Assembly (NCBI GenBank): GCA_030428125.1
Contig: JAUIBF010000001.1
Location: 14,102-78,101, forward strand
Direction: 5' to 3'
Source of the DNA: a bacterium
GTDB lineage: Bacteria; Patescibacteriota; Saccharimonadia; Saccharimonadales; SZUA-47
Length of the DNA: 64,000 nucleotides
In this document: positions 1-64,000 of the stretch, piece after piece
Layout of the letters: every line of letters begins with the position of its first letter
Position numbering within the stretch: the stretch's first letter is position 1
The notes under the pieces: model-generated
What the model was told of the DNA's origin: nothing
The model's input: the letters and a program-made list of their open reading frames with translations, nothing else
Databases searched by the model: none
Made by a program: the position numbers and the translations under genes

Positions 1-58
1 CTTTCATTTTTTGATTATCTCATAAACTAAAAACAGACCCAGAAGGGTCCGTTCTTAG

Positions 59-79
59 TTTGGCTCAAGTGTAGTAGTA
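59..79 (-). repeat. cassette-boundary core only (TTTGGCTC on + strand, GAGCCAAA in gene sense)
   Basis: The 8-mer at 59-66 lies 13 nt beyond the stop codon at 80-82. In gene sense it is followed by a hairpin and a T-run. The same 8-mer occurs at 1432, 1997 and 2689, and TTGGCTC forms the 3' end of tRNA-Asn at 3139-3145. Confidence 0.4.
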
Positions 80-718
80 CTATTCTTTTGGTGATTTGAT
101 TAATAAATATCCAATCATCCAGAATTCGCCAATTGTTGCCGGCATTGGGAGTGCTTCAGTTAGTCCGTCTTGTTCCGGCAGTAAGATACCTGTGAAGGTT
201 GATAGGACGTAGCCAACACCACCTGCGACCAAAAACCACACCATTACTCTAGGCATTTTTGCTTTGTGTGCCGCATAGGCCATCGGCAACAGCCATAAAC
301 CAAAGAACAAAGTGCCAACTTGCCACAGTGTTTCGTGCGCTTCAAATAGCGTCTGAACAGTATCGCTACTACCACTAGCTAGAGCTGTGTTAAGTGCCAT
401 CAGCCAAAAAGCTGATGCAGCCAATATAACGACGGCATTTACCATGCCAAACGCGGCAATTAAACCAGCAGCAAAACTATCTTTTTTCTTAAATAATTTA
501 TAAAACCACACTGCTGCAAGTGCCTGGAATCCAACAATAAGAACTTCAGCGGCTATGCCTAGACGAGCAAGCGTTTCGTCTTTTACAAGATTAGCTGTTG
601 TTTGTGCCGCATCATCGACGACAAACAACTGATCTCTTGCAAATAAAAATGCGAAAACCCCAGTTATTGCTAGGCCTAAGTAAAATAATCCAGTCCACCT
701 TGCTGTTGTTAATTTCAT
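80..718 (-). CDS. DUF4386-like integral membrane protein
   Basis: 212-aa ORF with multiple hydrophobic helices. The N-terminus RWTGLFYLGLAITG resembles DUF4386. An AAGGAG SD lies upstream. Confidence 0.5.
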   Translation of the reverse strand: MKLTTARWTGLFYLGLAITGVFAFLFARDQLFVVDDAAQTTANLVKDETLARLGIAAEVLIVGFQALAAVWFYKLFKKKDSFAAGLIAAFGMVNAVVILAASAFWLMALNTALASGSSDTVQTLFEAHETLWQVGTLFFGLWLLPMAYAAHKAKMPRVMVWFLVAGGVGYVLSTFTGILLPEQDGLTEALPMPATIGEFWMIGYLLIKSPKE

Positions 719-742
719 TAGTATTCTCCTTTAATCGTGTAG

Positions 743-907
743 TTATTTGTCTGATTTGGTTTTAATTTCGTATGCAGCCATTAACAGAATCCCGGTTCCT
801 AGTCCGATAAACAAACCTGCCAGAAGTGCCCCCGTTAAAAAGCCGACACCCATGCCAATCAATAGGCAACCCGGTACAAATGCTGCACTTGGGCTATTCT
901 TTTTCAT
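743..907 (-). CDS. small membrane protein (54 aa, below the ORF-track cutoff)
   Basis: Hand translation gives MKKNSPSAAFVPGCLLIGMGVGFLTGALLAGLFIGLGTGILLMAAYEIKTKSDK. An AAAGGA SD lies about 6 nt upstream. This is more plausible than the overlapping + ORF 747..1043. Confidence 0.5.
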   Translation of the reverse strand: MKKNSPSAAFVPGCLLIGMGVGFLTGALLAGLFIGLGTGILLMAAYEIKTKSDK

Positions 908-953
908 AAAAAATCCTTTCCCTTTATCCTTGACTCCAGTGTCTCATAAATCT

Positions 954-980
954 AAAAACGAGCCAAAGTGGCTCGTTTTT
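954..980. terminator. Rho-independent terminator hairpin (bidirectional A-run/T-run)
   Basis: AAAAA-CGAGCCA-aag-TGGCTCG-TTTTT: a 7-bp perfect stem flanked by A and T runs. Confidence 0.6.
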
Positions 981-981
981 A

Positions 982-1030
982 TTTGGTTCACAACAATAGA
1001 GCAAGTCATAACTGCAATTAAACAAGATTT
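982..1030 (-). repeat. 49-nt cassette-end repeat, copy A
   Basis: tttggttcacaacaatagagcaagtcataactgcaattaaacaagattt. It has 5 mismatches to copy B and ends 9 nt from the stop codon at 1040-1042. Confidence 0.75.
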
Positions 1031-1039
1031 AGTCTTTAA

Positions 1040-1390
1040 CTAGGTATCGGTTTCTAGCGGAATCCAACCGCCTTTGCCATCGCTAAGTGCCTCAACCGTA
1101 GTAGTATGGTCAAAACATTGTTCAACGGCTTTAGCTATTACTTGCCGAGCACGTTCGTCATTTTCTACTTCGTCGACTGTCCCCGGTCTCATGCCGTAAT
1201 CATCACCGAGTACATCACTGCGGTCGGAGAAAACATAGACTCGTCCCTCTTCAGGTTGTTGCCATAGGACAAAATCCAGCCTTCCTCTCCAATAGTGTCT
1301 ACCAAAACTTACTGCATCGAAATCCCTTCGTTTTGTTTCGGGATCAAATTCTCCTAGTGCAACTATTTCTACGTTACCAACATCCGCCAT
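1040..1390 (-). CDS. hypothetical protein (116 aa from the internal ATG)
   Basis: The ORF-track entry is 1040..1408. The ATG at 1388-1390 is preferred because a TTGACA-17-TATGGT promoter overlaps the upstream TTG start. No recognisable domain. Confidence 0.5.
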   Translation of the reverse strand: MADVGNVEIVALGEFDPETKRRDFDAVSFGRHYWRGRLDFVLWQQPEEGRVYVFSDRSDVLGDDYGMRPGTVDEVENDERARQVIAKAVEQCFDHTTTVEALSDGKGGWIPLETDT

Positions 1391-1399
1391 AATAAAAAC

Positions 1400-1428
1400 A
1401 CCATACAATCATAAATGTATAGTGTCAA
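1400..1428 (-). promoter_or_regulatory. sigma70-type promoter, near-leaderless
   Basis: In minus sense: TTGACA (1428-1423), a 17-nt spacer, TATGGT (1405-1400), then 9 nt to the ATG at 1390. Confidence 0.5.
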
Positions 1429-1431
1429 TAT

Positions 1432-1480
1432 TTTGGCTCACAACGATAGAGGCAGTCATAACTGCAATTAAGCAAGATTT
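1432..1480 (-). repeat. 49-nt cassette-end repeat, copy B
   Basis: tttggctcacaacgatagaggcagtcataactgcaattaagcaagattt. It overlaps the stop codon at 1479-1481 by 2 nt and contains the small hairpin GCAGT-cata-ACTGC. Confidence 0.75.
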
Positions 1481-1934
1481 ACTTATTACTTAGTTCTACG
1501 AGTCTATCTACAAATACTCGCTTCCAGTACCACATTGAAACCCAACCAAACAAAGGTTTTGCAAAAATTCGTAACAATACGTTTGCTTTGGAGAGGTCAT
1601 ACATATACGAATATGTAATTTTTGTACCTTCTTCCGTATCTTCCATTAAAAATTCTTCATGACCTGTTGCCTTGAATTTATGATTTTTATTGTCAGATAT
1701 GAAACCTTTTCCGGGAACGAGGGTTGTTCGCATGGTGACGGGTATTGGCGGTATGCCTAGTGACTTTGCCTTTGCATGTATCAAGAGATTGTTCCCATCT
1801 CTTTCAATAATTTCTATTGAGTGAGCTACTTTTGGGAAGTACTTTGGCATGTTTTCAAAGTCGCTTACAATTTTGTACATCGAATCTCGCTGTGCTTTAA
1901 CTATCCAAGAGGCTTTGAGGTGTATTTTCTTCAT
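1479..1934 (-). CDS. SRPBCC (polyketide cyclase/START-like) family protein
   Basis: 151 aa. The N-terminal pattern IVKAQRDSMYKIVSDFENMPKYFP is typical of SRPBCC ligand-binding folds. Confidence 0.55.
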   Translation of the reverse strand: MKKIHLKASWIVKAQRDSMYKIVSDFENMPKYFPKVAHSIEIIERDGNNLLIHAKAKSLGIPPIPVTMRTTLVPGKGFISDNKNHKFKATGHEEFLMEDTEEGTKITYSYMYDLSKANVLLRIFAKPLFGWVSMWYWKRVFVDRLVELSNK

Positions 1935-1996
1935 AATTTAATCATACCCCAAAATAGAATAAGAGGCACTAGACCTCTGTTATTCTTGGTTATAAC

Positions 1997-2045
1997 TTTG
2001 GCTCACAACAATAGAGGAAGTTATAACTGTGACTAAACAGGACCT
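1997..2045 (-). repeat. 49-nt cassette-end repeat, copy C
   Basis: tttggctcacaacaatagaggaagttataactgtgactaaacaggacct. The first ~33 nt are nearly identical to copies A and B, and the rest is partly conserved. It ends 3 nt from the stop at 2049-2051. Confidence 0.7.
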
Positions 2046-2048
2046 AAC

Positions 2049-2567
2049 TTACTCTTTTTTTGACGAATCTCTGTCGTAGTAACGTTTGACCATGTATACT
2101 CTCGCGAGCGATTCAACTAAAAGAAGACCTAGTAAAAAGGCGACAATTATAGGGAAAACTCCGGTTTCGGGCAGTATATCTTGTTCTGCAAATATTTTAA
2201 TAACAATAAGTGCTGCAAGAGATAATGCAGCTTCCTTATTAGTGTGAAGTACAACAGCCTTATATTTTGGGTAAGCTCTGATGTATGTAGTTTTTGCACG
2301 ATAAGCTCCAAACCAAATACCAAGTATAACGCCAGCTGCAATTGCAAATATGTGTAAAAAACTATTTGCGATGTCAGTAGCCACTAGTGTGCCTACAATA
2401 ATAATTGCAACTAAAGGCTCCAAATACTGCATACGGAGCGTTCGAAAGCGATGAAATTTCTTTAAAGTAATATCATCATTTTCCTTTACAATTGCATTGC
2501 TGCGCCTAAACTCTTTAGCAATGACTACTAATAGCACTAAAACAGCTAATGTACTAAATTGCTCCAT
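2049..2567 (-). CDS. integral membrane protein, unknown function
   Basis: 172 aa with about 4 hydrophobic segments and no recognised motif. Confidence 0.45.
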   Translation of the reverse strand: MEQFSTLAVLVLLVVIAKEFRRSNAIVKENDDITLKKFHRFRTLRMQYLEPLVAIIIVGTLVATDIANSFLHIFAIAAGVILGIWFGAYRAKTTYIRAYPKYKAVVLHTNKEAALSLAALIVIKIFAEQDILPETGVFPIIVAFLLGLLLVESLARVYMVKRYYDRDSSKKE

Positions 2568-2688
2568 GGCCTTAAGTCTCCTATCTACAATCTATTTAAT
2601 AAAATTATACTAGTATCTGGATTTAAATTCTATTCTGGGCATACAAAAGTCAGAACCATATCTACAGTTCTGACTTAGTCTTTCTTGG

Positions 2689-2730
2689 TTTGGCTCTCCC
2701 TAGTGGACATACTCCGCAACGAACAAGACT
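2689..2730 (-). repeat. degenerate cassette-end repeat with intact core
   Basis: tttggctctccctagtggacatactccgcaacgaacaagact. The TTTGGCTC core is exact. The arm matches copies A-C at roughly 60 percent by eye. In gene sense a terminator hairpin (2648-2677) follows. Confidence 0.4.
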
Positions 2731-2755
2731 ATTTATGTAATAACAATTCTATTAA

Positions 2756-3070
2756 CTATACGTTAGAAAAACTGGCCTTAATCGCGAAGTAACGACGACG
2801 TCTCCAGTCTACGCCATTTTGTTTGAGGCAGTACTTAAACTTACGGTAATTCATAGTGTGTTTTGCGCCGTTACACATGTAGCAAGATGCAACCAAGTTG
2901 TTAAGTTCTGTTTTCCCACCTTTAGAAAAGGGTATCTTGTGGTCAACATGAAACCCTTTGACGCTAAGTTCTATGCCGCAATAATGACAACTACCTTTAT
3001 CAAGGTTATAAACCTCAGTTCTTTGCAGACTATTTGCATATCTAAGTACCGCCTCGGCCATAATTTGCAT
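2756..3070 (-). CDS. HNH endonuclease
   Basis: CHYCG...HVDHKIPFSKGG...NNLVASCYMCNGAKH is the canonical HNH/zinc-finger signature. Confidence 0.85.
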   Translation of the reverse strand: MQIMAEAVLRYANSLQRTEVYNLDKGSCHYCGIELSVKGFHVDHKIPFSKGGKTELNNLVASCYMCNGAKHTMNYRKFKYCLKQNGVDWRRRRYFAIKASFSNV

Positions 3071-3139
3071 ATTCTACAACAAAAGTATTAAAAAGTCAAT
3101 ATATACACTTAGCTTACCTTAGTTGCGAAGTGCGTACAT

Positions 3140-3214
3140 TGGCTCCGGAGACTGGATTCGAACCAGCGACCTCGAAGTTAACAGCTTCTTGCTCTACCAC
3201 TGAGCTACTCCGGA
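3140..3214 (-). tRNA. tRNA-Asn (GTT), CCA encoded
   Basis: The reverse complement TCCGGAGTAGCTCAGTGGTAGAGCAAGAAGCTGTTAACTTCGAGGTCGCTGGTTCGAATCCAGTCTCCGGAGCCA folds as a cloverleaf. The anticodon loop is CTGTTAA. Confidence 0.9.
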
Positions 3215-3247
3215 ATATCTTCTTATGTCTCTTGTTGCTCAGGAAAA

Positions 3248-3316
3248 GAGCAGCCGGAGCGTCGGATTTATTCCGCGCACCGCGCGATGAGAAAAACCTG
3301 GGTTTTTCTCATGAGC
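3248..3316 (-). ncRNA. unclassified two-hairpin RNA motif, copy 1 (5' leader of tRNA-Asn)
   Basis: Sense sequence: TCATGAG-AAAAACCcagGGTTTTT-CTCATCGCGCGGTGCG-CGGAATAAATCCG-ACGCTCCGGCTGCTC. It is homologous to 31701-31768 with compensatory stem changes and lies between a consensus promoter and the tRNA. Confidence 0.5.
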
Positions 3317-3337
3317 GAAGCGACATATCAGAGGTAG

Positions 3338-3366
3338 ATTATACGTTTTTTTGAGATTATCGTCAA
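3338..3366 (-). promoter_or_regulatory. consensus sigma70 promoter for the leader and tRNA-Asn
   Basis: In minus sense: TTGACG (3366-3361), a 17-nt spacer, TATAAT (3343-3338). Confidence 0.65.
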
Positions 3367-3418
3367 TTTAAAACTTTGCCCTTTATCTTTTACACTCAAA
3401 CAATATACTAGAACCTGT

Positions 3419-4195
3419 ATGACTATTATTGAGGCGATGTTACTTGGGCTGGTACAAGGGTTAACAGAATTCATACCTGTTTCTAGTTCAGGGCATTTGA
3501 TAATTGCACATGAATTATTTGATACCACAAGTGATAGTTTGGCTTTTGATGTAGCGCTGCATATAGGAACTTTGCTCGCACTACTACTATTCTTTAAAAA
3601 AGACATTATGAAATTACTAAAAAACTTGTTTAAGAAAAACAAGGATGGAGCTCTGGCTAGATTAATCCTATATGCCACTATCCCGGCTGTAATAGTTGGT
3701 TTGTTATTCGGTGGAATCATTGATGATCACGCTAGGACTACGCTAGTAGTAGCGTGTACGCTAGGGGTAGTAGGAGTAATTATGCTTCTGTCAGAAAAGT
3801 GCGCTAGCAGTAGTGTGGATAAGGATAACGTCCCGTCGACGAAACAGGGGTTAATTGTAGGTTTTGCGCAGAGTTTAGCATTAATCCCTGGAGTTTCTAG
3901 GTCAGGCGCAACAATGACAGCAGGCTTCTTTGTGGGAATGAGCAGAGAGCAAGCTGCAAGATTTTCGTTTCTGCTATCCATACCTATAATTGCCGGATCA
4001 GCTGCAGGAATAATGATTAGGGATGCAGACTCCCTGAACTTTGATTCAACTTTATTAATAGGAGTTATTACTGCATTTGCAAGTGGGCTGTTCGCCATTA
4101 AATTTATGTTACGAATAATTGGCAAGGTTGGTTTGAAACCTTTTGCATACTACAGAATCGTGATGGCTGCAGTGGTAGCGTTGTTTTTAGTGTAG
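3419..4195 (+). CDS. uppP: undecaprenyl-diphosphate phosphatase
   Basis: The N-terminus LLGLVQGLTEFIPVSSSGHLII and the later PGVSRSGATM motif are BacA/UppP signatures. The protein is polytopic. Confidence 0.9.
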   Translation: MTIIEAMLLGLVQGLTEFIPVSSSGHLIIAHELFDTTSDSLAFDVALHIGTLLALLLFFKKDIMKLLKNLFKKNKDGALARLILYATIPAVIVGLLFGGIIDDHARTTLVVACTLGVVGVIMLLSEKCASSSVDKDNVPSTKQGLIVGFAQSLALIPGVSRSGATMTAGFFVGMSREQAARFSFLLSIPIIAGSAAGIMIRDADSLNFDSTLLIGVITAFASGLFAIKFMLRIIGKVGLKPFAYYRIVMAAVVALFLV

Positions 4196-4226
4196 AATAG
4201 TTGTAAGAAGCATAAGGGAGATAAAA

Positions 4227-4976
4227 ATGACGATTAACATCACGCCCAAAAAGCTATTAAAAATTGTAGAAATACTTTTATTGGTAGTAATTCTTGGGTT
4301 ATTAGTGTGGTCACAACCATGGGAAAGTGAATCTAGCGCACAGACCAGAACTATAACTGTGAACGGCGAAGGAACGGTTGAGGCAGCTCCAGATGAATTT
4401 GTATTGTCGCCATACTTTCAACTAAGTGGTACCGACGAAAAAGAGATTCAGGCTCAGTTAACTCAGCAGGCAAACACTGCAGTAGAAGAGATAAAAAAGC
4501 TTGGTGTGTCTGAGGACAAAATTGAACTAGATGCAAGTAGTTATGATTACTGGTACGCACGAGAAGATGGTGAAGGCACCTTAACTATACAATTGACCAT
4601 AACACTGAACGATGAAGATACGGCACAAAAAGTTCAAGATTACTTATTAACATTAGATAATATAGAGGGCCAACTAACACCTCGTGCAGGTTTCAGTAAA
4701 GAAAAATCTAAGGAACTAGAAAATGAGGCAACCGACAAAGCGATCGAAGATGCAAGGCAGCGTGCCAATAGGCAAGCCGAATCATTAAACGCTGAAGTAG
4801 GTGAGGTGATTACAGTTGGAGACAATGGCTATACTGACGGACCAGTACTTTATGACGATTTAGGAACAGCAGAATTGCGAGTAACTGAAGACAGTCAAAG
4901 CAGCACTTCCTTACCAGTGTTACCGGGTACAGATGAATATACAAAAACGATTAACGTTACATTTGAGTTAAAATAG
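4227..4976 (+). CDS. SIMPL/DUF541 domain protein (periplasmic immunogenic protein-like)
   Basis: An N-terminal TM anchor is followed by TITVNGEGTVEAAPDEF, typical of SIMPL domains. Confidence 0.65.
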   Translation: MTINITPKKLLKIVEILLLVVILGLLVWSQPWESESSAQTRTITVNGEGTVEAAPDEFVLSPYFQLSGTDEKEIQAQLTQQANTAVEEIKKLGVSEDKIELDASSYDYWYAREDGEGTLTIQLTITLNDEDTAQKVQDYLLTLDNIEGQLTPRAGFSKEKSKELENEATDKAIEDARQRANRQAESLNAEVGEVITVGDNGYTDGPVLYDDLGTAELRVTEDSQSSTSLPVLPGTDEYTKTINVTFELK

Positions 4977-4980
4977 ATAC

Positions 4981-5652
4981 ATGGCTAAAGGAAACAATAC
5001 AACTATGAAGAAAGCGCTAATAGCGTTGAATGTTCTAGTGATTCTAGGACTTGGGGGTGCTTCAGCGTATTTATTCTTAGAGAATAAAGATTTAAATGAC
5101 CAACTAACTTTAACAACTGAAGAAAAGAACAGAAGGCTGGTTGAAGAAATTAACGACGTTTACGATTTGCCGGACGAAGAACCGGTAGTAGCAGTCGTTA
5201 CCGATCCAGAACAATTTAAGAGTGAGTATCCAGTTTTTGAAAATGCAGAAAGTGGAGATTACCTTCTGTTTTTCCGTAAAGCTAGGTTGAATGTTCTATA
5301 TCGCCAGGATGAGAAGCGAGTAGTTAAGACTGCCGATGTAGCAGTGCCAGTGTCGGTAGAAATCATTGGTTCTGAAAGTGCACTGTCTGAAATAGAAAAA
5401 AAACTTGCTGATTTCGGCGATCAGATTTCGGTAACTAAAACTGTAAAAGACGGAGTAACTCAAAGTTTTGTTTTAGATCTTGACGAGGATCAGGGGGCGG
5501 AGACAAAAAGTATTTCCGATCTGCTAGGGCTTGATATAGGGACTACGCTAACAGCAGGAATTGAACCGAATTCTCAGACCGAAATCGTGATTGTGGTAGC
5601 AGGGGATAAAACTTCAGCACCGGCTGCTGAAGCAGAACCTACTAGCGAGTAG
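4981..5652 (+). CDS. membrane-anchored hypothetical protein
   Basis: 223 aa with a single N-terminal TM segment and no recognised domain. Confidence 0.45.
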   Translation: MAKGNNTTMKKALIALNVLVILGLGGASAYLFLENKDLNDQLTLTTEEKNRRLVEEINDVYDLPDEEPVVAVVTDPEQFKSEYPVFENAESGDYLLFFRKARLNVLYRQDEKRVVKTADVAVPVSVEIIGSESALSEIEKKLADFGDQISVTKTVKDGVTQSFVLDLDEDQGAETKSISDLLGLDIGTTLTAGIEPNSQTEIVIVVAGDKTSAPAAEAEPTSE

Positions 5653-6655
5653 TATTAACAGACTTTTTCTTAATCGTAACGTTTTCATCAGGTAGACCCA
5701 GGGCTCGGGCGAGTCGAGAGCGTTGCCATTCTTGCACTCGATCAACATGGCTTTCGTGCTTTACTGGCATTAAATCTCCGGTAATAAATATTGGCTCTTT
5801 TTCTGGGCCACGGTCCCAAATAACCGAAGGCAGAACTGCACCGTGTTTCAGCACACTGATAATAGCGTAACTAGCTTGTTCAAGTTCTACGCGCTCGGGA
5901 TTATAACGGTCGTCACCAGTAACCTCTGCAGTTGTTCCTTCCCATGCCATGAATAGTCTCTTTTTAGGTAGGGGGTGGATTGTCATCATGTCAGGTAAGT
6001 GTCCAAAACCTGCAGGCAGCCAATCTAACACTTCTCGTCTCATGCGTTTATTGTTATCATCAACCAAATTATCAAATTTGATGTCTCCTGGTAGGTGGAT
6101 TTTATCGATCACCTTGCGCATAGTGTCTGTGCGTGGAAAACTCAAAAAAGTATTACCTTCTTTTTGGACGACTTCAGACGCTGCCATACTGAATGCTTGA
6201 AGGGTAGATACACCACGACTGATAATCAGTCCATTTGTCGAAATAATCTCATGCCACGGGGTTTCAAATAATTCGTGCTCAGCATAAGTTGCTGCAGCTT
6301 GTTCTACCGCAACATCAGGCATTTTCTGATGAGTAGTAACAGGAAAAATATGCATCTCTGAACGTTTTCTGCGCAGCAACCCCATCAAGGTCTCCTGCCT
6401 GATAAAAGCATCTTTTATGTAAGGATATAGCCGTTCATCAGCGGCTGTCGCAAGAGCATCTAGTTCTTCGGGCGTTGTTGGCACTGCTGGCATATGGACT
6501 GTTCGTAAATCCTGGGAAGGGTTCCTAACAGGATCAAAATCTAACTTCTCAAACAACCCAGCGTTTCTGTCAATATGAGCAGTAGTGGTAGAAGCTAATT
6601 CATCATAAATTGCACGTTGCTGATCATAGGGTATATGTTCTGCCAAGACTTCCAT
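5642..6655 (-). CDS. hypothetical protein
   Basis: A long uninterrupted 337-aa ORF with no recognised motif. It is divergent from the riboswitch operon. Confidence 0.5.
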   Translation of the reverse strand: MEVLAEHIPYDQQRAIYDELASTTTAHIDRNAGLFEKLDFDPVRNPSQDLRTVHMPAVPTTPEELDALATAADERLYPYIKDAFIRQETLMGLLRRKRSEMHIFPVTTHQKMPDVAVEQAAATYAEHELFETPWHEIISTNGLIISRGVSTLQAFSMAASEVVQKEGNTFLSFPRTDTMRKVIDKIHLPGDIKFDNLVDDNNKRMRREVLDWLPAGFGHLPDMMTIHPLPKKRLFMAWEGTTAEVTGDDRYNPERVELEQASYAIISVLKHGAVLPSVIWDRGPEKEPIFITGDLMPVKHESHVDRVQEWQRSRLARALGLPDENVTIKKKSVNTTR

Positions 6656-6720
6656 TTGTAAAAATCATTATAACATTATTTAAATAGTAGAGAAAATTAC
6701 TATATCTAGCGTAGTTTTAT

Positions 6721-6860
6721 GGTGCTACACTACCATTGGTATACAAACCATTAAAAGTAAAAACAAACTGGAAGTAGGGTGAAATTCCCTCGCAGTGCCG
6801 CTACGGTTATAGCCCGATACAGTAAAAATTTCCCGAGCAGGAAGAAGTAAGCAAAATCTT
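6721..6860 (+). promoter_or_regulatory. cobalamin-riboswitch-like aptamer (short, class-II-like)
   Basis: The core tGGAAGtaGGGTGAAATTCCCtCGCAGtGCCGCTACGGTtATAGCCCGATAC fits the remembered Cbl consensus GGGAA-N-GGTGnAAnTCC-N-CnG-nnCCCGCnACnGT followed by an AGCCCGA B12-box-like start. An intrinsic terminator follows. Confidence 0.55.
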
Positions 6861-6869
6861 TGTATATTG

Positions 6870-6903
6870 CCCTCTTTTCTACTCTGGATAAAGAGGGTTT
6901 TTT
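6870..6903 (+). terminator. riboswitch expression-platform terminator (also sequesters the SD)
   Basis: CCCTCTTT (6870-6877) pairs with AAAGAGGG (6890-6897), followed by six T. The 3' arm AAGAGGG is the SD for the GTG at 6905. Confidence 0.7.
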
Positions 6904-6904
6904 A

Positions 6905-8305
6905 GTGTCTCCAATCTCACCAGAAGGATTAGTAGTTGAAGCTCGAGACATCGAGGCAGATGCTCAATTGCAACGCAGAGCTAGTGGCTTAATTGGTGGT
7001 TTGGTTACAAATAATGAATTTGAAGTTGAGCAAGTAGATGTTGTAGGTGATGTGCAGTCAAATGTGCCGAGAAATTTATCAGAAGCATTGGAAGCGGCAC
7101 GTGATGGGGATGAGGTAGCTCTAGAGATGGTAAGAAGTAATGTAACAACTGATTACTTTGAACGAGCGTATAAATCAGGTTTTGTTTCAGAGGTCACATT
7201 ATCACGTCGTCCTAACGGAGATATCGAACAGTATGGACAAAGCATAGAAGACGTTCATATGAACAGTCTGAGGTTTTTGGGTAACGAAAAGCTAATTGAT
7301 AGAGCAAAAGTCGAAACGCTAAACAGCGTCAGAGATAGACATTATGTAAATAGTGGACTACTCAAGGATAATGCACGAGTAACTTTTTCTCTGGTTCATG
7401 ACCAAATGGACGACGAGGAAGCATCTGAGGTAGGATTTTTCGTTCATACCAGATCTATATCTATCCAGGTAATGACAGAACGCGAAGACGGAGAGATTAT
7501 CGTCCAGTCTGCGTTTGTTGCTGGAAGAGAAAACCTAAGCTCAGAAATTTTTGATAGGTCTGCCGTAATTAGACTGGCGGAAAAGCTGGGTGTAGATTAT
7601 TCAGATTGTGGTAGCGAGGATATATTGGGTAGACCACTAGTTGTAAATAAAAGTATGATTCCGAATTTAAGTTTATCGATTGTTGAAATGTTTGATGTTG
7701 CTGCCACTGAAGTAACGGGTAGGGATAAGTTTTTTGGTAGAGATACCGACAGTGATCACGACAAAGATTACCTAGAAAAAATGAAAGAAAGCCAAAAGTT
7801 AACATCCAGCATGAAGGAGAATATCGATTCCGTCGTCAGCGAGTTAGTGAACTTTAGAGCGGATACACCATTGCAAGCAACCGAAAAGTTAGCTGAACTG
7901 AACGACAAGTTGTTAAAGGAAAGAATTGTGGTTGATGAAAGCATAGATGCTAGAGTCCTTGGGGTCGAAACTGCATACCACGTTAATCATGCACGTGCCA
8001 TATTGTCTTCAAACGTACTTGCCAGAGAGCAACAGCATAGGCAGTTACAAATTCTACAAAGAAAAATTAATCTCGGGAACTCTAGTTCGTGTCCTGGAGG
8101 TGCTGGTGGCAATAAAACTGACGAACTTAGTGATATTTTTGATTTAGCTAGTACTTTGGTAGATAATCAGGATGAATCAGATTCAGAAAGTTTGGAAGAT
8201 TGTGAATTTGTTTCCAAAGAGTGTCCGAAGTGTGGAGAAAAAAATGTCAAAACAGAATGCAAAGACGGAGTTTACTACGGTGCCTGTGGGTGCGCGAGTG
8301 AATAA
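6905..8305 (+). CDS. hypothetical acidic protein with C-terminal Cys-rich zinc ribbon
   Basis: The ORF-track frame runs 6860..8305. The GTG at 6905 is preferred because it lies after the terminator and has an SD 7 nt upstream. The C-terminus is CEFVSKECPKCGEKNVKTECKDGVYYGACGC. Confidence 0.55.
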   Translation: MSPISPEGLVVEARDIEADAQLQRRASGLIGGLVTNNEFEVEQVDVVGDVQSNVPRNLSEALEAARDGDEVALEMVRSNVTTDYFERAYKSGFVSEVTLSRRPNGDIEQYGQSIEDVHMNSLRFLGNEKLIDRAKVETLNSVRDRHYVNSGLLKDNARVTFSLVHDQMDDEEASEVGFFVHTRSISIQVMTEREDGEIIVQSAFVAGRENLSSEIFDRSAVIRLAEKLGVDYSDCGSEDILGRPLVVNKSMIPNLSLSIVEMFDVAATEVTGRDKFFGRDTDSDHDKDYLEKMKESQKLTSSMKENIDSVVSELVNFRADTPLQATEKLAELNDKLLKERIVVDESIDARVLGVETAYHVNHARAILSSNVLAREQQHRQLQILQRKINLGNSSSCPGGAGGNKTDELSDIFDLASTLVDNQDESDSESLEDCEFVSKECPKCGEKNVKTECKDGVYYGACGCASE

Positions 8306-8308
8306 GTC

Positions 8309-8515
8309 ATGAAGCACCAACACCTATCTGTAGACGAATATCATAAACAACAAGCTGATTGTGATGAGTTATGCAACATAACTGAACTCATGGTTGAGGA
8401 TAATCCAAACATGATGATGTGTGTAACCTGTCCTTTTTGTAAAGAATTGGTTAATGCCATTTTGACTGATACAACAATCGCTTGCCCTGAATGTAAAGTG
8501 GTGGTTAATAGATGA
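8309..8515 (+). CDS. small zinc-ribbon protein
   Basis: 68 aa with CVTCPFC...CPEC. It starts 3 nt after the previous stop. Confidence 0.55.
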   Translation: MKHQHLSVDEYHKQQADCDELCNITELMVEDNPNMMMCVTCPFCKELVNAILTDTTIACPECKVVVNR

Positions 8516-8676
8516 ATGACGAAGAGCAAAAAATATTAGCTGACGTACAAAAGGAAATGTCAGAAGAATTCTTCTGCGAAATGTGTGGTCATTATCCCTT
8601 GGTTCCGGTGCACGGGCATTTTGAATGTCCTGAATGTAGATATAAAACAAAATGTTGCGAAGGTGGCCCACTGTGA
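8512..8676 (+). CDS. small zinc-ribbon protein (54 aa, below the ORF-track cutoff)
   Basis: Hand translation gives MNDEEQKILADVQKEMSEEFFCEMCGHYPLVPVHGHFECPECRYKTKCCEGGPL. It has an ATGA overlap with the upstream stop and a GTGA overlap with the downstream start. Confidence 0.5.
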   Translation: MNDEEQKILADVQKEMSEEFFCEMCGHYPLVPVHGHFECPECRYKTKCCEGGPL

Positions 8677-9416
8677 GTGATTTAGGACTTCTGGTTTATG
8701 CCGTTGTAGCGTTCTTTATGTCGGTTTTAAGTGGAGCTACAGGTGGTGGTGGTGGATTTATCATGACCCCGTTGATGATTTTTCTAGGATTAACTCCTGC
8801 TGAAGCAGTCGCAAATGGCAAGTTCGGGGGTATTTCTGTGACTATAGGTTCGTTGGTTGGGTTAAAAGAGCATAAGGTATCCAACAGGAAGCTTGTAATA
8901 ATCCTGACAATTCTAGCCGTAATCGCAGGCCTGATAGCACCAAAAATAATAGTTTCTATTGACCCTGAGGCTTACGAGAACATCCTAGGAGTTATGTTAA
9001 TGGTTTTATCTCCATTTATCATTTATAAACAAATTGGCAAAAAGACTAAAGAAGTGAGCAGGGCAAAAACATATATAGGTTTGGTTTTGGTTCTCTCGAG
9101 TATGGTTTTAGTAGGAATTTTTAGTGGAGGATTAGGAATATTTATTAACATCGCAATGATGGGATTTCTGGGACTAAGTGCTTTGGATGCTTCTGTAACA
9201 AAAAGATTAGGACAGTTAGTTTTAAATTCAGTAATAATCTTGGGGTTAATTGGTTCGGGCTTGTTTATTTGGAAGGTAATCGTTGCAGGTATCCTGGCAA
9301 ATACTTCTGGTGGATATGTTGGTGGCAAGATTGCAATCAAAAAAGGTTCAGATTTTGTCAGTAAACTAATAGCAATCGCAGCCTTTCTTAGTGGGTTCGC
9401 ACTGGTGTTAATGTAG
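8673..9416 (+). CDS. TauE/SafE (DUF81) family membrane transporter
   Basis: SGATGGGGGFIMTPLMIFLGL is the family signature and the protein is polytopic. The start is taken as the GTG at 8673 (the ORF track starts at 8652). Confidence 0.7.
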   Translation: MSDLGLLVYAVVAFFMSVLSGATGGGGGFIMTPLMIFLGLTPAEAVANGKFGGISVTIGSLVGLKEHKVSNRKLVIILTILAVIAGLIAPKIIVSIDPEAYENILGVMLMVLSPFIIYKQIGKKTKEVSRAKTYIGLVLVLSSMVLVGIFSGGLGIFINIAMMGFLGLSALDASVTKRLGQLVLNSVIILGLIGSGLFIWKVIVAGILANTSGGYVGGKIAIKKGSDFVSKLIAIAAFLSGFALVLM

Positions 9417-9995
9417 ATGAATAGAATAGGAATTTTTGCGGGAGCTTTTGATCCGATTCATGATGGTCATCTAGGAGTTGCAAGGTCTGCGCTAAAGTTT
9501 TTAGAACTAGAAAAATTGTACTTCATGGTTGAAAAATCACCATGGACCGAGAAGCGTCCGGTAGGAGTATCTCACAGGACTAAAATGGTAGAGTTAGCGA
9601 CTCAAGCTTTAGATAACATTAAGTTGTTTGATATTGATGACGACAGGTTTGATATTAATAAAACTTTGCCTAAATTAGAGAAAAAATTAAATGGCGCCGA
9701 ACTATATTTTATATTTGGGGCTGATGTCTTTATTCGTATGAATAAAGAACAATGGCCCGGCTTGGAAGGTCTGTTAAAGCACTATATAGTTGTATTTGAA
9801 CGTAGTGAAATAACTCAGAAAGAAATTACCGAACACGCCATAAGTCTAGGGATTGTAGTTGCAGTAATTCCTTCCGATTACCCACATCATAATTCCACAG
9901 ATGTAAGGCTGAAGCCTCACGAAAAGAGTATTTGGGTGCCCAAAAAAGTAGCCAAGTATATTGCTGATAACAATTTGTACAAGGTTATAGATTAA
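9417..9995 (+). CDS. nadD: nicotinate/nicotinamide-nucleotide adenylyltransferase-like (cytidylyltransferase fold)
   Basis: GIFAGAFDPIHDGHL is the (H/T)xGH nucleotidyltransferase motif. The ATG abuts the previous TAG. Confidence 0.7.
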   Translation: MNRIGIFAGAFDPIHDGHLGVARSALKFLELEKLYFMVEKSPWTEKRPVGVSHRTKMVELATQALDNIKLFDIDDDRFDINKTLPKLEKKLNGAELYFIFGADVFIRMNKEQWPGLEGLLKHYIVVFERSEITQKEITEHAISLGIVVAVIPSDYPHHNSTDVRLKPHEKSIWVPKKVAKYIADNNLYKVID

Positions 9996-11685
9996 CAGAC
10001 TCGGTTTTAGAATAGTGAGTCTGTATGTAGTCTAGATGTTGCTTGCGGAATTTGTTAAACTCAGATTTCTTAAAGCCAGATTTCTTAATAAAGGCTCCGA
10101 TTTTTTCAGAACCGATATAGTGGGGAAGCATTGCATATCCAGCTCCAAGTTCGTATAATTCAGCTGCTTCAGCGACAGCATCTGCATGACAAATAACTAC
10201 ACAATGGGGGTTAACTGATTCTATAGTACGTAGTAAAAATTTATTAGTTTCAAAGTCTGTAACAACCGATACTACCAGCTTAGCTCCGTCAATTCCTGCC
10301 TCCTCCAAAAGTTCAATATCAGTCATATCACCGTACAAGTAGTTAATATTAGAGTTTTCTAGTATCTCAACAATTTCTGGGTCGTAGTCCACAACTGCGT
10401 ATGGTTTTTTAAGTGATTTAAAGACTTTTACAAACTCTAATCCACCTTTTTTATAACCAAACAGTAGCAGTTCATTATTTTGTTTTTTCTGGCGTTCATT
10501 CTTAGTTTTTTTGCGCTCAAATAAGGTCAGGTAGCGTTCAAAGACCAGATATAATTTCTCATCGTACAGAATCGCATAGGAACTAACAGCAATTGTAATT
10601 AGACCTACCATAGTCATTAGGGATAAAGTTTTGTCATCAATTTGCCCTAAATCGTTTGCCAGGAGGAGTAATACCAAAGAAAACTCACTTATTTGTGCAA
10701 CGGCTAGTGAAGTTTTAAAGCTGGTTTTTTTGGTGTAGCCAAGGACTCCCATAATCGCCATAACTATAATTGGGTTTCCTACTAAGACGAAAGCTGACAA
10801 TAATAATGCAATAGGAAGTACAGAAACTACGTTACTCAAGTCTAGTTGTGAGCCCAAAACAACAAAGAAGAGAATTATAAAGAAATCTCGCAAAGGCTTT
10901 AGCCTAGAGGCGGCCTCTTGAGCATACGGGAATGAAGCCAATGATACACCTGCAGCCAAGGCACCGACTTCAAGTGAAAATCCTGTTTCTTTAAAAATTG
11001 CTCCAACTCCAAGTCCCCACGCTATGGAAAATAAAAACAAAAGCTCTTGTGAGCCAGCGATAGTTTTGTTAATTAGTGGCAGGATCCTAGTGGCTGCTAT
11101 AAATAGTGCAGTAACAACCATAGTACCCTTTAGAAGAAGCTCTAATAGATCATTAGTGTCTAATCCACCACTTCCGTTGGCACTAACATAAAGCAGAGCA
11201 AAGGTTGCTACAATATCTTGAACGAGCAGGAACCCAGTAGCAATTTTTCCATGTAGTCTAGTTTGTTCTTTCTTGTCGCTGAGAAGCTTAAGGATGATAA
11301 TCGTGCTAGAAAATGCAAGAGCTATAGAGACGTAAAGAGTTCCGGTAGTAGATAAATCAGTTAATGCTGAAACTAATAAAAACCCGAAGAAAGTGGTAAA
11401 GGCAACTTGACCTACGCCTGTCAGCACAGCAACACGACCAACTTCTTTAATAATTTTTGGATTCAATCCTAAGCCTACGAGAAACAGAAGTAACGCAATA
11501 CCTATATCTGAAAATATGTGTAAGGTTTCACCGTCGGTAACTAGATTAAGTGCAGTTGGCCCAACAAGTAATCCGGTAAGGATGTATCCGATAATCAACG
11601 GCTGCTTCAATACACGCATCAAAAGCGAAATACCTGCTCCAATAGCAATTATTGCGCTGAGTTCTAAAAATATGTCGTGTTCCAT
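9985..11685 (-). CDS. cation:proton antiporter (CPA2/Kef-type) with C-terminal TrkA-N/RCK domain
   Basis: 566 aa. About 12 TM segments are followed by a LLLFGYKKGG Rossmann-like RCK domain. Confidence 0.75.
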   Translation of the reverse strand: MEHDIFLELSAIIAIGAGISLLMRVLKQPLIIGYILTGLLVGPTALNLVTDGETLHIFSDIGIALLLFLVGLGLNPKIIKEVGRVAVLTGVGQVAFTTFFGFLLVSALTDLSTTGTLYVSIALAFSSTIIILKLLSDKKEQTRLHGKIATGFLLVQDIVATFALLYVSANGSGGLDTNDLLELLLKGTMVVTALFIAATRILPLINKTIAGSQELLFLFSIAWGLGVGAIFKETGFSLEVGALAAGVSLASFPYAQEAASRLKPLRDFFIILFFVVLGSQLDLSNVVSVLPIALLLSAFVLVGNPIIVMAIMGVLGYTKKTSFKTSLAVAQISEFSLVLLLLANDLGQIDDKTLSLMTMVGLITIAVSSYAILYDEKLYLVFERYLTLFERKKTKNERQKKQNNELLLFGYKKGGLEFVKVFKSLKKPYAVVDYDPEIVEILENSNINYLYGDMTDIELLEEAGIDGAKLVVSVVTDFETNKFLLRTIESVNPHCVVICHADAVAEAAELYELGAGYAMLPHYIGSEKIGAFIKKSGFKKSEFNKFRKQHLDYIQTHYSKTESVNL

Positions 11686-12158
11686 CTCTAAGATTTTTCC
11701 TTATGCGATAGCAAACTTATAGCCAAGCAGTTTGCTTGTTCTTGCGACAAATTGTATCTACTGATACTGAGCGAAGCAAAACAAGCAAAATTCTGGATAG
11801 AATTCGCTTGTAGCTGGGAATAATCTTTGAGTTGGTGCACAAGTTCCATGTTTGTTTTTAAACCGGTTTAACCCCTAAATTTTACCATTTTAGGATATTT
11901 AAGCACAAGAAGCATTGACCATAATCGATGTCGTTGCTATTATTAATTTGATCTGTGGTTTGGTTCTGCGAGGCTCCAACAGAGACAAAAACATTACAAA
12001 ATAAAAATGCGAGAGAAAGGGTAGGTCTCTTTAATCGTGCCTATCAAAGTTAAATTTGTGCAATCAATAGCACAGGCTGTGTCTGTGAAGTCGAAGCGCG
12101 CAAAATGGCAACAGTACATCGAGTACTAAAGTACTACCAGAGGTGGTATAATAAAGCG

Positions 12159-12188
12159 AAAAGAGAGTCTCTGCGAGAGCTCTCTTTT
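12159..12188. terminator. long hairpin terminator (bidirectional)
   Basis: AAAAGAGAGTCTC-tgc-GAGAgCTCTCTTTT lies directly after the stop at 12191. Confidence 0.65.
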
Positions 12189-12190
12189 TG

Positions 12191-12910
12191 TTATTCTACT
12201 TCTTGATCTTCTGGTTTTGTAGCTTCTTCCGAGTGTTCACTGTGGTCTTCCTCGGTTATTTCAGAATCAGACTGTTCAGTGCTAGTGCCGTTTTTCTCAT
12301 CGATTTTATCTTGTATAAACTGTGAGAATCCTTCCACTGTGCTTAATGAGCTTGTGTCCTCAACTACTACTCCATCAACTGCAAATGTAGGAGTGCTGTT
12401 AGCGCCTAAGTCTTTTCCGGCATCTATGTCGGCATTGATTACTCCAAGTACTTCACTAGTATTTACCTCACTCGTGTATTGATCCATGTCTAATCCTATT
12501 TCTCGAGCATATTGTTCAAAGACGCTTGCAGGGTTTGAACTGCTTGACCATGATTGTTGTTCGCCATAAAGCCTGTCGTGCATTTCCCAGAACATACCTT
12601 GGTTGGCTGCTGCTTGTGCTGCACGGTGAGCTGGCATTGCATTTGGGTGAATTTGAACTAGAGGGAAGTGCTTAAACTCAAATCTAATCTGGTCTTTAAA
12701 TTCTTCTTTTACTTGACTGACAATCGAAAAAAATCCAGCACAAGCAGGGCATTGGAAGTCTCCGTACTCTGTTAAGGTTATTACACCCTCCTCTTGTCCA
12801 TAAAAATTGTTGGATTCAGCGCCGACGGCATTATCATCGCCACCACTTAGTAAAATTGCACCACCTATGATAGCCACCACAGCTAGTACAGTAATCAATA
12901 TTTGTTTCAT
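12191..12910 (-). CDS. DsbA-family thiol:disulfide oxidoreductase, membrane anchored
   Basis: An N-terminal TM segment, the FQCPACAGF CxxC motif and a thioredoxin fold, with an acidic C-terminal tail. Confidence 0.75.
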   Translation of the reverse strand: MKQILITVLAVVAIIGGAILLSGGDDNAVGAESNNFYGQEEGVITLTEYGDFQCPACAGFFSIVSQVKEEFKDQIRFEFKHFPLVQIHPNAMPAHRAAQAAANQGMFWEMHDRLYGEQQSWSSSSNPASVFEQYAREIGLDMDQYTSEVNTSEVLGVINADIDAGKDLGANSTPTFAVDGVVVEDTSSLSTVEGFSQFIQDKIDEKNGTSTEQSDSEITEEDHSEHSEEATKPEDQEVE

Positions 12911-12988
12911 AAAATAAAACTCCCTTAACTTTAATTATATTTTACCTTATCTAGGCAGTTAACTTCTGATATAATTTAGATTAAACTA

Positions 12989-14026
12989 ATGGGTACATTT
13001 TTCCTCTTTCTCGCAATCACGTTTCTATTGGCGTGTTCGGCCATGTTTTCCGGTCTAACTATTGGTATTTTATCGCTCAATCACTTCGAACTTAAACGCA
13101 AAGCTCAGCTAGGCAATAAAGCAGCCAAGATGGTGTATCCAATTCGAGCGCTTGGACATCAGTTGATGGTGACGTTACTAATTGGAAATGTGATAGTAAA
13201 CGCTGGAATTACAGCCCTTTTGGATCTAAGAGTAAATGGACTTTTTGCAGTTATTCTCACCACCATACTAGTGGTAATGTTTGGGGAGATTCTACCCATG
13301 GCTTATTTGCGTAAGTATGGTCTGGAAATTTCTGCGAAGCTAGCACCTGTTCTCAAATACTTAGTCCTTGCCCTTTCGCCAGTTGCAAAACCTTTGGGGA
13401 AGGCTTTAGACAGATGGCTAGGTGAAGAAGGCCCAACTGTTTATTCTAAAGAAGAGCTTTATAAAATTTTCGAAGAACATAAAGTGTCGCCAGAAAGCGA
13501 TATTGAAGATGATGAAGTGCAGATAGTGCGACACGCACTAAGCTTCGGCGATAAGCAGGTTAGAGAGGTAATGACACCTCGTAGAATGGTTGTGTCTGTT
13601 TCTTCCGAAGATGATGTAGGTCCAATATTGATTAACGAACTCCATGATTCAGGACACTCCAGATTCCCAGTATATAACGATAAAAAAGCACAAAACTTTA
13701 TCGGCACACTTTATTTGCATGATTTGATCGGATTAAAGGCTAGCGGGAAAGTAAAAGCTGCAATGAGGAGTGCTGTTTACTATGTTCACGAAGAAGAATC
13801 GCTGGATCATGCATTAAAAGTTTTCTTAAAAACAAATCATCATTTATTGATTGTTGTTAATACTTTCGAAGAGTTTGTCGGTGTCATTAGCATTGAAGAC
13901 GTTATTGAACAGGTTATCGGTAAGCAGATCCAAGACGAATTTGATCAGCATGCTGATTTAAGAGCTGTCGCAAAAAGCTTGGCCGAAAAAGAAGCACAGA
14001 AACGTGAATTAACAGATAAAAAGTGA
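12989..14026 (+). CDS. CNNM/DUF21 plus CBS-pair membrane protein (hemolysin/CorC-like)
   Basis: An N-terminal DUF21 TM region is followed by VREVMTPR and a CBS pair. Confidence 0.75.
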   Translation: MGTFFLFLAITFLLACSAMFSGLTIGILSLNHFELKRKAQLGNKAAKMVYPIRALGHQLMVTLLIGNVIVNAGITALLDLRVNGLFAVILTTILVVMFGEILPMAYLRKYGLEISAKLAPVLKYLVLALSPVAKPLGKALDRWLGEEGPTVYSKEELYKIFEEHKVSPESDIEDDEVQIVRHALSFGDKQVREVMTPRRMVVSVSSEDDVGPILINELHDSGHSRFPVYNDKKAQNFIGTLYLHDLIGLKASGKVKAAMRSAVYYVHEEESLDHALKVFLKTNHHLLIVVNTFEEFVGVISIEDVIEQVIGKQIQDEFDQHADLRAVAKSLAEKEAQKRELTDKK

Positions 14027-14167
14027 TATAGTAATCCTGATGAGAAGATTGATTTACGCAAACGATAATAATCTACGGGTCAACTGACTCTGCGTTTTTG
14101 GCGCGCGGGGATTACAGTAGAGGCCCGCTGAACCAGCCAAAATCAATCAAACTAGACTAAAGGAAAA

Positions 14168-15478
14168 ATGATGAAAAGAACTCTATCAAAAGATATAGCT
14201 AAGTGTGTGGGAAAAGAAGCGACAGTAAAAGGTTGGCTCCATAAAAAAAGGTTGCTCGGAGGCCTGACTTTTATAAATGTTCGAGATAGATCGGGTTTGG
14301 TGCAAGTTTTGATAGAAGACAAGGCCGAAGTTGAAAAGTTAAGAGGCATGCAAATAGGAACTGTTTTAGAAGTAACAGGTAAGGTCAAGGAAGAACAACG
14401 AGCTCCTGGTGGTGCAGAGATTTATGAGCCAAACATTACGGTAGTTGTTCCCGTAGATGATGAGCCCCCTGTAGAGATAGACAAGCCCCTTTCGCATAAA
14501 TCTGAACACTTAGACACCTTGCTTGAGCACAGAGGAATCGGCCTTCGTAACCTAAACGAGACTGCTATTTTTAAAGTTAGAAGCGATATAAACAAACATA
14601 TTCGTGAGTATTTGTGGCAACAGGAATTTATTGAAATACAAACCCCAAAACTTCTCGGTGCTCCAACCGAAGGAGGAGCCGAAGTATTTACTCTAGATTA
14701 TTTCGGTCAAGAAGCGAGTCTAGCGCAAAGCCCACAATTATACAAGCAGATGATGGTCGGTGTTTTCGAGCGTGTATACGAAATTGGGCCTACATTCAGA
14801 GCTGAGCTTAGCGCGACCACGCGTCATGTGTCTGAGGTTACTATGCTAGACATTGAAATGGGCTTCATAGAAAGCCATGATGATGTGTTGAACGTGATTC
14901 AAGGTATGGTGTACGACGTAGTCACTAAAATTCAGGATGAACATTCAGAAATATTCAAGAAACTCAACGTTGCTCCTACTAAACTGACAGAAAAATTTCC
15001 TAGGTTTACAGTTGATGAAATTCATGAACTGTACACTAAAGCAACTGGGACAGATACTACTCAAGAAAAAGACCTAATTCCTGATGAAGAACGTTGGATT
15101 TGTGAGTATTCTAAGAAGAAACATGGTTGCGAGGCCGTTTTTGCTACCAACTTCCCTAAAGAAGCAATGAAGTTTTACCACAAACTCAACGAAGACGGTA
15201 CGGTTATGTGGGCAGATCTACTGTTTAAAGGTCTAGAAATCGCTACTTGTCCTGTAAGAGAAAATAACCACGACAAATTAGTCCAACAGATGAAAGACGC
15301 TGGTATGGACATAGATAACCAAGGCTATAAATATTTCTTGCAAGCAATGAAGCATGGTTTGCCAGCGCATGGTGGATGTGGCTTCGGGATAGATCGTTTA
15401 GTGCAAAAACTTCTAAATCTTGGAAATGTCAAAGAGGCTATACTATTCCCACGAGACATAAACAGGCTCGCACCGTAA
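14168..15478 (+). CDS. aspS: aspartate--tRNA ligase, short archaeal/eukaryal type (possibly non-discriminating)
   Basis: 436 aa with an OB-fold N-terminus, class II motifs FRAE and GGCGFGIDR, and the AspRS-type QSPQLYKQ. Confidence 0.8.
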   Translation: MMKRTLSKDIAKCVGKEATVKGWLHKKRLLGGLTFINVRDRSGLVQVLIEDKAEVEKLRGMQIGTVLEVTGKVKEEQRAPGGAEIYEPNITVVVPVDDEPPVEIDKPLSHKSEHLDTLLEHRGIGLRNLNETAIFKVRSDINKHIREYLWQQEFIEIQTPKLLGAPTEGGAEVFTLDYFGQEASLAQSPQLYKQMMVGVFERVYEIGPTFRAELSATTRHVSEVTMLDIEMGFIESHDDVLNVIQGMVYDVVTKIQDEHSEIFKKLNVAPTKLTEKFPRFTVDEIHELYTKATGTDTTQEKDLIPDEERWICEYSKKKHGCEAVFATNFPKEAMKFYHKLNEDGTVMWADLLFKGLEIATCPVRENNHDKLVQQMKDAGMDIDNQGYKYFLQAMKHGLPAHGGCGFGIDRLVQKLLNLGNVKEAILFPRDINRLAP

Positions 15479-15482
15479 AGTC

Positions 15483-16331
15483 ATGAGGTTTGGCGTCATA
15501 GCTGACTGTCAGTATGCCGACATAGAAGACTGGAATCCAGGGGAGTTCGATAGGCGATTTAGACTATCTCTCAAGAAACTACAGGAAGCAATAGACTTTT
15601 TTAATACACAGGAACTAGAGTTTATTGTTCATCTTGGTGATTTAATTGATCAAGGAATTGAAAACCTAGAACCTTTGAGGAAAATATTAGATTCATCGAA
15701 GCATAAAATTAATCATGTCTTGGGTAACCATGATTTCTATGTGACAGTCGACGCCGATCCCAGACGCAACAATCATCAGGCGCTTCTTGATTTCATGGGG
15801 ATGCCTGCAAAATACTATAGTTTCACATCAGGTAGCTTTAAGTTTGTGGTTCTCGATACTAATGAAGTAGGGACTATAGAGTGGGAGCCAGACTCAGAGG
15901 ATTATGAACGAGGACAGAGAGTCTTAAAAACAGAGCAAGAAAAGGGCTATATTTACGCCAAATCTTGGAACGGCGCACTAAGTAATGAGCAATTAAGCTG
16001 GCTTCAAAATGAAGTTAAAGAGGCTGACAAAAATAAACAAAAAGTGATTTTATTCGCTCACCACCAGCTTTTCCCAGAAAATAGAGAAAATATGCTAAAA
16101 AAAGAAGTCATACTAGAGTTACTAGACAAAAATCGCAACATAGTTGCATTTATGAATGGACACAATCACCATGGAGACTATGGAGTGTACAAGGACGTTC
16201 CTTGTACAACTTTTAAAGGAATGGTTGAGCAAGAGTCAAATGCCTATGCTGTCGCGGAAATAGTCGGTAGTAAGTTTAAAATTACCGGTTACGGTCGAGA
16301 AATTTCTAGAGATATAGAGCTTAGAGACTAG
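15483..16331 (+). CDS. metallophosphoesterase (ADP-ribose/CDP-alcohol diphosphatase-like)
   Basis: Calcineurin-like motifs: ADCQY, HLGDLID and GNHDF. Confidence 0.65.
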   Translation: MRFGVIADCQYADIEDWNPGEFDRRFRLSLKKLQEAIDFFNTQELEFIVHLGDLIDQGIENLEPLRKILDSSKHKINHVLGNHDFYVTVDADPRRNNHQALLDFMGMPAKYYSFTSGSFKFVVLDTNEVGTIEWEPDSEDYERGQRVLKTEQEKGYIYAKSWNGALSNEQLSWLQNEVKEADKNKQKVILFAHHQLFPENRENMLKKEVILELLDKNRNIVAFMNGHNHHGDYGVYKDVPCTTFKGMVEQESNAYAVAEIVGSKFKITGYGREISRDIELRD

Positions 16332-17290
16332 GCTGCCCTATCTATTTCAGGTGCGCCGGGCGTACTTGCCCAGCCTCGCTTTACGAGCCTACGAATTATA
16401 AATCCACCGGGGTCTCTACGAAGAGTATCTCCTGCCAAATACGGATTACTTGGATTGTCATGGTGGTCTTTATGCCTCTTTTCACCCAATACAACTGCCT
16501 CGAAGCCCTCCAGGATGTTTGCTGCATATTCGCCCTTTTCGTCAGGTACGGGTTCTTCTTTACCGGCTAGTACTTTAAGTCTGTTTATCCAGCCTTTTTT
16601 CTGACCTGTGTGATTAACTGCATTTATATCTCCAGCCATTGCAAACATTGCTCCTACATGAGTTGCTGCTTCGGCTGCAGCAACCACAGGACCAAGGGTT
16701 GCTGTAATTCCTGCTGCTTTCATCACAATGCCAGCATATGGATACTTATTGCGGAAGGCTTCTGGGTCAGCTTCTTCTATGTCAACGTTTCTGAAATGAG
16801 CTGGCCAGTGTTGTCGATCTTCTAGTCCACTTTCTTGGTCGAAAGCGTGTAAATCAAGTAAGAAAGGCACAATAGTTTTCTTAGCTCTTCGGTGTAATCC
16901 AGGTGTGTTGAACAGAACTTTTTTGTAACCGTCTAACTTTACAGAGTAAGGGTCTCTAAACGCCTCTATTGGTGCTTCAGGGGCACCTTCAGGTCTTCTA
17001 TCATTCCATTCATTTAAAGCTTCCCAATTTTCTTGGTCAGGGTACGCGTGGTGTACTATATGGTCCGTCCAGTCGATAAAGGGCATACCTGTGAACGTCA
17101 AGTTGAGTCCATGCATTACTTTTTTAGTGCCTTCAGAGTATTCGACTCCACCGTGGGTTTTTCGGTGAAGCCAAGTGGTAATCATAACACCGGCTGCGTA
17201 GGCTGAAGCACCACCCAAAAGAATTCCTGCAGCAACGGGATGTCTCAAGCCTCTTGGGTTTAGTAGCTTTTCATAATTAACAGGTGGCAT
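16328..17290 (-). CDS. membrane fatty-acid desaturase-like di-iron protein
   Basis: Three His boxes: HRKTH, HIVHH and HKDHH. Confidence 0.45.
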   Translation of the reverse strand: MPPVNYEKLLNPRGLRHPVAAGILLGGASAYAAGVMITTWLHRKTHGGVEYSEGTKKVMHGLNLTFTGMPFIDWTDHIVHHAYPDQENWEALNEWNDRRPEGAPEAPIEAFRDPYSVKLDGYKKVLFNTPGLHRRAKKTIVPFLLDLHAFDQESGLEDRQHWPAHFRNVDIEEADPEAFRNKYPYAGIVMKAAGITATLGPVVAAAEAATHVGAMFAMAGDINAVNHTGQKKGWINRLKVLAGKEEPVPDEKGEYAANILEGFEAVVLGEKRHKDHHDNPSNPYLAGDTLRRDPGGFIIRRLVKRGWASTPGAPEIDRAA

Positions 17291-17315
17291 AAGAGTAAGT
17301 ATGACATATTAAGTC

Positions 17316-19289
17316 ATGATAAATCAGCTAAAAAATGGTAAAATAAGCTTAAGCATGGACGAAGAAGACAAAAAGCCAGAAAATGTTCAGGAAAACGAAC
17401 CAGAAATGGCTGAAAAAACTAGCAAAAAAATAGAGGTTAACGATTTTTCTGAAGACGATGAAGTTGATGATAGGAAAAACGATTCGTCTGAAGGAAAAAC
17501 AGAAGACTCTTCTAGTGAAAACAATGATTTAACTAAAGAAGAAGTTGGCGAAAACAAAACCGTGGGCGAGGCTATTGATGAATCCGAGGCCGAGGAGGGC
17601 ACAAAAAGCCCCGAAGAAATTGACAAGGCAGTTGATGATATCGTTCGGACGGAGAGCGATGAAGCAATAGCAGAAGCCGACGCCAAACTACAAGCGCTAA
17701 AAGAATCTAAAGACAAGAAATCACTTAAAGACAAAATCAAAGGTGGATTTAGAGCATGGTGGGACAACAAGCCAATAAGGTATGGGACGTTTGCCGCACT
17801 GTTTATTTTGTTAGTTTCAGTTGCACTATTGCCAACAACTCGATACTCAATATTAAATCTATTTGGTGTTCGAGTATCTTCGTCGATGACAATAATTGAT
17901 TCACAAACTAGATTGCCACTTAAAAACATCAATGTGTCTATACAGGACAAAACTGCCCAGAGCGACGAAGATGGAAATGTTCAATTCAGTGACTTAAAGC
18001 TAGGCTCTAGTGAACTTAGTATTACTAAGATTGGATATGCTGATAATACACGTGAAATAGTCCTAGGCTGGGGCAGTAACCCAATTGGTGAACAAGAAAT
18101 TATCGCAACAGGCGAGCAGTTTACGTTCGTGCTAAGTGACTGGCAGAGTGAAAGTAAGATTACAGAAGCCGAAGCTACAGCTGGAGAAAATAGCGCAAAA
18201 GCTGACAGCGAAGGCAAGATTGTATTAACAGTCGGTCAAGAAGATATTTCCGAAGTTAAAATTACGGTTGAAGCGGAAAATTATCGTACAGAAGAGTTTA
18301 GCGCAAACGAAATATCTGATGAAGAAGTAGATCTTAAAATGGTTCCTTCGCGAAAACACACATTCGTGAGCAATAGATCAGGTGAGTATGACTTATACAA
18401 GATTGACCTAGACAAGCAAAACGAAGAAGTATTACTTGAATCTACCGGCAAAGAACGCGAAGTGCCCGTCATATTAGAACATCCAACAAAAAACCTAATT
18501 GCATTTGTCTCATCAAGGGATGGAGAAGAAAATTCGGATGGTTACGTACTCGACGGATTATTCGTAATAGACACAGACACAGGCGACACAGAACGTATCG
18601 CACGTTCAGAACAGTTGCAGCTTCTAGGTTGGTCAGGCGACAGTCTAGTGTTCTGGCAGGTTGTAGAAGGTACCAGTCGGGCGAATCCCGAAAGAAGTAA
18701 GATTATAAGTTACGATAAAAACACCACAGAACGTACAGAATTAGCTGCAGCGAATTATTTTAACGACATAGAGTTGGTCGGAGACACTGTCTACTACGCT
18801 GTATCTAGCTTTGCGGTGCCACAAAGCCAAGCCAAACTATACACAATTAAGGTTAATGGCGATGAAGGTAACCTCTTGATAGACAAACAAACTTGGAGTA
18901 TCTACCGAACAGCCTACAACAAATTGTTGTTTAATACTGATGATCAAAAATGGTATGAAAAGGTAGGGCAAGATGAGATAGCTGAAGTTGGCCAGCAGTC
19001 TTCTCCTCAGGCTCTCACGTTCGTAGATTCCCAAAATGGAGATAGCACAGCATGGGTAGAAGTTCGTGACGGCAAAGGAGTTTTGCTTAAATCAGTGACC
19101 GAAGAGATAAAAGACGAGCAAGTCGTTTCATTGCCCGGCTTAAGTCAAGTACTGTACTGGATAAACGACACCTCCCTAGTCTTTAGGGTGATTAGCAACA
19201 GTGAAACGGCTGACTATCTAGTAGACTTTACTAACAACGAACCTATCAAAATTACTGATGTGACTGCGACCCAGAATAAATATTTCTAA
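17316..19289 (+). CDS. membrane-anchored extracytoplasmic protein with PD40/TolB-like beta-propeller
   Basis: An acidic N-terminal region and one TM segment are followed by FVSNRSGEYDLYKIDL and FVSSRDGEENSDG repeats, typical of PD40. Confidence 0.55.
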   Translation: MINQLKNGKISLSMDEEDKKPENVQENEPEMAEKTSKKIEVNDFSEDDEVDDRKNDSSEGKTEDSSSENNDLTKEEVGENKTVGEAIDESEAEEGTKSPEEIDKAVDDIVRTESDEAIAEADAKLQALKESKDKKSLKDKIKGGFRAWWDNKPIRYGTFAALFILLVSVALLPTTRYSILNLFGVRVSSSMTIIDSQTRLPLKNINVSIQDKTAQSDEDGNVQFSDLKLGSSELSITKIGYADNTREIVLGWGSNPIGEQEIIATGEQFTFVLSDWQSESKITEAEATAGENSAKADSEGKIVLTVGQEDISEVKITVEAENYRTEEFSANEISDEEVDLKMVPSRKHTFVSNRSGEYDLYKIDLDKQNEEVLLESTGKEREVPVILEHPTKNLIAFVSSRDGEENSDGYVLDGLFVIDTDTGDTERIARSEQLQLLGWSGDSLVFWQVVEGTSRANPERSKIISYDKNTTERTELAAANYFNDIELVGDTVYYAVSSFAVPQSQAKLYTIKVNGDEGNLLIDKQTWSIYRTAYNKLLFNTDDQKWYEKVGQDEIAEVGQQSSPQALTFVDSQNGDSTAWVEVRDGKGVLLKSVTEEIKDEQVVSLPGLSQVLYWINDTSLVFRVISNSETADYLVDFTNNEPIKITDVTATQNKYF

Positions 19290-19365
19290 GAGTTATAGGC
19301 ATAAGAAGTATGATACAATTTTCTTATTAGTATTTATGTCTTAATAGATAAGAAAAAGAGGTGGA

Positions 19366-19995
19366 ATGAAAAAAACATTGATAAGTCTAGTTCTGGTTTT
19401 AAGTTTGACTACACTTCCGGGTGTTGTGCATGCTCAAGACACATCCCAGGCACCAGAAGAGTCATCGTCTCCTGAACTCACAGACGAAGAAACGAGCAGT
19501 GACGGGGCAGGTCGAAGAGCTGAAAGGTTACAAAAATATAAAGACAGACTTGCTGTTCGACTGTCAGCTAACGAAGAGCGAGTGTTGAGAAATTCATGTA
19601 CTGCAGCCCAAGAAATGGTTGCAAAAGTGTCTAATAGAGTTGCTAGAGTTAGAGAGAATCGCGAAGAATCATACGCAACTATAAGTGAAAGACTTAATGA
19701 TCTTGTGGTTAAAGTTGAGATTGCAGGTGTGGATGCTACTTCACTAAATGACGCTATTGTTACTATGGAATCAGAGGTAAGCATATTTAAAGCTACTCTA
19801 GATGAATACGAAACAATACTAAGTGATCTAGCCGAGATGGATTGTGAAAGCGATCCTCAAGCTTTTAGAGCAGCTTTGTCTGCTGCAAAGCAACACAGAG
19901 TGACATTAGTTAGTTCATCACAAGGTATAAGACAGTATTTTGACAATACCATTAAACCAATACTACAACAACTAAGAGAAGATCTATCAACTTAA
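19366..19995 (+). CDS. secreted hypothetical protein
   Basis: Signal peptide MKKTLISLVLVLSLTTLPGVVHA, with an AAGAGGTGG SD. Confidence 0.55.
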   Translation: MKKTLISLVLVLSLTTLPGVVHAQDTSQAPEESSSPELTDEETSSDGAGRRAERLQKYKDRLAVRLSANEERVLRNSCTAAQEMVAKVSNRVARVRENREESYATISERLNDLVVKVEIAGVDATSLNDAIVTMESEVSIFKATLDEYETILSDLAEMDCESDPQAFRAALSAAKQHRVTLVSSSQGIRQYFDNTIKPILQQLREDLST

Positions 19996-20009
19996 AAACA
20001 GGGGTATAA

Positions 20010-20759
20010 ATGGACGAGCAAAAAGACACAGAGGATATGGTGGTAGGAAGTGACGGGTCTATGAATGATGCGTCTTCATCAGAGCCACAAAAGGTGGAAG
20101 TTAAAGTAAATTCATCTGAAGAACAAGGGCAAGCACAGACACAAAGTGAGCCTCTAAATGAAGTTATGCCACCACCCGCAGCTGAATCCACAGAAGATAC
20201 TGTAGACACAGAGCCAATGGTTAAAGAGGAGCCTAACAATTCCGGGACTAGCGAAGCCGCAGAAGTTAAACAGCCCCCATCTGAGGAAGGGTCTACAACT
20301 GAACAGCCTGCAAGTTCTGTAGACTTAAATGCACTAGCTGAAAAAGAAGAAAAACCAGTAGAATCAGTAGCTATCGGAGAGAGTACAGTAGCTCCGGCAG
20401 TAGCTAGTAAGGACAACACTACCGAAAAAGTCGCACCAGAAGCTCCGGCGTCTAAAAAGCCACACGAACACAGAAATAATAAAAAATTTGCAGTGTTAGT
20501 GACGGTTGTCGTAGCTCTTTTACTTGCTGGTGGAGCAGTATTTATGTACATTTCGACTCAAAACAATACCCAGGAATCGGAGAGAAGTTCAAACCAATCA
20601 TCCAACACTGAGGAATTAACCCCAACAGATGACGCTCCAGCGACAACTGATGACGTAGACCAAGCAGCTCAGGACGCCGAAGAAGCTATCAACGCTCTTG
20701 ATGACGCATCTGATTTTAGTGAAGACGAATTGTCCGACCAAAATTTAGGCATTGAATAG
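20010..20759 (+). CDS. acidic low-complexity protein with one TM segment
   Basis: 249 aa, E/S/T/P-rich, with the TM segment FAVLVTVVVALLLAGGAVFMYI. Confidence 0.5.
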   Translation: MDEQKDTEDMVVGSDGSMNDASSSEPQKVEVKVNSSEEQGQAQTQSEPLNEVMPPPAAESTEDTVDTEPMVKEEPNNSGTSEAAEVKQPPSEEGSTTEQPASSVDLNALAEKEEKPVESVAIGESTVAPAVASKDNTTEKVAPEAPASKKPHEHRNNKKFAVLVTVVVALLLAGGAVFMYISTQNNTQESERSSNQSSNTEELTPTDDAPATTDDVDQAAQDAEEAINALDDASDFSEDELSDQNLGIE

Positions 20760-21320
20760 TTTGTTCTCTATCCACGGTAGTACATCAGTAAATACAGAGG
20801 AGTCGTTGTTGACGGTAAAAATCTTTCCTTCATTTGAGATTAGTTTAGAATTGGATTTTAGATCTTGAATATCCCTCTGAATAAAATCAATTCTTTTATT
20901 GATTGTTTCTATATTATCTCCACGTCGTTTCATCCGGTCGATAAGTAAGCTTTCATAATTATCAGGTGGTTGCATCCCAATCAACAAACAATTTTTTATC
21001 TCAGCAAACTGGGGTGTTAACGCGGGCCATGCATTTATAAGGATATGGTTTTCAGTAACTCTTAAGGCGCCGCTTGTATATCCATATCTATTTCCGGCAA
21101 AGTTTCCATATACAGCAAACTCTCCATTCTCAACCATGTCAGCAAATTTTTCTTTTGTGACAGTTATTCTATCACTCATAGTTTCGTTAATACGTTTCAG
21201 TCTTGTTGTATATAATTTTGGTTGCTCAAATGATTCTGGATGTTCTTTAATTAACTCATTAGCGGCAAAAGTCTTGCCTATTGCAGAAGGACCGATAAAT
21301 ACTACTAACATCTTAGCCAC
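20745..21320 (-). CDS. P-loop kinase, guanylate-kinase-like
   Basis: GPSAIGKT Walker A motif plus a YTTRLKR segment resembling guanylate kinase. Confidence 0.45.
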   Translation of the reverse strand: MAKMLVVFIGPSAIGKTFAANELIKEHPESFEQPKLYTTRLKRINETMSDRITVTKEKFADMVENGEFAVYGNFAGNRYGYTSGALRVTENHILINAWPALTPQFAEIKNCLLIGMQPPDNYESLLIDRMKRRGDNIETINKRIDFIQRDIQDLKSNSKLISNEGKIFTVNNDSSVFTDVLPWIENKLFNA

Positions 21321-21357
21321 ATAACTATTCTACTAGAAATGGTATAATTATTTAAAG

Positions 21358-22044
21358 ATGTCAAATAGCATATCAGTAGAAGCGCTTAATGCCCCGTTTA
21401 ATGTTGACGAATATCACAGACAGTCAGAATTAGCACAAAAAGCAGGTCGTACGTTGCTCAAAATGGGTGTAATGATGTGGATCCAGTACGAAGATAGACT
21501 ACTGGTTCTTAAGCATGAGGCTAGAGATGGACTGTGGCGGCAAGGTGCTTTAGGTCCTTCTATGGAGACCGCAAGGTATCTTGAAGGAGACTTTGCGCAC
21601 TTAGTTTGCGAAAGTCCAATGCAAGCTTGGCAGAGGTCTTTGGATGAGGAGTTAGGTATGGACGCCAATGATGTATCCGACGCGGGCTTCTTTTTGACAA
21701 AAGGATATGTCGCAGTAAGGAATAACTGGAACGTAGGTAGGCTAAATGGTTATGATGACGCATTTTACTCTGGCATAAGCGTTGCTGTAGGAGTAGAGAA
21801 CCCGGATGTTATCGGAAATGCACTGAGAAGACGTGGAGGAAGAACTGAAGAGGTAATTGGTTTTGATTTTGTACTTCCCTCAAGTGTTTTAGGTTCAGAA
21901 AACACAAGACCAGGCTTTATACCGTGGACTGAAGAAATGATGACACAATACGGACTAGGAAAATCAGGCCTCGAAAGACAACTTTATATAGAGCCCGTAC
22001 CATTACCTACTGAACTAGGTAAAGACGTAAGGTTCGCAGACTAG
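21358..22044 (+). CDS. hypothetical protein (weak Nudix-like segment)
   Basis: 228 aa. A TGGTATAAT extended -10 lies 9 nt upstream of the ATG. Confidence 0.4.
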   Translation: MSNSISVEALNAPFNVDEYHRQSELAQKAGRTLLKMGVMMWIQYEDRLLVLKHEARDGLWRQGALGPSMETARYLEGDFAHLVCESPMQAWQRSLDEELGMDANDVSDAGFFLTKGYVAVRNNWNVGRLNGYDDAFYSGISVAVGVENPDVIGNALRRRGGRTEEVIGFDFVLPSSVLGSENTRPGFIPWTEEMMTQYGLGKSGLERQLYIEPVPLPTELGKDVRFAD

Positions 22045-22046
22045 AT

Positions 22047-22946
22047 CTACTTTTTAGATTTTGGTTTTGGGGCTTCGTGAATGACATGTTGAGGGAACGG
22101 TATTTCAATACCATTTTTGTTAAAGGCAACCTTAAGCCTTTTTCTAAGTTCCCCAGTTACATCCCATTGTTCCATAGCTTGAGTCTTGCCAGTAATCTTT
22201 ACTACTATTGCTGAATCGGCGAAGTCATCTACTCTAAGCATTCTAGGAGCTTCTATAATGCCGTCTTTCCACTCACTATCTTCACCTAAGAGTTCGCCAA
22301 CTTCATTTATGACTTTTTCCAGTTTTTCTAGGTCAGTATCGTAGCCTACACCAATGTCCAAATTAACGTTCGCGTACTCCATGGTCATATTTGTTGCCAC
22401 TTTTATTTCTCCGTTGGGGACGTGGTGCACCATGCCGTCTAAGTCTCTCAGTACGGTTTCTCGCAAGGTTACTCTCTCAACTACACCTGATACTGTTTGG
22501 TTTAATTCCACTACGTCTCCGACCCGGTATTGATTTTCAGCCAAAATGAAGAATCCAGATAGAAAATCTTCGACCATAGACTGTGCACCGAATCCTAGTG
22601 CGACACCAGCTATGCCCGCACCAGCGAGTAAAGGCCCAATGTTTATCCCTGCTTCTGCCATCAATAATAAGCCAGCAATAACCCATATTACTGCTCTAAT
22701 TCCTGCATTTGCAGTAGAAAGTAAAGTGTCTTCACGGAGTTTTTCGTCACGTTTTGTCTTAAAATGTTCTGGCCTTATAGCTCTTCTAATTAGCTTTCGT
22801 ACTGCAATCATGGCAAAGTGGTGTGCTATCACAGCGCCTAGGATAATAAACCCGATAGCTGCAGCATGACTTAACGCTTGCTCTAAGAAGCTAGGGTCGG
22901 TTTCAGTTCCTGTTTGAGCAAAAATTCCTAAAAAGCTGTAGTACAT
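22047..22946 (-). CDS. small-conductance mechanosensitive channel (MscS family)
   Basis: TM helices are followed by the conserved FILAENQYRVGDVVEL beta domain. The start was moved to the ATG at 22944-22946 to remove the overlap with the MazG-like gene. Confidence 0.75.
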   Translation of the reverse strand: MYYSFLGIFAQTGTETDPSFLEQALSHAAAIGFIILGAVIAHHFAMIAVRKLIRRAIRPEHFKTKRDEKLREDTLLSTANAGIRAVIWVIAGLLLMAEAGINIGPLLAGAGIAGVALGFGAQSMVEDFLSGFFILAENQYRVGDVVELNQTVSGVVERVTLRETVLRDLDGMVHHVPNGEIKVATNMTMEYANVNLDIGVGYDTDLEKLEKVINEVGELLGEDSEWKDGIIEAPRMLRVDDFADSAIVVKITGKTQAMEQWDVTGELRKRLKVAFNKNGIEIPFPQHVIHEAPKPKSKK

Positions 22947-23004
22947 AAACAATAGTATAACAACAGGCCTGTTATGATGGTAGTAAGAAATAGAGGGGAA
23001 ATTT

Positions 23005-23352
23005 ATGAATTTCAACGAATACCAAAGACAAGCAAAAACAACCGAGCTTATGGACCGGTCAGAGCAACTATCGGCAAATGATCCAGCTATGATCGCGAAG
23101 ATACTGGGCTTAGTTGGTGAAGCAGGTGAAGTTGCAGAAAAGTTCAAAAAAATCGTACGCGACAGAGAAGGCGTCATAACTGACGAAGACAAACTAGATA
23201 TACGTAAGGAGTTAGGTGACGTACTCTGGTATATCAGCGCCCTTGCTGATTATTTGGACTTACCACTGGATGAGGTTGCAGAAAAAAACCTAGAAAAATT
23301 ATTTGACAGAAAATCTCGAGGCGCTCAAAGGGGAAGTGGAGATGATAGATGA
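23005..23352 (+). CDS. MazG-like nucleotide pyrophosphohydrolase
   Basis: LGLVGEAGEVAEKFKK and ELGDVLWY are MazG EExxE/D motifs. Confidence 0.75.
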   Translation: MNFNEYQRQAKTTELMDRSEQLSANDPAMIAKILGLVGEAGEVAEKFKKIVRDREGVITDEDKLDIRKELGDVLWYISALADYLDLPLDEVAEKNLEKLFDRKSRGAQRGSGDDR

Positions 23353-23819
23353 TATTCGATAACAAATATCCAGAGGTAGCTCGTCCTTATACTGCTAGTT
23401 TTGTGATTTTACGTGATGGAACAAAAATAGCCATGGTGCTAAGAAAAAATACTGGCTGGATGGACGGCTACTACGGGCTTCCGGCTGGTAAAGGAGAGTG
23501 GTTTGAACCGTTTTCAGTTGGCGCTGTTCGAGAAGCGAAAGAAGAGTCCGGAGTCGATATTAAGTTAGAAAACCTAAAACCATTACACGTTGTACATAGA
23601 CACGGAAGTGACAGCGAAGGAAAGTTTATTGACTGGGTGGATGTTTACTTTGAAGCTGAGAAGTGGGAAGGTGAGCCTCACAATGCTGAGGAGGAAAAAT
23701 CGGAGAGATTAGACTGGATAGATCTAGGAGACTTGCCAGAGAATATTGTCCCGCCACAACGCGCTGCATTGGAAGAAATTGAAAAAGGGAATATGTATAG
23801 TGAGTATGGTTGGGAATAA
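23349..23819 (+). CDS. Nudix hydrolase
   Basis: Nudix box GKGEWFEPFSVGAVREAKEESGV. Confidence 0.8.
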   Translation: MIFDNKYPEVARPYTASFVILRDGTKIAMVLRKNTGWMDGYYGLPAGKGEWFEPFSVGAVREAKEESGVDIKLENLKPLHVVHRHGSDSEGKFIDWVDVYFEAEKWEGEPHNAEEEKSERLDWIDLGDLPENIVPPQRAALEEIEKGNMYSEYGWE

Positions 23820-24054
23820 TTGGGTAGAGAAAGACGGCAAACTTTATAACAGATATGAATTTTCGGATTTTGCAACTGCGTTGCAATTTGCGAATGTAAT
23901 TGGGAGGCTGGCTGAATCAGCAAATCACCATCCCGATATTTCCATTGGCTGGGGTTATGTTGAAGTCAATCTGTTCACTCATTCAGAGAATGCCATTACC
24001 GAAAAAGACAAAGAACTATCCCGTAATATCTCCAAGGCATACAATAGTAAATAA
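23806..24054 (+). CDS. pterin-4a-carbinolamine dehydratase
   Basis: FANVIGRLAESANHHPDI...VEVNLFTH is the PCD signature. The start is taken at the internal ATG at 23806. Confidence 0.75.
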   Translation: MVGNNWVEKDGKLYNRYEFSDFATALQFANVIGRLAESANHHPDISIGWGYVEVNLFTHSENAITEKDKELSRNISKAYNSK

Positions 24055-24084
24055 TTCTAAAAAGTTGTATAATAACCTAAACTT

Positions 24085-24663
24085 ATGAGTGAATTTAGGT
24101 CTATAGCAATTGGTGGATATCCCGGATCAGGAAAAACAGTTCTTGCAGAGCGCTTGGCTGATCACGGCTTCCAAGTATTTACAGGCAGTACAATTTTGAG
24201 GAAGGAAGCAGAAAAAACTGGATTCGAGAGCGATGGTTCCAGGGATGGATATATTGAGTACTGGAGTAGAGTCTCCGAAGAAAGAGGCAGAAACTGGTTA
24301 GCGCTAAGTGCAATAGAAATGGCTGACGGAAAACCATTTGTTTACGATGGCCTTAGAGTGAAGGAAGATGCAGAAACACTGCAGGGACATGATGTACTAA
24401 TTGCCTTTATCGAGTTCGATCCCGTTGAGGCGTTAAGGAAAATAAACGCACGAAAAAGAGGAGATGATGAGGGAATACTGAGCTTGAGTGGACTACTCAA
24501 TCGACTCGAGGTTGAAGATAATGACGATCCCTTCAGTCAGCATTACATCAGAGATATAAGTGGAGTACTTTTGCCTGCAATACCGTTTATCGAAAATCCA
24601 GACATTCGAAAAGCCCGAATAGACTTGTCTGCTAGAGTGTTGGTTGTTATGGCAAGAAATTAG
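24085..24663 (+). CDS. P-loop nucleotide/nucleoside kinase-like protein
   Basis: GGYPGSGKT Walker A motif. Confidence 0.45.
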   Translation: MSEFRSIAIGGYPGSGKTVLAERLADHGFQVFTGSTILRKEAEKTGFESDGSRDGYIEYWSRVSEERGRNWLALSAIEMADGKPFVYDGLRVKEDAETLQGHDVLIAFIEFDPVEALRKINARKRGDDEGILSLSGLLNRLEVEDNDDPFSQHYIRDISGVLLPAIPFIENPDIRKARIDLSARVLVVMARN

Positions 24664-25391
24664 TTAACTAGATCAAATTCAAGTATCAAAGCTTTATGGT
24701 CTGACACAAGAATATTCGAAGTGAAAAAATCTAGCACTTTTATGTCATCGTTAACAAAAATATAATCGATAACTTCTTCTCGCTTAGCTAGTTCTGTTCT
24801 GGTTGTTTTCAACTTAAATTCAGTAGGTAAGTTTCTTAAGGTTTTGTGAATTGGTTCCAGGGATTTGCTATTTGGATGTAGATTAAAGTCTCCGGTTAAT
24901 ATAATAGGCCCATCAAGCTTGTCAATGTAATCCGTTAACTTTAGTATTTGTTCTGTATTCTCAACACTACCATCTTTCCCATGAGGGCTGTGATGTCCGT
25001 GATGAGTCAAAACATTTATCAAACCCTTGTCGGTTTTTATTGTGGCATGCACGAAGTTTCGATTGTTGTAGTCATCAGAATCGACAGAATCAATATCCTC
25101 CATGAAATGGTTTTTAACAAATTCTATGTATTCTGATTCAATTTTAAATTTAGACACTACAGCATTGCCTAAACCCGCTAGCTCATGCATGTACCTATAA
25201 CTAAAGGCCGGAGCAAAAATATCGTATGGATAATCTGCCTCTGGTAAAAATTTTCTGTATGGATCCAGTACAGAACCGGGTCGTTCAGCTAAATCTGTGG
25301 CTTCCCCCAGGCACACTATATCCGGTTTTTCTTCAGCTATCAGTCGTTGCAGTTGCGTGCCTAGTTTTCCACCCCAGCAATTTAACTGCAT
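24660..25391 (-). CDS. endonuclease/exonuclease/phosphatase (EEP) family protein
   Basis: MQLNCWGG, GDFNL and SDHKAL motifs. The start is at the ATG 25389-25391, which avoids overlap with the upstream gene. Confidence 0.7.
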   Translation of the reverse strand: MQLNCWGGKLGTQLQRLIAEEKPDIVCLGEATDLAERPGSVLDPYRKFLPEADYPYDIFAPAFSYRYMHELAGLGNAVVSKFKIESEYIEFVKNHFMEDIDSVDSDDYNNRNFVHATIKTDKGLINVLTHHGHHSPHGKDGSVENTEQILKLTDYIDKLDGPIILTGDFNLHPNSKSLEPIHKTLRNLPTEFKLKTTRTELAKREEVIDYIFVNDDIKVLDFFTSNILVSDHKALILEFDLVN

Positions 25392-25396
25392 TAACT

Positions 25397-26683
25397 TCAC
25401 TTTGCAAACTTCTTCCTTAACCATTCATCTAAACTGCCACCACCTCCAGCAGTCAGACACAGCACTAGGTCCCCGTGTTTGGCATGGTCTTTTATAACGT
25501 GTTCCAGGGCGTCATCTAGCTGTCCTGGCTCGCACACCTGAGGTTTTCTAGTTATGTCGCATAGTTTTTGTGGAGTAAGCATTTCTAAAGATTTATCTTC
25601 GCGTGCCAGGTAGCTAGGAACGATAAATAATTTTTTAGTACCTGCAAAAAGATGTTCTAATTCATTTTTAATAAAATGCTGTCTGGTATTATGCAGTCCT
25701 TCATAGACTACAACTACATTATCTCCCGCTACTTCTCGGGCAAGCTGTAATGCTCCACGAATTTTTTCTGGAGTATGCGCGTAATCAGTGTAGATATTTT
25801 TGGATATCATTTCAAATCTCCTGGATACGCCAGGAAATTTATTAATTATTTCTACGCCTTTTTTGTAGTCGCATAGCCCAAGCTTCTCTGCAGCAACGAC
25901 AATGGCATGCGCGTTTTCTCGATTAACCAAGCCAGGTAATTTAAGTGCTTTCAGGTCTGCAGAAGAGGCTAAAACTGTTGTAGAACTATCTTCGGTTAGT
26001 CCTAGTCTGTGCGCATCTTTTTCCCATAAAACGACTTTCTCAGACTGTTCAAAAAACTGCTTAAACGCTAACTGGTATTCTTCCTCCGTTGGGTATACAT
26101 CCGGATGGTCATAAGCAACGCCCGGTATTACAGAAATTGCAGGGGAAAAGCTCAAAAAATTCCTATCGTACTCATCTGCTTCATAAACAAAATACTCCGC
26201 TTTGGGGTCGTACTCACCAGAATCTACAAAGGATAGTTTAGCTCCTACCGATAAACTAACCGGCACCCCTAGTTGCTTAAACAGCCAGATCATCATGGAT
26301 GTAGATGTAGTTTTGCCATGAGTTCCTGCTATTGCTATCATTTTTTGACCGGTATCTTGCAGTAAAGCATTCAAAAAGTCGTCTCTTTTGGAATTCTTGA
26401 TTCCGTGTTCACGGGCAAACTCTAATTCGGCATGATTTGGATTTTCTTTAGGCACTGCAGAGGAGTAAACAATCCAGTCAATAGGACTGTTCTGATTTAC
26501 AGCCTCAATTTGATCCCATTCTTGACCTATGTGGATATTAGTTATCCCATGGTTTATCAGGTACTCTATGTAGCTACTATCTTGTTTATCGGATCCAGAA
26601 ACCTTATATCCGGCTTTATGTGCGATTAGTGCTAGTGGTCCAATACCAGCACCACCAATACCTGAGAAATATATGTGCTTCAT
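25397..26683 (-). CDS. murC: Mur ligase (UDP-N-acetylmuramate--L-alanine ligase-like)
   Basis: N-terminal GIGGAGIGPLALIAHKAGYKVSGSD and the AGTHGKTTSTSM P-loop. Confidence 0.7.
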   Translation of the reverse strand: MKHIYFSGIGGAGIGPLALIAHKAGYKVSGSDKQDSSYIEYLINHGITNIHIGQEWDQIEAVNQNSPIDWIVYSSAVPKENPNHAELEFAREHGIKNSKRDDFLNALLQDTGQKMIAIAGTHGKTTSTSMMIWLFKQLGVPVSLSVGAKLSFVDSGEYDPKAEYFVYEADEYDRNFLSFSPAISVIPGVAYDHPDVYPTEEEYQLAFKQFFEQSEKVVLWEKDAHRLGLTEDSSTTVLASSADLKALKLPGLVNRENAHAIVVAAEKLGLCDYKKGVEIINKFPGVSRRFEMISKNIYTDYAHTPEKIRGALQLAREVAGDNVVVVYEGLHNTRQHFIKNELEHLFAGTKKLFIVPSYLAREDKSLEMLTPQKLCDITRKPQVCEPGQLDDALEHVIKDHAKHGDLVLCLTAGGGGSLDEWLRKKFAK

Positions 26684-26749
26684 TAATCTATAGTCTACCC
26701 CGTAAATGTTAAGTTTGCTATAGTAAACCCATAGTAGGGCAAAACAAAA

Positions 26750-27958
26750 ATGATAAACAAATTAATACATAATATCGCTAGACCACATCATCCATGGCGT
26801 ACTATGAAATTCGACGAGCTTGCCGAAATTTATACCAGTATGACTCTCAGGTCGCTAGGATTTGGAATTATTGGTATCTTTGTTCCGGTTTTTCTTTATA
26901 AGAACGGTGTAGACTTACAGGATATTTTCTATTTCTACGCGCTGTTTTTTCTGTTGCGGGTACCAGTATCTTACGCAACTGCTTTTATAGTTGGGCGTAT
27001 TGGCCCAAAGCATACAATTGCGATAAGTACAGTAATTTTTGTAGTATTCTTAAGTTTACTTTTGACTTTTGAGATTTATGACTGGCCACTTGGGTTAATG
27101 GCCCTATTTTTTACGATAGCAAATGGGATGTTTTTTGTAGCTTACAATACAGATTTTTCTAAGGTTAATCATAAAAAACATGGAGGCAAGGAGCTCGGGT
27201 GGTTATATATTTTTGAACGGGCTGGGTACGCTCTAGGTCCATTTGTCGGTGGCCTAATAGCAAGTTTCATTGCGCCCGAGCTTACCATAGTTGTTGCTGT
27301 TTTGGTCATGATAGGATCACTAATTCCACTTTTTATGACCAACGAACCTGTTAAATTGCATCAAAAAATTGACTTTAAGGGATTCAAACCTCTTCGTTAT
27401 CGTTCAAACTTTATTTCGTTAGCAGCATTTAATATTGAAAATGTCGCGTCGACCATTATGTGGCCACTATTAGTTGCAGTATTCATATTTGTCGATGACA
27501 CTTACGCAAAACTGGGTGCTGTAATAGGGCTAGGAATGGTAATTTCTATATTTAGCGCCAGAATGTTCGGAAAATTTATAGACAACAAAAAAGGGTTATT
27601 TCTACTTCAGTACGGTGTAATTATGGACTCAGTTTTACATACAATCAGGCCGTTCATCACTACAGGTGCCGGTGCAATCGCAGTTAGTGTCTCTAACGAG
27701 CCAATTACCTTGTCTTACAAAATGCCTCTAGTAAAGGGCTGGTACGACCAAGCCGATTCGATAGAAGGCTACAGAATTGTTTACCTCACATGGTCTGAAA
27801 TGATAACAGGATTTTCTAAGGGAGCTTATTGTTTAGCATTATTTATTGCTTGTTATTTCTGGGACCCACTAACCGTACTAAGAAATAACTTTTTCATAGT
27901 TGCACTAATTGCGCTCTTGATGTTCTTGCAAAAATTCCCAGCGCTAAAAAAGGTATAA
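26750..27958 (+). CDS. MFS-like polytopic membrane transporter
   Basis: 402 aa with about 12 hydrophobic segments. Confidence 0.5.
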   Translation: MINKLIHNIARPHHPWRTMKFDELAEIYTSMTLRSLGFGIIGIFVPVFLYKNGVDLQDIFYFYALFFLLRVPVSYATAFIVGRIGPKHTIAISTVIFVVFLSLLLTFEIYDWPLGLMALFFTIANGMFFVAYNTDFSKVNHKKHGGKELGWLYIFERAGYALGPFVGGLIASFIAPELTIVVAVLVMIGSLIPLFMTNEPVKLHQKIDFKGFKPLRYRSNFISLAAFNIENVASTIMWPLLVAVFIFVDDTYAKLGAVIGLGMVISIFSARMFGKFIDNKKGLFLLQYGVIMDSVLHTIRPFITTGAGAIAVSVSNEPITLSYKMPLVKGWYDQADSIEGYRIVYLTWSEMITGFSKGAYCLALFIACYFWDPLTVLRNNFFIVALIALLMFLQKFPALKKV

Positions 27959-27968
27959 TGCATTACAT

Positions 27969-28571
27969 ATGGCCAAGCATAAACATTTAGAGAAAAATGC
28001 ACTGTTGCGACTTGCAGTGTTTGGGGTGGCAACAGTCGTTTTTGTTGCACTAAGCATCTTTGGGCTTATTAGAAACTCGCAGGGAGCCGTAGAGCGATAT
28101 GATGCGCTCAAAGCAGTGGATGAGTCCGGAGGAGATGTAGAATCGGCTTTAAATGACCTTAGAACTTATATATATAGTCATATGAACACGAGAATCGGTA
28201 GTGAATTAGGTCTAAGACCCCCAATTCAGCTAAGTGGTACGTACGAAAGATTGGTAGAGGCAGAAAGAGAACGAGTATCAAAAATAAACAGTGCTTTAGA
28301 GCCAAAAGCCATTACCTATTGTGAAGCGCGGAAACCCGATGGTTTTTCTGGACGTTATAGGCTTGACTGTATCGAGGAGTACAAGGACGAAAATGGAGCA
28401 AAAGAGCAACCAATCGAAGACGATTTTTACAAATTCGACTTTGCACCTCCTCGTTGGTCTCCTGACTTGGCTGGATTTAGTATATTGATTGCAGTAATTT
28501 CCGGAATTGCTTTTCTAGTACAGTTAATACTCTACTTTAGAGTTCGCCACGCAGTTCATTACAGTAATTAA
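27969..28571 (+). CDS. hypothetical membrane protein (N- and C-terminal TM segments)
   Basis: 200 aa with no recognised motif. Confidence 0.45.
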   Translation: MAKHKHLEKNALLRLAVFGVATVVFVALSIFGLIRNSQGAVERYDALKAVDESGGDVESALNDLRTYIYSHMNTRIGSELGLRPPIQLSGTYERLVEAERERVSKINSALEPKAITYCEARKPDGFSGRYRLDCIEEYKDENGAKEQPIEDDFYKFDFAPPRWSPDLAGFSILIAVISGIAFLVQLILYFRVRHAVHYSN

Positions 28572-28600
28572 AAAACCACCCAAATAAAGGGTGGTTTTTT
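28572..28600. terminator. bidirectional Rho-independent terminator
   Basis: AAAAA-CCACCC-aaataaa-GGGTGG-TTTTTT lies between convergent genes. Confidence 0.75.
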
Positions 28601-28617
28601 AGGTTCCTGATTTTTAA

Positions 28618-29322
28618 CTATGGAGTAGTTGTTTCAGGTGTCTCGGTTTCGGTTTCGGTTTCAGTGTCAGCTGGGGTCGTGTCTTCCGTTGTCGGAGTGT
28701 CATCGACTTCTTCTGTTCCGGTTGGTTGTGTTTGCTGATTCTGCTGAGTCTGTCGACCGTTAGCATCAAATTCCTTGATTGCAGTTACAACTTGACCATC
28801 ATCTTTTAGGTTTTCCCAGTAAAGAACCTTGTCTCTAGCGATAAACATTTCATCTTCAGGGCCATGAAGCTCGTTGCCCAGCTTTGCAAGGCTAATGTTT
28901 GCTTGTTGTTGTTGGTTTTCACCTTGTGGCTGGATAGGATTTTCAACTCGAACGTAGAATATATCAGTTAGGTGGTACAGGCTACTGTTGTAGATAGCCA
29001 GTTTACCAAAGTAAACTTGTCCATCTTGGCTGTCTAGGAATATGGCCTGATAGCGATCTTTATTAATCAGATCGGCCTCTTTATTTCCTGATCCACCACC
29101 AAATACTAGTCCGACAATTAAAGCCGCAATAATAACCGTTACTGCAAATAACAAGAATACAGGCACTATTTTGTGAAGTGCTGATTCTCCTTTATCGCTT
29201 TTGCCACTGTTCATTGGCTTAAAAGACTGAGTTGGTTGTTCGTTGTTTTGTCCGTGACTGCCTGTGTTTTGAGTATTTTGAGGCATCTGTCCTGGGCGAT
29301 TGCCTCTGTTGGCAAAATCCAT
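28618..29322 (-). CDS. membrane-anchored Q/T/E-rich hypothetical protein
   Basis: The start is taken at the ATG 29320-29322, which has a purine-rich SD. The ORF track starts at the GTG at 29346. Confidence 0.5.
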   Translation of the reverse strand: MDFANRGNRPGQMPQNTQNTGSHGQNNEQPTQSFKPMNSGKSDKGESALHKIVPVFLLFAVTVIIAALIVGLVFGGGSGNKEADLINKDRYQAIFLDSQDGQVYFGKLAIYNSSLYHLTDIFYVRVENPIQPQGENQQQQANISLAKLGNELHGPEDEMFIARDKVLYWENLKDDGQVVTAIKEFDANGRQTQQNQQTQPTGTEEVDDTPTTEDTTPADTETETETETPETTTP

Positions 29323-29430
29323 TTCCCACCTATCCTTTCTTTTCACAAAAGTGTTGTTTATACAAATTTCAGTTTAATGCATAAGCAGTATCTAAAGCAA
29401 CCACTTTTTACGCCTAAGTGATAAAAATAG

Positions 29431-29460
29431 TTGACAAGTGTTTGCTAGAGGGGGTATGGT
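29431..29460 (+). promoter_or_regulatory. sigma70-type promoter
   Basis: TTGACA (29431-29436), an 18-nt spacer, TATGGT (29455-29460). An AAGAGGGGAG SD lies downstream. Confidence 0.55.
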
Positions 29461-29503
29461 GAGATTACCAAATTAAAGTTAAGAGGGGAGCGCTGACAAA
29501 GCC

Positions 29504-29704
29504 ATGGCTTACAAGCACACAAACTCAAAGGGTGTAACTTACTATCTAAACTCGAAGGACGTAACACTCCGAGGTGGTAAGACACAAACTATCTATTATT
29601 TCTCAAAGGACGAACGACCAGAAGCTGTTGACGCAGTTCCAGCTGGTATGCAAGTCAACGAAAACCCACGAAACGGTTTCTTGACTGTTAGCCGCAAGAA
29701 ATAA
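29504..29704 (+). CDS. small basic conserved-looking protein (66 aa)
   Basis: Strong promoter, SD and terminator. The sequence begins MAYKHTNSKGVTYYLNSKDVTLRGGKTQTIYYF. Confidence 0.55.
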   Translation: MAYKHTNSKGVTYYLNSKDVTLRGGKTQTIYYFSKDERPEAVDAVPAGMQVNENPRNGFLTVSRKK

Positions 29705-29729
29705 TCTCTACACTAAAAAGTAGATCAAA

Positions 29730-29763
29730 ATAGCCCAAGCCTCAAAACAGCTGGGCTATTTTT
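29730..29763 (+). terminator. Rho-independent terminator
   Basis: ATAGCCCA-loop-TGGGCTAT followed by TTTT. Confidence 0.7.
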
Positions 29764-29802
29764 AGTTGCAACAGATAAAACAAATGGATAAAGTAGTAGT
29801 TA

Positions 29803-30573
29803 ATGAGTAAAAGGGATACTAAAAACATTGTTACGGTCAAGAACCTGACCAAAACTTACGATGACAAAAACGTAGTCGATGGTATTAGTTTTGAGGTAAA
29901 AAAAGGCGAAATTTTCGGCATTCTAGGTCCAAATGGTGCCGGCAAGACCACAACTCTAGAAATGCTGGAGACAATGCGTGAAATTGATGGGGGTGAAGCG
30001 CTAATTGCCGGAATTGATGTTAAAAAACAACCCAATAAAGTCAAAGAAATAATTGGCGTGCAACCCCAGACGCCTAACTTTGAAGAAAAAACCAAACTAA
30101 CTGAAATAATCGACTTTCTCGCATCTTGTTACGGCGAAAAAGTCGATGCCAAAGAAATCCTAAAAAGCGTTCAACTGGAAGAAAAGGCCAGTTCTTACCC
30201 TGAGCAACTTTCAGGTGGCCAGAGGCAGAGATTCAGTATCTCGACAGCACTCGTTCACGGGCCCAAAGTATTCTTCCTAGACGAGCCAACAACCGGCTTA
30301 GACCCGCAAGCTAGACGTAACCTATGGGATCTTGTCAAGCAAGTGCGCGATAGAGGAATAACCGTGATTATGACTACGCACTATATGGATGAAGCAGAGT
30401 TATTGTGTGATAGAGTTGCTGTTATGGATGAGGGCAAAATAATTGCCCTAGACACCCCAAAGAAACTGATTAAACAACTGCTAGCCAAGGGATTCAAGAA
30501 AGAACAACATGTCGAGCAAGCTGACCTAGAAGATGTGTTTATTGACCTAACCGGAAAGGCTTTGAGGGAATAA
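29803..30573 (+). CDS. ABC transporter ATP-binding protein (ABC-2/DrrA-like)
   Basis: GPNGAGKTT Walker A, the LSGGQRQR signature and FLDEPTTGLD Walker B. Confidence 0.9.
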   Translation: MSKRDTKNIVTVKNLTKTYDDKNVVDGISFEVKKGEIFGILGPNGAGKTTTLEMLETMREIDGGEALIAGIDVKKQPNKVKEIIGVQPQTPNFEEKTKLTEIIDFLASCYGEKVDAKEILKSVQLEEKASSYPEQLSGGQRQRFSISTALVHGPKVFFLDEPTTGLDPQARRNLWDLVKQVRDRGITVIMTTHYMDEAELLCDRVAVMDEGKIIALDTPKKLIKQLLAKGFKKEQHVEQADLEDVFIDLTGKALRE

Positions 30574-30576
30574 ACT

Positions 30577-31695
30577 ATGTCTGACTTACGAAAAGCCCTT
30601 TTGCCTATAACTACCTTTGTTCCGATGGATATAAAACGTCTTTTTCGCGACAAAGTTGCAATTTTCTTCGTATTTGTTTTTCCATTAATTTTCCTACTCA
30701 TTTTCGGGAGTATTTTTAGTGGTGACAACAATGTATCTTTTAGAATTGCTGTGTTTAACGAATCCGACTCAGAAATTGCAAATGGTCTAGAATCACAGAT
30801 GATAGATAATGATTTCTTCGATGTTGATGAAGAAGTTACGACTACCGTTCAAGCTAATGAAAAAATGGGTCGTGGGCAACTTGATGCAACTGTAACTTTG
30901 CCCTCAGATTTCGGCCATTCTCAGGAAGGCTCAAGTGGTCCATCCGGAAATATTGAGATTACCTACAACCAATCAAACGAAAATGCAGGTCGTACTCTAG
31001 CGTCAGTTTTGGATTCTATGATGAACGAAGTCAATTCTCAATTTGTTGATACTTCTGTACCGTTTACAGTCACTGCTGAATCTACTGCTAGCGAAGGATT
31101 GACCCAGTTCGATTATACATTCTCAGGCATTCTAGGCTTTACACTACTTTCACTTGGGGTTTTTGGCCCAACAACTGTATTTCCAAGGTTGAAACAAAAA
31201 GGAGTTTTACGACGCTACAAATCAACTCCACTGAAGGTCTGGCAGTTCTTTGTTGCTAACGTGCTATCTAATGCGTTTGTTGGTTTGCTGGCACTAATTA
31301 TCATGTTCTTGGCCGCAGTATTCATTTTTGATCTAAATATGCGTGGAAGCATAATCAATCTTTCAATTGTGGTGGTTCTGGGCACGATATTGTTGTTTGG
31401 AATTGGTCTAGCCGTTGGTGGATGGGCGAAAAATGAAAATCAAGCAGCACCAATAGCACAATTGGTTACTTTGCCAATGATGTTCCTGAGCGGCGTGTTC
31501 TTCCCAGTTTTCTTGATGCCAGAATTACTCCAGAACATCACTAGATTCATACCACTAACACCGATAATTGACTCCATCCGTTTGGTTATAACCGAAAATG
31601 CTAGCTTAATCGACTTAGCTCCTGAACTAGGAATTATGATCGGCTGGACGGTGATTATTTATCTGATTGCTTTCAAACTCTTCTCTTGGGAGTAG
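30577..31695 (+). CDS. ABC-2 type transporter permease
   Basis: 372 aa with one N-terminal TM segment, a large loop and 5 C-terminal TM segments. It is adjacent to the ATPase gene. Confidence 0.75.
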   Translation: MSDLRKALLPITTFVPMDIKRLFRDKVAIFFVFVFPLIFLLIFGSIFSGDNNVSFRIAVFNESDSEIANGLESQMIDNDFFDVDEEVTTTVQANEKMGRGQLDATVTLPSDFGHSQEGSSGPSGNIEITYNQSNENAGRTLASVLDSMMNEVNSQFVDTSVPFTVTAESTASEGLTQFDYTFSGILGFTLLSLGVFGPTTVFPRLKQKGVLRRYKSTPLKVWQFFVANVLSNAFVGLLALIIMFLAAVFIFDLNMRGSIINLSIVVVLGTILLFGIGLAVGGWAKNENQAAPIAQLVTLPMMFLSGVFFPVFLMPELLQNITRFIPLTPIIDSIRLVITENASLIDLAPELGIMIGWTVIIYLIAFKLFSWE

Positions 31696-31700
31696 AGTTT

Positions 31701-31768
31701 CATGAGAGGAGGTGACTCCTCCCCTCATCGCGCAGGAAAACGGAATAAATCCGTTTTGCTGGCTACTC
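31701..31768 (+). ncRNA. unclassified two-hairpin RNA motif, copy 2 (3' UTR of the ABC operon)
   Basis: TCATGAG-AGGAGGtgactCCTCCC-CTCATCGCGCAGGAAAA-CGGAATAAATCCG-TTTTGCTGGCTACTC. It has the same architecture as 3248-3316 in minus sense. Confidence 0.5.
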
Positions 31769-31784
31769 CCCACCCAAAGAAAAA

Positions 31785-31810
31785 GCCACCCTTACAAATG
31801 GGTGACTTTT
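31785..31810 (+). terminator. Rho-independent terminator
   Basis: GCCACCC-ttacaaat-GGGTGAC followed by TTTT. Confidence 0.6.
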
Positions 31811-31842
31811 CTGGTTCCAGCTGGCGCTAAATTACTTTTGTA

Positions 31843-32043
31843 ACTCTTACTTCTTCGCAAGAAGGTTGCGCAGCCATTTCGAAATCGCTGGTAACCGCCG
31901 CTTCATGAAGACGGCTGTCTCTCAAGACGCTTTTATTCTATCACAAGTTTGCATTAAGCAATAGGATTATGCGTAGTATTTTTAACATACAAAAAGGCCG
32001 GCTTATTGCCGGCTAATTTGTCCTTTTGCGAAGAAGTAAGAGT
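31843..32043. repeat. 18-bp perfect inverted repeat bracketing 165 bp of ORF-free sequence
   Basis: actcttacttcttcgcaa (31843-31860) is the exact reverse complement of ttgcgaagaagtaagagt (32026-32043). Confidence 0.8.
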
Positions 32044-32235
32044 GCAAGCACACATGGTCTATGCGTGCTGTCAAGCAGTATGCTTGCGTACTAGATTGTA
32101 TAATGTCAACTACTTTTGTGCAATATTAGTGTTCAAAAGTACAACAAATAACTCTTTAAAGGCGCTAATGTGATATTAATCAAAGTTGTAAAAACTATTG
32201 AAAAATAAGCACAAACGTGATATAATACTAATACT

Positions 32236-32544
32236 ATGCCAAATACTCCAGATAACACACCTAGCGCTGATGCCCGAGAGGCTTATGCCGGCAAAAACCC
32301 AGACTCTGATTACGGTGGCCGCTGGCAAGTGCCAGGCAGTGGGGTAGTTGGCAGTTCTGTTGAATCTGTGCCTGTTGATGTGCCTAAGGTTCCAGAACAA
32401 CTAGACTTATTTGATCAGCCGACAGATACTCCTACACAAAGCTCTCCTAAAAAAGACAAGTACGGTCATGTAGAAGGCGCCGCCGCACGAGCATTACGTG
32501 CAGCCGACCAAGCATATATCCGTAGCCAACTAAGAGGTAAATAA
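32236..32544 (+). CDS. hypothetical protein
   Basis: 102 aa. A TGATATAAT extended -10 lies 9 nt upstream of the ATG, so the mRNA is near-leaderless. Confidence 0.45.
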   Translation: MPNTPDNTPSADAREAYAGKNPDSDYGGRWQVPGSGVVGSSVESVPVDVPKVPEQLDLFDQPTDTPTQSSPKKDKYGHVEGAAARALRAADQAYIRSQLRGK

Positions 32545-32545
32545 T

Positions 32546-33325
32546 ATGCCGCCACAATCAAAGCCAGTTCAACCTGAGCTAGAGGGGATGCCGCAAAGTC
32601 CGGCAAACCCAAACAGAAAATACGCCTTCGGCGGATTTATAAAAGCTGAAATATATGATGTATTTGGTGAACTACCAACCGATGAGTTGACGCAGGCCGA
32701 AAAAGACTGGTTTACACCTAGGCGTTTAGAGCAAATTTGCTTAGTCAGCCATGAAGATAAGCAGGTATATAACGAACGCGAACGCTTTGCTGGTGTGCTA
32801 CTGAGTGCTTACGAACGAACCGCTTTGCTTTATGCTCCAGAAAACCTAGGCAACCGAGCACTAGCCAGAACCCTAAATGCCAGCACTGAAGTTGATGAAG
32901 AAGCAATTGAGAGAAGCAAGCGTAGTTCAGTGCATGCTATAGAGCGGAAAGTAGAAGGCATGAAGGCCCACACCGAAAGTTTAACCACTAGGCGCAGCGA
33001 TATAATTGAACTGCACAAAGAAGCTAGAGCACCAGGTTATGCTCATAAACCTAAAGAGCGCATGCAACAGCTATTTTCTGCATCTTGGCAGGAGCTGCTG
33101 AACTTAGTCGACATTCTTCAAGAAAAACGTGGTTATGATGATGAACAGAAACAAAAACTGCTGGCCTCCGCTGTAAATTATCTGACGACTGGTCCACAAA
33201 AAGATCGAGTAAAAAACTGGAAAGAGTTGTTGGAGTTCCAGATTCGGTACCTCAACGCCCGGGTTGGAATTTTTGAACGCCGCATAAAAGTTTCTGAATC
33301 GGTACTAGAACAGGCTGAAGTATAA
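32546..33325 (+). CDS. hypothetical protein
   Basis: 259 aa. It starts 1 nt after the upstream stop. No recognised motif. Confidence 0.5.
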   Translation: MPPQSKPVQPELEGMPQSPANPNRKYAFGGFIKAEIYDVFGELPTDELTQAEKDWFTPRRLEQICLVSHEDKQVYNERERFAGVLLSAYERTALLYAPENLGNRALARTLNASTEVDEEAIERSKRSSVHAIERKVEGMKAHTESLTTRRSDIIELHKEARAPGYAHKPKERMQQLFSASWQELLNLVDILQEKRGYDDEQKQKLLASAVNYLTTGPQKDRVKNWKELLEFQIRYLNARVGIFERRIKVSESVLEQAEV

Positions 33326-33335
33326 TAGTCATCTG

Positions 33336-34280
33336 ATGAGCAAGCCGTTTTTTGTACTAGCCCCAATGGATGATGTTACCGATACGGTATTTCGACGTGT
33401 TGTTGATGATTGTGCTTCGGCTGATTACTACGTCACAGAGTTCGTGAATGTAGACGGGCTTTGCAGTGCGGGACGGGAAAGAATCTTGCCTAAACTCAGT
33501 ACACAGCAGGACAAGGGCACCGTTATTGCTCAAATATGGGGTAAAAAACCAGAAAACTTCGAAACAATCGCCAGAGAGATTGCAGACGGAACAATTCAGG
33601 GGTTTTCTGGAGTTGATATTAATTTTGGTTGTCCTGACAAAGCTGTAGTTAAGAATGAATGTTGTTCTGCCATGCAGCAGCCACACTTGCGAGAGCAAGC
33701 AGGAGAGCTAATCCAGGCAACTTTGGATGGTCTGGGTGGACGGCTCCCATTAACCCTTAAAACTAGACTGGGCTTCAAAGACATTGACTATACTTGGCAC
33801 GAATTTTTATTGAGTTTTAAACCGATGATGCTTACTGTGCATGTCCGGACCACAAAACAAATGAGCAAAGTTCCAGCCAAGTGGGAAGCGATTTTACCGA
33901 TACTTGAATTAAGAGATAAAATTTCACCCGAAACCAAGATAGTATTGAATGGTGACATAGTTGACCGTAAACACGGAGAAGAACTGGCAGAAAAATATGG
34001 CGTGGATGGAATCATGATTGGCCGTGGAATCTTCCACAATCCGTATTGCTTCGAGGAGAAAGACATCTGGTCAGAAATGGGTAGAGAAGAGCGAATTGAA
34101 CTGTTTAAAAAACACCTAGAACTATTCGAAAATACTTACAAAAACGGTGAACGAAAATTTAATCCATTGAAGAAATTTGCCAAAATATACATCTCTGACT
34201 TTCCTGGTGCATCAGAACTACGCGACAAAGTCATGCACACCAACTCTGTCGAGGGAGCCCTAGAAGTAATTAATACATAA
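33336..34280 (+). CDS. tRNA-dihydrouridine synthase
   Basis: FVLAPMDDVTDTVFRRV, VDINFGCP and GIMIGRG are Dus-family motifs. Confidence 0.85.
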   Translation: MSKPFFVLAPMDDVTDTVFRRVVDDCASADYYVTEFVNVDGLCSAGRERILPKLSTQQDKGTVIAQIWGKKPENFETIAREIADGTIQGFSGVDINFGCPDKAVVKNECCSAMQQPHLREQAGELIQATLDGLGGRLPLTLKTRLGFKDIDYTWHEFLLSFKPMMLTVHVRTTKQMSKVPAKWEAILPILELRDKISPETKIVLNGDIVDRKHGEELAEKYGVDGIMIGRGIFHNPYCFEEKDIWSEMGREERIELFKKHLELFENTYKNGERKFNPLKKFAKIYISDFPGASELRDKVMHTNSVEGALEVINT

Positions 34281-34309
34281 GCGATTTTCGTGTAAAATGT
34301 AACTAACAC

Positions 34310-35872
34310 ATGGCACGGATATCAAAACGTATAAAGAAGCCTAAGAAAGTCCTATATTTTAAAGGATATCTTAAGAATGATTTAGAGTTTGTTGACCCTG
34401 GTCGCTTACGTGAGAAGATTAACGAGCAGGCTCATTTTTCGATTCTTTACATAACTCTTCTAGTTACTTCTGTCTTAGTATGTACGCTAGGTTTGCTGAC
34501 CGACAGCACAGCCATTGTTATTGGTGGTATGTTGATTGCTCCCCTGATGTGGCCGTTAGCAAGACTCGGATTCGGCATTGCTCACCGTTCAAAAGTCCAT
34601 CTATATAGAGGATTTGCGCTCGTATTGGCAAGCATTATTGTCGGGACATTGAGTGCTTACATAATTACTTCAATTTCGCCGATTAAGGTGATCAACGACG
34701 AAATTTTAGCCAGAACTTCACCTACTCTAATGGATTTATTCATTGCACTTGCAGCAGGTGTAGTTGCAGCTATAGCAATCACCCAAAAGAAAATCGCCGA
34801 TTCATTAGCTGGCGTGGCTATCGCAGTCTCATTGATGCCACCGTTGTGCACAGTAGGAATTGCTTTGTCACTCAGAAACGTTCCATACAGTCTAGGCGCG
34901 CTATTGCTGTTTGCTGTTAATGCAGCATGTATTACTCTGGTTACTACCATTGTGTTTATATGGACTCAGCATGCCCGAAAAGAACAAGTCCATATCGCCA
35001 AAAAAGCTGCAGCAGTGAACTTGTTTTTCGTTTTGCTCCTTTCCATCCCTTTAGTAGGGTTCTTGCGTTCGTATAGTTTTGAGCTGCAGTCGTATGGAAT
35101 CATTACCAACGAAATGAATAAATACATTGACGACAAAGATCCAGCCGCGGCTTTTGAGAATATTAATATTGAACAAACCGACAGGTCCACCTTAGCGATA
35201 TCTGCAGATTTACTAATACCAACAGATATTTCATACACTTTTGAAGATAACGATAAGTTAATAAGTACACTAGAAGCAAAATTAAACAAAGAAGTTTTAT
35301 TAAATTTACGAATTCAAGAAATTATTGAACCAATTAGTAAGGACCAAAAGGACAACGAGGCCTTAATTACAAATTTAAACCACAGATTGTCCGAAGAATT
35401 AACCAGCATAGACAGCTCGTATAAAGTTAGTTCTGTAAGTGTAGTAGAAAACGAATCGGGTGGGTGGATTATTTCTTCAGAAGTACTGACTAGTCCCGAC
35501 GCTGTCCCGACATCAGATACGGTTACGAATTTAAGCGATCTTTTGAGTCGTGAGTTTAACGAAAACGTAAAAGTTAACATCACATTCCTGCCACAATTAA
35601 CCCTGAGGTCTGATGAGCAGTCACTAGTCGATGAAATCCAAGAAACAGTGGAGAACTCTACTGCTAGCAGAAATCCGACTTCACAGGTGAGCAATCTGGT
35701 TTACACGTCTAATAATTTAGGCAACAGAGTGGTATTTACGATTACTACCAGTACCCCCGAGCTATACTCAGAGGAATTCATAGACGAAATTCGAAGCATT
35801 CTTCAGTCGCAGCTAGACGAAGTTGTGTCGATTAGAGTTAGGCTTGTAGCCGCTGTAGATATCGAAGGCTGA
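34310..35872 (+). CDS. DUF389/TIGR00341-like membrane protein with large C-terminal soluble domain
   Basis: The TM region contains GGMLIAPLMWPL and GVAIAVSLMPPLC, typical of DUF389. Confidence 0.6.
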   Translation: MARISKRIKKPKKVLYFKGYLKNDLEFVDPGRLREKINEQAHFSILYITLLVTSVLVCTLGLLTDSTAIVIGGMLIAPLMWPLARLGFGIAHRSKVHLYRGFALVLASIIVGTLSAYIITSISPIKVINDEILARTSPTLMDLFIALAAGVVAAIAITQKKIADSLAGVAIAVSLMPPLCTVGIALSLRNVPYSLGALLLFAVNAACITLVTTIVFIWTQHARKEQVHIAKKAAAVNLFFVLLLSIPLVGFLRSYSFELQSYGIITNEMNKYIDDKDPAAAFENINIEQTDRSTLAISADLLIPTDISYTFEDNDKLISTLEAKLNKEVLLNLRIQEIIEPISKDQKDNEALITNLNHRLSEELTSIDSSYKVSSVSVVENESGGWIISSEVLTSPDAVPTSDTVTNLSDLLSREFNENVKVNITFLPQLTLRSDEQSLVDEIQETVENSTASRNPTSQVSNLVYTSNNLGNRVVFTITTSTPELYSEEFIDEIRSILQSQLDEVVSIRVRLVAAVDIEG

Positions 35873-35877
35873 TAAAT

Positions 35878-36219
35878 TTACTGGTGGTATTTTTCGCCCC
35901 ATTCGGCCATTTTTACTAGGACTTCCTGTAGTTCCTGGCCTTTTGCAGTAAGACCGTATTTATAGCGAGGAGGGTGTTCGTTATACTTATTCTTTGTAAT
36001 AATTTCTGAGATTTCGAGTTTTGACAGTCTATCGCTCAACGTTCTAGGGCTAATACCGGCTAAGTCAATCTCGAGCTCGCCAAACGTTTTTTGTCCCGAC
36101 ACCAGTTGCCCGAGTAACAGGGGGGTCCACTTGTCTCCAAGAATTTTCAAAGCAGACTGTATGCAGCCAGGACGCTTTTCGATGCTCATGCAAGCAGGTT
36201 TGACGGTTTGAAATGCCAT
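35878..36219 (-). CDS. HxlR-family transcriptional regulator
   Basis: ILGDKWTPLLLGQL...FGELE...ISPRTLSDRLSKLE...Y.LT.KG. Confidence 0.8.
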   Translation of the reverse strand: MAFQTVKPACMSIEKRPGCIQSALKILGDKWTPLLLGQLVSGQKTFGELEIDLAGISPRTLSDRLSKLEISEIITKNKYNEHPPRYKYGLTAKGQELQEVLVKMAEWGEKYHQ

Positions 36220-36364
36220 TTCCCTACCATTTTATCACAAAGTAACTTTACAAAGTGTAGTTACGTGTAGTACTGTAGAGACTGCACTGTTACTATAAAT
36301 AGTAAAGTGACAATACAAACTAGTGTGATTTATGTCACATTCTCTTAAAAATAAGGATTTTATT

Positions 36365-36916
36365 ATGGTTAAAAATATTAAACTTATAGTCGGCTCTACT
36401 AGGAATGGTCGCAAAGCGCGAATGGTCGCAGAATGGCTACAAAAACAAGCTAAAGATGAAAATTACGATCTAGAAATTATAGACCTTAGAGACATGAACC
36501 TGCCACTTTTCGATTCGGCTGTATCCCCGGCCTATATGGATGTCGATACACCAGAAGCAAAAAACTGGTCAAAAGTTATTACTGACTCTGACGGATTAGT
36601 TTTTCTAACAGCAGAGCACAATAGAAGTATCCCTGCTTCTTTAAAGAGTGCAATCGATTATTTGTTTAAGGAATGGGAAGGTAAGCCAACGGCTATTGTA
36701 AGTTACGGTTTCATTGATGGTGGAGCTAGCGCTACTAATCACCTCAAAGATATCTTAAACTGGTGCAAAGTAAACCTTGTAGAACCAAATGTAGCACTTC
36801 CCTTTACGCAAGATACCTTCGATAGTAATTCTGGAGAAATTGCAGACGCAGACAAATCTTTCTCAGAGCATAGAGAAGATTTCATCAAATCACTGGAAGC
36901 AATTGAGAACGCATAA
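36365..36916 (+). CDS. NAD(P)H-dependent FMN reductase family oxidoreductase
   Basis: IKLIVGSTRNGR and AEHNRSIPASLKSAIDY. It is divergent from the HxlR gene. The start is the ATG at 36365, which has an AAGGA SD. Confidence 0.75.
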   Translation: MVKNIKLIVGSTRNGRKARMVAEWLQKQAKDENYDLEIIDLRDMNLPLFDSAVSPAYMDVDTPEAKNWSKVITDSDGLVFLTAEHNRSIPASLKSAIDYLFKEWEGKPTAIVSYGFIDGGASATNHLKDILNWCKVNLVEPNVALPFTQDTFDSNSGEIADADKSFSEHREDFIKSLEAIENA

Positions 36917-37033
36917 TTAAACAAAATAGTTTTTAATCACTGATGACATAATTTCTGTCTTCCTTTCTTGTGTGGAATTAACAGAGTAAATTCAGTATAA
37001 TAGGTCCCAGTTATTTAGATAGTGTCTCTGGTT

Positions 37034-37109
<76 letters not shown>

Positions 37110-37142
37110 AGAAATGCTGTCTTTTTAATGTAAAATGAAAGT

Positions 37143-37592
37143 GTGATGGAATTCATCCAAAACAAAATTAACCAGATTAAAAAACTCCTTCAGGAAAAAG
37201 GTCTATACGACGTTAGGGTTTTAGCTCTAGTCGGCGTCGGAGTAATTGCCATTAGTGTATTTTGGAATGGAGCCAACATAGTTCAGCAAAATTACGAACT
37301 TGCACAAAAAGTAGAGGCTATTGAGCAAGAAAATGAGATTTTGAGACTAGAAAATCAAAATAAAGAACTCAGAAATGAATATTTAGCAACAGACGAATTT
37401 GCAGAAATCACTGCACGCCGAATTCACGGTAAAGCATCTCCTGGTGAGCGAGTTTATATAGTCCCCAAAGACGTTGCTCTAGATGCACTGAGTGAAGACG
37501 CTGAAGAAGACGAAGGGCAATTGACTCAACATGAAAAGCCTGCCTGGCAGAAGAACCTAGAATCTTGGGTAAATATTTACTTCGGTAGCTAG
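37143..37592 (+). CDS. septum formation initiator (FtsB/DivIC) family protein
   Basis: One TM segment followed by the coiled coil QNYELAQKVEAIEQENEILRLENQNKELRNE. Confidence 0.65.
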   Translation: MMEFIQNKINQIKKLLQEKGLYDVRVLALVGVGVIAISVFWNGANIVQQNYELAQKVEAIEQENEILRLENQNKELRNEYLATDEFAEITARRIHGKASPGERVYIVPKDVALDALSEDAEEDEGQLTQHEKPAWQKNLESWVNIYFGS

Positions 37593-37593
37593 T

Positions 37594-39234
37594 CTACAGA
37601 ACCACATCACGACGTCTGAATTTGATCAAACCCAGAACGGCTAGAGATAAACCGGCAGTAGTCAACCATGCGGCTGGCGCTAACTGAAAACTGTCAGCTG
37701 GCATAGCAGGCAGATGTCCAAATGGTGATATGTCTATAATCCATTGTGGCAAGTCCAACACTACTCCCAATTGTAATATGACGATGCATGAGGCAAAGCC
37801 TCCCCAGGCAAGTGGCATGGCCAAACTTGGCATGAAGCTAAACAGGGCGATTACAAATCCAGCAAATGCAGCTATAGCTGTAATCTGAGCTAACGATGCA
37901 TAGATTATATCCCACAATTGATCCCAAGGAGCGGAAGTAGTTATGATGTAGGTCAAACCAATACCAAGCGCCGATACAATAGTTAGCGCGATTGCGCCCA
38001 GGAGCACGTACATTATGTGACTCATCATCCATTTGTATCTTGACACCCCTGTACTTAATACTGATTCAATTCTTCCTGTCGATTCTTCACTACGCATTCG
38101 TAGTAATCCCTGAGCAACATACCCTGCTACGGTAATGCCCATAAATGCAATAAGAACGCTTAAAAATATATAATTTATATCATCAGAGCTTTGGCTGATT
38201 GACGAAATTGCTTCCCTAAACTCATCATTGTCATCTAGAAAACCCTGGAATTCCTTCAGAGATAAACCATACGAAATTGCTAGAACTGCAATCGCTGCGG
38301 TCCAACCCCTGAATATGCCTTTCTGTAGTCTGCGCGCTAATCCAAAAGTACTCAATAGTGACGGCTTGGCTCTAGCTGGCCCTGGTTTTGTAGCAAATAT
38401 TCCAGAGCCAATATCACGTTTAGTCATTAAGAACGCAGCAAAACCTACACACACGACAGTTAGACCGACGAATAAACTCAGAATCCAAACATTATTTTCA
38501 GTAAATGCATACACTTGCTGACCCCACCCAAAGGGCGAAAGCCAAGACGGGAAGTTGCTTTGTACGCCCAAGCCACCATTTACAAGATCGCCTGTGACAT
38601 CACCGATTGCTCGAAGCAAGAAAGCAACTCCTATTACTAGCGCACACAAAGCATTTGCGCTCCTAGCACCATCTGTTAGCTGTGCGACAATTGCAGCTAA
38701 ACTCGCGAACGATACTCCTACAGCACCTAAAGTTACACCGGTTAAAATCGAGCCACCAACAGATAGTTCACCTCCACTACCAGCTATCATTAGTACTGAA
38801 GCCAGAAATGCTATAGCAATGTTCGCTATCAACGCAACAATTAGTGCAGCGACTAATGGTGCATGTCTGGAGACAGTCATAGAGCCGATTAGCTCTGAGC
38901 GATCCGTTTCTTCATTTTGCCTTGTATGTCTCACCACAGTAAGGGTGCTAATAAATGCCACTGCTAAAGCCGTAAACAAGAACCCTTCATTTAGTACTAC
39001 TGAACCCAATTCCGGTCCATGAATTGGACCTGCAAATACTCTCCCCACAACGCTAGGTGCGCTTGTAGCTGCATAGTTGATAAGCCCTTCTGGGCTGCTG
39101 CCATATAGATCTACAACTGAGCTAACAGTAAAGAAAAACATCAGACAAACGGCACTGATTGCGATCGGCAACTTAACCCTGTCTAACCTCAAACCAACTC
39201 GGACCAAGTGCCAAGTACCACGTAATCCGTTCAT
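37594..39234 (-). CDS. ABC-2 exporter permease (12-TM type)
   Basis: 546-aa polytopic protein immediately downstream of the ATPase gene. Confidence 0.65.
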   Translation of the reverse strand: MNGLRGTWHLVRVGLRLDRVKLPIAISAVCLMFFFTVSSVVDLYGSSPEGLINYAATSAPSVVGRVFAGPIHGPELGSVVLNEGFLFTALAVAFISTLTVVRHTRQNEETDRSELIGSMTVSRHAPLVAALIVALIANIAIAFLASVLMIAGSGGELSVGGSILTGVTLGAVGVSFASLAAIVAQLTDGARSANALCALVIGVAFLLRAIGDVTGDLVNGGLGVQSNFPSWLSPFGWGQQVYAFTENNVWILSLFVGLTVVCVGFAAFLMTKRDIGSGIFATKPGPARAKPSLLSTFGLARRLQKGIFRGWTAAIAVLAISYGLSLKEFQGFLDDNDEFREAISSISQSSDDINYIFLSVLIAFMGITVAGYVAQGLLRMRSEESTGRIESVLSTGVSRYKWMMSHIMYVLLGAIALTIVSALGIGLTYIITTSAPWDQLWDIIYASLAQITAIAAFAGFVIALFSFMPSLAMPLAWGGFASCIVILQLGVVLDLPQWIIDISPFGHLPAMPADSFQLAPAAWLTTAGLSLAVLGLIKFRRRDVVL

Positions 39235-39236
39235 AA

Positions 39237-40148
39237 TTACTTGCTCGCTTTTGATTTAGTGTCGTACTGAGACAAGAATAACTCTTCCAAAGATGGCGGC
39301 TGGCTAACCAAAGAAACAAGATTTTGTTTCGATAGCTCGGCCATTGCTTTGTCTAGCGATTCAGAATCAACTTCAAATTCCAGCTTCATCCCATCCTCAG
39401 TAAGTCGCTGGTTATGCACGCCCTTTGCTTTTAGCTTTTTTGCTTTGTCCTTAGTATGCGCCTTTATAGAAGTCCGGTGGAGGTGCTGTAGTTCACTAAG
39501 TGTTCCTGATTGCACAGTCTTGCCGTCTCTAATGATAGTTATTCGGTCGCAAAGCGCTTCAACCTCAGCCAGGATATGACTTGATAGTAATATTGTTTTA
39601 CCTTGGTTCTTCAGTTCTTTTATGTGTTTTTGGAAAACGGCTTCCATTAATGGGTCCAAACCACTGGTTGGCTCGTCCATAATGTAGACTTCTACGTCAG
39701 ACGCAAGCGCAGCTACAAGCGCTACTTTTTGGCGATTGCCTTTGGAGTATGTTCGGAATTTTTTGCGTGGGTCTAGTTGGAAGCTATCTAGTAATTCTTT
39801 GCGTTTTTTTTCGTCTAATCCGCCACGCAAGTTCCCGAGCAAGTCAATCGATTCACCACCAGTTAGTTGTGGCCACAAGTTTACGTCGCCTGGAACGTAG
39901 GCAATTCGTTTATGTAACTCGACGGCATCTTTCCAAGGATCTTGGCCGAGCAACTTGGCATCGCCCCCTGATTTTGAAAGTAACCCCAAAAGAATGCGTA
40001 TAGTTGTAGACTTTCCGGAACCATTTGGTCCCAGGAACCCATGAACTTCGCCTTTGTTTACTTCTAAATTTAGTTTGTTTAAGGCCCTAAATGACCCAAA
40101 GTTTTTGACGAGGTTACTAACCTCGATAATTTTTTCGTTACCCATCAT
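39237..40148 (-). CDS. ABC transporter ATP-binding protein
   Basis: [18 protein letters not shown] and [10 protein letters not shown]. Confidence 0.9.
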
Positions 40149-40210
40149 GGTTATGAGTATACCAGAGAATCAACAGCGAATATCACTGCTTACTTGCTAA
40201 AATATAGTCT

Positions 40211-41218
40211 ATGGCATTGGCTTTTGCTAAAAGATACAAAAACCTATTATTTTTATTTTCGGGTTTAGCGTTACTGCTAAGCGTGAGGTTCTATTTAGCA
40301 TCAAGTAACTCTGATTTACCGAATAAGCTTCAGGATTTTATAACCTTGTCAGTCAGTGTGTTTGTCGAAGCGTTTCCGTTTTTGGTGTTGGGTTCGGTGC
40401 TTGCGGCACTGGTGAACACTTTTGTTTCGCCTCATACATTTGAGAAAATTTTGCCAAAAAATAAATTAGCCAGAAGGGCGTCCTTGTCGCTTTTAGGGTT
40501 TCTGTTTCCGGTTTGTGAATGTGGAAATGTTCCACTGTCCAGATCTTTAATGATTCAAGGCCTTAAACCATCAGAAGCAATAACATTTTTGCTGGCAGCA
40601 CCAGTGTTGAATCCAATTACGATTTGGTCTACATGGGTAGCGTTTAGTTATGACGGATCGATAGTCGCATCCAGGATCGCTGCAACATTCTTAATTGCAA
40701 ACACCATAGGATTTATACTTTCCTTGATAAAAAACGAGAACGACTTTATAACCAAAGATTTTCAAGCAGTTTGTGAATCATCTCTAACCCAAAAGAAATC
40801 AGACAAAGCATTGTTGGCTAAAGTTTCTAGTTTTGTTTCTAATTTCAAACACGAAGCTTTCGTAATGGTAAAGATGCTTGCTTTTGGAGCCATCATTGCT
40901 GGGCTTATTCAGACTATCGTTCCGAGAGATATTTTAATTAACATCGGTAGCGACGTAATATTGTCGATAATCGCAATGCTTCTACTGGCATTTCTTGTTT
41001 CAATTTGTGCAACGGTAGATGCTTTCTTTGCCTTGTCGTTTTCTAACACGTTTACGGCCGGATCGATTACTAGCTTCCTAGTATTTGGCCCAATGATTGA
41101 CATTAAGATGTTGGCGCTACTTAAACCTACTTTTAAGACAAAGACTCTGGTGCTTATTTCAACACTCGCGCTCTTACTAAGTGCTCTAGCCGGATTGGTG
41201 GTAAATTATGCGCTTTAA
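40211..41218 (+). CDS. DUF318/UPF0718-type permease (two-component permease subunit)
   Basis: Polytopic, with the FPVCECGNVPL motif. It is paired with a TIGR03943-like partner. Confidence 0.65.
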   Translation: MALAFAKRYKNLLFLFSGLALLLSVRFYLASSNSDLPNKLQDFITLSVSVFVEAFPFLVLGSVLAALVNTFVSPHTFEKILPKNKLARRASLSLLGFLFPVCECGNVPLSRSLMIQGLKPSEAITFLLAAPVLNPITIWSTWVAFSYDGSIVASRIAATFLIANTIGFILSLIKNENDFITKDFQAVCESSLTQKKSDKALLAKVSSFVSNFKHEAFVMVKMLAFGAIIAGLIQTIVPRDILINIGSDVILSIIAMLLLAFLVSICATVDAFFALSFSNTFTAGSITSFLVFGPMIDIKMLALLKPTFKTKTLVLISTLALLLSALAGLVVNYAL

Positions 41219-41903
41219 GTTATCTGTCCAAACCACTTACTTACTGTTGGTAGTAGCTAGCATTTTGCTAGTGGCGCTTCAGGATAAGTTACTAATTTAT
41301 ATTCATCCTCGATATATAATCTTTACAATTACTTTATGCGCTTTGGCTGGATTAATACTTATTGCTAGCTTGTTTATTAAAGACTCAGAGGGTCTTCACA
41401 AACATAAAGAATCAAAATTGGGGTTAATTCCACTAATGCTGCTAGTGGCTGTAATGATTGTTATTCCACCTAAGACTTTATCCAGCTCAACTGTTACTCA
41501 GCGATTGAGCAACTCGCAAAGTGGACAACAATCAAACCAGGTTTTTAGTGGTTCAACCTTGGGCTTATCAGTTTCTGACTGGTTCCAGATACTGAGCCTT
41601 AACGAAGAACCAGAATACTATGCTTTGAAACCGGCTAAGATCACAGGATTTATTTATGATGCAGGCTTAGGTGAGGATACAGTTTGGGTTTCTAGATTTA
41701 TTCTGACATGCTGTGCTGTCGATGCTCGCCCGGTAGGAGTGCCGGTGCGTGTTGAGAATTGGGCAGAGAATTATTCCGAGGACGACTGGGTGATAGTCGA
41801 GGGCAACTTTGAATTATCTGAAACTTCTGAAGGCTCAAAAATTGTTTTGATTCCAGACAAAATAGAAAAGACCGAAGAGCCGGAGAATCCATATGAATTC
41901 TAA
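41208..41903 (+). CDS. TIGR03943-like membrane protein (permease partner)
   Basis: TM segments plus the conserved-looking FILTCCAVDARPVGVPV. It overlaps the permease gene by 11 nt. Confidence 0.6.
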   Translation: MRFKLSVQTTYLLLVVASILLVALQDKLLIYIHPRYIIFTITLCALAGLILIASLFIKDSEGLHKHKESKLGLIPLMLLVAVMIVIPPKTLSSSTVTQRLSNSQSGQQSNQVFSGSTLGLSVSDWFQILSLNEEPEYYALKPAKITGFIYDAGLGEDTVWVSRFILTCCAVDARPVGVPVRVENWAENYSEDDWVIVEGNFELSETSEGSKIVLIPDKIEKTEEPENPYEF

Positions 41904-43284
41904 GCAATTTAGGAGTATGGCAGTTATCTTGTGCCTAGCCCTGATTGGATTGGTAGCAGGTATTGGGTATTTACTTTATCAAAATGGGCCCAGGGTAAGA
42001 TACTTAAACTTCGATTCTGAAATTACCGAAACTGCGTTTACGAATGGAACAAATATGAAAATAGTCTTTGATAGACCTCTGGCAGAAAATGACTACTCGG
42101 ATGAAATATCCTTTGACCCAACGGTTAATTTCAGTGCTCAAACTGATGGTCAGACCATCATTGTTCAATTTTTGGAAAATTTACAGCAGGAAACCGAATA
42201 CTCCCTAATCATCAAGCCTGAAATATATGACACCAAGGGGCAGAAGATGAGTAGTAAGTCAGTAAAAAGATTCACCACTGCTCAGTACGAATTTGCGTAC
42301 ATTGAGCGGAACTACGGAATGGGCGATGATTCAGTATTGCAGTCCGAGGCAGATGAAATAATCCTCGGAGACTTAAATGGAACAAGAAATACAATCTTTT
42401 CACATCCAGTTATTAGGTCGTTCAAAGCCAACGGAGAGTACTTGCTGGTAGTTGGTGTGGGCGAATATAGCGACGAAATATATGTAGTAGATATTAACAG
42501 TAGAGAACATAAATCTGTAGAGATGCCGTTTGATAGCAGGGTTCAGAAATTAGAAGTTAGTCCTCGCGGGAACATAGGAGTCTTTGTTCTGCAGCCTGAC
42601 TTTGATTCAGTCGGTGCAGAAAAATACCTAGAGCTAGCAAACAAAACATATTCAGTAAACCTTGAGACCGGGGAAATTACCGAACTAGTCGACCAGGACA
42701 ATTATCCCGTTAAGTCATATGATGTCAGACTAGACCTAAATGGGCAGTATATATTATCTCAAAACGACAGGTATATCTATCAGGTTCATAGTCCTTTTAA
42801 CGATTATCCACCAACACCCCTAGGGTCGTTCACGTCGTTTAGAGACTATATTGATGGAGACAAAAAAATAATATTTAGAAAAGGGGAAGATTTCGTTAAG
42901 TATGATATTGCAACCGGCGAAATAGAAACCATAGATTTTTCTTCGGATGAATTCATCCAGGATGTTGCCGTGTTCAATGAGAATATCACTCCGTTCATTG
43001 CAACATATACTGCTGATTCATGGCGAGCAAAGTTATTTAGCTTTGACTCTGGAACAGACGAAGAGATATTGTGGCAATTCAACAGCTTAGACTCAAATGT
43101 TAGAACTTTTAAACCCAGCTACGACGGTCAGCTTATAGCCATTGCAATAAATAAAACTTCCTGCGATCAAGACAACATTGGCATAAATGCTGTCTGTAAA
43201 AACATAAAAACCGAAATTTTTGATATTGAAAATCAGGAAATTGTAGAGACTTTAAGTGGATTTGATCTGGTCTGGTTGCCTTAA
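41893..43284 (+). CDS. membrane-anchored extracytoplasmic protein (Ig-like plus propeller-like)
   Basis: 463 aa with an N-terminal TM segment. It overlaps the upstream gene by 11 nt. Confidence 0.45.
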   Translation: MNSKQFRSMAVILCLALIGLVAGIGYLLYQNGPRVRYLNFDSEITETAFTNGTNMKIVFDRPLAENDYSDEISFDPTVNFSAQTDGQTIIVQFLENLQQETEYSLIIKPEIYDTKGQKMSSKSVKRFTTAQYEFAYIERNYGMGDDSVLQSEADEIILGDLNGTRNTIFSHPVIRSFKANGEYLLVVGVGEYSDEIYVVDINSREHKSVEMPFDSRVQKLEVSPRGNIGVFVLQPDFDSVGAEKYLELANKTYSVNLETGEITELVDQDNYPVKSYDVRLDLNGQYILSQNDRYIYQVHSPFNDYPPTPLGSFTSFRDYIDGDKKIIFRKGEDFVKYDIATGEIETIDFSSDEFIQDVAVFNENITPFIATYTADSWRAKLFSFDSGTDEEILWQFNSLDSNVRTFKPSYDGQLIAIAINKTSCDQDNIGINAVCKNIKTEIFDIENQEIVETLSGFDLVWLP

Positions 43285-43707
43285 ACTTTGGCAGGATGCA
43301 CATAGCCCGTGAAGCTCTAAATGGTGAGATGTCAGTTTGTATCTTTTAGAGTTTGCAATTAAGTTTAGCGCTTCCTCAAGCTTACTGTCGTTAATCTCAG
43401 CAACATGGTTGCACCTATCGCAGCTAATGTGATGATGGTGGGGTTTAAATGAGTCTCCCAGTTCGTAGAGATTTTTTAATCCGTGGGGTACTAGCGTAAC
43501 AACATCTGCTTTGCGTAAGCCATCGATAGTTCGGTATATACTAACCTGATCGTAGTCAGGTAGCTCCTTCACGATGTCTTGAATACTTAGAGCATGCTTT
43601 CTTTCATTGAGTAAATTAAAGACATCAGCCTTAAGATTTGTCATTCTAAGACCGCGTGAATGGACCTGTTGCCTTAAAAGTTGCTCATTTGAATTAGAAG
43701 TTTGCAT
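43252..43707 (-). CDS. Fur-family metalloregulator (Zur-like)
   Basis: A winged-helix N-terminus followed by HHHHISCDRC...HGLCASC metal sites. Confidence 0.8.
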   Translation of the reverse strand: MQTSNSNEQLLRQQVHSRGLRMTNLKADVFNLLNERKHALSIQDIVKELPDYDQVSIYRTIDGLRKADVVTLVPHGLKNLYELGDSFKPHHHHISCDRCNHVAEINDSKLEEALNLIANSKRYKLTSHHLELHGLCASCQSLRQPDQIKST

Positions 43708-43718
43708 TAACTATAGCT

Positions 43719-43739
43719 TAACGCAAATAATTTGCGTTA
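43719..43739. promoter_or_regulatory. perfect 10-1-10 palindrome, candidate Fur/Zur operator
   Basis: TAACGCAAAT-A-ATTTGCGTTA lies 12 nt upstream of the fur-family ATG and overlaps the upstream half of the divergent TGTTAATAT extended -10 promoter. Confidence 0.6.
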
Positions 43740-43798
43740 TCAAGTGTTAATATGCAATTATTATTCAAAGTAAAGTAATTTTGATAAATAAGAGAGAA

Positions 43799-44653
43799 AT
43801 GAATACGATAGTTGATTACGCAAAGGGTGGGGTTGAACAGGTTGGAGATGTAGCAGTCGCTCACAGGTCCCCAGTAAGTTCATACGAAAATATAATTGCT
43901 GGGCTTTTAAGACAAAAGAGACTTAAGATCCCAGTTGACTCTTCTGACGGTGTTAAAAAACAAGCAGAAGCTATAGGCATACCTGTTTCCGGTAAATCCA
44001 TTGAGCTTTTACGCATTTTGTCAGATGCACAACCTGCCGGATATTTGAGTTTTAAAGGTGAAACAACACATGGAATGATTTCACCAAATTACGATAGTAG
44101 AGGCAGAGAAAAGAAAGGCACAGTACGCTTTCAAAGTGTGTTAGGTGGATTTACTATTAGAAACGGTGTTTGGCTTCCAGAAGCTGCAAATGCCATCTAT
44201 CTGGCTGGTGCCACGGGATTAGAGTCCAAAGGTATGGGGGATTGTCACAGTATACCTGTTTCAAAGGACCCAGAACACAAACTAACTGTAATTGGTGCTA
44301 TATCTAAAGGTGATATTAATATTGCAAAAACTCATGCTCAGCATGGTGTCAGAGAATCTGGAGGGTCTGTTGCTAGTTCATTAACCAATGGTCAACTAGG
44401 TAATGTATTTGCACCCGATTCTATAGAAGGATTCTCAGGGTTTGGAAAGCCTGTTGAACTGACAGGAAATGAGCAACCCTCAGCAACATTCTTTATTCCG
44501 GTCAGCTACCTGGAGAATCCAGAGCAAGCTTTCGGGGCATATATTACAGACGGAGACATTACGCCCGAGCAGATAGTTAATGGCGCAGGGTATAGAGCTA
44601 TTAACTCCAGGGGTGCAGTAATTGGTGAGTTTACGAAAGCAATGGAAGGATAG
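43799..44653 (+). CDS. hypothetical protein (candidate Fur/Zur regulon member)
   Basis: The start is the ATG at 43799, which has a purine-rich SD (the ORF track starts at the TTG at 43781). No recognised domain. Confidence 0.5.
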   Translation: MNTIVDYAKGGVEQVGDVAVAHRSPVSSYENIIAGLLRQKRLKIPVDSSDGVKKQAEAIGIPVSGKSIELLRILSDAQPAGYLSFKGETTHGMISPNYDSRGREKKGTVRFQSVLGGFTIRNGVWLPEAANAIYLAGATGLESKGMGDCHSIPVSKDPEHKLTVIGAISKGDINIAKTHAQHGVRESGGSVASSLTNGQLGNVFAPDSIEGFSGFGKPVELTGNEQPSATFFIPVSYLENPEQAFGAYITDGDITPEQIVNGAGYRAINSRGAVIGEFTKAMEG

Positions 44654-45254
44654 GATTTTGAATCAAAACCTACTGCCAAACCAATTTGAAGCAACGCCAA
44701 CACCTGAAATCCAAGCAGGAAAAAAAGGAGTTGAATTTGATTTCATCGCTTGGGAAGTAGAACTAGAGGGCGTCGATACTGCTACAGCAGATTGGGCTCC
44801 TCGAACTTCAACATTGTCTCCTGATTGTGATGATATAGTTTTTGATTTTGATGCCTGGGAGGCTGAATTAGAAGATGTAGACCTTGAAGAACAGGCCAGG
44901 CTTGCTTTTGACGGTCTATTAACGTTCGAAACAGAAGATGAAGGCAAGACCAGGACTATTAGCGACATAAAAAATGACATTGTCACTTTTATGTCTAATC
45001 CAGAGATTATCCAAATGCAGAACATGATAGAATATGCAGCTGTTCAGTTCGCACAATTCTGCAGCCACAACCATATCGGAGGTGACTCCATAGGCGACTC
45101 GCTATCAGGGCTATTTGACATGGGACAAAGCTTGCTTGGTGAAAAAACTCATTCACATGACGATCATCATGAGCATGACTTACTAGGTCATGATGAAGAT
45201 GACGAAGAAGACGAACCTGATGGCAAAAAGAAGAAGAAAAAACGTCGTCGATAG
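44622..45254 (+). CDS. acidic His-rich protein with polybasic C-terminus
   Basis: It contains the internal repeat FDFIAWEVELEGVD / FDFDAWEAELEDVD, the His-rich segment HSHDDHHEHDLLGHDEDDEED and the ending KKKKKKRRR. The start is uncertain; a TTG at 44658 has a GGAAGGA SD. Confidence 0.5.
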   Translation: MVSLRKQWKDRILNQNLLPNQFEATPTPEIQAGKKGVEFDFIAWEVELEGVDTATADWAPRTSTLSPDCDDIVFDFDAWEAELEDVDLEEQARLAFDGLLTFETEDEGKTRTISDIKNDIVTFMSNPEIIQMQNMIEYAAVQFAQFCSHNHIGGDSIGDSLSGLFDMGQSLLGEKTHSHDDHHEHDLLGHDEDDEEDEPDGKKKKKKRRR

Positions 45255-45353
45255 CATAGTTTATAAGTCTAGACCTGACGTAGACTGATTGGATACCGGA
45301 TTTTAATCTAGTAGAAATAACAGATAAATATACTGATATTGGAAATCGGATTT

Positions 45354-45375
45354 AAATCGGAGTTAACTCCGATTT
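45354..45375. terminator. bidirectional hairpin between convergent genes
   Basis: AAATCGGAGTTAACTCCGATTT is a perfect palindrome. Confidence 0.6.
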
Positions 45376-45377
45376 AA

Positions 45378-45962
45378 TTATCGGCGGCGATAGTTACGCC
45401 AACTAGATCTACGATAATCATCCGAGTCTCTTTCGTCAGATTCAGACTGCACATCACGGTTTCTACTTCTGCGCCAGTCTCTCCAACCTCTATCTTCTTC
45501 GTAGTCATCATTTTCTGCTTCCCACTCATCTAGTCTATCTAGAGCTTCTTCGTATCGCTGTTCGGCTTCTTCGATTTTCTCGGGTTCAACTTCTTCTGCT
45601 TGCTGGAGATCCTGTAGTTCTGTAGAGGTCTCTTCCAGAATCATTTCAATTTCTTCACGTTCAGTTTCGCTAGCTTGCTCACTTGCCGGTGCGTTGTTAT
45701 TCTGGCTTTCAAAAAACCCTTGTCCTATGAACACAAAGCTTGCTACTGCGAAAGTTGCTGCCATGCTGGTTGCAAACCAAAAAAAGGGACTACGAGTAGA
45801 ATCTTTAGACACTCTGTCAGGCACGCTTGCGATATTTTTCTTAGCGGATTCGGACAGGCCTTTAGTCCTCATCGAACCTAAATTCTCAGCCAATTTAGCA
45901 AGTTCTTCGATATCTTCATCGCTCGCACCATTGCTTTTTAGCTGTTTCTTAAGCTCACTCAT
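45378..45962 (-). CDS. putative anti-sigma factor (single-pass membrane protein)
   Basis: It overlaps the ECF sigma gene by 8 nt. It has one central TM segment and an acidic/Arg-rich C-terminus. Confidence 0.45.
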   Translation of the reverse strand: MSELKKQLKSNGASDEDIEELAKLAENLGSMRTKGLSESAKKNIASVPDRVSKDSTRSPFFWFATSMAATFAVASFVFIGQGFFESQNNNAPASEQASETEREEIEMILEETSTELQDLQQAEEVEPEKIEEAEQRYEEALDRLDEWEAENDDYEEDRGWRDWRRSRNRDVQSESDERDSDDYRRSSWRNYRRR

Positions 45963-46443
45963 CGGATAAATCCTTCTTCATTTTCTTCAATGCCCTGTAC
46001 TGAACAACCCTAACATTCGATTCACTCATGCCTAAGGCCTCAGCAGTTTCTTTAACCGAGTATGCCTGCATAAAACGTAAGTTTACAACAGACTTCATAT
46101 CTTCTGGTAAACGAGATATAGCTCTGACAGTTCGTTTTTGTTCCAGCTTTTTATCCATAATTTCCTCTTGTGTCGGTGCATCATCGGCAATTTCGATTTC
46201 CTCATCTAGGGGAATAGCTTTTTTCTTGCGCCAGTGATCTGTAAGCGTGTTTCGAGCTATTGCATATAGCCAACCACGTGGATGTTTAAAGTCGTAGTTA
46301 TCGATATTTTTCCAGGCTTTAGTGAAAGTATCTGCAGTTAAATCTTCTGCTAGTTCCATGTCACGGACATGTACAAATAGGAACCGGTAAATGTCATCGG
46401 CGTATTCGTTGTACATTTTGATATACCTCCGTCTTGCTAGCAT
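45955..46443 (-). CDS. ECF-type RNA polymerase sigma-70 factor
   Basis: Region 2 is DLTADTFTKAWKNIDNY...WLYAIARN. Region 4 is the HTH YSVKETAEALGMSESNVRVVQYRALKK. Confidence 0.85.
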   Translation of the reverse strand: MLARRRYIKMYNEYADDIYRFLFVHVRDMELAEDLTADTFTKAWKNIDNYDFKHPRGWLYAIARNTLTDHWRKKKAIPLDEEIEIADDAPTQEEIMDKKLEQKRTVRAISRLPEDMKSVVNLRFMQAYSVKETAEALGMSESNVRVVQYRALKKMKKDLSDE

Positions 46444-46581
46444 GAGTTATTTAATTATCACATACAGGAGTCGGGTTTTTATATTTGATTTTAGATGGAA
46501 ATCATCGATTCCTGCATTTAATGTAACGTTTTAATTTGTGTTTCGTTACATATAGCGTCAGTAAATCTAAAGAGGAGAATT

Positions 46582-47268
46582 ATGACAATATCCAAAAACA
46601 TTAAAAAACTGATAGTTATTGCGATACTCGCAACGGCAATAACTACACCAGTAGTAGTTCGCGTGAACGCTCAAGAAGAGCCTTCAACAGAAGACACTAC
46701 TACATTAGAAGAAACTGAAGTAGAGGAGACCGAAGAGGCTCCGGTGGAGGAGACAGATGAAGGAGAAGTTGAGTCAGATACTACAGAGGAAGAAACTACT
46801 GTGGAGACTGAAACTGAAGAGGTTGTGGAAGACACAGAAGAGCCCGTTGTAGAAGCAGTCACTACTGATGTCTCTATCGAAGAAGCAATAGTTATAGCAC
46901 GAGCTGAACACCCAGACGTTGAAGTCGTGATGGCTAAAGTAAAGCTTAAAAAACTAGACAGTGAAAAAGTTTATAAAGTAGTCTTTGCTGACGGCTGGCG
47001 AATTTATGTGAGTGCCGTAGATGGTGAAATAGTCAGAATCAAAGACGGTAGTAACAAGAAAAAAGAATGTAGCAAACGAGGTCAACGAGCTGTAGAATCT
47101 TGGAGAAGCAACTACAAGAAAAGAAATAAGCGAAATCACCACGATCATCGCCGAGGCTGGTCTCACCACAAACATTGGGATAAAAATAACGATTCCAGTG
47201 ACGATGAACAAGAAGAGGTAGAAGAAACTAACGAAGAAACAGAAGAAGTCGTCGAAGAATATAACTAA
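46582..47268 (+). CDS. secreted PepSY-domain protein with E/T-rich acidic linker
   Basis: A signal peptide is followed by EEAIVIARAEHPDVEVV...VYKVVFADGWRIYVSAVDGEIVRIKD. Confidence 0.6.
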   Translation: MTISKNIKKLIVIAILATAITTPVVVRVNAQEEPSTEDTTTLEETEVEETEEAPVEETDEGEVESDTTEEETTVETETEEVVEDTEEPVVEAVTTDVSIEEAIVIARAEHPDVEVVMAKVKLKKLDSEKVYKVVFADGWRIYVSAVDGEIVRIKDGSNKKKECSKRGQRAVESWRSNYKKRNKRNHHDHRRGWSHHKHWDKNNDSSDDEQEEVEETNEETEEVVEEYN

Positions 47269-47411
47269 ATAGTGTCTCTAGTAGAATCGCCTCGAGTTAT
47301 ATAACCGGGGCGATTTAAATTTATTATTCTGAATTTATACACTGGAACAAAAATACTTAACGTATATAATTAGCAATATTAATAAAACCATGGTGGGGTA
47401 AAGGAGCAAAT

Positions 47412-48086
47412 ATGCCAAGCTTGGTTCTGCCAGAAGAAAATCAATTCGAAGTAGCCCTCCACTTACACGAGACCGGGAGGTTTGGAATTCATGAAAATCC
47501 AGATGACTTCATTACCTTAAAAAGTGGAAGAATATCACCACACTACCTAGACCTTAGACCTGGAATATCTAGTCCAGACACTCGAAGAATTGTTGGAGGT
47601 GGACTGCTTGATCTTGCGGAGATGGGTGAAGACTTTTTGCATATTGTAGGGACTCCGGAAGCATTTACCTCTTATGCTGCTTCAATGGCAGATATGTCAG
47701 AGAGAAGTTTATTGCAGCCGAGGGTGGCACAAAAGCAAAGCGGGAACAAGGTTCCAATTTTAGGTACATATAGTGATTGGGATACAGTCGCAGTATTCGA
47801 TGATGTAGTTACAGATGGCAAAACTAAGGTAGACACAATTGAAGGGTTAGAGGCTGCAGGTCTAATCGTAGCTGGCTAATATGTGGTGCTTGACCGGCAA
47901 GAAGGTGGGGTGCCACAGGTAGAGCAGGAAACAGGTATTGTTATCGGTTCAGTTTTGCGAGTAGCTGATATGGTGCGTACGTTACGAGCAGAAAACGTCT
48001 ATTCTGAAACGCAATTCGATAATGTAAAACAATACCTCGAACAGTATGGAGACGAGGGCGTTGCAGCATCCATGGGAACGGCATAA
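47412..48086 (+). pseudogene. pyrE: orotate phosphoribosyltransferase interrupted by one in-frame TAA (47877-47879)
   Basis: ORFs 47412..47879 and 47883..48086 are in the same frame. The joined sequence reads VAVFDDVVTDGKTK...GLIVAG*YVVLDRQEGG, spanning the PRPP-binding loop and the LDRQEGG motif of OPRTases. Confidence 0.7.
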
Positions 48087-48116
48087 AAACTAGTAACTTT
48101 AAATCGGAGGAACAGA

Positions 48117-48881
48117 ATGTTAAAAGCAAACGTAGGACAACTCTCACCAGATCAAAGAATAATTATTGCTTATGATGGCATGAACTTAGACCAGGCAGCA
48201 GAGATGCATGCCGGATTTAATGAAGCTGGGTTTCATCCTATAGCTAAAGCAAACTCGCTTGCCACAAGACCGGGGCTTGATGCAGTAATGGCTAGGTTTA
48301 CAGACCTAGGATCACAAGTCATGTTCGACCCGAAACATCACGATACAGAAAACACGATGTACAACTACATAACAGAGGATGTCGCTGCAGAACCAGTGGC
48401 GCCGTTAATGGTTACGCTGCATGCATCGAATGGTACTGATGCACTTAGAGAAGCAACGCGTGGTAGGAATGAGTCTGTAGGAGCCGATTCTGAAATACTT
48501 AATTTGCTTGGTATTACAGTGCTAACTTCACTAGACGATGATGATGTTGTAAGTGTTTTCGGTGAAGGCGCGACTGCTGAATCAAAGTTCGTGGAGTTCG
48601 CACACCGAGCTCATGAAGCAGGCTGGCAAGGCTTAGTTTCTTCAGGAAAAGAGCTTGTAAAAGGTTATGAATTCAGAGAGCTAGACGGATTGCTGAGAGT
48701 TATTCCTGGTATCAAGTTGCCTGGCAATGACGACACAAAAGGTCAGAAACGACTATATACTCCTGATGTTGCAATCAGTGAAGGAGCGGACTTTGTTGTA
48801 ATTGGTCGCCACATCACAGAGGCAGATTCACCAGTTGCTGCTCTGGAGAAGGCAGTCGAGTTGGTTGATAAGGCAGCTTAG
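48117..48881 (+). CDS. pyrF: orotidine-5'-phosphate decarboxylase
   Basis: FDPKHHDTENTM (DxKxxDIxNT-like) and PGIKLPG...RLYTPDVAISEGADFVVIGRHI. Confidence 0.7.
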   Translation: MLKANVGQLSPDQRIIIAYDGMNLDQAAEMHAGFNEAGFHPIAKANSLATRPGLDAVMARFTDLGSQVMFDPKHHDTENTMYNYITEDVAAEPVAPLMVTLHASNGTDALREATRGRNESVGADSEILNLLGITVLTSLDDDDVVSVFGEGATAESKFVEFAHRAHEAGWQGLVSSGKELVKGYEFRELDGLLRVIPGIKLPGNDDTKGQKRLYTPDVAISEGADFVVIGRHITEADSPVAALEKAVELVDKAA

Positions 48882-49070
48882 TATGATTGTTGTAGGCGCG
48901 TAGGTAGCTTTTTAGGCTTTTCGGTTTACTATATACGAACCCTTTACTTACAAGTCAATCTGAAATGACTTCATTTACTGCCTTGCGCGGGGTTTGCGAG
49001 TTTTGCCTAAACGTAATCGTGATGATTCATTGTATACTTTTAGGTATCAGAGTAGAGGGAAACACACAGG

Positions 49071-50330
49071 GTGAATGCCGGTAAACTGAAAATAATCATT
49101 AGTAAATACAAATTATCAGTTTTTATGGTTATTTTTGGAGTGATAGGTGTAGGGTTCCTAGCATTTTCATCTGCTGCGTCTGATTCGGTTATTGTTGAGT
49201 CTGAAAGTACATTTATCACTGGCGATGCCAGTGTCTTGTACGATGTAAATACCTCCGAAAATCAATACGTAGAGTTCGGATCTAGTGACGGCCAGACCTG
49301 GGAGCAAGCTCTCTTGGCTGCTACTGAAGCCACAAATATTCCGCCTGATTGTCACCAGGACGAATCGACCATATCATCAGCCAGGACTTCGGAGTGTCGG
49401 GTCATTGCCCAAGTAGGTATGAATATAATGCGTGATTGGTATATTAAAAACACCGGTTTCGAAAGTTATTTCGACCCTGATCTAAACAGATTTTTGACAG
49501 ATTCAGACCTAGACCCGTATCCGGGTGGTGAAATAACGGAAAGCAATATAACGCTTGATAGAAAAAAATTCTCCGGCCCAATAACTATAGTCGGCAATAA
49601 TGTCACCATTACAAATTCCAAAGTGGAAGTAGGGGGCTATTCATACGGGATAGACTTAAGGCAGGGCAGCAATTACACAATTGACAGAGTTACTGTTGAA
49701 TACGTTGGCCAACTTGGTCCGACTAAAGCCGATCGTGGCAACAGGGCTGTGTATGCAAATAAGCCAGGCGTAGTCAGAAGGGTAAAGGCGCTGGATGGTT
49801 TTAGTTCAGGTTTTCGAGCGGAGGGCCAAGGGGCTATGGACATACTTTGGGAGTACAATTTCCTAGATAGACTTTACGTTACCGATCTTAACCCCGATGG
49901 ATCAACAGCAGGAGACCACAACACATCAGCAACGCTAAGGTCAAACTTAGGTGCTTCGCAAGGTATTAGTGGCGTTACATATCGACGAAACATGTTCTTA
50001 GATGGAACATCAGCCGCATTTAGCTTTTATGATAAAGAACCAAGTGTTACTCATAGCAATTTATTATTCGAAGAAAACATTTATGATATTTTTCATACAT
50101 CTAACTCTGACGGATCTGGTGGCCGAGGTGTTAATTATTGTATAAATTCGGGTAACAGTGGTAACTACAGTAACGTAAGGTACATAGGGAATGTTTTTGG
50201 TCAATCTCAAAGACCTACAAATAAAGGCGATGGAAATTGGTACCGCAAATGTGGCTCGTCATTTCCAAGTTCGGGTAATCAAGGCGATTATTCATCAGGC
50301 AATAGGTATATCGACGGCAATCCTATTTAG
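49071..50330 (+). CDS. secreted protein, probable right-handed beta-helix
   Basis: GTG start and an N-terminal TM/signal segment. The protein is G/N/S-rich with repetitive strands (ITIVGNNVTITNSKVEV). Confidence 0.45.
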   Translation: MNAGKLKIIISKYKLSVFMVIFGVIGVGFLAFSSAASDSVIVESESTFITGDASVLYDVNTSENQYVEFGSSDGQTWEQALLAATEATNIPPDCHQDESTISSARTSECRVIAQVGMNIMRDWYIKNTGFESYFDPDLNRFLTDSDLDPYPGGEITESNITLDRKKFSGPITIVGNNVTITNSKVEVGGYSYGIDLRQGSNYTIDRVTVEYVGQLGPTKADRGNRAVYANKPGVVRRVKALDGFSSGFRAEGQGAMDILWEYNFLDRLYVTDLNPDGSTAGDHNTSATLRSNLGASQGISGVTYRRNMFLDGTSAAFSFYDKEPSVTHSNLLFEENIYDIFHTSNSDGSGGRGVNYCINSGNSGNYSNVRYIGNVFGQSQRPTNKGDGNWYRKCGSSFPSSGNQGDYSSGNRYIDGNPI

Positions 50331-50344
50331 AAGATCCTGAAGTT

Positions 50345-50689
50345 TTACTTATTGGACGTAAAGTCAATTCTTAGTTGGGCCATTAGTTCGACGGCACGTT
50401 TTGGGATGGGGCTATCGACCGTGAATCTAACAACGCCTTTACTATGGTCTAACTCCGGAAATTCTTCGATAACTACTGATACAATTCGTGGATCAAACGG
50501 ATAGACATTTAATCCGTGCTTGTTATCGCTGAAACCAATCAAGGGCTTGTTGTTAAGTTTGAATGCTGGCAGGCCGTAGCTCAAGCCTTCGACTGCATCC
50601 GGTGCTAGTTCTATAACGGTATCAATCACGCATTTTTTTAAACACTGTGCCTCATCACTATCAAGGCTACTCAAATAATCACTAAACAT
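50345..50689 (-). CDS. DUF1801 (YdhG-like) domain protein
   Basis: LSYGLPAFKLNNKPLIGFSDNKHGLNVYPF is typical of DUF1801. Confidence 0.6.
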   Translation of the reverse strand: MFSDYLSSLDSDEAQCLKKCVIDTVIELAPDAVEGLSYGLPAFKLNNKPLIGFSDNKHGLNVYPFDPRIVSVVIEEFPELDHSKGVVRFTVDSPIPKRAVELMAQLRIDFTSNK

Positions 50690-50705
50690 ATCCTAATTGT
50701 AGCTC

Positions 50706-50734
50706 AAAATAAAAACCCCATCCATGGGATGAGG
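50706..50734 (-). terminator. orphaned Rho-independent terminator (probable original tRNA-fMet terminator)
   Basis: In minus sense: CCTCATCC-cat-GGATGGGG followed by TTTTTATTTT. It starts 9 nt after the left copy of the tRNA 3'-end repeat. Confidence 0.6.
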
Positions 50735-50742
50735 TTCATATT

Positions 50743-50751
50743 TTGGTAGCG
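50743..50751. repeat. left direct repeat (attL core) TTGGTAGCG
   Basis: Identical to 56176-56184, the last 8 nt of the tRNA plus 1 flanking nt. Confidence 0.6.
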
Positions 50752-50862
50752 CGCCTAAAATCGGATTGGAACCTAATCTGTTCAGAGCTTAGCCGCTGGA
50801 AACAGCAATTAGAGGTGGCACAAGATGTTATGTGGACTGGCAGTTAGGAGTGGAACGGATTC

Positions 50863-52767
50863 TTAAACTAGGTTCTTTTCTATGTAGTCTTTAAGGTCTT
50901 TCACGAACTTAGCATAGTCAGACGTAATGTCGTCATACTTAAAGCTATCAAATACTGCCGTCTTAAGCTCTTTAAAGATCGTTTTGATCTCGTCACTGTT
51001 TCTGCCGTCGCTGATCAGCTGGTCTTTGATGTATTTAAGCTTGTTATGTGCCGGCAGGCTTGAGGCGCTTACAGTGAACTCGTTGCCTAGTTTTTTAGTT
51101 ACTGCGCTAACTGAACTAGAAAGAAGCTCATTCTTAATAAAGTCTTCGCCAGTTATCGCATTAGTATTTTTTGAAATCTGCTTGTAGGTCAGCCATTTGA
51201 TTTCATGACCCCACTCATTGTAGTTTTTCTGATTATCCTTAGCCGCTGTATCGTTATCACTTACGATGAGCCCCTTTCTCTCAGCAGCTTCAAGCGTAGG
51301 CACTAAGGACCTGAACGAAGGTGCCCCGGAACCATGAACAATACCAAGCTGGCTAAAGAACTGTTTGTGGTTTTTCGTAGTGTACTTCTTAAATAACTGC
51401 TTGTCTCTCCAGCCCTCAAAAAGCAGGTTTACCTCTTTTAGATGTTCGAAAGTAGAATAGTTAATTGCATTGAATATAACTTCTTCATCTACAATATTTC
51501 CTTCGTTTCCTTCCTCTAAACTAGTTACTTCGCGATCCTTTCTTACAATATAGTGCCTTGAAATATCATGTCTATCGATCATAAAAATAGAGTGAGTCGA
51601 GTAGACTACCTGATTATTTGTTGATACTTTCAGCAACTCATCCCTAAAGTACCTTGCCCCGGAGGGGTGAAGGCCGATTTCTGGTTCGTCAATCAGTATA
51701 AGCGCGTCCTGGAGCTTACCAGTATGTGAGGTGCTCGAAATACTAAGCAGGAAAGCAATGAACTTCTTGAACCCGTCACTCCTGTCTTTGAATTGGAAAT
51801 CGTTCTCTTCAGATATGCTGCACTGTATTTTTGTCCCGTCCATTTGCAAAGTAAAACTAACATCACCATACTCTTTCCAGACAGTTGCTAAATACTCGGT
51901 CGCTTTTTCGTGGACTCTTTTTAGTAGGTTGTTTAAGCGTGTTGGACCTTTTTCTTTTTCTGCTTTAATAGTGCTCGGTATATCTTCAATCCCCGCCAGA
52001 TTAAACATGTTCTTTAGTGAAAGAAACTTTTTAGGATCTTCCATGAACTTGGCTAAATTAACGTGAGACGGCAAGAAGTCCTGCTCTTCAAACTCCCAAA
52101 AAATAACTTCAGGCAGATTGTCCTTCATGTACTGGATTAAGCTGCCGTGAACAAGATCTGAAAAGTTGTCAAAAGTTGCTACCGCGAGATAGCCCTCAGG
52201 AATTTTTTGGTGTTCTTCTTCTGACAACTTGGCTAGCTTTAATGCGCCTAATGTTGTCTTTAGTCCTTCTTCGTCAGTATACTCAAAGTCTTCGGGGCAT
52301 TTTGAGGTTATCTTATACCAGCCGTCTGTAATGTCGTACTTCTCGTCATATGTAAAATATTGACCAGATTTACTTTCTTTAGGGACATTAACCTTGTATT
52401 GGAGGTGTTCAAATGTTCTTATGAAACCGTATACAGTAAGCGCCTCGTCACCTATACTCGCAATTTTAGCCCTTGGCCCGGCTAGGATTTGAGCATTTAA
52501 AATATCCCTAACTGCCTCGTGATCCTTCTTCTCAAGCTTAAACTTAAACTTGATGCACGATTCATCAACCTGCGCCTCATCTCCTAGAGGCTGCCTCTCG
52601 TCTGACTTGTGGGGTGCGTATTCTGGTGAAAGTGTTGCAAGGGCGTTTAGTACGTTTGATTTGCCCGACTCATTAATACCAACTAAAACTCTGCAGCTTG
52701 GATCAAATGTAACAACCTGATGTTTTATAGACCTGTAGTTTATGATTGTTGATTCTACTAGTTTCAT
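50863..52767 (-). CDS. OLD-family / PARIS-like ATPase-TOPRIM protein
   Basis: Walker A GINESGKSNVLNAL and Walker B LILIDEPEIGLHP. The C-terminus LLFEGWRDKQLF ... LIVSDNDTA fits the TOPRIM E-G and DxD motifs. Confidence 0.6.
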   Translation of the reverse strand: MKLVESTIINYRSIKHQVVTFDPSCRVLVGINESGKSNVLNALATLSPEYAPHKSDERQPLGDEAQVDESCIKFKFKLEKKDHEAVRDILNAQILAGPRAKIASIGDEALTVYGFIRTFEHLQYKVNVPKESKSGQYFTYDEKYDITDGWYKITSKCPEDFEYTDEEGLKTTLGALKLAKLSEEEHQKIPEGYLAVATFDNFSDLVHGSLIQYMKDNLPEVIFWEFEEQDFLPSHVNLAKFMEDPKKFLSLKNMFNLAGIEDIPSTIKAEKEKGPTRLNNLLKRVHEKATEYLATVWKEYGDVSFTLQMDGTKIQCSISEENDFQFKDRSDGFKKFIAFLLSISSTSHTGKLQDALILIDEPEIGLHPSGARYFRDELLKVSTNNQVVYSTHSIFMIDRHDISRHYIVRKDREVTSLEEGNEGNIVDEEVIFNAINYSTFEHLKEVNLLFEGWRDKQLFKKYTTKNHKQFFSQLGIVHGSGAPSFRSLVPTLEAAERKGLIVSDNDTAAKDNQKNYNEWGHEIKWLTYKQISKNTNAITGEDFIKNELLSSSVSAVTKKLGNEFTVSASSLPAHNKLKYIKDQLISDGRNSDEIKTIFKELKTAVFDSFKYDDITSDYAKFVKDLKDYIEKNLV

Positions 52768-52857
52768 ATTTTGTAGCTTTTGTCATATTCCCACCACTTG
52801 GTTACAGTTTACATCTGCCACCTCTGTTTTACAAGATTAGCACTCAATACGTAGCCA

Positions 52858-52922
52858 GTACGCGCGCAGACATGTGTGTGCGCAGAGCATGTTTTGTAAG
52901 CAATACGTGCGCGTGTGCGCAG
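52858..52922. repeat. GC-rich alternating purine-pyrimidine tracts with a 10-nt direct repeat
   Basis: Alternating tracts at 52858-52868 (11 nt), 52870-52884 (15 nt) and 52903-52921 (19 nt). GTGTGCGCAG occurs at 52876-52885 and 52913-52922. Confidence 0.75.
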
Positions 52923-52927
52923 GTGAT

Positions 52928-53398
52928 CTATTGGTAGATATTTTCTACCGCATACATAGCAGATTCACCATTTGTGCCATGAATCAATTCAACAAAGCTC
53001 GGATTAACATCCAATAAGTAGCCCCAGCGCAGCATGTAGTCGTCAGCTTCTTTCGTACCAATCCTGCTATTTATGTGTCTAATTTCAGGAAAATAACAGA
53101 GATACAGCCACCGGAAGTGCAGTTTTGAGCCACGTGGAGCATTCTGGGCTTGCGTGTCGCGCTTTCTGACGAAGTATGTAATGAAAGCTAGGTCTGCAGC
53201 CTTCTTTCCGTCTGGGGTCATAGAATGTTTGACGTCCATGTACGTAATTGGCATGCCCAGCATGCTCTTTATGCGAATTTTGGATACATGCAAAAAGTCG
53301 AGCCTGGATTCTTTAGGTATGCGCTCGGTCCTGTTCATGCCAAGCCAGTGGAACTTCAGCGGCTGATATTTACTGACAAACTTGTCAAATGATTGCAT
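52928..53398 (-). CDS. hypothetical protein (element cargo)
   Basis: 156 aa with no recognised motif. It starts 3 nt after the upstream stop. Confidence 0.5.
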   Translation of the reverse strand: MQSFDKFVSKYQPLKFHWLGMNRTERIPKESRLDFLHVSKIRIKSMLGMPITYMDVKHSMTPDGKKAADLAFITYFVRKRDTQAQNAPRGSKLHFRWLYLCYFPEIRHINSRIGTKEADDYMLRWGYLLDVNPSFVELIHGTNGESAMYAVENIYQ

Positions 53399-53401
53399 GC
53401 C

Positions 53402-53806
53402 TTAGAGCTGATGCATTATCCGAATAAACACGATAGCAGCTACTATCGGAAATAAGAAACCTGCGGCTGATGTGATTGTGAAAAATACTAATTTTGGCAC
53501 ATCATGTAACGCTCCGGGTTTTTCTTGTCCAAGCATCATGAGTGCGCCGTCACGGTCGTTCATAGCATGGATTGATTTGATCTTTCTTAGCTTTAGTAAA
53601 AAGAACGGTATTGATGCAAATGAGATAACAAATATACCGGGCAAAAATAACAAAACCGTAGACAATGAAACGAAAGTGCCAGTTATGATGCTGTAGATCA
53701 AACCTGCAGTTAACCACCAAAAGATAACACTCTTTGAATATGATGTTGCCGACATGTTGTATTCATCAGCATCAACACCTGCGACCTTCTTTTTCTTTTC
53801 TGCCAT
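53402..53806 (-). CDS. small 3-TM membrane protein (element cargo)
   Basis: The start is the ATG 53804-53806, which has a GAAGGAG SD (the ORF track extends to 53905). It has three hydrophobic helices. Confidence 0.5.
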   Translation of the reverse strand: MAEKKKKVAGVDADEYNMSATSYSKSVIFWWLTAGLIYSIITGTFVSLSTVLLFLPGIFVISFASIPFFLLKLRKIKSIHAMNDRDGALMMLGQEKPGALHDVPKLVFFTITSAAGFLFPIVAAIVFIRIMHQL

Positions 53807-54206
53807 TGCTACTCCTTCGTTAATTAGGTGCGAGCAATCAAAAAGCCCGTCACGAGCGACAGCCTTTCGACCATCCATCACCGTTTCCAGCAATGACATC
53901 AACAAGAAGTACTCATGACGAGCTGTTTCTTGTTGATGATTTGATGACCATGCCGGCAGAACCGGGTTAGGTCTAGTGGATTAACCACTTGAAGACATTA
54001 TATCTTGTTTGTGTACAATGACTACCAGTAAATATACTAAATAACATAAGCATTATCCTTGCAAATTTGTGTTCGGCCACGTATGCTGTACTTAACTGTC
54101 CCACTGATCAAGGACGAAAAAAGGATCACATCATTAACCATAAATAGTAAAGGAGATTCAAAAACAAAATATCTGCGAGGCTATAACTAATAAGAGGAAG
54201 CCGGAT

Positions 54207-54476
54207 ATGAAAAAACTACATAAACATTCAACTGCATACCGAATGCAGTACGTAACTAGTGACAGATTTTTAGTAGCTGCACTGATTAGTAATGGGCTTA
54301 GTCCAGAAGTAATTGCTAAGACGAAGGCAGGCGTCATGTTCTATACATTTAAGCGCAGTCAGCGTTTTACGAGACTACTAGAACGTTACGAAAATAACAC
54401 GCTCAAGGTGAAAACAGACTACTACGATCGAGTTTGCGAGATGCATTACGAACCCTTCGATTGGGGTAATGACTAG
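54207..54476 (+). CDS. DUF5659-like small protein
   Basis: The TSDRFLVAALISNGL...FYTFKRS...Y pattern resembles DUF5659 proteins common in phage and CPR elements. An AAGAGGAAG SD lies upstream. Confidence 0.4.
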   Translation: MKKLHKHSTAYRMQYVTSDRFLVAALISNGLSPEVIAKTKAGVMFYTFKRSQRFTRLLERYENNTLKVKTDYYDRVCEMHYEPFDWGND

Positions 54477-54594
54477 CAAGGAGGCTCGTAAGCTCCTTGG
54501 CAAACAAGCGCAGGAAATGTCCGATGATGAGGTACAACACTTCATCGAGTTTCTTGTTGCCTGCGCCAAGGAGCGCCTTGGAGTCAAGGTGTAA
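54469..54594 (+). CDS. 41-aa ORF upstream of the recombinase (possible directionality factor)
   Basis: Hand translation gives MTSKEARKLLGKQAQEMSDDEVQHFIEFLVACAKERLGVKV. It overlaps the upstream stop. The functional suggestion rests on position only. Confidence 0.3.
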   Translation: MTSKEARKLLGKQAQEMSDDEVQHFIEFLVACAKERLGVKV

Positions 54595-54642
54595 AAAGAG
54601 CCAATAACACTATAAAATAGTTGTAGTGAAAGGTACAACACT

Positions 54643-56220
54643 ATGAATAATCAAAGAACCAAGAAAGCCGTTGCATATATTAGGGTTTCAAGCACTATGC
54701 AAAAGGACAACGAAAGTCCTGATACGCAACACGCAAAAATTCAGGAATATGCTAACTCAAATGGGATTGAGATTATCAAAGACGGCTGGTTCTTTGATGA
54801 AGCAAAAAGTGGTAAAAATGCAGACCGTGAAGAGCTGCAGAACATGCTTAAGTTTGCTCTTTCGCGGAGAGACAAGATTGATCACGTAATAGTTTACAAA
54901 ATGAGCCGCGCTTCTAGGGACCTGTACTCATACATCACACAAGTGCAAATGGCACTAAGATCAAAAGGTATCACAATGAGATCCGCCACGGAGCCAATTG
55001 ATGATACAAAAATGGGAAGGTTCATGGAAAACTTGTACGTCATACTTGCCCAGCTCGATAATGACAGCAAAGCAGAATATACGCTCGATAACATGAAATC
55101 GCTTGCCGCGCAGGGCTATTATCAACACTCGCCACCGACTGGATACGATAACGCTAAGCTGCCTAATGCTATGGGGAAGCCAAGACCTTCGCTTAAACAA
55201 AATGACATGGCGCCAAAAGTAAAGAATGTCCTCGAAAGGTTTAGTAAGGGTGGTATCACGAAAGCCGAGCTCAAAAGATATGCCGATTCTATCGGATTGA
55301 GGAGTAGGTATGGCAAGAAGATGAGTGAAGATTCAATTAATCGCATGCTTGGCAATGCGACATATGCAGGCTTTATTAAGGATAGATTCACTGATCACAA
55401 ACAAGTAGCTGGTAGGCATGAGCCAATCATTACCCCAGAAGTTTATGAGTTAAACCAGGCGCTTCTTTACGGCAGGAACACCCGTAAAGATGAGGTACAC
55501 AAGCGTAAGAACGAGAGCTATGTACTGAAAGGAACATTGATGTGTATCGGATGTAACAACCCTTTGTACGCTTCGGCGCCACGCACTGGAAATGGTGGAT
55601 ATTCTCCAAGATATCATTGTGGACGCGGCTGTAAATCACCATCCATAAAAGCAAATATTGTGCATGAGGACTTTGAGCGTTTGCTTGATGAGCTTAAGCC
55701 TTCTGAAGGCGTGCTCAAATTGTACAAACAAGTGTTGATTCAAGAAGCCAATAAGGCACTAGGCGCTCTTAATGGCCGTATATCAGCTGTACGAGATGAG
55801 CTTGACGAGATTGCTGTAAAACGGGCTAACGGAATTGAAATGTTCGCCGGTGGAGAGTTGTCTATAGAAGAAAAGAACGTATTAATAGACAGTTTGGATC
55901 AAAAGAAGCTAGAAACCCAATTAAGACTGCATGACCTTGAGCAACTGCAGAATATTCGTGAATCTGACATAGATGCTGCGATCAACTTTATGGGTAGCGT
56001 CAACGAGCAGTGGAAGAACAGTAACTTCGATAACAGAGTTAGGTTCCAAAACATACTATTTCCTCAAGGTATTACGTATAATCTCGCCGAACAAGAGTTT
56101 GGAACCTCACAAATGAGTCCGCTTTATAGATTGGTGGAACGAAAAAGAGACTCCGGAGAGTCTCAAAAATCTTACTTGGTAGCGGGGGCAGGACTCGAAC
56201 CTGCGACCTCTTGGTTATGA
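54643..56220 (+). CDS. large serine recombinase (integrase)
   Basis: The N-terminal resolvase domain AVAYIRVSSTMQ contains the catalytic Ser region, with the later YKMSRASRD. A recombinase domain, the Cys cluster CIGCNNPLY...YHCGRGC and a coiled coil follow. The last 44 nt are antisense to the tRNA. Confidence 0.85.
   Translation: MNNQRTKKAVAYIRVSSTMQKDNESPDTQHAKIQEYANSNGIEIIKDGWFFDEAKSGKNADREELQNMLKFALSRRDKIDHVIVYKMSRASRDLYSYITQVQMALRSKGITMRSATEPIDDTKMGRFMENLYVILAQLDNDSKAEYTLDNMKSLAAQGYYQHSPPTGYDNAKLPNAMGKPRPSLKQNDMAPKVKNVLERFSKGGITKAELKRYADSIGLRSRYGKKMSEDSINRMLGNATYAGFIKDRFTDHKQVAGRHEPIITPEVYELNQALLYGRNTRKDEVHKRKNESYVLKGTLMCIGCNNPLYASAPRTGNGGYSPRYHCGRGCKSPSIKANIVHEDFERLLDELKPSEGVLKLYKQVLIQEANKALGALNGRISAVRDELDEIAVKRANGIEMFAGGELSIEEKNVLIDSLDQKKLETQLRLHDLEQLQNIRESDIDAAINFMGSVNEQWKNSNFDNRVRFQNILFPQGITYNLAEQEFGTSQMSPLYRLVERKRDSGESQKSYLVAGAGLEPATSWL
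56176..56184. repeat. right direct repeat (attR core) TTGGTAGCG
   Basis: Identical to 50743-50751. Confidence 0.6.
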
Positions 56221-56251
56221 GCCAAGCGAGCTGCCGCTGCTCCACCCCGCG
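56177..56251 (-). tRNA. tRNA-Met (CAT), initiator-like
   Basis: The reverse complement is CGCGGGGTGGAGCAGCGGCAGCTCGCTTGGCTCATAACCAAGAGGTCGCAGGTTCGAGTCCTGCCCCCGCTACCA. The 5' CGCGGGGTGGAGCAGC and the unpaired 1:72 position resemble bacterial tRNA-fMet. Confidence 0.85.
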
Positions 56252-56407
56252 TCGTCGGCATGTGATGGCGTTTGCGCCAGAACTGCCGACGAAACAAGTT
56301 CCTCGGACACTTCTGGCACCCTCGCCAAGCTGCCTCCTCTCGATTTTGTGAATCCTCTCACAAAATCGGACAAGCTACATTTATTAGTAGCTTTTAGACT
56401 GGGATAT

Positions 56408-56436
56408 ATTATACATAACAGAGGTAATATAGTCAA
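56408..56436 (-). promoter_or_regulatory. consensus sigma70 promoter for the tRNA-fMet leader
   Basis: In minus sense: TTGACT (56436-56431), a 17-nt spacer, TATAAT (56413-56408). Confidence 0.6.
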
Positions 56437-56689
56437 TGGTGTGGTTTGGGGAAATAGTTTTAACTAAAGACTATTTCTTTGATTTAGGTTTTTTAGGCTC
56501 ACGCCTTGGTCGATCTTTCGACATAAAAACACTCCTCAGTACAAATTAATTTGTCTTGTGTGAAGTGGTTTTATGAAATCATCTTAAGTTTTGCTCCTTG
56601 TGTTGGTATTACCCAAACCACATCTACAATATATCTCATTTCTTACCGCTTGTGTATAGTCGATATCACTCTGATAAAATTACTTCGTT

Positions 56690-58075
56690 ATGATAGAGAG
56701 ACAAGTAGACGCAATTATAGGTCTGCAAATGGGTGACGAAGGAAAGGGTAGATTTGCTCACCAGCTTGCAGCGAACTATCCTATGGTTGCACGATTTAAT
56801 GGAGGGGCAAACGCAGGACACACATTTTCGCATAATGGTCGGGAAGTAAACACACATCAGATTCCGTCTGGTATTACTCACGAAGGTGTTGTGAACTTGA
56901 TAACTATTAGCTCATACGTTGATCCAAAAGCATTACTAGAAGAAGCAAACGGACTCTGGGAAATAGGAATTCCGGTATCGGGTAGAAACCTTAAAGTATC
57001 TGATGGGGCAAATTTAGTATTGCCACACCATATTATGCGCGACAATATTCGTGAGTTAAGTAAGGACGGACAAGGTAGTACAGGGCGAGGTATTAGCTTT
57101 GTAGGTTCAGATAAATACGAACGAATTGGCGTTACACTAAATGACTTCATTAACGACCCTCAGCTTGTAAAATCAAGGGTTATTGAAGGTATAGACGGGG
57201 TCAACAGATCACTGGATGAGTTGTTCGTCTCCGTAATGGAAGACGATGACTTAGAAGATTCAAATCGCGAACAGCTATTGGAAAATATTTGCAATGCTGT
57301 TGGTGTAGCTAATCTAGAATGGGCCAGCTGGAAAGAAGCGACTGGAGAAATTAGAGCATACGAAACGGATACTTTTGAATTTATCCACGAAGCATTAGGA
57401 AAAGGTCAAACGCTACTAGCAGAAGGTGCTCAAAGTTCTGGATTAGATATCGAGCATGGAATGAGGCCGGAAACCACTTCATCACATGTGACCATTGGTG
57501 GCGCGTTAAGCAGCATAGGCGTTGGACCACGTGCTATTGGAGAAGTTTATGGTGTCGCGAAACTTCCTAAATCAAGGGTAGGTGGTACACCTGAATCTTT
57601 TCCTACCAGGATCACGGATGAAGAAATAGCAGCTCGTATTAGAGGTAACGCAGGCGATATTGATGGAGAATACGGAAAGTCTACAGGTAGAGAACGAATG
57701 GTGGGATGGCTCGATTTACCAGAGCTTAGAAGATCTGTATTAGTAAATGAAGTAACACAATTAGTATTTACAAAATTAGATTGTATTCCAAGAGCCGGGG
57801 ACTATACTCAAGTTGCTACACATTTTGTAGGCGAAGATGGACAGCCTGTTGAGATAGCTCCAAACTTTGTTAGTAAGGTCAGAAAAATGAAACCTGAATA
57901 TGAACAGTTACCAACATGGGAAGAAGATATTTCCGGTGTGCGAAGGTTTGATGAATTACCAGAAAATGCCAAAGCCTACCTCGAATTTATCAAGAGCCAA
58001 CTAGGTGTCGAGATAACAATGGTCGGTGTCGGTCCAGAGTCTGAGCAATTTATTGATATGCGAGTAGCGACTTAA
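56690..58075 (+). CDS. purA: adenylosuccinate synthetase
   Basis: GLQMGDEGKG P-loop and GGANAGHT. Confidence 0.85.
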   Translation: MIERQVDAIIGLQMGDEGKGRFAHQLAANYPMVARFNGGANAGHTFSHNGREVNTHQIPSGITHEGVVNLITISSYVDPKALLEEANGLWEIGIPVSGRNLKVSDGANLVLPHHIMRDNIRELSKDGQGSTGRGISFVGSDKYERIGVTLNDFINDPQLVKSRVIEGIDGVNRSLDELFVSVMEDDDLEDSNREQLLENICNAVGVANLEWASWKEATGEIRAYETDTFEFIHEALGKGQTLLAEGAQSSGLDIEHGMRPETTSSHVTIGGALSSIGVGPRAIGEVYGVAKLPKSRVGGTPESFPTRITDEEIAARIRGNAGDIDGEYGKSTGRERMVGWLDLPELRRSVLVNEVTQLVFTKLDCIPRAGDYTQVATHFVGEDGQPVEIAPNFVSKVRKMKPEYEQLPTWEEDISGVRRFDELPENAKAYLEFIKSQLGVEITMVGVGPESEQFIDMRVAT

Positions 58076-58078
58076 GAA

Positions 58079-58981
58079 TTACCAGCTTTGTTCGCTGTAG
58101 TCCATGTAGTTACTGTCGGTTGCAGTAACTTTGTATGCAATATAGTTACCTTTGTCGAGTTTTGCAATCGGAGGTAATTTCGTACCTTCTATGTACTTTC
58201 TAGGCTCGATAATATGTTCAAATACCTGCTGTTTTAACTTGGCGTCCGCGATTGGCTCAGCTGTTCCTTTGATATATAAAACCTGTAAAGATTCAGAAGG
58301 ATGGATAGTAATCTGAACTTTGCTGTTAGACTCCAAATTTTTGACCTTAGTAGTTTCAGTTTTGGTCAGGAAATATATGTTTTCATCTTTATCCAATATG
58401 TAATGAATAACCGATGCATGTACGTTGCCTCTTCCGTCAGACGTGGAAAGTACGGCAGTATTATCGAGTTTAGTTGTGCCATCGTTTTCATGTGGCCTGG
58501 ATAATGGTTTGTCGTGATCGATTTTATACGGCTGGAAATCTTTCTTGGCTGGCTCTTCCGGTTTTAATGTGGATGCAGTATCGCGTTTTTCTATATATTT
58601 TTCAATATACTCAACAAACTTTTTTGCGCATTTTATATTTACGTACCTCAGTTCGTAATCTTTTACGTGGGTATGAAGTACTATTGAGGCAAAGGGGCCG
58701 GCTAACGTGGTCTTAACGCCAGCAACTACTTCGTAAGTTATTTCGTCCCAGTTTCGATAAAACGGCTTACAATCTATAAATATTACACGTCTGTCGGTGG
58801 CAACTAACATCACAGGCTCGAAAGATTCGTATAAACGACCGTAAACAACGCCTTTGACGTGCTCATTCTCATGAATAATAGTAGGCAGGTATCCGGTGCT
58901 CAGTTTCGTGAATCCATAAGCAGTCATCCCAGCTTTTTTGAGTTCGTCTTTAACTCTTTGGTTGTGTTTGGCTAAGTTCAT
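58079..58981 (-). CDS. bacterial PH-domain plus pyridoxamine-5'-phosphate-oxidase-like fusion protein
   Basis: The N-terminal half resembles YokE-type PH domains. The C-terminal half (AVLSTSDGRGNVHASVIHYILD...) is a PNPOx-like split barrel. Confidence 0.45.
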   Translation of the reverse strand: MNLAKHNQRVKDELKKAGMTAYGFTKLSTGYLPTIIHENEHVKGVVYGRLYESFEPVMLVATDRRVIFIDCKPFYRNWDEITYEVVAGVKTTLAGPFASIVLHTHVKDYELRYVNIKCAKKFVEYIEKYIEKRDTASTLKPEEPAKKDFQPYKIDHDKPLSRPHENDGTTKLDNTAVLSTSDGRGNVHASVIHYILDKDENIYFLTKTETTKVKNLESNSKVQITIHPSESLQVLYIKGTAEPIADAKLKQQVFEHIIEPRKYIEGTKLPPIAKLDKGNYIAYKVTATDSNYMDYSEQSW

Positions 58982-59130
58982 AATGCACCTCCTAATATCT
59001 AGTATCTACTCCTTGAGAGCAGTTTTCAAGTATAAGCAAAACGGCTAGGATTTACTCCCAGCCGCTTTGCTTCAGTCTTTAATGCATGTATCTATTCAGT
59101 AGCTTGCTCCGATCCTCCCTCAAAATGAGG

Positions 59131-59601
59131 TCAACCATGTCCACGATGTCCAAAACCCTCACCTTTTTCTGATCTAATAGCGTCTAAGTCTATGCCTTGC
59201 TCTTCAGCCCAAGCTTTAAAGTCTTCCATATCAGATTTCATTTGCTCATGGATTTCTTCACGAGTTAAATCCTGGTCTCTCAACTCTTCACGCGCTTGCC
59301 TCATTTCTTCACGTTTTTGCGAAAGCGCGTCGGCTTGTTCTTGAGTCAAGGTTCCGTCTTCGACCAGACTTGCGAGTCTTTCAGCTTCTTCTGCTTCCAT
59401 TTCAGCATGTTTTTCCACGCGTGCTTCATCGAATACTGCCTGCACATCATCACGGCTCAACCCAAACTTTTCAACAAGTTTATCAATGATTCCACTGCCG
59501 TCCTCACCTCCGTATGCGCTAGCCACAGATGGTCCAACGAGTGATCCTGCAGCTATTGTCGTTAGGACTCCAGCTGCTAGCATTGCTTTACTTAATTTCA
59601 T
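59131..59601 (-). CDS. secreted helical acidic protein (DUF2680/YckD-like)
   Basis: A signal peptide is followed by E/A-rich helices. It lies downstream of the two-component system. Confidence 0.4.
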   Translation of the reverse strand: MKLSKAMLAAGVLTTIAAGSLVGPSVASAYGGEDGSGIIDKLVEKFGLSRDDVQAVFDEARVEKHAEMEAEEAERLASLVEDGTLTQEQADALSQKREEMRQAREELRDQDLTREEIHEQMKSDMEDFKAWAEEQGIDLDAIRSEKGEGFGHRGHG

Positions 59602-59768
59602 TTCTTCTCCTTCGCTTTAGTTTCTTGATACCCTAGCTGATACTTCGCTTACGTTCCAGGAGCTAAAAAATTGTGAGCTCAGTCCGGAACAGCTTTTACC
59701 GTTAGGATATAAAGAATATAAATTACCAAGCTGAAATCACACTTTGAGAAGACTTAATTTTTGCTGAG

Positions 59769-60782
59769 TTAGTATTTTGGTACGCAAACAGTGAAAGTAG
59801 AACCTTTGTCCACAGTACTTTTTACAGTGATTTTGCCACTAAGTGCCTCGATAGATTTTTTTGCAATTGAGAGGCCGATTCCATATCCACCTACTTTGTT
59901 CTTGGTCCTAGACTGGTCGGCCCTATAAAACCTATCAAATATCTTATCCTCATCCAGAGGGTTTATTCCAACCCCTCTGTCTTTAACATCAACCAGATAA
60001 CTGCTCTTGCTCAAACTAACTTTAATAGAAATTTCTGAGCCCGTAGGACTGTATTTACTGGCATTATTTACTAGAGTCGCTATGACATTAGTCAAAGCCT
60101 CTTCGTTTGTATGGATTTCTTGAGACTTAAGTTTTCTAATAACGGTTTGTTTTTTCCTAGAAATATCCTTTTTATTACGTGCAATTGCGTTTTCAATTAT
60201 CTCTCTCAAATCAGCTTTTGCTTTAACTAAATCTTCGTTTTCTAGTCTTGAAAGTTTCAACAATCCTTCTGTAAGGGAGGTGAGTTTATCTAGCTCTTCG
60301 ATGTTACTTTCAAGCTGTTTTTTAGCATCCTTTAATGTTAGCTTTGAATCAGTAAGGGAAATTTCGTTTTCCAACCTCATAGCTGCTATTGGAGTTCTGA
60401 GTTCATGTGAGGCGTCTGAAGTAAACCGACTTTGTGACTCATGAGCTTCCTCGATAGGACGCAGACTTCGTCTCGCCAAGTAATAACTTAGTAGTCCACC
60501 ACTGACAAATATAAATAAGTTTATAAACCCCAAACTTATCCTTATGTCTCGCTTAGCATCCTTAATTGCCTTATCTTGACCAGTTAAAAAGTCTTGCAGG
60601 CCTTCAAGGTTGTTCAGCCTTATTATCTGCGCAAATGAGTTTGGTCGACGGATACCTTGTTCAATTTCGCGTGATGCTAACTGGTAAAGACCTAAACTGA
60701 AAATTAGGGAAATTGACATTATTATTAGCAAATATAAACCAGTAAGTCTTAGTGATGCTCGCTGGAACATGCTCTGTCGCAT
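59769..60782 (-). CDS. sensor histidine kinase
   Basis: Two TM segments, the H-box FTSDASHELRTP and the ATPase motifs NASKYSP, DRGVGI and GGYGIGLSIAK. Confidence 0.9.
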   Translation of the reverse strand: MRQSMFQRASLRLTGLYLLIIMSISLIFSLGLYQLASREIEQGIRRPNSFAQIIRLNNLEGLQDFLTGQDKAIKDAKRDIRISLGFINLFIFVSGGLLSYYLARRSLRPIEEAHESQSRFTSDASHELRTPIAAMRLENEISLTDSKLTLKDAKKQLESNIEELDKLTSLTEGLLKLSRLENEDLVKAKADLREIIENAIARNKKDISRKKQTVIRKLKSQEIHTNEEALTNVIATLVNNASKYSPTGSEISIKVSLSKSSYLVDVKDRGVGINPLDEDKIFDRFYRADQSRTKNKVGGYGIGLSIAKKSIEALSGKITVKSTVDKGSTFTVCVPKY

Positions 60783-61462
60783 TACTTTTTCTCTCCGAAG
60801 TAATAGCCAAAACCACGTCTAGTATTTATGAGTTTTGGAAGGTCAGGGAAGGGTTTATCGATTTTGTTTCGTAAATATCCCATATAAACTTCTACTGTAT
60901 TTGGTAGGATGTCAGCGTCATAATCCCAAACATGCTGCATAATCTGATCTTTGGTGGCTATGCGTCCGGGTTGGCTCATTAAATATTCAAGCAGGGCAAA
61001 CTCTTTTGAGGTAAGTTCAATAATTTCCTTACCACGATTAGCAGTGAAGCTATCACGGTCCAAACTAACACCGTTTGATTCTATGTGAGTGTCAACTGCT
61101 TCCTTGGGTCTGCGCAATAGGGCACGCACCCTTGCAATTAATTCTACAAAAGCAAAGGGTTTGACCAGATAGTCATCCGCGCCCGCGTTGAGACCTTCTG
61201 CGCGGTCAAGCACCTTATCTTTTGCAGTAAGTAAAAGGACCGGGGTATGGATTGAAGCCTCTCGCATCGACTTCAAAATCGTAATACCATCGGTCCCAGG
61301 CAACATCCTGTCCAGAATAACTATGTCGTAAGGTTCAGTAGTTGCCATACTGAGTCCTTCATCTCCGTCGTAACAAACATCCACAGCGAAGGCCTGTCTT
61401 TCCAACCCGCGCACAAGTGCCCCAGCTATCTTATGATCATCTTCTATAACTAGAACTCTCAT
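60782..61462 (-). CDS. OmpR-family response regulator
   Basis: A receiver domain (DVCYDGDEG...VILDRMLPG) plus a winged-helix C-terminus. Confidence 0.9.
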   Translation of the reverse strand: MRVLVIEDDHKIAGALVRGLERQAFAVDVCYDGDEGLSMATTEPYDIVILDRMLPGTDGITILKSMREASIHTPVLLLTAKDKVLDRAEGLNAGADDYLVKPFAFVELIARVRALLRRPKEAVDTHIESNGVSLDRDSFTANRGKEIIELTSKEFALLEYLMSQPGRIATKDQIMQHVWDYDADILPNTVEVYMGYLRNKIDKPFPDLPKLINTRRGFGYYFGEKK

Positions 61463-61551
61463 ACTTATATTATAACTGCCAACCTGAAATTAAACTGAGA
61501 AAATAAAACACCACTGAAAGATTTAACCTCCAGTGGTGTATTCTATGCGTT

Positions 61552-61800
61552 TTATCGCTGTCGTTCGCGTGCTTCACTAACGTGAATAGTTCGACCACCA
61601 AATTCCTTGTTGTCTAAGCCGTCAATCGCAGCTTTACCTTCATCGTCAGAGTCAAATTCTACGAATCCAAACCCACGTGAACGTCCAGTTTCTCGGTCAG
61701 TGATAACTTTAGCGCTTGCTACAGTACCAAATTGTGAGAAGCCATCTTTAAGCTCATCATCGGTTGTTGAAAACGGTAATCCGCCTACAAATAGTTTCAT
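61552..61800 (-). CDS. RRM-type RNA-binding protein
   Basis: RNP-2 motif LFVGGL and RNP-1 motif RGFGFVEF. Confidence 0.85.
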   Translation of the reverse strand: MKLFVGGLPFSTTDDELKDGFSQFGTVASAKVITDRETGRSRGFGFVEFDSDDEGKAAIDGLDNKEFGGRTIHVSEARERQR

Positions 61801-61956
61801 GTTACTGTTACTTTCCTCTTATTTTCTTTGGCAATTCGACCATCTGATTGAGAGGATATGTAACGTTGAACGATTTTCTTAGCACTTTTCACTCTTAAAA
61901 GACTCTTGCAAGACTAATTAAAACACGAAATTAACAAATCAACTAATTATTTTGGG

Positions 61957-63351
61957 TCATTTACAATCGATTTTGTTAGCAGCACGTCTAACAGCTTGAG
62001 ACCAGGTAGGGAAAGCATGAATTGTATACTGGATTTTTGATGCTTTCATTTTCCACTGAATCGCTAGTGTAAGTTCATGGATCAGCTCACCGGCTCGTGG
62101 ACCGATAATGCTTGCTCCTAGTAGTACGCCCTTTTTATTAGCTAGGATTTTCACAAATCCGGTATCTTCTTGTGTAGTGTTTGCTCTAGACACTACACTC
62201 AACGGAATCGCACCAACTTGATACTTAACTTTCTTTGCTTTTAGCTCTGCTTCTGTAGCTCCGACAGCAGCTACTTCAGGTTCAATAAATACACATCTAG
62301 GGACAGCGTGATAATCTGCCATGTAGATTAGGCTAGAACTCATGTTTTGAGCCGCTATTCTACTTTGATAACTGGCAGTATGAGTAAACATGTATCCACC
62401 AGTAACATCACCGGCCGCAAATATGTGTGGGCTGGAGGTTTTCATTTCTCGGTTCACTTTTATTCCACGTCTGTCGAACTCTACACCAGCATTTTCTAGT
62501 CCTAGATCAGTATTAGGTGCTTTCCCAGCTGCAAGCAAAATATTGTCGACTGTTACTTTGTGAATTTTCCCAAGTTTCTCAAAGCTAACAATTCTCTGAG
62601 AGCCTTTTTTCTCAACTTTAACGACTTTAGATTCTGTATGTACTTCAGTTCCATTGGCGTCGAAAATAGCTTCAACTAGGTCGCCGACTTCTTCGTCTTC
62701 ACGTGCAAGTAAGCGTTCAGCAAACTCAGCGATGTGGACTTTTACTCCAAAACTGGAGAAAATATGAGCGAATTCACAGCCAATAGCACCTCCACCTATA
62801 ATAAATAGGCTTTTTGGTGGTTTCTCTAAGTCAAGAGCCTGACGGTAACCAATATACCCGGATTCTTCAAGGCCGGGAATAGGTGGTACGACATCATGAG
62901 TCCCAGTTGCAATTAGAAACTGCTGTGCAGTGTAGCGTTTACCTCTGACACTCAGGGTCCAAGGGTCTATAAAGTGAGCATGTCCTTTAATGACGTTTAT
63001 GCCATCGTTTTTGAATGCGGCCTCTCCTTCTGAGGTCCCTGTGTTGCGTACAGCGGTATCTTTCCAAGCTTTAATTGCAGGGTAGTTGATAGATACATCT
63101 TTAACTTTAATTCCAAAGTTCTCAGCGTTCTTGATTGTGTTAAGAGTTTCGGCTGTCTGAAGCAAGGCTTTTGTAGGCACGCAACCATAGTTAGGGCATT
63201 CACCGCCTAGTTTTTCCTGCTCAATAACAGCAACAGATTTACCCTTGGATCTTAATGTGTGTGCTGCAACACCACCACCAGAACCGGTACCTATGACAAT
63301 TACGTCGTAGTCAGTCAATTTAGGTTTTATGTGTTTTGATTTATAAACCAC
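61957..63351 (-). CDS. FAD-dependent pyridine nucleotide-disulfide oxidoreductase (Lpd/MerA/Gor class)
   Basis: GTGSGG FAD site, the redox-active GGECPNYGCVPTK and a C-terminal dimerisation domain with an HAFPT-type motif. Confidence 0.8.
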   Translation of the reverse strand: MVYKSKHIKPKLTDYDVIVIGTGSGGGVAAHTLRSKGKSVAVIEQEKLGGECPNYGCVPTKALLQTAETLNTIKNAENFGIKVKDVSINYPAIKAWKDTAVRNTGTSEGEAAFKNDGINVIKGHAHFIDPWTLSVRGKRYTAQQFLIATGTHDVVPPIPGLEESGYIGYRQALDLEKPPKSLFIIGGGAIGCEFAHIFSSFGVKVHIAEFAERLLAREDEEVGDLVEAIFDANGTEVHTESKVVKVEKKGSQRIVSFEKLGKIHKVTVDNILLAAGKAPNTDLGLENAGVEFDRRGIKVNREMKTSSPHIFAAGDVTGGYMFTHTASYQSRIAAQNMSSSLIYMADYHAVPRCVFIEPEVAAVGATEAELKAKKVKYQVGAIPLSVVSRANTTQEDTGFVKILANKKGVLLGASIIGPRAGELIHELTLAIQWKMKASKIQYTIHAFPTWSQAVRRAANKIDCK

Positions 63352-63366
63352 CCTTAAATTTCCCCT

Positions 63367-63636
63367 TTACCAAACTATTCTATGATGAAGTAACATATGT
63401 CCTGCATCTGGATGGTAAGCACCCAAGTGTTTGGCTGCTTGTCTGCGAATATCATTTGCAGTTACTTCGTGTTTTTTAGATATCCAGGCGTTTACGTCTT
63501 TCTGAACTTTATCTGCAACTAATTCTGCACTGCCTGCTGGTTCTCTAACAGCTTGGCAAGCTGCAAACACACTTGCATATACTTTTCGTTCGTCGTATGG
63601 TTCAGTGTGGCCTTTTCTTTTAACGATATGTTGCAT
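63367..63636 (-). CDS. stand-alone ATP-cone domain protein
   Basis: 89 aa. HIVKRKGHTEPYDERKV... fits the ATP-cone pattern seen at NrdR/NrdA N-termini. Confidence 0.5.
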   Translation of the reverse strand: MQHIVKRKGHTEPYDERKVYASVFAACQAVREPAGSAELVADKVQKDVNAWISKKHEVTANDIRRQAAKHLGAYHPDAGHMLLHHRIVW

Positions 63637-63640
63637 GATC

Positions 63641-64000
63641 TTATCCGAAATTTATTGTCCCATTAGCGATTAAAATTAGTATCCAGCCTAGCGCTACGAA
63701 CAGCAGGCCCATAGCTAGACGCATACTGCCTTTAGATTCTTCTTTCCACTTACTAACGGCGCTAATTTTAGTGCCTGACGCTACCATAATGAGAATAACG
63801 ATCAAAGGCAACACAAATACCAGGTTATAGAGAACCATTAGCAAGAATGCCCAGATGGTAAAGTCAATTCTCAGTATGGTAATGATTGCAAGATAAGGTG
63901 CACCAGTACAAGGCAGTTCAACAGCTGCAACGAACGCACCTAGAAGCATCACGCCCCATACTGACTTGTTGCTGTGTGACCAGTCGTGGATCTTATCAGC
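63641..64000 (-). CDS. CcdA/DsbD-family thiol-disulfide transfer membrane protein (5' end outside the window)
   Basis: The LPCTGAPYL motif lies in a TM helix. The ORF stays open to the window edge. Confidence 0.55.
   Translation of the reverse strand, partial: ADKIHDWSHSNKSVWGVMLLGAFVAAVELPCTGAPYLAIITILRIDFTIWAFLLMVLYNLVFVLPLIVILIMVASGTKISAVSKWKEESKGSMRLAMGLLFVALGWILILIANGTINFG

Follow-up and report, generated by a model that had tools for sequence, protein, structure and literature searches.

A predicted OLD-family nuclease as the probable stand-alone cargo of a small tRNA-Met integrative element with a LOOT RNA-led accessory operon

The window analysed here is the whole stretch of 64,000 nucleotides, in which a first-pass annotation had singled out three co-oriented genes as a candidate defence module on a small integrative element. 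These genes lie on the reverse strand and encode a 134-aa protein (TM134), a 156-aa protein (p156) and a 634-aa protein, separated by 3 nt (53399-53401) and 160 nt (52768-52927), exactly as had been described. OLD, p156 and TM134 all have homologues elsewhere and none of them is therefore a chance open reading frame. The surrounding element comprises 5,433 bp (window positions 50752-56184). The features of the element and its borders are:

50705-50740, reverse strand: intrinsic terminator immediately beyond the distal att core, with a stem of 11 bp and then TTATTTTG
50743-50751, no strand: distal att core of 9 nt, TTGGTAGCG, the left element end, identical to 56176-56184
50752-50857, forward strand: conserved terminal block, 73-83% identical (blastn) across all sister elements, regardless of cargo
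50863-52767, reverse strand: predicted OLD-family ABC-ATPase and Toprim nuclease of 634 aa (PADLOC, Pfam, PDB profile, AF2/Foldseek)
52768-52927, reverse strand: 160-nt spacer with the junction of backbone and cargo; sister homology ends at about 52855-52896 (blastn)
52928-53398, reverse strand: p156, orphan protein of 156 aa, an accessory gene in 'slot 2' with homologues behind LOOT in the element backbone
53402-53806, reverse strand: TM134, three-TM protein of 134 aa (homologues, hydropathy), occupying 'slot 1', for which at least three alternative genes exist
53845-53857, reverse strand: short hairpin with U5, candidate attenuator or terminator, adjoining the end of LOOT some 40 nt ahead of the TM134 start
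53858-53973, reverse strand: LOOT RNA (Rfam RF03000) leading the operon of TM134 and p156, scored at 70.1 bits (gathering score 46.4; E 3.9e-12)
53997-54024, reverse strand: promoter-like site TAGTCA-16-TATAAT upstream of LOOT, 10/12 matches
54207-54476, forward strand: DUF5659 protein of 89 aa (Pfam PF18903, 1.2e-06), a backbone gene in divergent orientation to the LOOT operon and conserved in sister elements
54473-54595, forward strand: 41-aa open reading frame, a backbone gene found at the same position in sister loci L002, L087 and L089
54643-56220, forward strand: large serine recombinase, 525 aa when integrated (Pfam Resolvase 5e-28, Recombinase, Zn_ribbon_recom)
56176-56184, no strand: proximal att core TTGGTAGCG, the right element end, within the tRNA-Met 3' end (from sequence)
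56177-56251, reverse strand: tRNA-Met (CAT), the integration target (ARAGORN; Rfam tRNA, 62.5 bits)

The 634-aa protein carries GINESGKS at residue 30, LILIDEPEIGLHP at 356, the H-loop motif YSTHSIF at 389, LLFEGWRDKQLF at 448 and LIVSDNDTA at 500. In PADLOC the top model was Old (3.9e-30, residues 339-580), with the GajA models far below (6e-14). AriA matched the ATPase half (1.2e-24) and the fused AriAB model reached only 4e-14. Pfam returned AAA_15 (8.6e-24), AAA_21 (6.8e-20) and a sub-threshold OLD-like_TOPRIM signal (E 0.031), and DUF2813, the YbjD-type N-terminus, gave a weak signal here and is annotated in most homologues. The NCBIfam model of the retron Eco8 effector reached 41 bits, its cutoff being 250. 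A profile search of the PDB matched GajA and Thermus scotoductus OLD (Ts OLD, 6p74) from Walker B through the EGxxD/DxD Toprim region, FEGWRD lying opposite EGpsEK and SDNDTA opposite TDND of GajA. The AF2 model (pLDDT 89.2) contains a predicted beta-alpha Toprim core at residues 446-527 and four helices after residue 546, and its top Foldseek matches were GajA (8x5i, 4.3e-15, full-length), Ts OLD (8.5e-15) and the retron Eco8 effector. Invariant in 37 OLD homologues were K36, D360, E361, H367, H392, E451, D455, D504, D506, E541 and D542. The protein has all elements of the ABC-type ATPase of the OLD family (Walker A, Walker B, D-loop, H-loop) as well as the conserved Glu and DxD of its C-terminal Toprim domain. 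We conclude that it is a predicted OLD-family ATPase–Toprim nuclease, with both activities deduced from sequence and model. The first-pass annotation had arrived at the same ATPase and Toprim architecture from the Walker A, Walker B and EG…DxD motifs, all of which are present. It had proposed a PADLOC run and had named the lack of a Toprim fold as a reason to drop the assignment; the PADLOC Old model, the PDB profile, AF2 and Foldseek agree on the architecture, and the Toprim core was recovered by profile and by structure.

Within the OLD family, Class 1 nucleases are defined by the absence of a partner (PMC7049728; PMC10568477), and single-gene Class 1 OLDs protect against phage (PMC7049728; PMC12392090; PMC13261556). 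The element holds no UvrD-like helicase, no reverse transcriptase and no separate DUF4435 gene. Downstream of the OLD stop codon come the element end and the att core and no helicase, as would mark Class 2; no retron RNA (Class 3) was found in the element, LOOT being its sole ncRNA; and the two separate genes of PARIS (Class 4), AriA and AriB, are not present at the locus. Neither a second Toprim gene nor a DUF4435 match was detected, the 634-aa protein being a single fused polypeptide. Absence of the known Gabija and PARIS partners had been recorded before and stands within the element; it is no anomaly, because a partnerless context is what defines Class 1 OLDs. The protein has more than 1,294 homologues, and 13 full-length homologue loci are spread over at least six phyla-level groups from Saccharibacteria to Planctomycetes. 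The genes around them are of mixed kinds (SIR2-like, ParE, Type I R subunit, LysR, DUF4143), no neighbour gene being common to the 13 loci, and a Pfam scan of the immediate neighbours at five orthologue loci gave no UvrD helicase or reverse transcriptase. The gene is thus stand-alone, with no conserved partner, as in Class 1. Searches of phage and plasmid collections with the OLD protein yielded remote partial matches only, and no BLAST-level match in phage records covered more than 40% of the query.

Like the Class 1 OLDs P2 Old, Ts OLD (PDB 6P74), Vibrio cholerae Vc OLD and E. coli YbjD, the 634-aa protein has no helicase, retron or AriB partner and shares with them the Walker A Lys, the Walker B Asp-Glu, the D-loop and H-loop His and the EGxxD and DxD ligands; like P2 old, its gene is carried on a mobile element. 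However, it is only 14% identical to Ts OLD, is longer (634 against 528-586 aa), has an extra helical C-terminus of about 90 aa beyond the Toprim core that is reportedly absent in Ts OLD, and comes from a host lineage that is apparently Patescibacteria, as suggested by the names of OLD homologues and the association of LOOT with oral metagenomes. In its length, its helical C-terminal region and its top structural match it resembles the Class 2 protein GajA of Gabija, from which it differs in context, with no GajB/UvrD-like helicase downstream here or beside the five scanned orthologue loci. Given this C-terminal region and a Foldseek rank of GajA marginally above Ts OLD, the protein is structurally not a textbook Class 1 member; Class 1 enzymes such as Ts OLD are shorter than Class 2 ones and lack the C-terminal helical domain, to which the four helices here may correspond. 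With PARIS and fused AriAB it has in common the AAA_15/AAA_21-type ABC ATPase and the frequent carriage on mobile elements, whereas its Toprim domain is fused and OLD-like and a separate DUF4435/AriB protein is absent. By analogy with P2 Old, Ts OLD and Vc OLD the protein would act alone as an ATP-controlled dimeric ABC ATPase, whose two-metal Toprim site, as in Class 1 OLDs, would nick or degrade invading phage DNA and block phage replication. Anti-phage activity of the OLD protein is inferred on these grounds.

The earlier claim that a small integrative element carries the OLD gene was borne out by the recombinase, the 9-nt att core at both ends and the tRNA-Met target. The recombinase is 70-82% identical in sister elements and adjoins the same tRNA-Met in L088. 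Together with the 41-aa open reading frame, the DUF5659 protein and the LOOT RNA it forms the backbone of an element family. Its Resolvase, Recombinase and Zn-ribbon domains and the att cores at a specific target are those of a serine-recombinase element, for which excision and integration are predicted; the recombinase would move the element and insert it into the tRNA-Met 3' end. Occurrences of GCTACCA were mapped for the att core, and no long tRNA-derived direct repeat was seen in the window beyond the 9-nt core. In L002 and L087, extra tRNA-Met 3' copies occur 130-190 nt further out. The terminator at 50705-50740 is probably the host tRNA-Met terminator, moved by the insertion; hairpins at the matching position of sister loci show compensatory changes. 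For an empty-site comparison, the flanking DUF1801 protein was looked up by exact match, which gave the same contig only. A metagenome scan with the recombinase alignment gave only five short contigs, and searches of IMG/VR brought up none but distant recombinases, of 24-35% identity, and nothing that matched the terminal block.

The OLD gene is the only gene in a cargo slot at about 50858-52890. The borders of this slot are sharp: blastn homology to the sisters is lost at about 52890 and starts again at 50857. Sister elements carry PD-Lambda-5 A/B (PADLOC, 1.7e-31 and 9.9e-113), AbiLi (6.8e-65) together with DUF6119, a Type II MTase accompanied by unknown genes, or M78/HTH cargo. The elements most like the present one have other cargo in the OLD position, and OLD recurs only in L093, a distant LOOT element with a recombinase of 36% identity. 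A mobility backbone that is conserved and a single, sharply delimited slot for interchangeable defences also characterise P2/P4 hotspots, PICIs, SCCmec-adjacent cassettes and pipolins, and the P2 old locus itself is a defence hotspot (PMC10568477). The present element is much smaller than these (5.4 kb, a single cargo gene), uses a large serine recombinase and the tRNA-Met 3' end as target, includes a LOOT RNA, and has no phage, capsid-hijack or conjugation genes and no close IMG/VR relatives. Whole systems (OLD, PD-Lambda-5, AbiL, RM-like) can be swapped through one precisely bounded slot in reduced-genome bacteria with few catalogued defences, and the carrier element may matter more than OLD itself.

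This exchange bears on the idea that OLD serves the element, by attacking competitor mobile elements or processing the element's own DNA, or has a housekeeping role like archaeal Cran1. P2 Old is one mobile element's weapon against another phage (PMC7049728; PMC10568477), and a cell-cycle role has been described for an archaeal OLD-family ATPase (PMC12796447). Yet the sister slots hold recognised defence systems (PD-Lambda-5, AbiLi, MTase modules), OLD orthologues adjoin SIR2-like, Type I RM and toxin genes, and OLD is dispensable for the element family, since most members are without it. We regard service to the element or housekeeping as improbable.

The first-pass annotation had further proposed that the two small genes and OLD may form a variant or new OLD-type system with a membrane component. 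The start of TM134 is an ATG 6 nt past GAAGGAG; a longer 167-aa form of this membrane reading frame with a TTG start was discarded as an artefact, its apparently conserved N-terminal 'extension' being the LOOT RNA translated as if it were protein, which in L002 is out of frame with the gene that follows. Hydrophobic stretches at about 26-76, with space for two helices, and at 105-134, with space for one, are consistent with the three TM helices noted earlier. Neither TM134 nor p156 had a homologue in PADLOC, Pfam, NCBIfam, PHROG or the PDB, in line with the earlier failure to place them in a family. PHROG, PADLOC and NCBIfam likewise had no match for p182 (a slot-1 protein of sister elements), DUF5659 and the 41-aa frame; a 22-sequence profile of p156 found nothing in the PDB even at E 10, and Pfam scans of its individual members gave noise only. 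The structure prediction suggested for the small proteins was run for p156, where AF2 on a 5-sequence alignment reached a pLDDT of 45.6, too low for a usable fold. The possibility that the small genes are standard maintenance genes was not borne out: neither is recognisable as a repressor or replication gene, and both are orphans tied to the element backbone.

If TM134, p156 and OLD made up one three-component defence system, the role of the small proteins might be to detect infection or to control the nuclease. All three genes share one orientation and lie close together, only 3 nt separating the first two, and in the 160-nt spacer we found no convincing terminator or promoter. The only hairpin there (52921-52908) is weak and without a T-run, so that read-through into OLD is possible, and given this and the shared orientation the three genes may be co-transcribed. 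L093 also repeats the order of LOOT, small membrane proteins and OLD. However, tblastn found TM134 or p156 at none of the 13 other full-length OLD loci, and OLD was absent from all six readable cargos among the seven other elements with TM134 or p156. TM134 is accompanied instead by MTase or M78/HTH cargo, p156 by PD-Lambda-5, AbiLi or M78/HTH cargo; the homology break between backbone and cargo sits between p156 and OLD, and the two small membrane proteins of L093 have no sequence relation to TM134 or p156. The first-pass annotation had itself named such a lack of co-occurrence as a reason to abandon the proposal, and a three-component system appears very improbable, although the order in L093 leaves room for a loose functional tie between LOOT-slot membrane proteins and OLD. 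From a small sample, seven different sister elements and the surroundings of 13 OLD genes, we consider OLD, probably, to be the stand-alone and sole cargo of the 5,433-bp tRNA-Met element, of Class 1 type by genomic context, with TM134 and p156 not being its partners. There is hence no need to pursue a 'membrane-coupled OLD system', as the nuclease comes from a large, widely transferred, stand-alone OLD clade.

The small genes instead go with the LOOT RNA. The LOOT match spans model positions 1-121 and exceeds the Rfam gathering score, and LOOT was found above this score in the same place at eight loci, representing seven other elements (62.8-80.9 bits). The hairpin at 53845-53857 is kept in 8/8 aligned elements with pair-preserving changes, and the -10 box GATATAAT in 7/8, the distant L093 deviating. 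From this conservation, LOOT is a predicted leader of this element family. To our knowledge, no organism or function has been assigned to the Rfam LOOT family, and this orphan RNA thus gains a genomic home and a testable role. Four homologues of p156 were retrieved in a search of 5.8 billion proteins and 19 clusters in a profile search of 1.84 billion representatives; all those with readable context, in five other elements, lie behind LOOT in the common backbone. TM134 has seven homologues, and the contigs L087-L091 all place it in the same backbone with other cargo, which in L090 is lost at the contig end. In sister elements its position is taken by an unrelated soluble protein of 182 aa (p182) or 150 aa (p150), so that slot 1 holds three unrelated families while p156 persists. 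TM134 occurs without p156 in L087 and L089 and the two are therefore not an obligate pair. Judging from these arrangements, TM134 and p156 are a LOOT-led accessory operon that is exchanged among sister elements independently of the defence system in the slot. As their position behind the LOOT RNA is fixed, both rare orphan families are tractable targets.

TM134 and p156 (or p182/p150 and p156) could also be a second, independent module, either a pair acting at the membrane in exclusion or abortive infection or else an addiction module, giving an element with two unrelated systems, one of them novel. The variation of slot 1 beside a constant p156, the overlap or 0-3 nt spacing of the two genes, which suggests translational coupling, and the confinement of these rare orphans to this element family speak for such a pair, and a structured RNA with a terminator upstream would suit tight control of a product that may be toxic. 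Nevertheless, the missing database homology, the low-confidence p156 model and the loci with TM134 alone weigh against a second module, and factors for excision, transfer or regulation are equally possible; we judge it rather unlikely. Our best guess for the LOOT-led accessory operon is a role that benefits the element, for example membrane exclusion or addiction, with TM134 and p156 expressed only upon read-through of the LOOT-adjacent terminator.

In the integrated form, the last 14 codons of the recombinase gene lie on the antisense strand of the tRNA-Met. In the inferred excised circle, 50752-50847 extends the recombinase frame (ending in …LVARLKSDWNLICSELSRWKQQLEVAQDVMWTGS and a stop codon). 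Six elements keep this frame of the terminal block open up to one and the same stop codon, the other two frames being filled with stops, and within it Ser codons switch between TCA and AGT and Arg codons between CGC and AGA. A structured RNA or tRNA-like gene was considered for the block and rejected, as Rfam gave no match and ARAGORN was empty; RNAalifold returned one invariant 6-bp helix and the terminator only. Coding for a recombinase tail in the circular form fits the terminal block better, and the recombinase gene appears to span attP. With attP within its 3' end, integration would swap the recombinase C-terminus.

Taken together, these features tentatively suggest, at somewhat below even probability in our estimate, an apparently undescribed group of 5-8 kb tRNA-Met serine-recombinase elements that serve small-genome bacteria, apparently Patescibacteria/Saccharibacteria, as minimal single-defence shuttles, in which a conserved LOOT leader/attenuator gates a variable operon of small proteins, many of them membrane proteins, the attP-spanning recombinase (conserved 31-aa excised tail against tRNA-antisense tail) would act as a directionality switch, and TM134/p156 have a new function in exclusion or addiction. 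Phage Mx8 intP/intX is a known case of attP lying inside an integrase gene. There, too, integration replaces the C-terminal tail; the Mx8 enzyme is a tyrosine integrase, whereas the present one is a large serine recombinase and its switch is deduced from sequence only. An integration-state switch of this kind would be of interest to genome-engineering users of large serine recombinases.

Three co-oriented ORFs on the minus strand had been put forward in the first-pass annotation as a candidate new defence module. All three are present exactly as described, including the gaps of 3 nt and 160 nt between them:

50863..52767, minus strand: 634-aa ORF of the ATPase-Toprim protein, here called OLD
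52928..53398, minus strand: 156-aa ORF (p156)
53402 (end) to 53806 (ATG), minus strand: membrane protein ORF (TM134)

Since each of them has homologues, we regard the three ORFs as real genes. The ATG of TM134 lies 6 nt after GAAGGAG and yields a protein of 134 aa, for which hydropathy supports the proposed three membrane helices (hydrophobic stretches at about 26-76 and 105-134). A TTG start giving 167 aa was rejected; the seemingly conserved N-terminal extension is an RNA, LOOT (Rfam RF03000), read as protein. The motifs quoted for OLD were located at residues 30 (GINESGKS), 356 (LILIDEPEIGLHP), 448 (LLFEGWRDKQLF) and 500 (LIVSDNDTA).

Searches against Pfam assigned AAA_15 (8.6e-24) and AAA_21 to OLD, and the OLD-like_TOPRIM model matched below threshold only (E 0.031). 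The top PADLOC model was Old (3.9e-30), with GajA (6e-14), AriAB (4e-14) and AriA (ATPase half only) ranking lower. A profile of 37 homologues matched GajA and Thermus scotoductus OLD (6p74) in the PDB, and these alignments begin at Walker B and extend across the Toprim motifs EGxxD and DxD. The AF2 model was confident (pLDDT 89.2), and its best Foldseek matches in the PDB, GajA (4.3e-15), T. scotoductus OLD (8.5e-15) and the retron-Eco8 effector, are all OLD nucleases that aligned over the full length. The family shows no variation at K36, D360, E361, H367, H392, E451, D455, D504, D506, E541 and D542. The essential residues of P2 Old, which include K37, D299, H306, H332, E398, E402, D453 and D455, match this set in type and order (PMC7049728). 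Because of this parallel and the structural matches, the alternative that the protein lacks a Toprim fold does not apply, and the fold proposed for it stands. P2 Old itself is remote from the protein studied here, and no phage record gave a match to the latter covering more than 40% of the query.

What defines Class 1 OLDs is that they have no partner gene (PMC7049728, PMC10568477). Vibrio cholerae Vc OLD, which blocks the replication of ICP1 as a nickase, works alone (PMC12392090), and E. coli YbjD likewise acts without a partner (PMC13261556). The locus in the window differs from Class 2 in having no helicase, from Class 3 in having no reverse transcriptase and from PARIS in having no separate DUF4435 gene. 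By context and best HMM, OLD belongs with Class 1, together with the single-gene systems P2 Old, Vc OLD and YbjD. Its structural sub-class is less certain, since the AF2 model ends in a helical stretch of about 90 aa. By analogy, its two-metal Toprim site would nick or degrade phage DNA under the control of ATP. The gene is a further member of an already known kind of nuclease.

The OLD family is large (>1,294 matches); full-length relatives, about 625-640 aa long, come from Saccharibacteria, Parcubacteria, Gammaproteobacteria, Acidobacteria, Comamonas, Pirellulales and Nitrospira, among others. p156 is rare, with four homologues in 5.8 billion proteins and 19 clusters in a profile search of 1.84 billion representatives; TM134 has seven homologues. 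When TM134 and p156 were searched by tblastn against the loci of 13 full-length OLD homologues, including the three closest (52-54% identity), neither was found at any of them. The neighbours of these homologous OLD genes were heterogeneous (SIR2-like, ParE, Type I R subunit, LysR, DUF4143, cytidine deaminase, P-type ATPase) and included no helicase or reverse transcriptase. Every contig read with a TM134 or p156 homologue, however, carries a common backbone, consisting of a large serine recombinase (70-82% identical), a DUF5659 protein and, in divergent orientation, the LOOT RNA. Behind LOOT follows the gene in what we call slot 1 and then, optionally, the p156 gene; a 41-aa ORF is called in several of these elements as a further backbone gene. 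Hence the small genes track the backbone and not OLD, and the claim of a three-gene system is not upheld.

Slot 1, p156 and cargo in elements sharing the backbone (defence assignments in sister elements by PADLOC; spans of the cargo slot in brackets)
Window element: slot 1 TM134; p156 present; cargo OLD
L090: slot 1 TM134; p156 present; cargo cut off by the contig end
L087/L088: slot 1 TM134; p156 absent; 80-, 217- and 737-aa genes and a Type II methyltransferase (L087 3344-7697)
L089: slot 1 TM134; p156 absent; M78 peptidase/HTH and a 243-aa gene (3145-5053)
L002: slot 1 an unrelated 182-aa soluble protein; p156 present; PD-Lambda-5 A/B, 1.7e-31 and 9.9e-113 (3700-6037)
L004: slot 1 the 182-aa protein; p156 present; M78/HTH, 243- and 206-aa genes (3694-6372)
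L005: slot 1 the 182-aa protein; p156 present; AbiLi, 6.8e-65, and DUF6119 (2878-5904)
L095: slot 1 a third, 150-aa protein; p156 present; cargo: contig ends

Nucleotide homology between the elements (blastn) breaks at about 52855-52896, within the 160-nt spacer between p156 and OLD, and resumes at 50857, 6 nt beyond the OLD stop. Because homology stops and resumes at these borders, OLD and about 125 nt upstream make up a self-contained cassette, about 2 kb long. This cassette fills a slot that elsewhere holds other defence systems, so that of the earlier interpretation OLD as defence cargo is retained and the new three-gene system is not. By position, the unlabelled cargo genes (80, 217, 737 and 243 aa) are candidate new defence genes. 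The spacer also contains two imperfect, GCGC-rich direct repeats (GTGTGCGCAG...; 52876-52933, minus strand) 37 nt apart, at the junction of backbone and cargo; they may serve as an operator or be the trace of a recombination event. A distant LOOT element, L093 (4611-9905), encodes a 554-aa recombinase (36% identical) adjoined by a PLD-like gene, and an OLD homologue (52% identical). Ahead of the latter lie two small membrane proteins of 79 aa (one TM) and 73 aa (two TM) with no sequence kinship to TM134 or p156.

What deserves follow-up is the element that carries OLD, with its LOOT leader, its orphan slot genes and a possible switch of the recombinase tail. The leader comprises the following features:

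53997-54024, minus strand: promoter-like site upstream of LOOT
53858-53973, minus strand: LOOT RNA (RF03000; 70.1 bits, gathering score 46.4)
53845-53857, minus strand: conserved 5-bp hairpin and U5 directly after LOOT

The -10 box of the promoter-like site (GATATAAT) is conserved in 7/8 aligned elements, and the slot-1 gene has its Shine-Dalgarno sequence and its ATG after the hairpin. The arrangement, with LOOT at the equivalent position upstream of the operon (62.8-80.9 bits), is conserved at eight loci representing seven other serine-recombinase elements, including the distant L093. Two readings are compatible with this order of features: LOOT may be a small RNA that is read through, or it may attenuate the downstream operon in cis. 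LOOT is not known to have an organism or function assigned in Rfam; the loci described here link it to one particular family of mobile elements.

TM134 and p156 had no match in Pfam, NCBIfam, PADLOC, PHROGs or the PDB, and the AF2 model of p156 was unusable (pLDDT 45.6). Both genes are translationally close-packed behind LOOT. Slot 1 is drawn from at least three unrelated families, with a small membrane protein in 5/9 LOOT elements, L093 included. Because of the position behind LOOT, the variable slot 1 and the optional p156, we treat the two genes as the accessory operon of the element. A role in exclusion or addiction is speculative; alternatively, they could act in regulation or as a recombination directionality factor.

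The element is inserted in tRNA-Met and spans 5,433 bp between exact 9-mer repeats:

54643..56220, plus strand: recombinase ORF, running 44 nt into tRNA-Met
56177..56251, minus strand: tRNA-Met, the integration target
56176-56184 (tRNA 3' end) and 50743-50751: 9-mer TTGGTAGCG
50705-50740: strong terminator outward of the distal core, followed by a DUF1801 gene

Just inside the distal core lies a block of about 105 nt (50752-50857) that all sister elements share at 73-83% identity; it gave no Rfam match and no conserved fold. In an excised circle, with the two cores joined, the recombinase ORF would extend through this block by 31 codons (...KSDWNLICSEL[S/N]RWK...). In six elements this frame stays open up to a common stop codon, the other two frames being full of stops, and codon switches keep the amino acid (serine TCA/AGT, arginine CGC/AGA). 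The tail showed no third-position bias, and its synonymous to non-synonymous pairwise differences of 57:108 indicate mild selection. From the sequences we conclude, with moderate confidence, that the block codes for a recombinase tail in the circular form. Since the joined cores extend the ORF into the conserved block, attP seems to lie inside the recombinase gene; if so, integration would exchange the C-terminal tail for 11 residues from the tRNA-Met antisense strand (GAGLEPATSWL).

Beyond the conserved block, four sister elements (L002 6900-7033, L087 7900-8054 and the equivalents in L004 and L089) carry an additional 130-190 nt that the window element lacks. In this segment the 3' end of the tRNA is present a second time, along with further tRNA-Met-like fragments lying in either orientation; tandem or repeated integration may have left them behind. 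The DUF1801-like gene (114 aa; 50345-50689, minus strand) starts 13 nt after the terminator beyond the distal att core, outside the element, and occurs in none of the sister elements. The contigs of L001, L002, L004, L087 and L089, from independent metagenome assemblies, start inside or beside tRNA-Met at the recombinase end. Either the element is present in some members of those populations and absent from others, or the assemblies broke at a repeat; both would fit.
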